From positions 39,027,999 through 39,063,588 of the forward strand of contig NC_068988.1 in assembly GCF_001194135.2 (NCBI RefSeq): a DNA stretch of 35,590 bases, in the 5' to 3' direction. Below, piece by piece: positions 1 through 35,590 of this stretch. The DNA comes from Octopus bimaculoides (lineage: Eukaryota). Numbering within the stretch: position 1 is the first letter of the stretch; the number at the start of each line of letters is the position of its first letter. The notes beneath the pieces were generated by a model. It did no database searches and was not told the DNA's origin. It saw only the letters and a list, made by a program, of their open reading frames with translations. A program made the position numbers and the translations under genes.

Positions 1-213
1 ATATATAGTAGGAATATACAAAAAACGAAGACAGGTGTGTAAACAACAAAAAGGTGTGTTAGTTTAACGTTCGGGAAGGTGAGAAATTCTTTTACGTTTC
101 GAGCCTACGCTTTTCATCAGAAAAGAACACGAGTAAATAAACACAGTGAGAATAAAAAAAGAAAGCTTCAGTAGCTAGCGGTCAATCATGTATATATATA
201 TATATATATATAT
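1..213 (-). mobile_element. Penelope-like terminal-repeat fragment (microsatellite-associated family) with a minimal hammerhead motif
   Basis: Same family as 2140-2400 and 10293-10440. The minus strand 88-125 reads CTTTT-CTGATGA-A-aagc-gtag-gctc-GAAA-CGTA-AAAGA, the CUGANGA(A)..GAAACGUH motif typical of Penelope pLTRs. Ends in (TA)n. Confidence 0.6.
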
Positions 214-883
214 AAATTAAGAAATGGAATTAAACTCAGGTGTTATTCAAATGTTTATACTTTCGATATATGTTTCGAAGAAAACATTGGTATTATTCCT
301 GAGGGAATGAAATGATGTAAAGCAATGTAATCATCTCGTCAGGGAAAAATGAGAAACAAACCATATCAATAAGCCATTTTAACCGAATGTGATTACCTGT
401 GTATATGATGAACGTGTTTATACTTGCAAACATTGGCAAAAACATACCTTTTGTTCCTATAAGTAGTTTCTACCAATCTATAAAATTCGACTTTTGATTG
501 TCTTCTTACATTTCATTTCCACTACATACATCTATTTACGCGCCTTTAAGCCTTATTTCCACTCATCTATCGCACTATATTTCTCCACTCTTAATTTTCT
601 GTTAATTTCCTTCTTTCTCCTTGTTGTCTTTTTCTAAATTGCCTTTAGCGGTTTTTAAAAAAAATAATAACTTATCAGCATTCACTTCATCATATACGCG
701 GTAATCACATTCGGTTAAAATGGCTTATTGATGTGGTTTGTTTCTCTTTTTTCCCTGACGAGATGATTACATTGCTTTACATCATTTTATTCCCTCGGTA
801 ATAGTACCAATGTTTTCTTCGAAACATATGTCGGAAGTATAAAGATTTGAATAACACCCACGTTTAACTCAATTTCCTAATTT
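214..883. mobile_element. Fold-back element with ~200-bp inverted repeats, each carrying a hammerhead-ribozyme motif (probable Penelope-like inverted pLTR derivative)
   Basis: 214-412 matches the reverse complement of 686-883 at roughly 90% by eye. The spacer is ~270 bp. Confidence 0.75.
751..836 (+). ncRNA. Type I hammerhead ribozyme motif, intact-looking
   Basis: Stem I is TTCC(751-754)/GGAA(833-836). Core CTGACGA is at 755-761. Stem II is gatgattacattg/caatgttttcttc (10 of 13 pairs). GAAA is at 821-824, followed by short palindromic stem III CATATG and cleavage triplet GTC at 830-832. Confidence 0.65.
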
Positions 884-1014
884 ATTTCACTAAACCCTGG
901 AACTTCTACCTTTATAAGTAGGCTGTAACATCCTTGGCACTTATGTGAATTTTTGTTACCTAGGTAACTATTTATTTTTTCCGTGTTATGTACACATTGA
1001 AAAAATACACATAC

Positions 1015-1017
<3 letters not shown>

Positions 1018-1102
<85 letters not shown>
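1018..1102. repeat. (TA)n(TG)n microsatellite
   Basis: Direct inspection. Source of several spurious ORFs. Confidence 0.95.
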
Positions 1103-1104
<2 letters not shown>

Positions 1105-1459
1105 ATATATATGTACATACATACATGGATACATACATGCATTCATACATCTATGCAACCATATTCATTCATATCTGTATGTTCTTTCCATTATTAGTTC
1201 ATTGTCCATATCTCTTCTCTGAAACCTCTTCCAAAGGTTTCAGCCAATCAAATTGACAAAAATCACAACGTCACGTATTTTGGCACCATACAGCATTTTA
1301 AAAATTATTTTCGTTACAAGACATGGACTTATTTCCTAATCGCTGTCGATCAAATCCAGTGATGCCCCTTTACTTTACTATTTTATTTGTGGTTCCTTTG
1401 ATGATTGCATATCTTATTGTTTGACCTGTAGCTTCTCTCAGATGCGAAATCCTTGTTTT

Positions 1460-1835
1460 TTACATTTTACTTGTTTCAGCCTCGATGGGTTTTATTCGAA
1501 CAAATCGACACCAGGACATGCTTTTCAAAGTCTGGCACTTATTCACTTGGTCACTTTACCGAACCTCTAAGTTAAGAGGGCGTAAATACAGCAACGCTGG
1601 TTATCAAGCGGTGGCGGCGGACAAACAGAGAGACAGATAGACAGACACACACACACAAACACGTACATATGCAAAGGGTTTCTTTCAGTTTCCGTCTACC
1701 AAATCCACCCGCAAGGCTTTGTTCGGCTCGAGGCTATAGTAGAGGACACTTGCCTAGGGTGCCATGCAGTGGGACTGAGCCCGGAACCATGTGGTTGCGA
1801 AGTAACCTTATTACCACACAAACACGTCTGCGCCT
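1460..1835 (-). mobile_element. tRNA-derived SINE, family B
   Basis: The reverse complement has the head ...aaccacatggttccgggctcagtcccactgcatggcaccc... and shares its body with copies at 9276-9700, 12840-13250, 14776-15125 and 29503-29890. Confidence 0.85.
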
Positions 1836-2136
1836 ATGTAAATGCTTTGCTGGAAGATGTTAGGCGTAACTCTGTGCAAGTCTTTTCTCACTTCTCACCA
1901 TAATAATCTGTTTCTCCGCCTTACTATCAAACCTTCCGGCAACAACTAAATAGAGCGAGCGATGCGTAGTAAAGTTAACAACTCCTAAAGAAGAGTAGTT
2001 ACCTAATTACTTCCCTTCTACGTAATTTTCAAATGGTCACTGAATCAACTTTATTAGACCCTTAGCCAGACGTTGTTCGTGTTGTAGATAGCCGTTGGGA
2101 ACACTTCAAGTGCCAAACGATACATACAAGGGGGTA

Positions 2137-2139
<3 letters not shown>

Positions 2140-2181
<42 letters not shown>

Positions 2182-2378
2182 GAGAATTCACGAAAATACA
2201 ACAGACGAAGACAGGTGGTGTAAACAACAAATGGATGTATTAGTATAACGCTCGGGAATAGAGAAAGTCTTTGACGTTTCGAGCCTACGCTTTTCAACTG
2301 AAAGGAACACAGAAAGGAATAAGGAGAGAAATAAGGAGAGAAACAAGGAGAGAAAAAAATATGTGTAGTGGTCAGTGA

Positions 2379-2400
<22 letters not shown>
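2140..2400 (-). mobile_element. Penelope-like terminal-repeat fragment with a mutated hammerhead core
   Basis: Homologous to 1-213. The minus strand 2268-2305 reads CAGTTGA-A-aagc-gtag-gctc-GAAACGTC. Includes a 12-bp AAGGAGAGAAA(T/C) triplet repeat. Confidence 0.6.
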
Positions 2401-2409
<9 letters not shown>

Positions 2410-2474
2410 NNNNNNNNNNNNNNNNNNNNNNNNNNNNNNNNNNNNNNNNNNNNNNNNNNNNNNNNNNNNNNNNN

Positions 2475-2511
<37 letters not shown>

Positions 2512-3336
2512 TGGTGTCAGTTAGATGGCTTAATACCTCTAAGGGATAATTAAATTCAAGGTCGCTCCTGGTTATTACCTGGGTAGGTACAGTCTTTTGT
2601 AAGGTTGTACGGTAGCAGGTGGTTCGGTTGGTAGACTGTAGTTTAGGTTATATAGGAGAAGAAAATGGATGTAATTACAAGGGAAACTCGTGATACAGTT
2701 AATCATATGCAAATACATATATGCATATACATAGACACACACACACACATATATATGCACACACTCACACACACACACATATGCATGTGCATGTTTACAA
2801 ATGCATATACCGCTATCGACCTCCCCTTTTCTCCCTCTCCCTCTCTCCGCCTATATATATGTGTGTGAATATATAATTATGTGTATATATGTATGTATAT
2901 ACGTATATATACACATATATAATATAATTACCAATTTTTCAAAACGTTATCGAACACCGTTTTAATAACCAAAATAGGAAGACCACTATATCTTTTATCT
3001 ACAAATATTCAATCTTTACCATAAACTGGACCCACAGTTTAGCTCGAAAAATCCTATCATCGCAACCTTTCAGATGATTAAGAAAAAAGTTCACCATACA
3101 CCCTTTGTATTTCTGAGTGTTATGAAATCCTGTTTGGTTTGAAACAAAAATTTCTCAATAAATATTAGTCATATAAAATTCAGAACTATTGTAAATTCAT
3201 TAATTTCCCTAATATGTAAGTTATCATCTATTCAGTATGAAATCCTGTATATATATTGATTGAACGAGTGAATACACATCGGTACAATTGATGGAGGATC
3301 CATTCATGTATAATTCACATAAACACAATGATACAT

Positions 3337-3339
3337 ACA

Positions 3340-3417
<78 letters not shown>

Positions 3418-3431
3418 CCTACCTACCTACC
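3337..3431. repeat. (TATC)n/(TACC)n tetranucleotide microsatellite
   Basis: Direct inspection. Confidence 0.95.
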
Positions 3432-3859
3432 CGGTATCAGCTCTACTCCCCTCTTTGCTTGATACTAGTAAATTACATTCAACCTAACACAGTCATGTAA
3501 ACACACAGACAGTCAAACACACACGCTGTCTCTCTCAACACACAGACACATACACACACCCACATCCACATACACTCCCACACACACTCACAAATTATTC
3601 AGCGAACTCGAAGACGAATTCTGGAAGACTGTCGGTGCTATAAATATCACCTTCAGACAAAGCAAACTGGGAAACGGTTCAAAGAAATTTTCCATTATTA
3701 TTTTGGACTAAAAGAAAATAATTACTTACGGTTACAAATGCGTGTATTTTTAAGTTCGTTACACAGTTCCATATAGGATTATGGACATAGCTTTGATGTT
3801 AGAGCAGCTGTCATTGGGGAAAAACGAGGAGCAAAATTTACCTTGGCTGGGATGCGAAT

Positions 3860-4390
3860 TTTCTTTCCCGCGAGAGTTCCGGACCCTAGTAATGAACTCA
3901 TTTGCATACAGCCAATCAGACTCACCTTGACCTTGTCAAGTTAACAAACACACTCTACCAAGTTAACTGATGACGCAGAACTGTGTTGTAAATCGACCGC
4001 TCGCCAAGCTGTGCCTAATTTTAGAAGGAGACGAGTAATTAGATTTGCATCTATACCTATTATCGGATTTTATTAGGGCCCCATATAGTAAAGATGTGGA
4101 TGGGAAAAATATGGGTAGAGGGTGATGTGCTAGCAATCCGCAACCCTTCTTGTCTTAGAAAGTAAACAACAACACAAATAACTTCGCAGAGGCAGCCATG
4201 GTTGAAACAAGAACAAGATCAAGAAGCATTATTAAAAGTAAAAAGAAGCATGGTCATTCCTTACCCAAGTGATCTTATCTTATCGTCCATCACTTGTTAT
4301 GGGCTCATAAATAAGTTTGATAGTTGAGCTCTGATTGGCTGTATGCAAATGAGTTCATAACTGGGATCCGGAATTCTCGTGAGAAAAAAC
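3860..4390. repeat. Inverted repeat pair (~65-bp arms) containing octamer ATTTGCAT and CCAAT motifs; unclassified element
   Basis: 3860-3923 matches the reverse complement of 4325-4390, with the shared core ATGAACTCATTTGCATACAGCCAATCAGA identical. Confidence 0.75.
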
Positions 4391-4489
4391 ATTACGCGGC
4401 CGGGATTGAACTCACAACGTAGAGTGCAGTAAATAAATACCGTTATGAATATTCCGATGTTCTATCGATTCAGCCAACAACACACACTC

Positions 4490-4850
4490 CTATTCACGTG
4501 TATGTGCATATATATGTGTGTGCATATGTATGTGCGCGCGTTGTGTATGCATATACGTGCGTCGGTATGTGATAGTGTGCATGCGAGGAAATACGTGTGT
4601 GTTTGTGTGTACGTGTGCGAGTGTGTGTGTGTGTATGAGTGTGTGTGCGTGTGTGTGCATTTGCGTATGTGCGTGTGTGTGCATGCAAGTGTGTAGTGTA
4701 TGTAGCGTTTGCGTATTAGCGTGTGTGTGAGTTTGTGTGCATGTGCGTAAGTGTGTGTGTGTATGTGTGAGAGTTTGTGTGCGTTTGCATATCTGTGTGT
4801 ACGTGCGTGCTTGTATGAGTGCGTGCGTGCGTGTGTGTGCACTCGCGCGT
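4490..4850. repeat. Long degenerate (GT)n microsatellite
   Basis: Alternating purine-pyrimidine tract. Explains the His/Thr- and Cys/Val-rich ORFs. Confidence 0.9.
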
Positions 4851-5079
4851 GCATTAAAATAAAAACAAAATAGTCTCACGTTGAAATTTAATACGCGCAG
4901 TAAAATTTTATTTTTCCATTGTATTTGAAATATAAAAAATAATAATATGAAATCAAGTAAAAATCAATTGGAAAAAATCGATAAAATCAACTTTGTTATC
5001 GATTAATAGTCCATTGCAAACTAGCTGTATATAGCTTCAGCATATAGAACGTCTTCCTACAACCACTATCAACCAGCCA

Positions 5080-5151
5080 TCATTATCGATATTGCAACTA
5101 CTACAACCACCACCACCTCTACTACCACTACCACCACCACCACATCTGTCG

Positions 5152-5195
<44 letters not shown>

Positions 5196-5280
5196 GATAC
5201 TGCTACTGGTGGTGGTGGTGGTGCTGCTGCTGCTGCTACTGCTTCTGCTGCTGGAGCTGCTGCTGCCACTACTATTATGA
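5080..5280. repeat. Compound trinucleotide repeat (ACT/ACC/GGT/GCT)
   Basis: Direct inspection. Gives poly-S, poly-V and poly-L ORFs. Confidence 0.9.
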
Positions 5281-5346
5281 ATATTGACACCACGAAGTGG
5301 TTTACCACAGACCACACTTGCTCCTGTTGCTTTTAGTGACTATCAA

Positions 5347-5540
5347 AGCGGCGAAGTGACAGAGTCGTTGGTGCGTCGGACTAAATGCTTGGCGGCATTT
5401 CTTCCGGTTCTTTGCGCTCTGAGCTCAAATCCAACCCAACCGAGGTCACCTTTGCCTTTCATCATTTCGGAGTCGATAAAATAAGTACCAGTTAAGCACT
5501 GGGGTCGATGTCATCGACTTGGTCTCTCCCCTCAAAATTA
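5347..5540 (+). mobile_element. SINE family A copy
   Basis: ggcgaagtgacagagtcgttgg...gagctcaaatcc...gaggtcacctttgcctttcatc...gtcgataaaataagtaccagtt. It is the reverse complement of the many minus-strand copies. Confidence 0.85.
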
Positions 5541-5555
5541 GGAAGAATTACTATA

Positions 5556-5587
<32 letters not shown>

Positions 5588-6616
5588 ACAGACACACGTA
5601 TATATGAATACATTTATGTAGGCATGCGTGTATGCTACCACCACCAGCACCACCACCACAACAACAACAACAGTAACAACGTAGGGAGGTGTTTAGTTTC
5701 CTTTTTACCGCAAATGACCATAAGGTCCATTAGAGTTAATTATCTGTAATGATCATGAATTCCAAACACCCTACTTACGCCTCCCTTAAAACATAGCCCC
5801 CCCTTTTTTTTACCCCCCCCTACTACTCTGTATATTTAAACCTTTCCCACTTTTTCATGGATGCAGTTTGTTTTGTTGTTTACGATGATGGGATTTGTTT
5901 TAATTCGTGAATGAGTGTGTTGAGAGATACATGACTTGTTAATATATCTTGGAGAAGGTAACATTCATCATTGTTATTGCTGTTGAAGAAACAAATAACT
6001 AATAAACTCTTTTACAGCTTCCTATCAGAGGATCATATAGCCAGTTACATATTGAAAGAGAGAGCGAGAGAGAGAGAAAGAGAGGGAGAGAAGGTGAGAG
6101 AGAGAGAAGGTGAGAGAGAGAAAAGGTGAGAGAGAAGGAGGAGTGAGTGACAGAAAGAGAGAGAAAAGGAGAGAGATAAAAGCAGGAGGAAGAGAGAATG
6201 GAAGGTGAGTTATACAGATGTATGCTATACTTGTTTCAAAGTAGAAGAGATTTTGAGAAGATGCCAAAAGATTACGTTCAAATCTCTACAAGATCTGGCT
6301 TCCAAATATTGCTGGCAACAAAGCAAGCAAGTTAGCAAATATTCGGATAAAAAACAACAGACCATGCATATAACAAGCAAACGAAAGAAAACCAATAAAA
6401 ACTTAGGTCGTGTATGATAAAACCGCCAAGTGAAACGAATTAGTCTCGGACCTTTTGATACATATATGTTTCTATGGAAGGTTAACAGAAGAAGAATTGT
6501 CACAATCGGTAAAGTATAGAACTAACAAAATCTGACGTATTTGATCTGACTGAATATTTCACCGTTGTCATCTTATTTCCATTTCTATAAAGTGTCGTTG
6601 ACACAGATATCTGTCA

Positions 6617-6846
6617 TAATGGTTTCAAATTTTGGCACAAAGCCAGCAACTTCGGAAGAGGGGATAAGTTGATTGCATCGATCCCAGTGATCTACCAGTG
6701 CTTATTTTATAGAAAACTCCGAAAGGATGAAAGACAAAGTTGACCTCGACGGAATTTGAACTCAGAACGTAAAGAGGAACAAAATGCCGAAATACCGTTC
6801 AGCATTTTGCCCGGTGTGATAACGATTCTGCTAACTCGACGCCTTA
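6617..6846 (-). mobile_element. SINE family A copy
   Basis: ttttggcacaaagccagcaac...gaaaggatgaaagacaaagttgacctcgacggaatttgaactcagaacg...aacgattctgctaactcg. Confidence 0.85.
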
Positions 6847-7180
6847 AGTGTCTGTTATATTATGATTTCCATTCACGGTAACAATACTTGCGCTTTACTA
6901 AGGACATCTTAGGAATACTGGCCGGTGAATCGTGTGCTGTAGTTTAGTAACAGGTCCATTCCGATCGAAGAGACAAATGTAATTTTTGGCCATCCCATAT
7001 TTTCAAAGATAACTAAGGCAATAGAATTTCTAGATGATCAAGTGTCTGTATAAAAGCTTCCTTGTCGTTGTTCTTGTTTAGCTCCGGGTGAATACAGACA
7101 AAACTAATTTATTATTAAGGGAATTCCAACAATGACCATCCTGTATTTTAGTAAAGCTAATAGATTTAGGACAATATTAT

Positions 7181-7390
7181 TTTCTGTTATAAGCACAAGG
7201 CCAAAAATTTTGAGTGAGTAGGCTAGTCGATAACATAAACTCTAGTACTCAACTGGTACTTATTCTATCGACCCCGAATGGATGAAAGGCAAAGTAGACC
7301 ACGGCGGAATTTTAACTCAGAACGTAAAACCGGAAGAAAGCTACTAAGCATTTTGTCCGGCATGTTAACGATTCTGTCAGCTCGCCACTT
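7181..7390 (-). mobile_element. SINE family A copy
   Basis: Same diagnostic blocks as 6617-6846. Confidence 0.85.
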
Positions 7391-7539
7391 TATTTAGGAC
7401 TGTATTATACAATACACCCTTGGTTTGTAAGGCAGAAAACTATAATTTGAGTGAGAATTGGTTGCATTTCGAGCGACCACGTTAGAGGCCCACTCGTATC
7501 ATGTGTAAATAAGTTACTGAAAATGTTGGTAACAGAAGC

Positions 7540-7725
7540 AGCAACCTAAACGATGATAATGAAATTCAACTTTCAAATAATATTTTACTGTCTTAAAATA
7601 AATGTTAAATTATAGAGGATAATGTAGTTCCAAATAAACAGCTATGTTTGCTAAAATAAAGGAGGGATGGTTACAGCCGGTAGGTTTTCCCTAAAGGTCT
7701 GCTCGATCAAGGTTGACTTACAGCT
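7540..7725 (+). mobile_element. Interspersed repeat family C fragment (also near 7050-7165 on the minus strand and 31775-31960)
   Basis: Shares GCTCGATCAAGG(C/T)TGAC with 31927-31943 and is followed by an AAC/ACC-rich tail. Confidence 0.5.
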
Positions 7726-8544
7726 TACCACCACCACCACCACCACCACTACCACTACCAACCAACACCAACCACCAGCCACAACTACTACTTTGTAGTA
7801 TTACATTATATACAATATGCTTGAAAAACAATGAAATGGTCACGAATGTAATGTCTGATGAAAGAGTGATCGATCGGGGCTAACCTGGTTGCCAAACAAC
7901 AACATTATCACCATCATCAATAGCAACAACAACACTGCTGACAACGTATTCTTTTATAACTCCCCCACAGTCTATGTCTGAGAATTTAATTTCTTAAAAA
8001 TCTATGTCATGTTTTACGCAACGTTTGTTTTTCCTCTTTTATATTGTTCATTATTTCTTCAAACACCCACATATCAACCATATTGAAGTTATTTGTTTTA
8101 TCTAATTTCCACTTCCATTTTAGCAAAAAAAAAAAACCCAACAAAAAACAAAAAAACAACAACAAAAGACAAAACCTAAACAAAAACAAAACAAAACAAA
8201 AACGAACGCATTGTACCCATATTCAAACAATTCTTCAATTCTTGAAATAATAACAAGAACATTTTATATTACATGTCTTCTCTTCATACAATATAATACG
8301 AGACGAAAACTGAACTCTTTCATCAACAAGTTCATTTTCCTTTGAATTCTGTAGTTGTGACTCATGGAATTGAATGTGGGCTGACGCTATATTTAATGTT
8401 GGCAACGGTTCGTGTATTGCGCAATTACGCTCCAGTTTCTGTGTCTTTAGCAGTGATGTTTGCAATAGTGAACGTCTTTTAGTTTTAGCTGCTGTACAGA
8501 TTAAATATCGCCCAACAAAAATTATAAGTGCTATCGGTGCGGAC

Positions 8545-8702
8545 ACTGTTATGTGGTTAAAAAGCGCACATTGCAATCACGCAGTTTAGAGTTCAGTCCC
8601 ACTGCGTGGCAACTTGGTCCAGTGTCCTGTACTACAGCAGCTCCTGTACGACTAATGCCTTGTGAGTGAATTTGATAGACAGAAACTGTATGGAAAACTG
8701 TC

Positions 8703-8710
<8 letters not shown>
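8545..8710 (+). mobile_element. SINE family B, 5' half, running into a (TG)/(TA) microsatellite
   Basis: gttcagtcccactgcgtggcaacttgg...gccttgtgagtgaatttgatagacagaaactg. Confidence 0.8.
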
Positions 8711-8751
<41 letters not shown>

Positions 8752-8983
8752 TACATATATAGGTATGCATTTCTTTATATATGTGTGTATATATACATAC
8801 ATATATATATGTATATGTATACAGACATAGATACATATATAGATACATACTGATGCAATGTAATAAATTTAATATATTATTTAATAACATTTCGGCAATT
8901 ATCTGCTTTTAAAGAGATGAAACGATTGTAGCGTTATGAAATAAAATGCGTTTAATCCACTCTTTCCTGTTTACACATTGTGA

Positions 8984-9041
<58 letters not shown>

Positions 9042-9079
9042 GTATGCATGAGCATGAACGTGAATGCAAGTTTTATTTT

Positions 9080-9700
9080 GTATTTCACTTTGTTCCAGCT
9101 ACCGCTTGAGAACCGGTGTTGGTTTGTTTATGTTCCCGTAACTTAGCGATTCAGCAAAATAGACAGAAAGGAGAAGTGCTATATTTACAACACATGTACT
9201 GGAATCGATTTGTTTAGCCAAAAACCTTCAATATGATGCCCCAGCACGGCCGCAATGCAATGACCGAAGCAATGACCGTGGCTGCATGGTAAGAAGCTAC
9301 CTTCCTAAGCACATGGTTCTATGTTCAGTCCCACTACGTGGCACCTTGGGCAAGTGTCTTCTGCTATGTCCTCGGGCCAACCAAAGCCTCGTAAATGGAT
9401 TTAGTAGAGGGAAACTGAAAGAAGCCGGTCGTGTATATATATGTATATATACATATGTATATATTTATGTGTTTGTGTCTTTGTCTCTGTGTTTGTCCAC
9501 CCCACCATCGCTTGACAACCGATGTCGGTGTGTTTACGTCCCCGTAACTTAGCGGTTCGCCAAAAAGTGTCCGATAAAATAAGTATTAGGTTTGCAAAGA
9601 ATATGTCTTGGTGTCGATTTCTTCAACTAAAAAGCCTCTTTAAGGTGGTGCTCCAGCACGGCCACGGTCAAATGACTGAAACAAGTAAAAGAGTAAAAGA
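9080..9700 (+). mobile_element. Two tandem SINE family B copies (3' half at 9080-9270, full-length at 9276-9700)
   Basis: The block cgcttga(g/c)aaccg...cccgtaacttagcg...ccagcacggcc is repeated. The full copy has the head gtggctgcatggtaagaagc...gttcagtcccactacgtggcaccttgggcaagtgtc. Confidence 0.85.
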
Positions 9701-10037
9701 GTAACCAAACAAGGTTTCGAAAAATCTAAGATTTTCTATTACTTGAAGGTGTTGTGTTAACGCTGTGTCATTTTCTTAACTTCAACTCTAGAAGATGTCT
9801 TTGTTCTTTATTTATTAATCTCACCACTCAGATATACTGCAGGATACAATGCTATCTGTCACACTATTGAAACAGTTAATATTTCTGTCGTGTTGAATAT
9901 ATCATGGTAGGAATCGCTTACGGTATACATAACACATTCCTTTATCACTTCTGTGAAAAGCTGGACAGTGACAGGGAGAACATTTTAAATGTACCTGCAT
10001 GTATATTCAAAGACAAGAGAGAGAGAAAGAGAGAGAA

Positions 10038-10102
<65 letters not shown>

Positions 10103-10292
10103 NNNNNNNNNNNNNNNNNNNNNNNNNNNNNNNNNNNNNNNNNNNNNNNNNNNNNNNNNNNNNNNNNNNNNNNNNNNNNNNNNNNNNNNNNNNNNNNNNN
10201 NNNNNNNNNNNNNNNNNNNNNNNNNNNNNNNNNNNNNNNNNNNNNNNNNNNNNNNNNNNNNNNNNNNNNNNNNNNNNNNNNNNNNNNNNNNN

Positions 10293-10414
10293 GTGTTCCT
10301 TTCTGTTGAAGAGCGTAGGCTCGAAACGTAAAAGTTTATCTCACCTTCCCGATCGTTAAACTAATACACCTGTTTGTTGTTTATACACCTGTCTTTTGTT
10401 TTTTTGCAAATTCC

Positions 10415-10440
<26 letters not shown>
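10293..10440 (+). mobile_element. Penelope-like terminal-repeat fragment with hammerhead motif
   Basis: 10298-10334 reads CCTTT-CTGTTGA-A-GAGC-gtag-GCTC-GAAA-CGTA-AAAG. Homologous to 1-213. Confidence 0.6.
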
Positions 10441-10453
<13 letters not shown>

Positions 10454-10744
10454 CTGTATGTGTGTGTGTGCACTTTATGTATAAATTCCGGGAATGAAGC
10501 TACTAGCGACTGTGATGATACTGAACTTTCAAATCCCACAATACAATTCGACAAATATATGCAGTTCTCTCATTCTTTCACACACATGCACACACACACA
10601 AACAAACACGCGCAAGCACACACATACAAAGAGAGATAGAGAGAGAGTGAGAGAGAGAGAAATCATTCAAACATGGTGGCTATAGATGCGTAGGCGAGTG
10701 TAACTCACTGATATAGTATCTTATCCAAACTGTTATAGACAATG

Positions 10745-11126
10745 GCTATCAGCAGTGCTTGCACTGAAATTTTAAGTCAATAGCAACTTGCGTAACATCG
10801 TTAAAACTCTCACCTTCAAAGCCAGGTAGTCCAGAAACAAGCAAAAGCAGGATCTCTGGTTCCGCCGTGAGGCGGGTGTTATTTAGGAATTTTCTTCTTG
10901 TAGAGAGATGTCTAAACAAAGACCAGGGATGTCTAACTGCAAGCTGTTGGATGGTTGTTGACTCTGCTGAGTTCAACCTTTCTCTGACATGTTTTGTCAT
11001 CGTGCAGGGTGTCCAACACAAATCACTTCCCTTGCCAAGCAGACCCGGTAGGGCTTCCACTCGTGTCACCCTCGGCCCGATCAGACCATGTTACAAGCTA
11101 TTTTGGGTTACTTTGCCATCAGCAGT
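10745..11126 (+). mobile_element. ~360-bp insertion flanked by a 12-bp direct repeat; possibly a non-LTR (RTE-like) leader derivative
   Basis: GC(T/C)ATCAGCAGT occurs at 10745-10756 and 11115-11126. The interior is GC-richer than the flanks. The family assignment is inference only. Confidence 0.45.
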
Positions 11127-11161
11127 AAGCGATACATACATACATACATACATACATACAT

Positions 11162-11350
11162 GAATATAAATTCTCATTTGTACCTATCGTCATAGATGCA
11201 TTAAGTTATATACCAACAAAGTTGAACGAAAACCTAGAAATAATCGGGTTCACTGAGAAAGAGCAAAAGAAACTGATGAGGATTCTCTAAATCCAATCTA
11301 TTAGTGGCACAGTGAAAATTTGTATGACATTCCGAAAATTCTCCATCTGA
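11162..11350 (+). mobile_element. R4/Dong-like LINE, 3' terminal fragment
   Basis: Translates to EYKFSFVPIVIDALSYIPTKLNENLEIIGFTEKEQKKLMRIL*IQSISGTVKICMTFRKF. This resembles the C-terminal 'PIVIGALG...IQSI.GTVKI' region of restriction-like-endonuclease LINEs and has one in-frame stop. Confidence 0.7.
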
Positions 11351-12107
11351 GATTCATATGTGAATAGATGCACATACTAGGTTGTACGCATCGACAGTTC
11401 AGCCGACGCAATTCAACCTCATATTTACAAATACTGGGAACTCTCTTAACTAAAAAATGTCTTGTCGTTTTGTTAGCGGCCGGTTTGAACTCTCTCAAGA
11501 ACTTCAATAAAACTCCAGCATGGCCGCAATCAAATGACTGAGACGAATAAAAAATAAAAGAATACATACATACGTGAGTACGCACACACGTGTATATCAA
11601 CATGTATACACGTGCATACATCATATATACGCACACATATGTATGTGTGTTTGTGTGTGTGAGTATGTTTTCATTTTCTGGCTTCAGTCATTAGACTCTT
11701 GTCATTCTAGTTCACTCTCTTCAAAGTTTTAGTTGATTGGTGAATTCCAGTATATTCTTAATTCGTCGAATCGCTATTGACGACAGTGTATCACCCNNNN
11801 NNNNNNNNNNNNNNNNNNNNNNNNNCCCCCCGCACACACACAGAGTTTGATCTGTAAGGAGTTGTACAATCCGAAGTTTAAGTAGAGGACTGCCCAAGGT
11901 TTCACGCAGTGTATAGAACTTCTGAACCACATGACATTGCTTGCGTTGAAAAATTGTTTTTTTTTCTCTTTTATTTTTTAAAATACGTATTAATTTTTAC
12001 TTTCGCATATTTCTTCACGGAATTTTGGTTTTGTAGTTAATATAAGTTTCTAAAATATATAATACAAAATAACTCTCTCTCTTTTTCTCTTTCACACACA
12101 TAGACTT

Positions 12108-12369
12108 TATTTCATTCACAGGCGAGATCCCACTACTGCTCGGCACGGAGTCTTTTGCCTGCTGCGTTTCCGCCCTGGACCGAAGCGACCCTCCTTAGAC
12201 AACCTGGTCCTGATGAGCTCCCTCTCCAGCACCATATTGATGCCGAGCTTAGCGCGGACACCCGATCGCCATAGAAGACCGACTACCAGGACTCCCATCC
12301 TCAAACCGGCCAACCAACCAACCAAGCTTCCGAGTAGCTGGATTACAGGAGCACGCCACAACTCCCAGC
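12108..12369 (-). pseudogene. 7SL: 7SL (SRP RNA) processed retrocopy, 3'-truncated, with 17-bp target-site duplication
   Basis: The minus strand reads GCTGGGAGTTGTGGCGTGCTCCTGTAATCCAGCTACTCGG...CGATCGGGTGTCCGCGCTAAGCTCGGCATCAATATGGTG...ACCAGGTTGTCTAAGGAGGG...CCAGGGCGGAAACGCAGCAGG...CAGTAGTGGGATCTCGCCTGTGAAT, matching metazoan 7SL block by block. It stops about 45 nt short of the canonical 3' end. The TSD TTCACACACA(T/C)AGACTT is at 12091-12107 and 12370-12386. Confidence 0.9.
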
Positions 12370-12839
12370 TTCACACACACAGACTTACTAACGCAAACTT
12401 ATTCATAAACATACACGCATGCTAGCTAAGTAATCGTTCATTAGACAGCTGGATACCCCAAAGGCAAGTCCTTATGACCTAGAAAGGTTTGTGAAGCGTG
12501 TTTGTGGAAACTTTCTAGAATGTCTTATACCAACGTACAACTAACGTTACAATTTGAATGACACATTAGATGTTCAATACGAATTACATTATGCGCGCGC
12601 ACACACACGCACGCACACACATCCACATAAATACATGCACATATACTTATACTTACATAAATCCACACAGACATGAAAACCTCTAACCTGAAACTTCGAA
12701 GTTACTGCTAACCTTTTATAAGTAAAAGTTGATAAATATATAACTTCATGTATGTATGTATGTATGTATGTATATATGTATGTATGCATTCATGTATGTA
12801 TGCATGTATGAATGTGTGTGCAGGTATATTTATAGTCTT

Positions 12840-13032
12840 TTATTTTTATTTATTTCAGTCATTTGACTGCGGCCACGCTGGAGCACCACCATTAGTCGAA
12901 CAAAACGACCTTATGACTTATTCTTTGTGAGCCTAATACTTATTCTATCAGTCACTTATGCCGAACCTCCAAGTTACGGGAACGTAAACACATCAACATC
13001 GGCTGTCAAACGATGGTGGGACACATACACAC

Positions 13033-13076
<44 letters not shown>

Positions 13077-13250
13077 ATATATACACGACGGGATTTTTTT
13101 CAGTTTCTGTCTACCAAGTCCACTTACAAGGCTTTGGTCAAGCTGAGGCTATCGTCGAAGACACTGGCCCATGGTGCCACGCAGTGGGACTGAACCTCGA
13201 ACCATGTGGTTGGCAAGCAAGTTTCTTATCACACAGCCACTCCTGCGCCT
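12840..13250 (-). mobile_element. SINE family B, full-length
   Basis: Reverse complement of the 9276-9700 copy, with an internal (CA)n. Confidence 0.85.
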
Positions 13251-13609
13251 ATATGTGTACAGATATGTATATATATATATATATGTTCAGTATATATACT
13301 TGTATATATGTTCCTCTTTCTCTCTGTATAAATGTGTATGTGTGTGCACGTGTGTGTGTGTAATGACGTCACGTATCCATACAAGTGAGCTTGTATAGGC
13401 TGATACTTTTAATGCTCATCCTCCCTCTCACCTTACTCATGCTCGACCCTACACAGCAGTTAATGTTACACATCTAACCACTTTTCTCTATAAATCTCTA
13501 AACCTTTCATATTTAGTTACTACGGCTCACTACTCTCCAACTTCACATACCTCACATATGATTCATGAGATTCGTACCCTCTGCACTTTTAAACAAATAG
13601 ATAGCTACA

Positions 13610-13910
13610 CAGATAGGTAGATAGATAGGTAGATAGATAGGTAGATAGATAGATAGATAGATGGATAGATAGATAGGTAGGTAGATAGATGGATAGATAG
13701 ATAGATAGATAGATAGATACGTATATAGATAAGTAGATGGATAGATAGGTAATTAGATTCATAGCAAGATAGAGAGATAGAGCGAGAGAAAAAGAAAGAG
13801 AGAATTGATAGATAGGTAGAGAGAGAGAGAGAGGGGGAGAATTAATCGACAGAGAGAGAGAGAGAGAGAGAGGGAGGGAGAGCGAGCGAGCGAGTGACCG
13901 AGAGAGAGAG
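13610..13910. repeat. (GATA)n and (GA)n microsatellites
   Basis: Direct inspection. Confidence 0.9.
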
Positions 13911-14716
13911 AAGGAATTTGCTGTCAGCAGAAACAGAAGCTCCTTTCACTCCATTTTCTTTGTCTCTCTACGGAGTCCTCGCCGACAATCATGTACACCA
14001 GAAAGTAGAAGTCATGTTTGGGCAGTTCAAAGGCATCATTCACTTCAGAACCACGCAGTTTCAGGTTCGATCTCGTTGCATATCAGTCTACCATTACATG
14101 AACTCTACTCAGAGGATCCAACTGTAGCTCCTAAATGAACAGTAAGAGAGTAATGACACAGTTCTAGTAAAGTGGCTGACATACAACTGACAGCCCCTCA
14201 CAGAAAATAGTAAAAACTGTTTTCCCTACTATTTTATTAATGAGCAAACAGAATAGAGCTTGTTGTTTGTTACTCATCATGATAATAGATATATTTAAAG
14301 CGTTAAAACCGTCATAATTTGTTCGTCTTCTTTTCATTTCTCACAACCCCATTTAGTGGTGCCTTTCCGTCTACTATGAGAACCGCTGCTCTCGAGGTAT
14401 CTGTATACCAAACTATTCATTGTATTCCACAGTGTTAACTTTACTTAAAATACATCATGCAGCGTTCTTACGACTATCCCTGACTATTCATATATAACTT
14501 ATTTTCTCGAATATTATCGGATTGCGGAACAGAGGCCCATGTCATCCGAAAACGCTTTTCAGATAAATAGATGTCAACAAGAATGGTTTGTTCTCACAAA
14601 CATCTTTCTCTAACAATGTTTCATTGAAAGTGTTGTTGATACCGCTGCACTCCTATTTCTATACATGCGGATACAATCCCTATACTTCGATACTCAAAGA
14701 AATAAGAGCATATACA

Positions 14717-14737
14717 TTAGACTGATAACAAGAATAA
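14717..14737 (-). CDS. Putative last coding exon (LFLLSV*) of the LDLa/mucin gene
   Basis: Strong acceptor tttctttttatttttatgcatttgcctttaccatAG. Phase 0 from the 15162 donor gives ...VFVWCLIFVLVCNW|LFLLSV-stop. A candidate AATAAA lies at 14232-14237 on the minus strand. Confidence 0.6.
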   Translation of the reverse strand, partial: LFLLSV

Positions 14738-14775
14738 CTATGGTAAAGGCAAATGCATAAAAATAAAAAGAAATT

Positions 14776-15125
14776 AGGTGTTACTGTGTGGTAAAAAGCT
14801 TGCTTCCCTACCACATGGTTTGGGGCTTAGTCCTACAGCGTGGCACTTCGGGCCGACTAACGCCTTGTGAGTGGATTTGGTAGAAGGAAACTGAAAGAAG
14901 CCTGTCATATATATGTGTGTTCGTGTGTGTCTGCGTTTGTCCCCCGCCCCTACCGCTTGACAACCGGTGCTGTTGTATTTACGCCCCCGTAACATAGCTT
15001 TTCAGCTTAAGAGCGATAAGTACCGAGCTTTAAAAAAAATGTAATTATTGGGGTCGATACATTCGACTAAAAATTCTTCAAGGCGGTGCCCCAGTATAGC
15101 CGCAGTCTAATGACTGAAACAACTC
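14776..15125 (+). mobile_element. SINE family B occupying most of the putative last intron
   Basis: Head gtgttactgtgtggtaaaagcttgcttccctaccacatgg..., body and 3' end ggcggtgccccagtatagccgcagtc. Confidence 0.8.
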
Positions 15126-15161
15126 AAAAAAAAAAAAAGAGAAACCAAAAAGGAGACTTAC

Positions 15162-15524
15162 CCAATTGCACACTAAAACGAAGATAAGGCACCAAACAAA
15201 AACTCCTTGGAACATGGTCTGCCGATGTCTATTAGAAGAATTTTTGCTACGAACACCACCAACTTTTTGAACCGAGTTCGTCTGATCTCCATGGTTACTG
15301 CTCTGGTCAGACTCATTCCTTAGTTTTTCTTCTTCTTCTTTTCGCTTCCTTTCTTTGCGCTGTCTTCTTCGTTCTTCTCGCTCCAATTGGTTATTACCTT
15401 CGTCGCCAGGATATGGAGTCGTTCGTCTACGATTATTTCTTTGGTTTTGTCTCCTTCGATGCTGCTCATCATCAGAATCTTTCGTTTGGTCCAATATGTG
15501 GAATGTTCTGTTTTCGGCTTCACC
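15162..15524 (-). CDS. Charged Arg/Glu/Lys-rich exon ending in a hydrophobic stretch
   Basis: 363 nt, phase 0-0, and open from acceptor ttcaAG to a consensus donor TGG|GTAAGT. Encodes GEAENRTFHILDQ...EREERRRQRKERKRKEEEEK...SKNSSNRHRQTMFQGVFVWCLIFVLVCNW. Confidence 0.7.
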
Positions 15525-16857
15525 CTTGAAAGTATTAAATAATAATAGAACCAATATTAATACTAATATTAATATAAGAGTTGTTGTTATTTCTAACATA
15601 AGCAAATGGCTACAGATTTGTGGGGATTAAATTTATCATCGTTAATTGATTAGTAATTATTGTATCGATCCCAGAATGGATCTCAGACAAACCCACTCGG
15701 CGGAATTTGAACTGAGAATTTAAAGTGATGCAACTAATTACTGCAAGACATTTTGTCATTCCGTTCCACTGCCATGTTGATTAATAATAATGCTGTTAAT
15801 TAATAAACCATGGTTTCTGACATAGACAAAGGGCCTAAAAAGGCGGTGGGGGTTATGTAAGGTATGAAATCGATCCAAGAACTTGATTAGTTCCTACTTG
15901 GGAAGAATTTAAGACAAAGTCAATTCTGGTGAGATTTGAGGTCGGAACATAAAGGACCGAGTTTAAATATTGATACTCTGCCGATTTTTTCATGCACCAC
16001 CTTTAAAAGTGATTTGTAACAAGGCCTGAAATCTTGAAGGAAGCCAAATATATCAAGCCCAATACTTGACTGGTATTTTGTTTATCGACCTCGTAAAGAT
16101 AAGAAGTAAAATTGGTCTCAGCTGGATTTGAACTTAGAACGTAAAAAAGATGGAACGAACAGCACAAAACATTGTGTGCGATGTTTTAAACGATCTTACC
16201 ACATCCCCGTTCTTATCATTGTCACCCACCTTCATAATAATGGATTCAAATTTTGGCACAAGGCTAGCAAATTTCGAGGGTGGAGGCAAGTTGATTACAT
16301 TGACCCCTGTGTTCAAATGGTACTTATTTTATCGACCCCGAAAGGATGAAAGGCAAAGTCGACCTCGGTGGATTTTGAACTTAAAAACAAACGAAAGTGG
16401 GTATGTTATATTGACTTATATTTATTTTATATACCCCGAAAGACGAAAAGGATTTGAACGCAGAACCTGAAGGGCGGCCGGTTTAATTAGACACCGAGAG
16501 GTATTTAATATGTATACCTCAACTAATTACTCTACGGTACCCATCGTCCTGATAATGATTGTTAAACCTCTTGTAAAAGACACAGATGGACATAAGTCAT
16601 TTTACAGAAATATTATTTTAAGCAAAGAGACAAATTAAAGAAATTCGGATAAACTAAAGTGTTTAATGATAATGTTTACTATAATATTTTGTATCAATGA
16701 CATAGTATTCATAATAATATTATTTTTTTCTTGTTTTACATAACGAAATGATTATGTGAAAATTTAGCTTAATTGTACGCTACAGATAATACTAGAATTA
16801 AGGTGGTTTTATCTTTTAAGACTAGAATTAAGATTGTTTTAAGTTCTTTTATTTTGA

Positions 16858-16883
16858 TTAAAAAAAGGAACAACAATAAATAC
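16858..16883 (-). CDS. Putative alternative terminal exon (GIYCCSFF*)
   Basis: Strong acceptor ...ttcggtaatttttcctccAG, phase 1 from the 16976 donor via a 92-nt intron. AATAAA follows a few nt after the stop. Confidence 0.3.
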
Positions 16884-16975
16884 CTGGAGGAAAAATTACC
16901 GAAAAGCAAAGAAACCCAACAGAAATACACCAAACAAGCAATGGAAATAATAATAATAATGATGCTTTATACTAC

Positions 16976-17032
16976 CTTGAGGGTAGGCCCATTCTCCAGG
17001 CCACACTCGACATTCCCTTTCAGCAAAGTTTA
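16976..17032 (-). CDS. Putative small exon (L)NFAERECRVWPGEWAYPQ(G)
   Basis: 57 nt, phase 1-1. Acceptor tttgctgtcccatctAG, donor AAG|GTAGTA. It abuts a degenerate SINE, so it is uncertain. Confidence 0.4.
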
Positions 17033-20000
17033 CTAGATGGGACAGCAAAATTTACTGAGATGGTTGGTCAATAATTGACTAGTCCCATTTTTTATCGAAC
17101 CCCGGGGAATGAAAATTAAAATAGATTCTAGTTGAATTTGAACTTAAAGCATAATAACAGCAAGGACCGAAACTCTACTAACTGGGTAATTAATAATAAT
17201 AATAATCCCTTCTACTGTAGGTACAAGGCCTGAAATATTGGAGGAGGGGACTAGTCGATTACATCGACCCAGTGCTTAACTGCTACTTTATTTTATCGAC
17301 TCCGAACGGATGAAACGAAAAGTTGACCTTGGCGGAAAATGAACTCAGATCGCAAAAACTGACAAAATGTCACTAAGCAGTTTGCCCGGCGTGCTAACCA
17401 TTCTGCCAACTCGCCACCTTATTAAAAATACTATAACCATTTTACTTTAGGCACAGGGCGTGAAATTTGGCGGGAGGGGTAAGTCGATTACATTAACCCC
17501 CAGTACTCAACTGGTACTTAATTTATCGACCTCAAAAGATGAAAGGCAAAGTCGACCTCGGCAGAATTTGAACTCAGAACGTAGCAGCAGACGAAATACC
17601 GTTAAGCATTTCGTCCGGCGTGCTAACGATTCTGCTACCTCACTGCCTTAATAATAATAATAACGATTTCTGATATTGGATTCCAACCATTTGTAGAGAG
17701 TGCATTGTTGATTATATTGATCTCCGTACTTGATTCACACTTATTATATTGATACGCAGATTTGTCAAAAAAGAAGAGAGAAGAATGTTTTTGATAGAAT
17801 TTCAACTTGGAACGCACGGCAAGGTAAACTGCATTCTGTAACCATTTAAACCAGCCCTTCACTGACTCTCATATCCGTCAATTAAGAGAGTGAAATATAC
17901 ATTGAAGTGAAACTGATTGTTTAGCTGAATCGTAGAATAGCGGAATAATATTAGTGACAGTATTTGTTTCTGCTTTCCGAGTTGAAATTCTTCTGTATAT
18001 CAGTTTTGCTTTTCATTGTTTTGGGAGTGAGAAATAAAGAGCCAATCATCTACTAAATCGATTTTTCTCGTCTCACGGAATAAATTACGTTGTAATGTGA
18101 GAAGGATCAAGGAGACCACTCAGAACATCGAAAAATACAGAAATTAAGGGATGACGAATTGGCTGACCATTTCTTATAGAAAAAGAGAAAAATGCACTCC
18201 TCTACAAAAAAAAAAAAAAAAAAAAAANNNNNNNNNNNNNNNNNNNNNNNNNNNNNNNNNNNNNNNNNNNNNNNNNNNNNNNNNNNNNNNNNNAAAAAAA
18301 AAAAAAAAAAACGAAGCGTTTGGGTTCTTCATGTAATCAATAGTTGTATAAACCATTATATAGGAAACGAACTAAAAAATTACTATTGAGTCAGTAGCAG
18401 AATACATACATACATACATATATATATTGTGCTGTTGACACATAACTAATATAGACCAAAAGACAAACCAAATGAACGAATAAAAAAAATGAAATAAAAA
18501 TCAAACAAAATAAACTATACCTAAAGAAATCCAAATCCCCCCCCCCCAAGAAAACCCAAAGAAATCCAAATCCAAACCAAGAAGTTATTTAGAAGAGAAA
18601 AAGAGAAAACACACATAGAAAACCGCACAAACGCACACAAAACAGTACAATATGAATCTATTAACGATACTGATTTCTAAAACTTGGCACATGGTCATAG
18701 AATTCAGAATGAGGGTAGGTGGGGTGGGTATTGGCAATTCAATACATACTAATGATTCCTGTCGTTGACAATAAGGCTGTCACACATTTTTTTTTCTTTT
18801 GTGCTGGGTGAAGAGAAAGGAGTAGTCGATTTTACTGAACCCTAATTAACCACTGGTATTTCATTTTATCCACACTAGAATAGGCCTTCATCATATAGGC
18901 ACATGGCCTAAAATGTTGGAGAAGGGGTCAAGTCAATAACATTGACCCCGATACTCAACTACTACATATTGCATCGACCCCGAAAGGATGAAAGACAAAG
19001 TCAACCACGTGAGGATTTGAACTCCTAACGTAAAGATGGACGAAATGCCGCTCAAGATTTTGTCCGACGTGCTAAGGATTCTATCAGCTTGCCATATTAC
19101 CATTCACAAGAATGATGAACGTAAAAACGGACAATGTGTCACTCAACATTTTCTCCTGCGTGCTAAGGATTCTGTCAGCTCGCCGCTTTACCGTCACAAG
19201 AATAATATAAGGTCAAGTTGAGCATAGCAAGATTTAAACTCAGAACTTTAAAGAATACAACTAAATAAATTAAACAGCACTAGGCGTTTTGCATGTCGCT
19301 GTATCGGTTCTGCCATTCAATTTGCTTCATTACTAAATAGCAAGTCGTGAATTTAAGATGAGCGGAGTTAGTCGATTAAATCGACTCAAGTATTTAACTG
19401 GTACTTTTCTTTTCTCTATCCTACGAGGATAACACCCAAGTAGATCCCGGTGAGATTTGAATGTAAAAGAGCAGAACAAATACTGCAAGGTATTTTCCTC
19501 ACAGCATTTACGATTCAGTTGTCAAATAATTATTTTTAACCAAAGTACAAAGTTACACGTTTCGCAGCAGAGTTGTCGTTCTTTATATGCCCTGCTCCCG
19601 AGAATTTGATTGGTACCTTATTCCATAGAGTACAGAACAATGACAGCAGATATCTTGGTCTTATTATGAAACAATGTTAAGCACGGTGGATTAGCAGTAA
19701 CTCTGGGGTGACTGACAAGATGATTTGTGATGACTATTTTAAATCTCGAGTTCAAATCCTGCCGACGTCGACTTCAGGCTCGGTATAATAAATATTCTTT
19801 TCTATTCTTGGCACAAGGCCGGAAATTTGTGGGAGGGGGGCCAGTCGATTAGGTCAACCCCAGTACACAACTGGTACTTAATTTATCGACTCAGAAAAGA
19901 TGAAAGGCAAAGTCGACCTCAGCGGAATTTGAACTCAGAACGTAGCAGCAGACGAAATACCGTTAAGCATTTCGCCCGGCGTGCTAACGTTTCTGCCAGC

Positions 20001-20437
20001 TCGCCGCCTTTCAGTATAATAAATATCAAATCAGTGAAACATTGAAGTTGCTAATAATTTTTAGTGGTTTCATTTTCCTGAAGAGCGACTTAAATGCTTT
20101 AACTAGAGTGTATATTTGTTTTCTACTTATTTAATCAACTGCATAACGGCAGATAGTCACAGTTACCCTCAATGTAAAGGGGTGTATCAACAGCGGAGCA
20201 CCATACCGCAAGGTATGCTTGTTCGACACTCCGACATTTCATTCACACCTCGTGTGTGTGTGTATATGTGTGCGTGTGCGCGCAGTTATTAGTATACACT
20301 CTTGAAACAGTATCATATTAAAATACCTGTGATTATAAATCTTATAATGTATACATTAACATGGAACGGTACTGCATGTAATATTTTGTCACAGAGAAAA
20401 TTCTGGAAAAGCAACTGCCTTTTCACGTTTGTATATA

Positions 20438-21186
20438 CAGGGTGGGACAGAGAAGACGAACGTTTTTGAAATAATTATTTCTCAGCCCCAGTGGAAGAGA
20501 CATATGCCCGACAAGTACCATTCGGTCCGTGATGTCTTAGCATGTTTTCCTTTCAGGTGAAGCTATGGCACTGTGGACGATAGAACATCGTGTGTTTGCC
20601 TACGACAGTTACGTGAAGAATAACGAGTCTGTCACAGCAGTTCAGCGTGAGTTTCGGCGCCACTTCAACATTCACCGAAATCAGGCTGTTTCCTCCCGTA
20701 ATACAATCTTACGTTGGGTAAATGCACTTCGTACACGAAATAATTAAGGAATAGGAAACCAGTGGTGGCGCCACAAACGGTACGGACCCCGGAAAATGTG
20801 GAACGCGTTAGGCAAGCTTTGATACGGAGTCCAAATCGCTCTGCTCGGAGGCATTCCACTGAACTTGGTATCGATAATCGACCGGTAAGGCGTATTTTGT
20901 ATGAAGACCAGCATTTCCACACATAAAAATTGGTCATTGGACAATAGTTGAAACCATGGAACTATGCACAGAGCAATGCTGGAGAGATTGGAGGCTAATT
21001 TCCAAGAACACCTTCAGAAATGCATCAATGAAAACGGACATCACATGATAGATGTTGTTTTCAACACTTAATTTTAACAAATACTAATTCAATACAAACA
21101 TATTGATGCCAATAAAATTTGTTTGCAGCTAATATTAATGATTTTGTGAATTTTTCAAAAACGTCCGTTCGCTCTGTTCCGCCCTG
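20438..21186 (+). mobile_element. Internally deleted Tc1/mariner DNA transposon
   Basis: 34-bp TIRs CAGGGTGGGACAGAGAAGACGAACGTTTTTGAAA (6 mismatches between ends) and a TA duplication at 20436-37 and 21187-88. The N-terminal HTH MALWTIEHRVFAYDSYVKNNESVTAVQREFRRHFNI (DUF4817-like) and the C-terminus NFQEHLQKCINENGHHM are present. The catalytic core is deleted and the reading frame is broken. Confidence 0.9.
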
Positions 21187-21254
21187 TACTTTATAACTTT
21201 TACAGAAGCGATATTTTAATCTAGTGCTGTTCTAAGTACGAATATTAATATATA

Positions 21255-21997
21255 CCGTAAATCCTCGAGTATAATCCGCATTTTTTTCCTAAAATTTAAA
21301 GGTCAAAATCCCTAGTGCGTACTATATACGAGGTTAAAAATAACAAATATTTTCTAAGCGATGCCCTAGTCTCTATTTGCTGTCCGGCAATGTTTATTCA
21401 GACGCATTTTGTGATGTCGGGCGCGAAAATACCTTGAAAGCAATGAAGTCATAAAAGAATCATCCATAATTTGCAGTAATCAACATTTATTAAAATAAAA
21501 GTGTTGTATATCGTCTGCACTGGATGGTACTCAGGATGACGTTGTATGGAAAGATGAAATAAATGCAAGTGAATCTTCTGATGTTGACTATGAATCTGAC
21601 GGTGACGGAGATTTACACTATAATGATGCTGACATGTTTACGGAGGAACAAATGGAACAGTTATTTGATGCTGAAAGTGACGTTGAATTGGGAGGATTTG
21701 AATAAATGTTTTTGCTTATTCTTTTGTAACGGATAGTGATAAATATTTAAAGACAATTTACTTAATATTTATTTTTCACTGACGTTATTACTGTTATTTC
21801 TTTATTTTCTGCAAATTGCACAAAAAGCTACACGTTTGCATTATGTTTACAAACCAAGGACGTTATATAGACCTCCTTGACTCAAGTTAGAGAAGGGGTG
21901 CGTATTATACACAAGGTTTAGGTTTTTCAGAGGTACAGCCCCCTAAAAATCTCCTGCGTATTATACTCAAGGGCGGACTATACTCGAGGATTTACGG
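21255..21997 (+). mobile_element. Internally deleted pogo/Tc2-type DNA transposon
   Basis: 25-bp TIRs CCGTAAATCCTCGAGTATA(A/G)TCCGC, a TA duplication at 21253-54 and 21998-99, and subterminal TGCGTA(C/T)TATA repeats. A remnant of the acidic transposase C-terminus reads KCCISSALDGTQDDVVWKDE...FDAESDVELGGFE* (~21499-21705). Confidence 0.9.
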
Positions 21998-22492
21998 TAT
22001 GTAGACAGACACACAGACACACTTATATAGGAACATACACACACATACGCGACGGTCATCCGTAGATCTGTAGGATTAACAAGTTCCACTCACTAAGCCA
22101 TATTCGGCTCCATATTATGACATTATAAATTTACGCAAAGTGCCGCGCAGTTAAAAATCGTTATTAATAAATCCAATAGAAAATCATTATTATTATTTTT
22201 ATTTTTTACTAAAACAGCAACTCAGACTAGAAGCACAAACTCAGTGCACTAAATATATATAAGACAATCCAAAACAATTGCTTACGTAGTGAGTGCATCT
22301 AAAGTGCAAAAAAACTAACAAACGATCAGATTGACACTGCTGAATATGAAAGATGCAGCAGTTGTGCGAATGGAGATGATATAGTTAACAAAACAGCAAA
22401 CAACACTAGGCAGAGTGAAGGCAAACAATCAAATGAAAATCAATAAACATGACCACCATTTAAGGGGAGATAACATTCGATGCCAAACCTAC

Positions 22493-22531
22493 ATGCTTTC
22501 ATCATTTCTTGAATTGATAGGGACTGATAAT
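22493..22531 (-). CDS. Putative small exon (N)YQSLSIQEMMKA(L)
   Basis: 39 nt, phase 1-1. Acceptor cctgatcattttctatttAG, donor T|GTAGGT. In frame with both neighbouring candidate exons. Confidence 0.5.
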
Positions 22532-22706
22532 CTAAATAGAAAATGATCAGGAGGTAAAAGTGAACAGCGAAAAACATCAGCATAAAAGATCGAGTTTAGT
22601 TTCAGCTGATTCATGGCAAAGAAATAATTGTGAAGAGAAGAAAACAAAAAAGAAAAGAAAGAAAAACACATATGATATTAGTTATGTTCGTTGTTTTCGG
22701 CATATA

Positions 22707-22740
<34 letters not shown>

Positions 22741-23102
22741 NNNNNNNNNNNNNNNNNNNNNNNNNNNNNNNNNNNNNNNNNNNNNNNNNNNNNNNNNNNN
22801 NNNNNNNNNNNNNNNNNNNNNNNNNNNNNNNNNNNNNNNNNNNNNNNNNNNNNNNNNNNNNNNNNNNNNNNNNNNNNNNNNNNNNNNNNNNNNNNNNNNN
22901 NNNNNNNNNNNNNNNNNNNNNNNNNNNNNNNNNNNNNNNNNNNNNNNNNNNNNNNNNNNNNNNNNNNNNNNNNNNNNNNNNNNNNNNNNNNNNNNNNNNN
23001 NNNNNNNNNNNNNNNNNNNNNNNNNNNNNNNNNNNNNNNNNNNNNNNNNNNNNNNNNNNNNNNNNNNNNNNNNNNNNNNNNNNNNNNNNNNNNNNNNNNN
23101 NN

Positions 23103-23160
<58 letters not shown>

Positions 23161-23205
23161 ACACGCACACAAATGCCTCTGTGTGTATTGTGTTGGCGTC
23201 TTTAC

Positions 23206-23266
23206 TAATAATTTGGCTCAGCTGCGCATTATCTAAAGTTTCGTAGGCATAGGACGCGTTGAACAT
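23206..23266 (-). CDS. Putative small exon MFNASYAYETLDNAQLSQII(N)
   Basis: Acceptor atatgtcttctccattAG. Only phase 0 is open, matching the phase-0 end of the mucin exon. Donor A|GTAAAG. Confidence 0.5.
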
Positions 23267-23869
23267 CTAATGGAGAAGACATATCTTACAACCACGAAAC
23301 TTTAAGTAACGTGCACCCGGCTCAAACTGTTATCACACGTATGTAACACCAATCTAATGTGCTAAATGTTACTTTTATTGTATTCACACACACACACACA
23401 CACACACACCCTCTACAGGCGTATCGCTTGTAAAGTGTTGCTTCGAACACAGTATACAATTCACAATACATCTACTAGGCTTGACAAATATTTAGTAATT
23501 AAAATCTATTACCTGTGTACCGATTTTTTATCGATCTGGTATTAGTTCGATGCTAGTTCTATCATTCAATTAAGAAAGCTTATTTGAAACATTAAAGCTG
23601 GTTTGCTGCTTATAATTCCAGTTGTCCAGTCGGTCTTTATTTGGCTGTTATAACTAGCCAATTATTTCCCAGTTTGATGGATAATAACTGTAAACGAAGA
23701 CCGACTGACTGACTCACAGGAAGTATGAATTCTGAACTCTGAACACATCAGACAGCTTTGTTTTTTTAGTGTTAAACATAAGCATCCTGCATTGATTTGT
23801 CTATCAACCCAAGCAAACCTGAACGATGCAAAAGTTGCAGTAATGTCAATAGCTATGTAGTTATTTGAC

Positions 23870-23871
23870 TT

Positions 23872-23929
<58 letters not shown>

Positions 23930-24008
23930 ATCTCTCTCTCTATCTCTCTCTCTTTTTCTCTCTCTCTCTCTTTTTCTCTCTCTCTCCCTCCCTCCCCTCT
24001 CTCTCATA
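23870..24008. repeat. (TC)n microsatellite running into an assembly gap
   Basis: Direct inspection. Confidence 0.95.
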
Positions 24009-24542
24009 TNNNNNNNNNNNNNNNNNNNNNNNNNNNNNNNNNNNNNNNNNNNNNNNNNNNNNNNNNNNNNNNNNNNNNNNNNNNNNNNNNNNNNNNNNNN
24101 NNNNNNNNNNNNNNNNNNNNNNNNNNNNNNNNNNNNNNNNNNNNNNNNNNNNNNNNNNNNNNNNNNNNNNNNNNNNNNNNNNNNNNNNNNNNNNNNNNNN
24201 NNNNNNNNNNNNNNNNNNNNNNNNNNNNNNNNNNNNNNNNNNNNNNNNNNNNNNNNNNNNNNNNNNNNNNNNNNNNNNNNNNNNNNNNNNNNNNNNNNNN
24301 NNNNNNNNNNNNNNNNNNNNNNNNNNNNNNNNNNNNNNNNNNNNNNNNNNNNNNNNNNNNNNNNNNNNNNNNNNNNNNNNNNNNNNNNNNNNNNNNNNNN
24401 NNNNNNNNNNNNNNNNNNNNNNNNNNNNNNNNNNNNNNNNNNNNNNNNNNNNNNNNNNNNNNNNNNNNNNNNNNNNNNNNNNNNNNNNNNNNNNNNNNNN
24501 NNNNNNNNTATATATATATATATATATGAATTGAATTATAGA

Positions 24543-24673
24543 ATTCTTTAACAAGAACAGTATTGACAGCCACTGCAATGTTTCGGACAGCTAAGCCATC
24601 ATCGGACAGACTGTTGATGGCTTAACTGGCAGAAACATTGAAGTCACTGTCAACAACATTCTTAACAAAGAAT
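24543..24673 (-). ncRNA. Long intronic hairpin (candidate miRNA/hpRNA precursor or ADAR substrate)
   Basis: 63 gapless paired positions around a 5-nt loop (24606-24610): 48 Watson-Crick pairs plus 7 G.U on the minus strand, versus only 1 G.U on the plus strand. Confidence 0.6.
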
Positions 24674-24865
24674 GTTAAGTTTGTACTCTAAAAAATGTAT
24701 TGAGTAACAATTCACCTTAATGTACTATAGCTTAACATAAAAGCAAGCAAACACAATATCTATCTATCTATTTTCTATGTATGTATGTATGTATGTATGT
24801 ATGTATGTATGTATGTATGTATGTATGTATGCATGTATGTATGTATGTATGTATGTATGTATGTC

Positions 24866-24918
<53 letters not shown>

Positions 24919-26132
24919 AGGCACGTTGTGCGTGTGTCTGTAACATATATGCTTTTATAAGCTTGCATGTAATATCTAAACCATCATAGTATCTCTGCAC
25001 ATGAGTTTCTGTCTTTAGATGCGTTTGTATATGTATGCGTATGAACGTCTCTGTGTGCAAATACATACATATACTATATATATATATGTAAGCATATAGT
25101 AAAATAAGTATTCAGATAAAATCAGGTACTGGAAAAAGAAATGCACACGGTAGAATTGGATAAACCTGTGGTTCCAGCCTATAGCTGGTAAATATCAAAT
25201 GAGACATTCCGGTTGTGCTCAGCGGAAACCAACCCTATGAGTATTTAACGCTTAAGAGCTCGTCCAAAGCATGTGTTATGTTAAATTGTACGTTGTTTGT
25301 ATACTCTAGGCTATCCGACAAGCCGTAAATCCCCTTGGTGTATTATAATCAGGTTGATAATAACATACAATGGATAATTGTCAGCCACGCCCCTGCCGTA
25401 TTTTTGGGACATTCTCTTGTTTGTAAAATTACGTCTCATCTGATGAACACGGTGTTTTGTAACGGAGTAATGTTCTCATTCTTCTAATACGTAAGAAACA
25501 GCTGTAATGAACACACACACACACACACACATATATATATGTATATATATATATATTATNNNNNNNNNNNNNNNNNNNNNNNNNNNNNNNNNNNNNNNNN
25601 NNNNNNNNNNNNNNNNNNNNNNNNNNNNNNNNNNNNNNNNNNNNNNNNNNNNNNNNNNNNNNNNNNNNNNNNNNNNNNNNNNNNNNNNNNNNNNNNNNNN
25701 NNNNNNNNNNNNNNNNNNNNNNNNNNNNNNNNNNNNNNNNNNNNNNNNNNNNNNNNNNNNNNNNNNNNNNNNNNNNNNNNNNNNNNNNNNNNNNNNNNNN
25801 NNNNNNNNNNNNNNNNNNNNNNNNNNNNNNNNNNNNNNNNNNNNNNNNNNNNNNNNNNNNNNNNNNNNNNNNNNNNNNNNNNNNNNNNNNNNNNNNNNNN
25901 NNNNNNNNNNNNNNNNNNNNNNNNNNNNNNNNNNNNNNNNNNNNNNNNNNNNNNNNNNNNNNNNNNNNNNNNNNNNNNNNNNNNNNNNNNNNNNNNNNNN
26001 NNNNNNNNNNNNNNNNNNATATTTATGATGATAAATAATTTTACCGATAAAGGTTTTTTTCATACTGAACTACTTGGCAAAATTGTTAATTATTAATTCT
26101 ATTATTAATTGACGATTCTCTGCCCTTATTCT

Positions 26133-26171
<39 letters not shown>

Positions 26172-26456
26172 CTCCGAATACATAGCAAACATCCTGTCTC
26201 TTTAATAGATCTGTGCACTATTCCAAACATACGCATCATACCATCACAGTCCTGCCACGCACACTAGTGAAATGTGAATATTATAACACCGTAACGTATT
26301 ATGTAACCTGATGAGGTTTCGTCTGCACTGTGGAGTGCATTCGATTCCATTATATCATTCCCCATCAACTAAGGAGCAATGCAGAATTAAACGGAAACGA
26401 TCATCATGCTAAATAAAGCTTACAGTACACTCTGTCTTCCCTATCAGTTATTTAAA

Positions 26457-26487
<31 letters not shown>

Positions 26488-26597
26488 TGTATGTATGTAT
26501 GTATGTATGTATGTGTGTATGTATGTATGTATGCATGTATGTGTGTGTTCGTAACCGTCTATGTCACTGAATATAAGGAAATGAATTAAGGGAATAC

Positions 26598-27046
26598 CTT
26601 GGATGTCGATGTTTCTTTGGTCGCTTTTTTGCTTGGGATGGTTACGTAAAATGGTGGGTTAGTTCTACGCGTTGTAGTAGCAGTAGTAGTGGTAGTTGGA
26701 ATAGTAGTAGTAGTGGACTTGGGGGTAGTGGTAGTAGTAGTAGGAGGAGGAGTAGTAGGAGTAATAGTTGTGGCCTCAGTTGGGGTGGTAATGGTGGTAG
26801 AAGTGGTGGCAGATGAAGTAGAAGTTGTAGTAGGGATGATGAATGGGGTTGTAGTGGTAGTAGCAGTGGTTTTAGCACCAAATGTTGCTCCCTTAAATGT
26901 GGTCAAAATGGTGTTCGTTGCAGCGGTGGTGGTTATAGCAGCGCGTGAGCGAACAGTCGAACGACGTTTCGGTCGCTGGGTTCGCATCGGCTTCACCTGG
27001 TTATCAGTTGACACTGGTGGTACAACGGTAATTGGTTTGAGATCGT
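26598..27046 (-). CDS. Thr/Pro-rich mucin-like stalk exon
   Basis: 449 nt. Acceptor ttattatttcAG, phase 1 from the LDLa exon (G|AC GAT CTC = DDLK). Encodes DDLKPITVVPP...RPKRR...TTTTTPKSTTTTIPTTTTT...KETSTSK. Donor AAG|GTATTC (phase 0). Confidence 0.85.
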
Positions 27047-27048
27047 CT

Positions 27049-27050
27049 GA

Positions 27051-27082
<32 letters not shown>

Positions 27083-27150
27083 TAATAATAATAATAATAA
27101 TAATAATTATAGTAGTAGTAATAATAATAATAATAAGAAGAAGAATAAGA
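27049..27150. repeat. (AAT)n microsatellite abutting the mucin-exon splice acceptor
   Basis: Direct inspection. Confidence 0.95.
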
Positions 27151-27159
27151 ATAATAAAG

Positions 27160-27880
27160 AAGGTTTTAAACTTTAGCACAAGACCAGCAATACCAGGGGA
27201 GGGGTAAGTCGATTACATCTACTCCAGTGTTCAACTGATACTTAATTTATCGACCCTGATAGAATGAAAGGCAAAGTCGACCTCGGCGGAATTTGAACTC
27301 AGAACGGTCAAGACGAAGAAATGTCGCTAAGCATTTTGCCCGGCGTGCTAACGTTTCTGTCTTATAAAGTAGGAGGAAAATTCTTTTTCTACTCTAGGCA
27401 CAAGGCCAGAAATTTTGGGGGAAGGGGCCACTCGAATAGATCGACCCCATTACGTAACTGGTACTTAATTTATCGACGCCGAAAGGATGAAAGGCAAAGT
27501 CAACCTCAGCGGAATTTGAACTCAGAACCGTAAAGACGAAGAACTGTTATTAAGCATTTTGCCCGGCGTGCTAACGATTCTGTCAGCTCACCATAATAAA
27601 AAATAAATATAATAATGATGATGACGACGACGACGGCGATGTTTTGAATATTGGCATAAGACCAATAATTTCGATGGAAGAAGGAAATCAATTACATCGA
27701 CCGCCATAATTCGCCTGGTGCTCGTTCCCCTCCTTCACTTTTTCTTTTACTTGACTGGAAGTTTATTTTATCGAGGCCTGAAGGGTGAAAACCAAAGTTT
27801 ACTTTAGTGAGAATTGAACTCAGAATACATATAGTTGTTAGTGACTAACACATAATAACATTTTGTTCACCACTGTAACA
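27160..27880 (-). mobile_element. Three consecutive SINE family A copies (about 27160-27362, 27383-27592, and a degenerate one at 27640-27880)
   Basis: The diagnostic block gaaaggcaaagtc(g/a)acctc(g/a)gcggaatttgaactcagaac occurs twice, with a diverged third copy. Confidence 0.85.
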
Positions 27881-27906
27881 ACTCTGCTAAACTAATTCTA
27901 ACCAAT

Positions 27907-28225
27907 GCTGAGACCCCCTTCGGTCATGAATGACCGTGGGATTGCACATAGAAAGTTACCCTCCAGGTATGGAAGACCAGCAGTCGCCCATGCATACCAG
28001 ACTCCCCTCTCCACGCCACCAGTGTTATCCAATGGAAAGGCAAGGGCCAATACAGCCTGGCACCTGTGACGTCGCAACTCAATTCTACTGCTGAGTGAAC
28101 TGGAGCAACGTGAAATAAAATGTCTTGCTCAAGAACACAACACGCAGCCCGGTCCGGGATTCGAACTCACAACCTCACTATCGTAAGCTCGACGCTCTAA
28201 CCACTGAGCCATGCGTCTACACTTC
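27907..28225 (-). mobile_element. tRNA-derived SINE (family D) with target-site duplication
   Basis: The minus-strand head has A box TGGCTCAGTGGTTAG and B box GTTCGAATCC. TSD CTAACCAAT is at 27898-27906 and 28226-28234. The tail has a CGGTCAT-gaa-TGACCG-type hairpin. Confidence 0.85.
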
Positions 28226-29243
28226 CTAACCAATACTACATTGTAAAAAATAGAATATGACAAACCACAGAAATATAAAATTGTTAACAGAATACACAGA
28301 CAATAGCTAGCGATTACAAATATATGACTGGACGAGTGTATATATAATGGTTACATTGTTGAAGTATTTAAATTTATTCATTTAAGTACTAGGAAGCTAT
28401 TAGTTGAGATAAAGAATTATGTAAGAATGCAAATAATATCATTCTATACTTTCGTTGTGCAAGGGGGAAAAGAAAAACGTGTTTTCAGCCTCCTTATTTA
28501 TTAGAATTTTCAATTATATATTTTTGTTATTCTACTTATTTATATTTTACTATCAATATTTGTTACTAAATTAATGCTGCAACGACAATAATAGAATAAA
28601 TATACGTAAACAATAACAACATTAACAGCAAAGACATCAAGGAGATAAGCAACAATGATAGTTATTGTATCGAATGACGTTGAGAATAGTAACAACGAAA
28701 CATAATAAATAACAACAACAACAACAATAACAACAGCGACAATCACAACAATAACAACAGCAACAATCACAACAACGATGACATCAACAGCTATTGGATA
28801 TTTAGTAATAGCAACTACACTAATAGGAGCAACATTAGCAACACCAGTAGCAATGGTTAGATCACCGTTGCTGGTATACAAGGAAAAAGAAAAGGAAGTA
28901 AAAGACAAGGAAGAGGCTGAAGAGATCGGTAAAACAGCCTCTTGTCATCCAACGGCCGACAGTTATAACGTCCAATCCGGTATAGCAGTATAGTTAGACA
29001 AGTAAGACACGACTGTCTATGATTGACTACTTCGACTTCTTGACGTCACAGTATCTGTAACGACTAACACATACTACTCGTCACCTGTGAGGGGTGTTCC
29101 ATTATTATTATTGTAATCCCCTTAACCCAAATAAAACACTGAAAGCGACAACAAACGCTAGAACTTCAATAGTAACAAATGCAGCAAGAACAAATAGAAT
29201 CGATACATCCATGGTTATACATACATACATACATACATACATA

Positions 29244-29281
<38 letters not shown>

Positions 29282-29502
29282 CTGCACGTATACATACATA
29301 TATACACATATACATCTGCACGTATACATACATACATACATACATGCAAAAATACCCCGTTGATGCTGAAATTCCAATGAAGGGTCTTTAGGTTAGAAAC
29401 CGAATCTTTGTTGACAAGAAATTTTGAAATAAATCTGAATAATGAGATATATACATACATACATAGACATATATGTATGTATGTGTGTGTGTGCGCGCGC
29501 GT

Positions 29503-29890
29503 TAGTGTGGCTTATAGGTGCAGGCGTGGTTATGTGATAAAAAGCTTGCTTCCCAACCACTTGGTTGCGGGTTCAGTTCCATTGCGCGGCACCTTGGACA
29601 AGTGTCTTCTACTGTAGCCTTGGGTCGATTAAAGCCTTGTGAGTGAATTTCGTAGACAGTAATATGTGTGTGTGTGTGTGTGTGAGAATGTGTGTGTGTA
29701 TGTGTGTGTGTGTGTATGTGTGTGTGTGTTTGTATGTGTGTTTAGGTGTGTCTATGTTCCCGTAGATTAGCGTTTCGGCAAAAGAGACCGAATAAGGACC
29801 ATGCTTAAAAGAAAATAAGAACTGAAGTTCTTTGAGGTGCCGGTCAAGCATTGCTAGTCTAGTGACCGAAACAAGCAAAAGATATAAGTA
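29503..29890 (+). mobile_element. SINE family B copy
   Basis: gcgtggttatgtgataaaaagcttgcttcccaaccacttggttgcgggttcagttcc...ccgtagattagcgtttcggcaaaagagaccgaata. Confidence 0.8.
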
Positions 29891-30150
29891 AAAGATATAT
29901 ATATATATATATTGATAGAAAGGACAACAAAAGAAAGAAAGAGACCTCGATATTATGTAAATAGAGGAATTTATCTGTAAAAATATGTGATACTTATTCG
30001 GTAGCCATGATNNNNNNNNNNNNNNNNNNNNNNNNNNNNNNNNNNNNNNNNNNNNNNNNNNNNNNNNNNNNNNNNNNNNNNNNNNNNNNNNNNNNNNNNN
30101 NNNNNNNNNNNNNNNNNNNNNNNNNNNNNNNNNNNNNNNNNNNNNNNNNN

Positions 30151-30194
<44 letters not shown>

Positions 30195-30406
30195 GAATGT
30201 ATAGATATGTATGTATCTATATTATGATGAGTGAGGTGAATAACTTAGGGACACCATCAGTATGAAATACAATAGTTGAATGAGTACTAAAAACTTGATG
30301 TAGTGAATTAAAAAAAAAAGAAAGAAAAATTCAGTAAATTATTTAATAATTGGAGGTGGAACAATATACATTCAATAATAAATATGGCGAAAATACGGCG
30401 ACTCAC

Positions 30407-30532
30407 CACTGTCGTTACAAGACTTTTCATCCATTTCGTTGTGACAATCCGGTTCACCGTCACACAACCAATCCTTTAATATGCAGTGGCTATCACCGCA
30501 AGAGACTTCGTTGTGTTGACAGTTCTGGTTAC
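30407..30532 (-). CDS. LDL-receptor class A (LDLa) domain exon
   Basis: 126 nt, phase 1-1. Acceptor ttttcctgctctttAG, donor G|GTGAGT. Encodes CQHNEVSCGDSHCILKDWLCDGEPDCHNEMDEKSC, with all six Cys and the W-x-CDG-x-x-DC-x-x-x-x-DE calcium-binding motif. Confidence 0.92.
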
Positions 30533-31112
30533 CTAAAGAGCAGGAAAAACAAAAACAAAACATGAAATTAAAGAATTCATTAAAAAGGACACAGCATAAA
30601 ATCTTAGATGCGACAGAAAATGCCGCCCTGTGTAACACCACTCTTTGGTCTTTGGCTGTATTTCAAGTTTTCAAACTATGCTCTTGGTCCCATTCTTCTT
30701 ACCAACAACGGAGGCTATAAAATGGATACGAGTAGTGGTCTTTCTTAACTGAGTAAGCGATAACGAAAAACAAAATTAAAAATAAAAACAAAAGAAAGAA
30801 AAATTGTAGCCCTAGTGATGATGTTATTTTGTCCCAGGTTAAGTCGTGAATATCCCATTGTTATATATAACATGGACTGCATTTTCTAATGTATTCATTA
30901 TTTGAGCCAGTAGAGTTCGATTAAAGAGGTTTGTTACTTTTAGCATATAGATTATCTCATTGGATTGCTTTAGTGATATTCTGCATCGGTAAAAACCAGT
31001 TAACAGCGAAACAATGTGAGAGTTTCTACGCGATCTCATTATTTATATGTATAAGAGTTTTCTTCTTCCAGTAATCCACGTGACTCTCTATTCGCTACGA
31101 ATAAATAAATAA

Positions 31113-31245
31113 TCTTTTCTACTCTAGGTACAAGGCCCGAAATTTTGGGGGAGGGGGCCAGTCGATTAGATCGACTCCAGTATGCAACTGGTATTTAATT
31201 TATCGACCCCGAAAGATGAAAGGCAAAGTCGACCTTGGCGGGATA
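31113..31245 (-). mobile_element. SINE family A, truncated copy
   Basis: ctctaggtacaaggcccgaaattttgggggagggggccagtcgattagatcgac...gaaaggcaaagtcgaccttggcgg. Confidence 0.85.
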
Positions 31246-31386
31246 CAAATAAATAAATAATGACCTTTTCAAACCAAATTTAAATTTAAGCCTTAAACAG
31301 ATAAGCTGAAACGAATTAAAAATGGTAATTATAAATTTGATATTGTAGTAAAAGATAATCCATGTTTGGATAATATTATTTCTAAA

Positions 31387-31744
31387 CATTGGTTCTTAAC
31401 CATTTTTTATCAACGGACTCCTTTGATTACTGCTTTATTCTAGTGGACCGCCCCACATAGGCATTCGTTGTCTAAAACTAACTTTATAGAAACTTCTATC
31501 AAAATTCCTATTTCGTTTATCACGTATCACATATTAACTTGTGTAGTTTGGACTATGTAAAATATCAGAGAAAGAAACCCAGTTGTTTCTTGCAATACAT
31601 ACCAATACATACATCTAAAGCAAGACTTTTCCAGGGCCCTTGAAATAGTATTGTGGATCCCCATTTTACTCATTTGTTGCGTGGACCCCACCAAAAAGAT
31701 TTATATGGATCAGAGACCATCTGGATCCCGGTTGAGAACCACTG
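31387..31744. mobile_element. hAT (Charlie-like) MITE
   Basis: Ends CATTGGTTCTTAACC and GGTTGAGAACCACTG match at 13 of 15 and resemble CAGTGGTTCTCAA-type hAT termini. An 8-bp TSD is not recognisable. Confidence 0.55.
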
Positions 31745-31989
31745 ATTTATTATAATCAATATTGATAGCACAGTCGATGAGGCTGATCTGAAATAAATAA
31801 CAGCTAAGTCTCATTGAAATTCCTTTCTGCTGCCTTTAAAAATGATAGAATTATAGGATAAGGTGTTTGATGTTATTCATTTTGAGACACTATGTTCGAA
31901 ATAGGGAAGGAATGATTATAACTTTTGCTCGATCAAGGCTGACAAGTGCAGCACAGCAACACAAACAACAGCAAATATAACTTGTATGA

Positions 31990-34140
31990 TATTCTCCTTT
32001 CTCCTTTCATAACTTTTAAACTGTAGCTTTTATTGCATTCTCATTTTCTTTAGCTGTGTATTTGTTTGTTTGTCTCTTCCTGACGTTGTCTGTATCAAAT
32101 GTCTACAGCTACTTTTGGTAAGGATTTTCTAAGATTAAATCTGGTCTTCTGACAATGGCTGGTCAACGTTCGCTGTATTTCAAAAATCTCCACACGGTTT
32201 TATTTCTTTCCTTTCCAATGTGACCCTGCCATCCCATTTGGTATTACCACATCGCATGTTTCTTTTCTAACTATTCCTTCTGAATTCGTTCAATCTGCCA
32301 TTAAAACAATCGTTAATAAAATACAACTCTTTACACTAAATTTGTTAGAAGTTTAGCTATAAAAGCTATGATGTTAGTCTGTTGTAAACCAGATATTGCT
32401 TAAGCTTTAGTTCTGTTTTCTTAGTTTATTTCTGTTGCACACTTTACGAGTATTCCATGTAGCATTAATTCTTTGACAATTTATACTGGTCACCATATTT
32501 CTTGTCCGATACTTAAGGTCTTCTGCTTGGATAATACAGTTTTAGAGTTTTGATCTCTCTTTCATATAGTACTTGCCAATTCACACATTTTATTGCAATG
32601 TAGTTTGCCATTAGCTCTTTTGTTTCTTTATATAGATATTTCATATTCTTCTCACATTGTCTCATTCTGTTCGTGAATGACCTTTGTGTAGGTCATGAAA
32701 ACTGTTAGTAGTTTTCTCTTATGCTAGCCAAGAACTTCAGAAATGTATCTATATCAGCAATCGAACTCTTTGGCGGATTAATATCTGTCATCCATCTGAA
32801 TGAACTAATTTACAGATTTGTGTTTTTCTTTTTTTCTGATTTATTTTTCCCGTACCTTAATTCATTTAACCAATTCTCTTCGTTTGTATCTCCTTAACGC
32901 TTGAAACTTTCTTTAAACATTTAAAGTTCCAATATATTCAAAACCTGCTTATCTATTATACGCTTTATATACTTCGTTTACAGTCCTGACAAGTTATTAC
33001 ATTAAAACCTTTGTTCCATCTCTTCATTTACATGTCTGTCTATTGCAAATTCTATACCGTTTCTTTACTTTTCTATCTATATTCATTACCTGTGGAGGCG
33101 CAATGGCCCAGTGGTTAGGGCAGCGGACTCGCGGTCATAGGACGCTGTTTCGATTCCCAGACCGGGCGTTCTGAGTGTTTATTGAGCGAAAACACCTAAA
33201 GCTCCATGAGGCTCCGGCAGGGGGTGGTGGCGAACCCTGCTATACTCTTTCACCACATCTTTCTCTCACTCTTACTTCCTGTTTCTGTTGTGCCTGTAAT
33301 TCAAAAGGTCAGCCTTGTCACACCGTGTCACGCTAAATATCCCAGAGAACTACATTAAGGGTACACGTGTCTGTGGAGTGCTCAGCCACTTGCACGTTAA
33401 TTTCACGAGCAGGCTGTTCCGTTGATCGGATCAACTGTAACCCTCGACGTCGTAAGCCAACAGCAACAAAATATTCATTACCTTAGCTACATACCGACTT
33501 TTCCTAGCTTAAATTAAATTTATTAAAGACCCCATAATTTAATTATACTGTCAGTATCCGAATGTCATATATTTTAAGGTTCTTGTCTACTTTTGATTGA
33601 TATATATTCAACTTTTTTTTACTCAATTTACAATTTTCTCCGAGAATTTACTTTAGAAAACGTATATGAAAAGTTCTGCAATAGGCTTTCTTTATTTTTT
33701 TCAATACTCGATTCCTAATCTTTTACAACCTCAGGAATAATAGCGATGTTTATGGTTGTGCTATACGTTCCATTATTGGCAACCAATCTGCGGTAACCAG
33801 GAAATGACTTCTGTAGATTTTTGTAAATGGTTTCTTTTTCAATGAATATTTCAATGAGTAGTTACAGATATTTACCTTTTTCTTCTGTTATTTAATTACA
33901 GAAGGCTTACATTTTAAATCTGCTTACATTTTATCGCATACTCTTAGCAAAAATGTAAGAGGATCCTTGGAATTTGCAGCCCCACGAGGATTTAAAAAAT
34001 ATTTTCCCCTCCATCAATCTTTAGCTAATGTTTTCTGCTTTACTATCGTGAGAGTGATCTATTTCAAGGTTTCCATTGTGGTTTTATAGAGAGATCTTTG
34101 GAGTTTACCCTATTTTGGAATATTACTGTTCATTTTGAGA
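31990..34140 (-). mobile_element. Highly degenerate R4/Dong-like LINE fragment, interrupted by a SINE
   Basis: Frameshifted W-DFEIQ..TDQP..RRPDLIL at ~32130-32200 on the minus strand, matching the restriction-like endonuclease motif. The flanking sequence is purine-rich on the minus strand with many stops. Boundaries are approximate. Confidence 0.55.
33092..33470 (+). mobile_element. Full-length tRNA-derived SINE (family E) with a perfect 13-bp TSD
   Basis: A box TGGCCCAGTGGTTAGG, B box GTTTCGATTCCC and an (AAC)-like tail. TSD ATATTCATTACCT is at 33079-33091 and 33471-33483. Confidence 0.92.
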
Positions 34141-34286
34141 TTCCTTAACCAAGAGCTGACAAGGTTGTATGGTCAAGAAGTTTGTTTCCAAATCATATGG
34201 TTTCCGGTTCAGTCCTATTGCGTTGCACACCCTTGGCGTGGCCAAAACCTAGTGGATCTGGTCGATAGAAACTAACACAGACATAA

Positions 34287-34359
<73 letters not shown>

Positions 34360-34560
34360 GTCTATCTATATTTGTGTGTGTTTGTGTCTCCTTGTCTTGA
34401 CATCACGTGAGAAATGTAAACAAACATCACTGTCATACAAGTGGTGTCTCACGCATCCAATCCTCAGTGAAAATAGAGTCTGTCCATAGAGAAATACTAC
34501 CTTGCTTGGAAATAGCCGAGGATTGGTGACAGAAAAAGCATTCAGCTACTTCCCACAAAA
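34140..34560 (+). mobile_element. SINE with a family-B-like head and an internal (TATC)n
   Basis: ccaaatcatatggtttccggttcagtcctattgcgttgcacacc...gtggatctggtcgatagaaac, followed by a microsatellite and a distinct 3' part. Confidence 0.65.
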
Positions 34561-34930
34561 AAAAAAAAAAAACATGGCTGCAACGAATTCTGTAGTAAGG
34601 AAAAGTGGACGGTAAAACGACTGTGACGATAATGATAATGACGAGTGAGTAGTATCGTGTTAGATCGTCTAGCACTTTCGTTTACGATAGAACTCACAGA
34701 ACGTTTATTTCCTCACAACTTCTTTTCAAGAATCTACGCATATGTTTTGCACCAACCTCTCACTTTTCTTTCATTATTATCCAACAAAATCTTCAACAAA
34801 TTCTCATTTATGAAATCACTTTTAGACGATACTTCTACGGTATGCTTTGTTTCGATCCAGAATGCTTGATCGTTGATTACGAATAAATGCACATGCATGG
34901 AGTCTTATCCCGGCTTCAGAGAGAGAGAGG

Positions 34931-34962
<32 letters not shown>

Positions 34963-34982
34963 GAGAGAGAGANNNNNNNNNN

Positions 34983-35042
<60 letters not shown>

Positions 35043-35540
35043 TAATTCTGTTCTTTCGTACGGAAAAATAAAAACTGTATTCACTAGAATTATCTACGTG
35101 TTCTTCAACTGTTTTATAATTCATTATATCTCTCTTTCCACACATATATAACATGTTCTTGAATGCATTAGAGAATATGACAAACATTTTACCAAAAGTT
35201 CATTTAATATCCAATATCATTAAGTGATTATTTTTGTGTTAGGGAAGAGAAGACCTTAAATTCTAGTGAGTAAAAAGGGCGATTTAATCACGTTCTGCCT
35301 TCTCCAAAATGTGTGGTTTTGTGCTTATGTTGCGAAAAATAATACCTACAACTACTACTACTACTACTACTACTCTGTGTAAGGTGCTTTTATGTTACCC
35401 CAGCTTTTGCAAAGGGTTGCTAGTATCTATCGTATGTTGTTACCCTTAAGGTAATTAAAGAAATCAATTCCGATTCCCTCATCATCACCACTTATATATA
35501 TATATATATATATTTCATTTCATTTCAAAGTTTCATGCTG

Positions 35541-35590
<50 letters not shown>

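What the first reader, a model, noticed from the sequence alone, without database searches (positions are those of the whole stretch)
12091..12386. 7SL RNA retrocopy with a 17-bp TSD: an Alu-precursor-like event in a probable cephalopod genome
Seen: ~256 nt of recognisable 7SL starting exactly at the 5' G, ending after CCTGTGAAT plus 6 extra nt (GAAATA), with no poly(A), and flanked by TTCACACACA(T/C)AGACTT. Established: LINE-mediated 7SL retroposition gave rise to Alu and B1 in mammals, and truncated 7SL pseudogenes are known in human. Inference: a resident LINE mobilised SRP RNA in trans and inserted it into a CA-rich target. The copy keeps the 5' Alu-domain (internal Pol III promoter) region and the S domain but cannot form the terminal helix. 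If many copies share this 3' end, it would be a 7SL-derived SINE family outside mammals. It also provides a proxy for the species' 7SL sequence.
Basis: partly seen in the sequence, partly recalled or inferred. Interest (0 to 1): 0.7.

Follow-up and report, generated by a model that had tools for sequence, protein, structure and literature searches.

The report
Truncated SRP-RNA retrocopy in an octopus genome
This is one dead, reverse-transcribed copy of the cell's signal-recognition-particle RNA (7SL) pasted into repeat-rich octopus DNA; it is a clean example of a known kind of genomic fossil, and nothing found here shows it to be a new Alu-like repeat family.

Summary
On the minus strand, window 12369..12114 is nucleotides 1-256 of a metazoan SRP (7SL) RNA (Rfam RF00017, 173.5 bits, E 9e-46). 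It starts at the 5' G and ends at CCTGTGAAT. Six filler bases (GAAATA) follow, and a 16/17 direct repeat (AAGTCTRTGTGTGTGAA) abuts both ends. The last ~43 nt of 7SL, the -30 TATA box and the T-run terminator are missing; three full-length invertebrate 7SL genes retrieved here have all three.

A translated-ORF search links the sequence to Octopus bimaculoides (93% identity to a 60-aa "protein" that is really another 7SL locus).

Best reading: a solitary processed pseudogene made by LINE-type target-primed reverse transcription. Its closest known kind is the "tailless retropseudogene" (5'-complete, 3'-truncated, no oligo(A), TSDs), so far described in therians, anole and maize.

The "Alu-precursor/SINE" reading is not supported:
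- The copy lacks the 3' Alu-domain strand that all SINE1 families keep.
- It has no LINE-derived tail.
- It is single in a window that holds 11 and 5 copies of two tRNA-type SINEs.

The genome-wide copy count could not be tested with these tools. 7SL SINEs outside mammals are already known (hagfish). Interest is low to moderate.

The parts
12370..12386 (-). 5' target-site duplication (sense orientation AAGTCTGTGTGTGTGAA), abutting 7SL nucleotide 1
   Evidence: It is 16/17 identical to 12091-12107, and the motif occurs nowhere else in the window.
12114..12369 (-). 7SL (SRP RNA) nucleotides 1-256: the 5' Alu-domain helices 2-4, the 5' strand of helix 5, the whole S domain (helices 6 and 8), and the 3' strand of helix 5 up to CCUGUGAAU
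   Evidence: Rfam RF00017, 173.5 bits. Alignment A1 with the full-length genes L001-L003 shares columns continuously only up to T256. GC is 58% against 37% for the window, and CpG o/e is 0.80 (measured on 12110-12369).
12108..12113 (-). 6-nt A-rich filler GAAATA between the truncated 7SL and the 3' TSD; no poly(A)
   Evidence: It is not 7SL sequence, since the relatives continue with AGGC/AGGU. It is not part of the duplicated target either.
12091..12107 (-). 3' target-site duplication (AAGTCTATGTGTGTGAA)
12066..12069 (-). First TTTT downstream of the copy. If the internal Pol III promoter fired, transcription would probably stop here, giving a ~304-nt read-through RNA (inference).
   Evidence: Sequence. 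A fold of 12369..12066 is no better than shuffled sequence (z -0.44).

Best explanation
This is a solitary processed pseudogene (retrocopy) of the octopus signal-recognition-particle RNA.

Proposed steps:
1. A 7SL RNA molecule was used in trans as a template by the endonuclease/reverse transcriptase of a resident LINE (inferred).
2. The enzyme nicked a CA-rich target, and reverse transcription began about 43 nt from the RNA's 3' end. It started either on an internal A-rich stretch (GUGAAU, next to a conserved asymmetric loop) or on a truncated RNA carrying a few extra A-rich bases. It then ran to the RNA's 5' end (inferred).
3. A staggered second-strand cut 17 bp away produced the target-site duplication (shown by the sequence).

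The product lacks the gene's upstream TATA, its terminator and the 3' strand of the Alu domain. It therefore cannot make a functional SRP RNA, and it is not built like an Alu/B1-type SINE. By form it belongs with the 'tailless retropseudogenes' of small RNAs. The partner LINE is not identified. RTE-clade LINEs are the ones reported as recently active in Octopus.
For: (1) Identity: Rfam Metazoa_SRP, 173.5 bits, E 9e-46.

(2) RNA origin:
- The copy starts exactly at +1.
- Three full-length invertebrate 7SL genes (L001-L003, 258-271 bits) have TATA at -30 and a T-run right after nt 299. The window copy has neither.

(3) Truncation:
- Similarity to L001-L003 stops at T256.
- The 304-nt would-be transcript folds with z -0.44 and forms no helix-5 rod. 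L001 folds into the rod with z -2.59.

(4) TPRT hallmark:
- A 16/17 direct repeat abuts both ends. It is unique in the window (expected 0.06), against a background of 4.7e-5 per 17-mer pair.
- Resident SINE copies in the same window have 9-14-bp TSDs, so LINE machinery has worked in this genome.

(5) Host: the best hit of the internal ORF is an Octopus bimaculoides entry. An RTE LINE shows insertion polymorphism in O. bimaculoides (PMC9115989).

(6) Precedent:
- 7SL pseudogenes made by LINE TPRT are known.
- Tailless retropseudogenes are 5'-complete, 3'-truncated, lack oligo(A) and are TSD-flanked (PMC5322556).
Against: - The responsible LINE is unknown, and no reverse-transcriptase ORF lies in the window.
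- The target (GT/AAGTCT) matches the L1-type TT/AAAA nick site only weakly, and it does not start with the T described for RTE-related insertions.
- The 6-nt filler is explained by none of the sub-mechanisms.
- The octopus source gene was not retrieved. The exact breakpoint, the age, and any microhomology between target and RNA therefore could not be measured.
- Free-RNA folding of relatives does not clearly show the breakpoint as single-stranded.
- Raw reads could not be inspected.
Confidence: 0.85

Rival explanations
1. It is one member of a 7SL-derived SINE (SINE1-like) or 'tailless SINE' family in octopus. Many copies would share the nt-256 breakpoint, transcribed from the retained internal Pol III promoter and re-mobilised.
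For: - The copy keeps the region that carries the A and B boxes in human 7SL (6-15 and 76-86).
- The retained helices are nearly intact and CpG is retained, so it is not very old.
- O. bimaculoides has at least one other 7SL-like locus. It differs at 4 of 60 codons, two of them at positions invariant in alignment A1, so it is probably also a decayed copy.
- Preferred breakpoints are typical of tailless retropseudogenes, which can reach hundreds of copies.
Against: - There is only one copy in 35.6 kb, where two tRNA-type SINEs have 11 and 5 copies.
- It has no LINE-derived tail or microsatellite tail. The resident SINEs end in ...GAAAAGAATAT/(ATT)n.
- It lacks 7SL 267-299, which all known SINE1 families retain and which closes the SRP9/14-binding Alu domain.
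- It lacks the upstream TATA seen in real genes.
- No other copies were retrievable. This last point is uninformative, because no cephalopod genome is searchable here.
Confidence: 0.08
2. It is a chimeric retrocopy made by template switching. Reverse transcription started on the 3' end of a LINE or SINE RNA, copied only ~6-8 nt (GAAAUA[AA]), and then jumped onto 7SL RNA at nt 256. The process would be like U6/L1 chimeras, with a minimal 3' part.
For: - The filler GAAATA resembles the ends of resident SINE tails (…TAGAAAAGAATA, …CAGAAAATAATAT).
- LINE-1 chimeras with 7SL and other small RNAs are documented.
Against: - Six A-rich bases are too few for a statistical match.
- In known chimeras the LINE part is usually tens to hundreds of nt long.
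- The 3' end of the partner LINE is unknown.
Confidence: 0.1
3. It is a functional or variant SRP RNA gene, or an assembly artefact that clipped a real gene.
For: - The Rfam hit is well above the gathering score, and cmscan nominally reports 1-299.
- A TTTT lies at about the distance where a terminator would be.
- The assembly is a gapped draft.
Against: - The 3' 43 nt are replaced by unrelated sequence that cannot pair with the 5' strand of helix 5.
- It scores about 90-100 bits below full-length relatives.
- There is no TATA at -30.
- The direct repeats flank it precisely.
- There are no Ns within about 265 bp of either junction.
Confidence: 0.03
4. It is a DNA-level event: a fragment of a 7SL gene moved by a DNA transposon, a Helitron or double-strand-break repair.
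For: Filler bases and short repeats can also arise during break repair.
Against: - The 5' end coincides exactly with the transcription start, and no promoter DNA came along.
- A 17-bp duplication is typical of LINE TPRT and longer than the usual DNA-transposon TSDs (own knowledge).
- No terminal inverted repeats were noted at the ends in the window-wide repeat scan (only the 25 longest pairs shown) or on reading the sequence.
Confidence: 0.03

Closest known systems
Tailless retropseudogenes of small RNAs (Schmitz et al. 2004; Noll et al. 2015, PMC5322556)
   Same: - It derives from an abundant small RNA and is complete at the 5' end.
- It is truncated at an internal position next to an A-rich stretch.
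- It has no oligo(A) tail and is flanked by TSDs, implying TPRT in trans.
   Different: - That class was described for therian mammals, the anole and a few maize cases, and was attributed to 'relaxed' L1. Here the host is an octopus and the LINE is unknown.
- This copy carries a 6-nt filler.
- The L1-type target motif TT/WAAAA is matched only weakly (GT/AAGT).
- 7SL itself is not named among the source RNAs in the abstract or the sections of that paper read here.
Human 7SL pseudogenes (Ullu & Weiner 1984), marsupial P7SL_MD, and guinea-pig 7SL retrocopies
   Same: These are retrocopies of SRP RNA inserted by LINE machinery and flanked by direct repeats (details of the 1984 paper are from memory, as the text was not available).
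   Different: P7SL_MD is a full-length 7SL plus poly(A) and reached more than 12,000 copies. The octopus copy is 3'-truncated, has no tail and is single here.
SINE1: Alu, B1, Tu types, and hagfish SINE1-1_EBu (Kojima 2020, PMC7245038)
   Same: The 5' part is 7SL-derived and includes the internal Pol III promoter region. In hagfish the partner is an RTE-clade LINE, the clade also active in Octopus.
   Different: - SINE1 elements delete the S domain and keep both strands of the Alu domain (1-63, 76-83, 267-299).
- They carry poly(A) or an RTE-derived tail and are multi-copy.
- This element keeps the S domain, lacks 257-299, has no tail and is single-copy in the data available.
snRNA/LINE-1 chimeric retrocopies (U6/L1 and the newer 7SL/L1 cases)
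   Same: A small RNA is copied to its exact 5' end after the reverse transcriptase engages it internally. TSDs are 9-19 bp.
   Different: Those carry a recognisable LINE 3' segment and poly(A). Here there are only 6 unassignable bases.

Membership tests
Metazoan SRP (7SL) RNA, functional gene | Full-length ~299-nt RNA whose 5' and 3' strands form helix 5 and close the Alu domain | tested here: not met
   Only nt 1-256 are present. The fold shows no rod, z -0.44, against -2.59 for L001. It scores 173.5 bits against 258-271.
Metazoan SRP (7SL) RNA, functional gene | Pol III context: an upstream TATA-like box near -30 and a T-run terminator directly after the 3' end | tested here: not met
   Both are present in L001, L002 and L003 and absent in the window copy.
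Processed (retro)pseudogene made by LINE TPRT | The copy begins at the transcript's +1 and lacks promoter DNA | tested here: met
Processed (retro)pseudogene made by LINE TPRT | Target-site duplication of about 7-20 bp directly flanking the insert | tested here: met
   17 bp, 16/17 identical, unique in the window.
Processed (retro)pseudogene made by LINE TPRT | Empty (pre-insertion) site in a relative or another haplotype | not testable with these tools
   No cephalopod genome or read set is searchable here. Exact-protein look-ups for window ORFs returned nothing.
Tailless retropseudogene | 5'-complete, 3'-truncated, with no oligo(A) tail | tested here: met
   nt 1-256, followed only by GAAATA.
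Tailless retropseudogene | Breakpoint at an internal single-stranded, A-rich region of the source RNA | tested here: inconclusive
   - The breakpoint follows GUGAAU.
- It lies just 3' of the site opposite the conserved unpaired CGA (model positions 99-101 in the CS line).
- The predicted unpaired probability is low in L001 and L003 and high in L002.
Tailless retropseudogene | Complementarity between the target site and the RNA at the breakpoint; L1-type nick site TT/WAAAA | tested here: inconclusive
   - The target is GT/AAGTCT, a weak match.
- The octopus 7SL 3' sequence is unknown.
- Predicting it from the 5' strand gives ...GAAUAGAAGAC..., which shares AAG-C with the TSD start. This is inference only.
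SINE1 (7SL-derived SINE) | Multi-copy family with a shared structure | not testable with these tools
   There is one copy in the window. One other 7SL-like locus is inferred in O. bimaculoides, but its DNA could not be retrieved.
SINE1 (7SL-derived SINE) | Retention of both Alu-domain strands (human 7SL 1-63, 76-83, 267-299) with loss of the S domain | tested here: not met
   The S domain is present and 257-299 are absent. The criterion comes from PMC7245038.
SINE1 (7SL-derived SINE) | 3' tail recognised by the partner LINE: poly(A) for L1, or a LINE-derived or microsatellite tail for RTE | tested here: not met
   There are only 6 nt (GAAATA). The resident SINEs have ...GAAAAGAATAT/(ATT)n tails.

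The most novel reading that the evidence does not exclude
The copy is one of many octopus 7SL retrocopies sharing the nt-256 breakpoint. That would be a 'tailless' 7SL family produced by an invertebrate, probably RTE-clade, LINE with relaxed template choice. It would extend tailless retroposition, so far tied to therian and anole L1, to molluscs, and would give a third independent case of 7SL amplification.
Probability: 0.1. Interest if true: 0.6.

Novelty: new member of a known kind. Interest (0 to 1): 0.3.

Why it matters
As it stands, this is a well-preserved example of a cellular small RNA retrocopied in a cephalopod. It shows that at least one octopus LINE can act in trans on a non-LINE, non-polyadenylated RNA.

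Retrocopies of this tailless kind have so far been reported only from mammals, the anole and maize. A genome-wide census of such copies in Octopus would indicate how 'relaxed' its LINEs are. This bears on current claims about retrotransposon activity in octopus brains.

The copy also gives a 256-nt proxy for the octopus SRP RNA sequence. It does not by itself bear on the origin of Alu-like elements.

Tried and rejected
(1) A second 7SL fragment in the window. cmscan in E-value mode and blastn of the copy against the window found none; the other Rfam hits are microsatellite noise.

(2) Exact-protein look-ups to find the source contig or other copies. The 81-aa ORF inside the copy, a 175-aa nearby ORF and P0001 were all not on record.

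(3) Metagenome scan with the lineage-specific GGAAGC(TTGG)4 motif. It returned 5 loci, none of them 7SL.

(4) Scans of prokaryote genomes and viral contigs with a 27-mer near the breakpoint found 0 hits, as expected.

(5) A Pfam scan of 9 ORFs, looking for a LINE reverse transcriptase or any gene, found nothing above the cut-offs.

(6) The text of Ullu & Weiner 1984 was not available, so details of the human truncated pseudogenes rest on memory.

(7) A literature check for the micrococcal-nuclease or hinge site at about nt 250 of 7SL found no usable passage. The idea that the breakpoint matches that site remains recollection.

(8) The 'real gene' and 'DNA-level transfer' readings were considered and rejected; see the rival explanations.

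(9) A second homology search with other reading frames was not run. The expected yield did not justify the cost.

Full report
**What is there**

The window is a gapped draft of a eukaryotic genome. It has nine N-runs, 37% GC, and very many microsatellites.

Rfam's gathering-threshold scan gives a single hit: Metazoa_SRP (RF00017) on the minus strand, 12369..12082, at 173.5 bits (gathering score 70) and E 8.9e-46.

Read on the minus strand, the locus is:
- AAGTCTGTGTGTGTGAA, 12386..12370
- GCTGGGAG…GCCTGTGAAT, 12369..12114, 256 nt
- GAAATA, 12113..12108
- AAGTCTATGTGTGTGAA, 12107..12091
- then AGAGAAAAAGAGAGAGAGTTATTTTG

**Is it more than chance?**

- The 17-mer, with up to two mismatches allowed, occurs only at these two places in the window. 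The expectation from shuffles is 0.06.
- The window is rich in CA repeats, so I also measured an empirical background. Among 9.6 million 17-mer pairs spaced 150-450 bp apart, 4.7e-5 agree at 16 of 17 positions or better.
- At this copy's own spacing of 279 bp, the other such pairs lie at 23105-23116 and 29893-29895. The first run falls in the (AC)n array at 23103-23171.
- Here, one repeat copy abuts nucleotide 1 of the RNA.

**Truncation**

cmscan nominally aligns model positions 1-299. After position ~255 the alignment is gaps and non-canonical pairs.

To obtain real comparators I translated the 81-aa ORF that lies inside the copy and searched the protein collection. This works because gene callers sometimes call ORFs across 7SL genes.
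- Three hits were traced to contigs: L001, L002 and L003.
- Each contains a full-length SRP RNA scoring 258-271 bits.
- In a MAFFT alignment, the window copy shares a continuous run of conserved columns with them up to T256 and only scattered matches after that. The relatives continue with AGGCGG…/AGGUAU… and end in a T-run.

So about 43 nt are missing. These are the 3' strand of the proximal part of helix 5, which closes the Alu domain.

Folding agrees with this:
- The would-be Pol III transcript, running to the first TTTT at 12069..12066 (304 nt), folds no better than shuffled sequence (z -0.44). Its helix-5 5' strand mispairs locally.
- L001 folds into the expected rod (z -2.59).

**Gene or retrocopy?**

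All three real genes carry a TATA-like box at about -30 and a T-run immediately after nt 299. The window copy has neither.

Only the transcribed region was copied, starting exactly at +1, and it sits between duplicated target bases. That is the signature of reverse transcription of the RNA and insertion by target-primed reverse transcription.

No assembly gap is within about 265 bp of the junctions. A clipped real gene is therefore unlikely, although reads could not be checked.

**Host and resident machinery**

The best protein hit is UniRef A0A0L8HPT1, an 'uncharacterized protein' of Octopus bimaculoides: 60 aa, 93% identity. It is evidently a gene model laid over another 7SL locus.
- It differs from the window copy at four codons.
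- Two of the implied base changes fall on columns that are invariant in the four-sequence alignment (C123 and G167).
- That locus is therefore probably itself a decayed copy. Its DNA could not be retrieved.

The window holds two tRNA-type SINE families.
- One has 11 matching stretches at 74-88% identity, or 10 copies beyond the query, plus a short fragment. The other has 5.
- The first family ends in …GGCCTTGTGCCTAGAGTAGAAAAGAATAT or (ATT)n.
- Its TSDs are 9-14 bp: GTCCTAAAT, ATATTTATTATAC and ATTATTTATTTATT.

LINE-driven retroposition has clearly been frequent in this genome. An RTE-clade LINE is reported as polymorphic, and so recently active, in O. bimaculoides (PMC9115989).

**Mechanism**

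Shown:
- an RNA-derived insert
- a 17-bp staggered-cut duplication
- a 3' end at 7SL nt 256
- six unassigned A-rich bases

Inferred: a LINE endonuclease/reverse transcriptase acted in trans.

The closest described process is the one proposed for 'tailless retropseudogenes'. There, the nicked target DNA primes internally on an A-rich, accessible stretch of a small RNA. This gives 5'-complete, 3'-truncated, tail-less, TSD-flanked copies (PMC5322556).

The breakpoint here follows GUGAAU. It lies just 3' of the position opposite a conserved unpaired CGA in the 5' strand (CS lines). Thermodynamic predictions for relatives do not consistently show it as unpaired.

From memory, about nt 250 is also the micrococcal-nuclease cut that separates the S and Alu domains. 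I could not verify this in the library.

Two sub-variants cannot be separated from internal priming without more data:
- A truncated 7SL RNA carrying a short non-templated A-rich tail.
- A brief start on a SINE or LINE tail followed by a template switch. The filler GAAATA resembles the resident SINE's …GAAAAGAATA end, but six bases prove nothing.

Separating them needs the octopus source gene and the 3' ends of the LINEs.

**Comparison with known kinds, and novelty**

- 7SL pseudogenes made by LINE machinery have been known since 1984 (cited).
- Mass-amplified 7SL retrocopies exist in marsupials and guinea pig, and a true 7SL-headed SINE mobilised by RTE exists in hagfish (PMC7245038).
- The premise '7SL-derived SINE outside mammals would be new' is therefore out of date.
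- The 'Alu-precursor' analogy fails structurally. SINE1 elements keep 1-63, 76-83 and 267-299 and lose the S domain. This copy keeps the S domain and lacks 257-299.
- It is best filed as a new member of a known kind: small-RNA retropseudogene, tailless type.
- The mildly interesting point is the host. That type has been reported only from therians, the anole and maize, and was attributed to relaxed L1.

**What could not be done**

No cephalopod genome, read set or repeat library is searchable with these tools. As a result the copy count, the shared-breakpoint test, the empty site, the source gene and the read support all remain open. The metagenome, prokaryote and viral scans were uninformative.

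**Verdict**

- Observation: confirmed.
- Interpretation: partly supported. It is a retrocopy; an Alu-like or SINE nature is not shown.
- Interest: 0.3.

Noticed in passing
window 5345-5519 (+); 6623-6845, 7180-7386, 16245-16381, 17210-17420, 17450-17649, 19798-20040, 27173-27359, 27385-27592, 31115-31244 (all -); short fragment 19147-19189 (-): An abundant tRNA-type SINE gives 11 matching stretches at 74-88% identity to one copy (10 copies beyond the query, plus a short fragment). The head is GGCGAGCTGGCAGAATCGTTAGCACGCCGGGC, the core is GAGGTCGACTTTGCCTTTCATCCTTTCGGGGTCGATAAA, and the tail is …GTGCCTAGAGTAGAAAAGAATAT or (ATT)n. TSDs are 9-14 bp. Two head-to-tail pairs share the same ~225-bp spacing (17210-17649 and 17173-27592 region: 27173-27592), which suggests either a dimeric form or repeated insertion into the tail microsatellite.
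   Followed up: partly
window 1676-1835 (+), 13086-13250 (+), 8591-8688 (-), 9278-9423 (-), 14776-14854 (-): A second short interspersed repeat has 5 copies at 78-80% identity. It contains GCCACGCAGTGGGACTGAACC, which looks like the reverse complement of a tRNA T-arm. It is often directly adjacent to CA/TA microsatellites.
   Followed up: partly
window 212-397 and 700-885: A 186-nt inverted repeat is 92% complementary, with its arms 302 nt apart. It matches neither SINE family. It may be a foldback or MITE-like element, or two inverted copies of an unclassified repeat.
   Followed up: no
window 15078-15605 (-): This is the longest gap-free ORF not built from simple repeats in the window, at 175 aa. 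It has hydrophobic ends and a highly charged R/E/K-rich middle. It has only sub-threshold Pfam hits and is not on record as a called protein. It could be an exon or a chance ORF.
   Followed up: partly
UniRef A0A0L8HPT1_OCTBM (P0001); also P0012 (Araneus ventricosus) and P0014 (Ixodes pacificus): Several database 'hypothetical proteins' are translations of SRP RNA genes or pseudogenes, that is, mis-annotated non-coding RNA loci. Searching with a translated ORF from inside a 7SL retrieved them, along with full-length 7SL genes in metagenome and SRA contigs (L001-L003).
   Followed up: yes
window 12066-12069 relative to 12369: The first TTTT after the truncated copy falls 301-304 nt from +1. This is almost exactly where a real 7SL terminator would lie (alignment A1). 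It is probably coincidence, but it may be why cmscan reports a nominally full-length 1-299 alignment.
   Followed up: partly

Follow-up and report, generated by a model that had tools for sequence, protein, structure and literature searches.

An imperfect 63-position hairpin in an intron of a VLDL-receptor-like gene of Octopus bimaculoides, probably a decaying palindrome

Locus and host gene

The window, by which we mean the whole 35,590-nt stretch of Octopus bimaculoides DNA analyzed here, carries exons of a VLDL-receptor-like (lipoprotein-receptor-like) gene on its minus strand, and a spacerless inverted repeat that folds into a long hairpin lies inside one of the introns (coordinates in Table 1). 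The three spliced minus-strand exons are 180/180 identical to O. bimaculoides protein XP_052826012.1, and a query composed of the LDL-receptor class A exon and the downstream open reading frame led to a single protein cluster, VLDL-receptor-like isoform X3, with members from Octopus sinensis, O. bimaculoides and O. vulgaris; the VLDL-receptor-like gene of O. vulgaris has a range of 299 kb. Because these exons bracket the hairpin on the minus strand, the hairpin is intronic and its sense strand is minus, as the initial annotation had claimed for both its location and its host strand. It starts 2,323 nt past the 5' splice site and lies ~9 kb from the 3' splice site of the 11,472-nt intron, distances on which a mirtron was rejected.

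Table 1. Coordinates in the window of the host-gene features and of the parts of the hairpin
Feature	Position	Strand	Evidence
Upstream coding exon, third LDL-receptor class A domain	30407..30532	-	Pfam PF00057 (41 bits), protein identity, splice sites
Small exon 'DDLKPITVVPPVSTDNQ', ending at the X3 donor CAG/GTGAAG	26997..27046	-	Protein identity, splice sites
Host intron of isoform X3, 11,472 nt	15525..26996	-	Exon identity, splice boundaries
Downstream coding exon, cytoplasmic/charged region and transmembrane segment, 'GEAENRTF...VLVCNW'	15162..15524	-	Protein identity, splice sites
5' arm on sense RNA: AUUCUUUGUUAAGAAUGUUGUUGACAGUGACUUCAAUGUUUCUGCCAGUUAAGCCAUCAACAG	24611..24673	-	Gapless pairing table, minimum-free-energy fold
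Formal 5-nt loop, symmetry axis 24608	24606..24610	-	Pairing table
Thermodynamic apical loop, ~13 nt	24602..24614	-	Fold; 13 nt unpaired in the centroid structure
3' arm on sense RNA: ...CCGAUGAUGGCUUAGCUGUCCGAAACAUUGCAGUGGCUGUCAAUACUGUUCUUGUUAAAGAAU	24543..24605	-	Fold, pairing table
Solid palindrome core	24563..24653	-	X-drop palindrome scan, segment counts
Outer, weaker stem (partner 24654-24673)	24543..24562	-	Segment counts

Beyond the X3 donor at 26997 the frame stays open for ~135 codons (26597-26996, minus strand), is threonine-rich and mucin-like, and has a possible later in-phase donor (AAG/GTA) at 26597. On the sequence of this stretch, there may be a longer VLDL-receptor-like isoform whose stalk is O-glycosylated. 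None of three reconstructed long isoforms was present in the protein collection, a homology search with the mucin-like exon gave no match, and the two open reading frames adjoining the hairpin had no exact-ORF record. A full-length match to the metazoan SRP (7SL) RNA (model positions 1-299 of 299; 173.5 bits, gathering threshold 70) at 12082-12369 on the minus strand is assigned to the hairpin's host intron, in sense orientation, and could be a functional gene nested in the intron or a retro-copy.

The window is rich in other repeats. A large inverted repeat (212-397 / 700-885) has 186-nt arms that are 92% complementary, with 5 transversion-type mismatches, and that are separated by a spacer of 302 nt. 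It is neither a microsatellite nor related to the hairpin arms, and it resembles a transposon bearing long terminal inverted repeats, or two repeats placed head to head. If transcribed, it would yield dsRNA much longer than that of the hairpin. At least two dispersed repeat families appear as recurring pseudo-peptides in open reading frames ('NWYLIYR.RKDERQS.PQRNLNSE' and 'FQFPSTKS.HKALVGP..HAVGL'), many times in 35 kb, at ~16150-16470, 19827-20045 and 27321-27533 on the plus strand and at ~8.6k, 9.4k, 13.1k, 14.8k and 29.6k. Their sequences are probably SINE-like; ARAGORN found no tRNA-like head in them. For the hairpin itself a tRNA-derived or SINE origin was rejected, given no tRNA and no similarity to other repeats of the window.

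Nine runs of N interrupt the window (2410-2474, 10103-10292, 11797-11825, 18228-18293, 22741-23102, 24010-24508, 25560-26018, 30012-30150 and 34973-34982). The gaps examined (those of the 23-26 kb stretch and the one at 30.15 kb) adjoin di- or tetranucleotide microsatellites, a pattern in keeping with a short-read draft assembly, presumably the first O. bimaculoides release, and not with a loss of unique sequence. One 1,051-bp contig, bounded by two such N gaps, contains the hairpin 34 nt from the left gap, and this contig has (TA)n and (CTAT)n/(TATG)n microsatellites in the hairpin's flanks.

Hairpin structure and uniqueness

The pairing table follows the rule i + j = 49216, setting 24543-24605 against 24673-24611 without gaps over 63 positions per arm, of which 48 are Watson-Crick pairs, seven are A.C on the plus strand (24550, 24552, 24558, 24559, 24562, 24570 and 24591), one is G.T on the plus strand (24604) and seven are other mismatches. 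The host sense strand is minus, and therefore the sense RNA bears the better-paired version of the hairpin, with 55/63 positions paired. Every count of the initial annotation was reproduced (the gapless 63-bp stem, the 5-nt loop, the 48 Watson-Crick pairs, the 7:1 ratio and the 55/63 on minus). The whole is a 131-bp spacerless inverted repeat with a G+C content of 0.40 (~60% A+T), its arms diverge by 24% (15/63 positions differ), and the mismatches are scattered over the entire length of the stem.

Two segments can be told apart. The core arms (24563-24601 / 24615-24653) comprise 39 positions with 33 Watson-Crick pairs, 2 A.C and 0 G.T around a 13-nt apical region, about the size of a pri-miRNA, and the fold of the sense RNA has 14 contiguous pairs adjoining the loop. 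When counted up to the formal loop, the inner 43 positions (24563-24605) hold 35 Watson-Crick pairs, 2 A.C, 1 G.T and 5 other mismatches. The outer 20 positions hold 13 Watson-Crick pairs, 5 A.C, 0 G.T and 2 transversion-type mismatches. The heptamer 'TTAACAA' stands in direct orientation on either side of the core, within the counted stem (24548-24554 and 24662-24668), and could be the trace of a direct repeat that once flanked the core, or a coincidence in low-complexity sequence; compared with shuffled sequences it has no significance.

The fold is far above chance expectation. On the minus strand the folding energy is -67.0 kcal/mol, against a mean of -28.3 +/- 3.2 in dinucleotide shuffles (z = -12.3; equaled in 0/200), and on the plus strand it is -54.7 kcal/mol (z = -8.4), a value that again no shuffle reached, so that the sense strand is more stable than the antisense by 12 kcal/mol. 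In a gapless palindrome scan of the window, no other short-loop palindrome in complex sequence scored highly, the remaining matches being microsatellite self-complementarity. Neither a 3-mismatch pattern search nor a permissive blastn found a second copy or half-copy of an arm in the 33.8 kb of window sequence. In metagenome, bacterial-genome and viral collections, which hold no cephalopod genomes, the same question returned 0 + 8 + 1 + 5 loci, 14 matches that are confined to the 21-25-nt search pattern, lack a second arm and are all attributable to chance.

Strand asymmetry of the wobble pairs

Over the whole stem the excess of A.C over G.T is 7:1 (two-sided binomial p = 0.07), which the initial annotation took as a sign of function while calling it 'suggestive but not decisive'. 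That caution was correct; the sign itself fails on closer division of the stem. Five of the 7 A.C sites fall among the outer 20 positions. There the two arms are rich in A and C on the plus strand (left A9 C3 G2 T6; right A10 C4 G1 T5) and hence G/U-rich on the sense RNA, and random juxtaposition would give A.C and G.T at 0.165:0.04, about 4:1 from composition alone; in the 43-position core the ratio is only 2:1. The asymmetry comes from a G/U-rich outer segment facing itself on the sense RNA, not from the core, and it has no power to separate a selected RNA structure from a decaying palindrome. More generally, G.U versus A.C asymmetry in long hairpins should be judged separately for each part of the stem and relative to the base composition there.

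The kinds of mismatch seen are those that neutral decay could produce, and mismatches that break pairing are not significantly depleted. Transversion-type changes, which prevent pairing in the RNA of either strand, number 7, equal to the 7 of the A.C wobble class (8 transition-type in total), and a one-parameter likelihood-ratio test for selection against disruptive mismatches gave 2 x delta lnL of 1.1-3.3 (1 df), with p ranging from ~0.07 to ~0.3 according to which transition fraction is assumed. Because the large inverted repeat at 212-397 / 700-885 shows 4 A.C versus 6 G.T, there is no strong regional mutational bias or general tendency.

Interpretation and alternatives

We interpret the feature, with a probability of roughly 75%, as a neutrally decaying intronic palindrome that forms dsRNA in the pre-mRNA and has no dedicated small-RNA or regulatory function. 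It would have originated as a local duplication, by foldback or template switch, or else as an old palindromic MITE, after which both arms would have decayed neutrally. Upon transcription of the host gene, the sense pre-mRNA would form an imperfect local duplex, 39-63 bp long, the ADARs, which are highly active in coleoids, would edit it promiscuously at a portion of the 30 adenosines that lie in A-U pairs, and the edited hairpin RNA would then be discarded with the intron. The structure of the hairpin and its position are observed; transcription, editing and lack of function we infer.

An ADAR substrate calls for intramolecular pairing over some 20-30 bp or more in the transcribed RNA, and here 55/63 positions are paired on the sense strand at -67 kcal/mol, with 33 adenosines in the sense stem, 30 of them in A-U pairs and 1 opposite C. 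In octopus, A-to-I editing is found mostly in introns and 3'UTRs, in keeping with hairpin structures there (Zolotarov et al., PMC9699675), and because of this pattern promiscuous editing is the expected fate of such an RNA; in a coleoid, ADARs could plausibly act on a duplex of this kind. From the functional reading of the initial annotation, the intronic context and, as a prediction, the generic 'editing structure' are retained, and the hpRNA and miRNA parts go unsupported. Speaking against neutrality are the nominal 7:1 G.U bias, which is not significant and points toward an RNA structure on the sense strand, the pri-miRNA-size core, and a sense fold that is 12 kcal/mol better than the antisense one.

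The core would also suit a young, lineage-specific canonical miRNA gene in the intron, in which Drosha would cut the ~39-bp core and Dicer would free the duplex (a predicted example being 5p UUCUGCCAGUUAAGCCAUCAAC and 3p UGAUGGCUUAGCUGUCCGAAAC), a reading that we consider improbable. It retains some weight because the core is of the right size for a pri-miRNA: MirGeneDB describes a canonical hairpin as a stem of ~35 bp whose putative mature arms share no fewer than 16 complementary positions, closed by a loop of 8 nt or more, and the core has 39 positions, 33 Watson-Crick plus G.U, and a 13-nt apical region. The contiguous pairing beside the loop of the sense RNA, the sense-oriented intronic locus and the single copy in the window agree with it as well, and octopuses have gained ~90 novel miRNA families in a catalogue that its authors call an underestimate (PMC9699675), 162 miRNA genes of O. 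bimaculoides having been annotated from small-RNA data (Zolotarov et al., PMC9699675). However, the stem runs well past the normal basal junction, extending ~20 positions beyond the usual pri-miRNA length, in agreement with the earlier remark that it is longer than a typical pri-miRNA, and the wobble asymmetry fails in the core. The initial annotation had recognized no miRNA in the arms, and indeed Rfam 15 gave nothing over the hairpin at gathering score and no family for it; at E <= 10 only generic miRNA-hairpin models appeared, on both strands, with 13-23 bits against thresholds of 52-200 (the best, mir-942, at 22.8 bits against 100). As for the auxiliary pri-miRNA motifs, which are not obligatory, a CNNC 14-20 nt downstream is absent in all 7 plausible Drosha registers, and a basal UG at -14/-13 occurs in 1 of the 7. 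Six arm substrings had no match in PMC or bioRxiv full text, and 12 candidate seed 8-mers from plausible 5p and 3p starts gave 0/12 in the part of the seed tables of Zolotarov et al. that was searched, a negative that, on that part of the tables, counts as weak evidence. We therefore think it unlikely that 24563-24653 on the minus strand is an unannotated miRNA of O. bimaculoides or of the genus Octopus that arose out of a decaying palindrome. If it were, the birth of an animal miRNA from an inverted duplication or a MITE would have been caught early; precise processing, if shown, would add one more lineage-specific octopus miRNA, of modest interest beside the ~90 novel families described. A long, almost continuous stem within a transcribed region had also suggested an hpRNA locus, from which Dicer would produce phased endo-siRNAs. 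Known hpRNA stems measure several hundred bp, against 63 here. Molluscs are reported to be without Dicer-2, siRNA-class Argonautes (siAgo) and the 21-nt duplex endo-siRNA read signature in two surveys (PMC11114477; PMC12479628), the latter of which sampled O. bimaculoides libraries, and because of this a Drosophila-type hpRNA is very unlikely; both surveys disfavor the suggestion, and the hairpin is almost certainly not such a locus.

Three further readings bear on origin, regulation and assembly. The hairpin may belong to a dispersed family of palindromic MITEs of the Made1 kind, an origin compatible with the decaying palindrome and one that we hold as a tentative, minority option. The element is short (131 bp), ~60% A+T and palindromic throughout, its neighborhood holds microsatellites and other repeats, and Tc1-mariner, hAT, piggyBac and MITE families are numerous in octopus genomes (PMC13282606); its size and terminal inverted repeats fall within the MITE definition (<800 bp), though trivially so, as for any palindrome. 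Against this, the 33.8 kb of window sequence has no second copy or half-copy, the termini as inspected by eye are unlike Tc1/mariner, piggyBac or hAT ends, and a palindrome without internal spacer suits foldback duplication equally. Nor does any boundary carry a convincing target-site duplication (17 flanking matches, where shuffles gave 23 +/- 13), although a short one could have been lost because each arm has diverged by ~12% and the left flank has 34 nt before the gap. A selected cis-regulatory dsRNA, for example one that binds ADAR or depends on editing and steers which of its two donors the upstream mucin-like exon uses, would be in keeping with alternative 5' splice sites 2.3 kb upstream and with the sense RNA being the better-paired strand. 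Pairing shows no sign of selection, either in the likelihood ratio or in the segment counts, the hairpin is distant from both splice sites, and editing very rarely changes splice sites in octopus (Zolotarov et al., PMC9699675), so this reading is very improbable. Finally, the position of the hairpin in a short contig between N gaps of a gap-rich draft scaffold, close to the left one, could indicate an assembly artefact such as a chimeric fold-back read or contig. We give this hardly any credence and reject it, because the arms are 24% diverged, at 15/63 positions, whereas artefactual fold-backs should by our reasoning be perfect palindromes, and because the (TA)n and (TATG)n microsatellites next to the gaps account for them.

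The decaying palindrome is of low significance in itself: intronic inverted repeats that fold into dsRNA are common in repeat-rich genomes and make up the usual ADAR background in cephalopods.

Comparison with known systems

Made1 / hsa-mir-548 resembles the octopus hairpin in being a short, fully palindromic, near-perfect hairpin that is often intronic. According to Piriyapongsa and Jordan, writing in 2007, the palindromic MITE Made1 reportedly doubles as the hsa-mir-548 miRNA hairpin, with mature miRNAs sequenced. Made1, however, has thousands of copies and TA target-site duplications, and the octopus hairpin is single in the window with no duplication above shuffles. The hpRNA loci of Drosophila are endo-siRNA hairpins that need Dicer-2 and AGO2, and they have a long inverted-repeat stem in common with the octopus hairpin. 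Their stems are several-fold longer, and their Dicer-2 and AGO2 dependence sets them apart from molluscs, which are reported without these (PMC11114477, PMC12479628).

The 'Novel' MirGeneDB miRNA families of coleoids (PMC9699675) come from the same organism and share with the hairpin a pri-miRNA-size core and an intronic sense orientation. They have precise-ended reads and are present in two octopus species, whereas the present hairpin is known from one genome sequence alone and its candidate seeds are not in the searched part of the seed tables. Intronic inverted-repeat ADAR substrates, such as the inverted Alu pairs of primates and the intronic and 3'UTR hairpins of octopus (PMC9699675), are likewise intronic and transcribed with their host. 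Inverted Alu pairs consist of ~300-nt dispersed repeats lying hundreds of bases apart, in contrast to the abutting 63-nt arms described here, and editing, which known octopus intronic hairpins bear, is for this one predicted only. Like these substrates, the hairpin would be an imperfect duplex of more than ~30 bp that needs no sequence-specific function.
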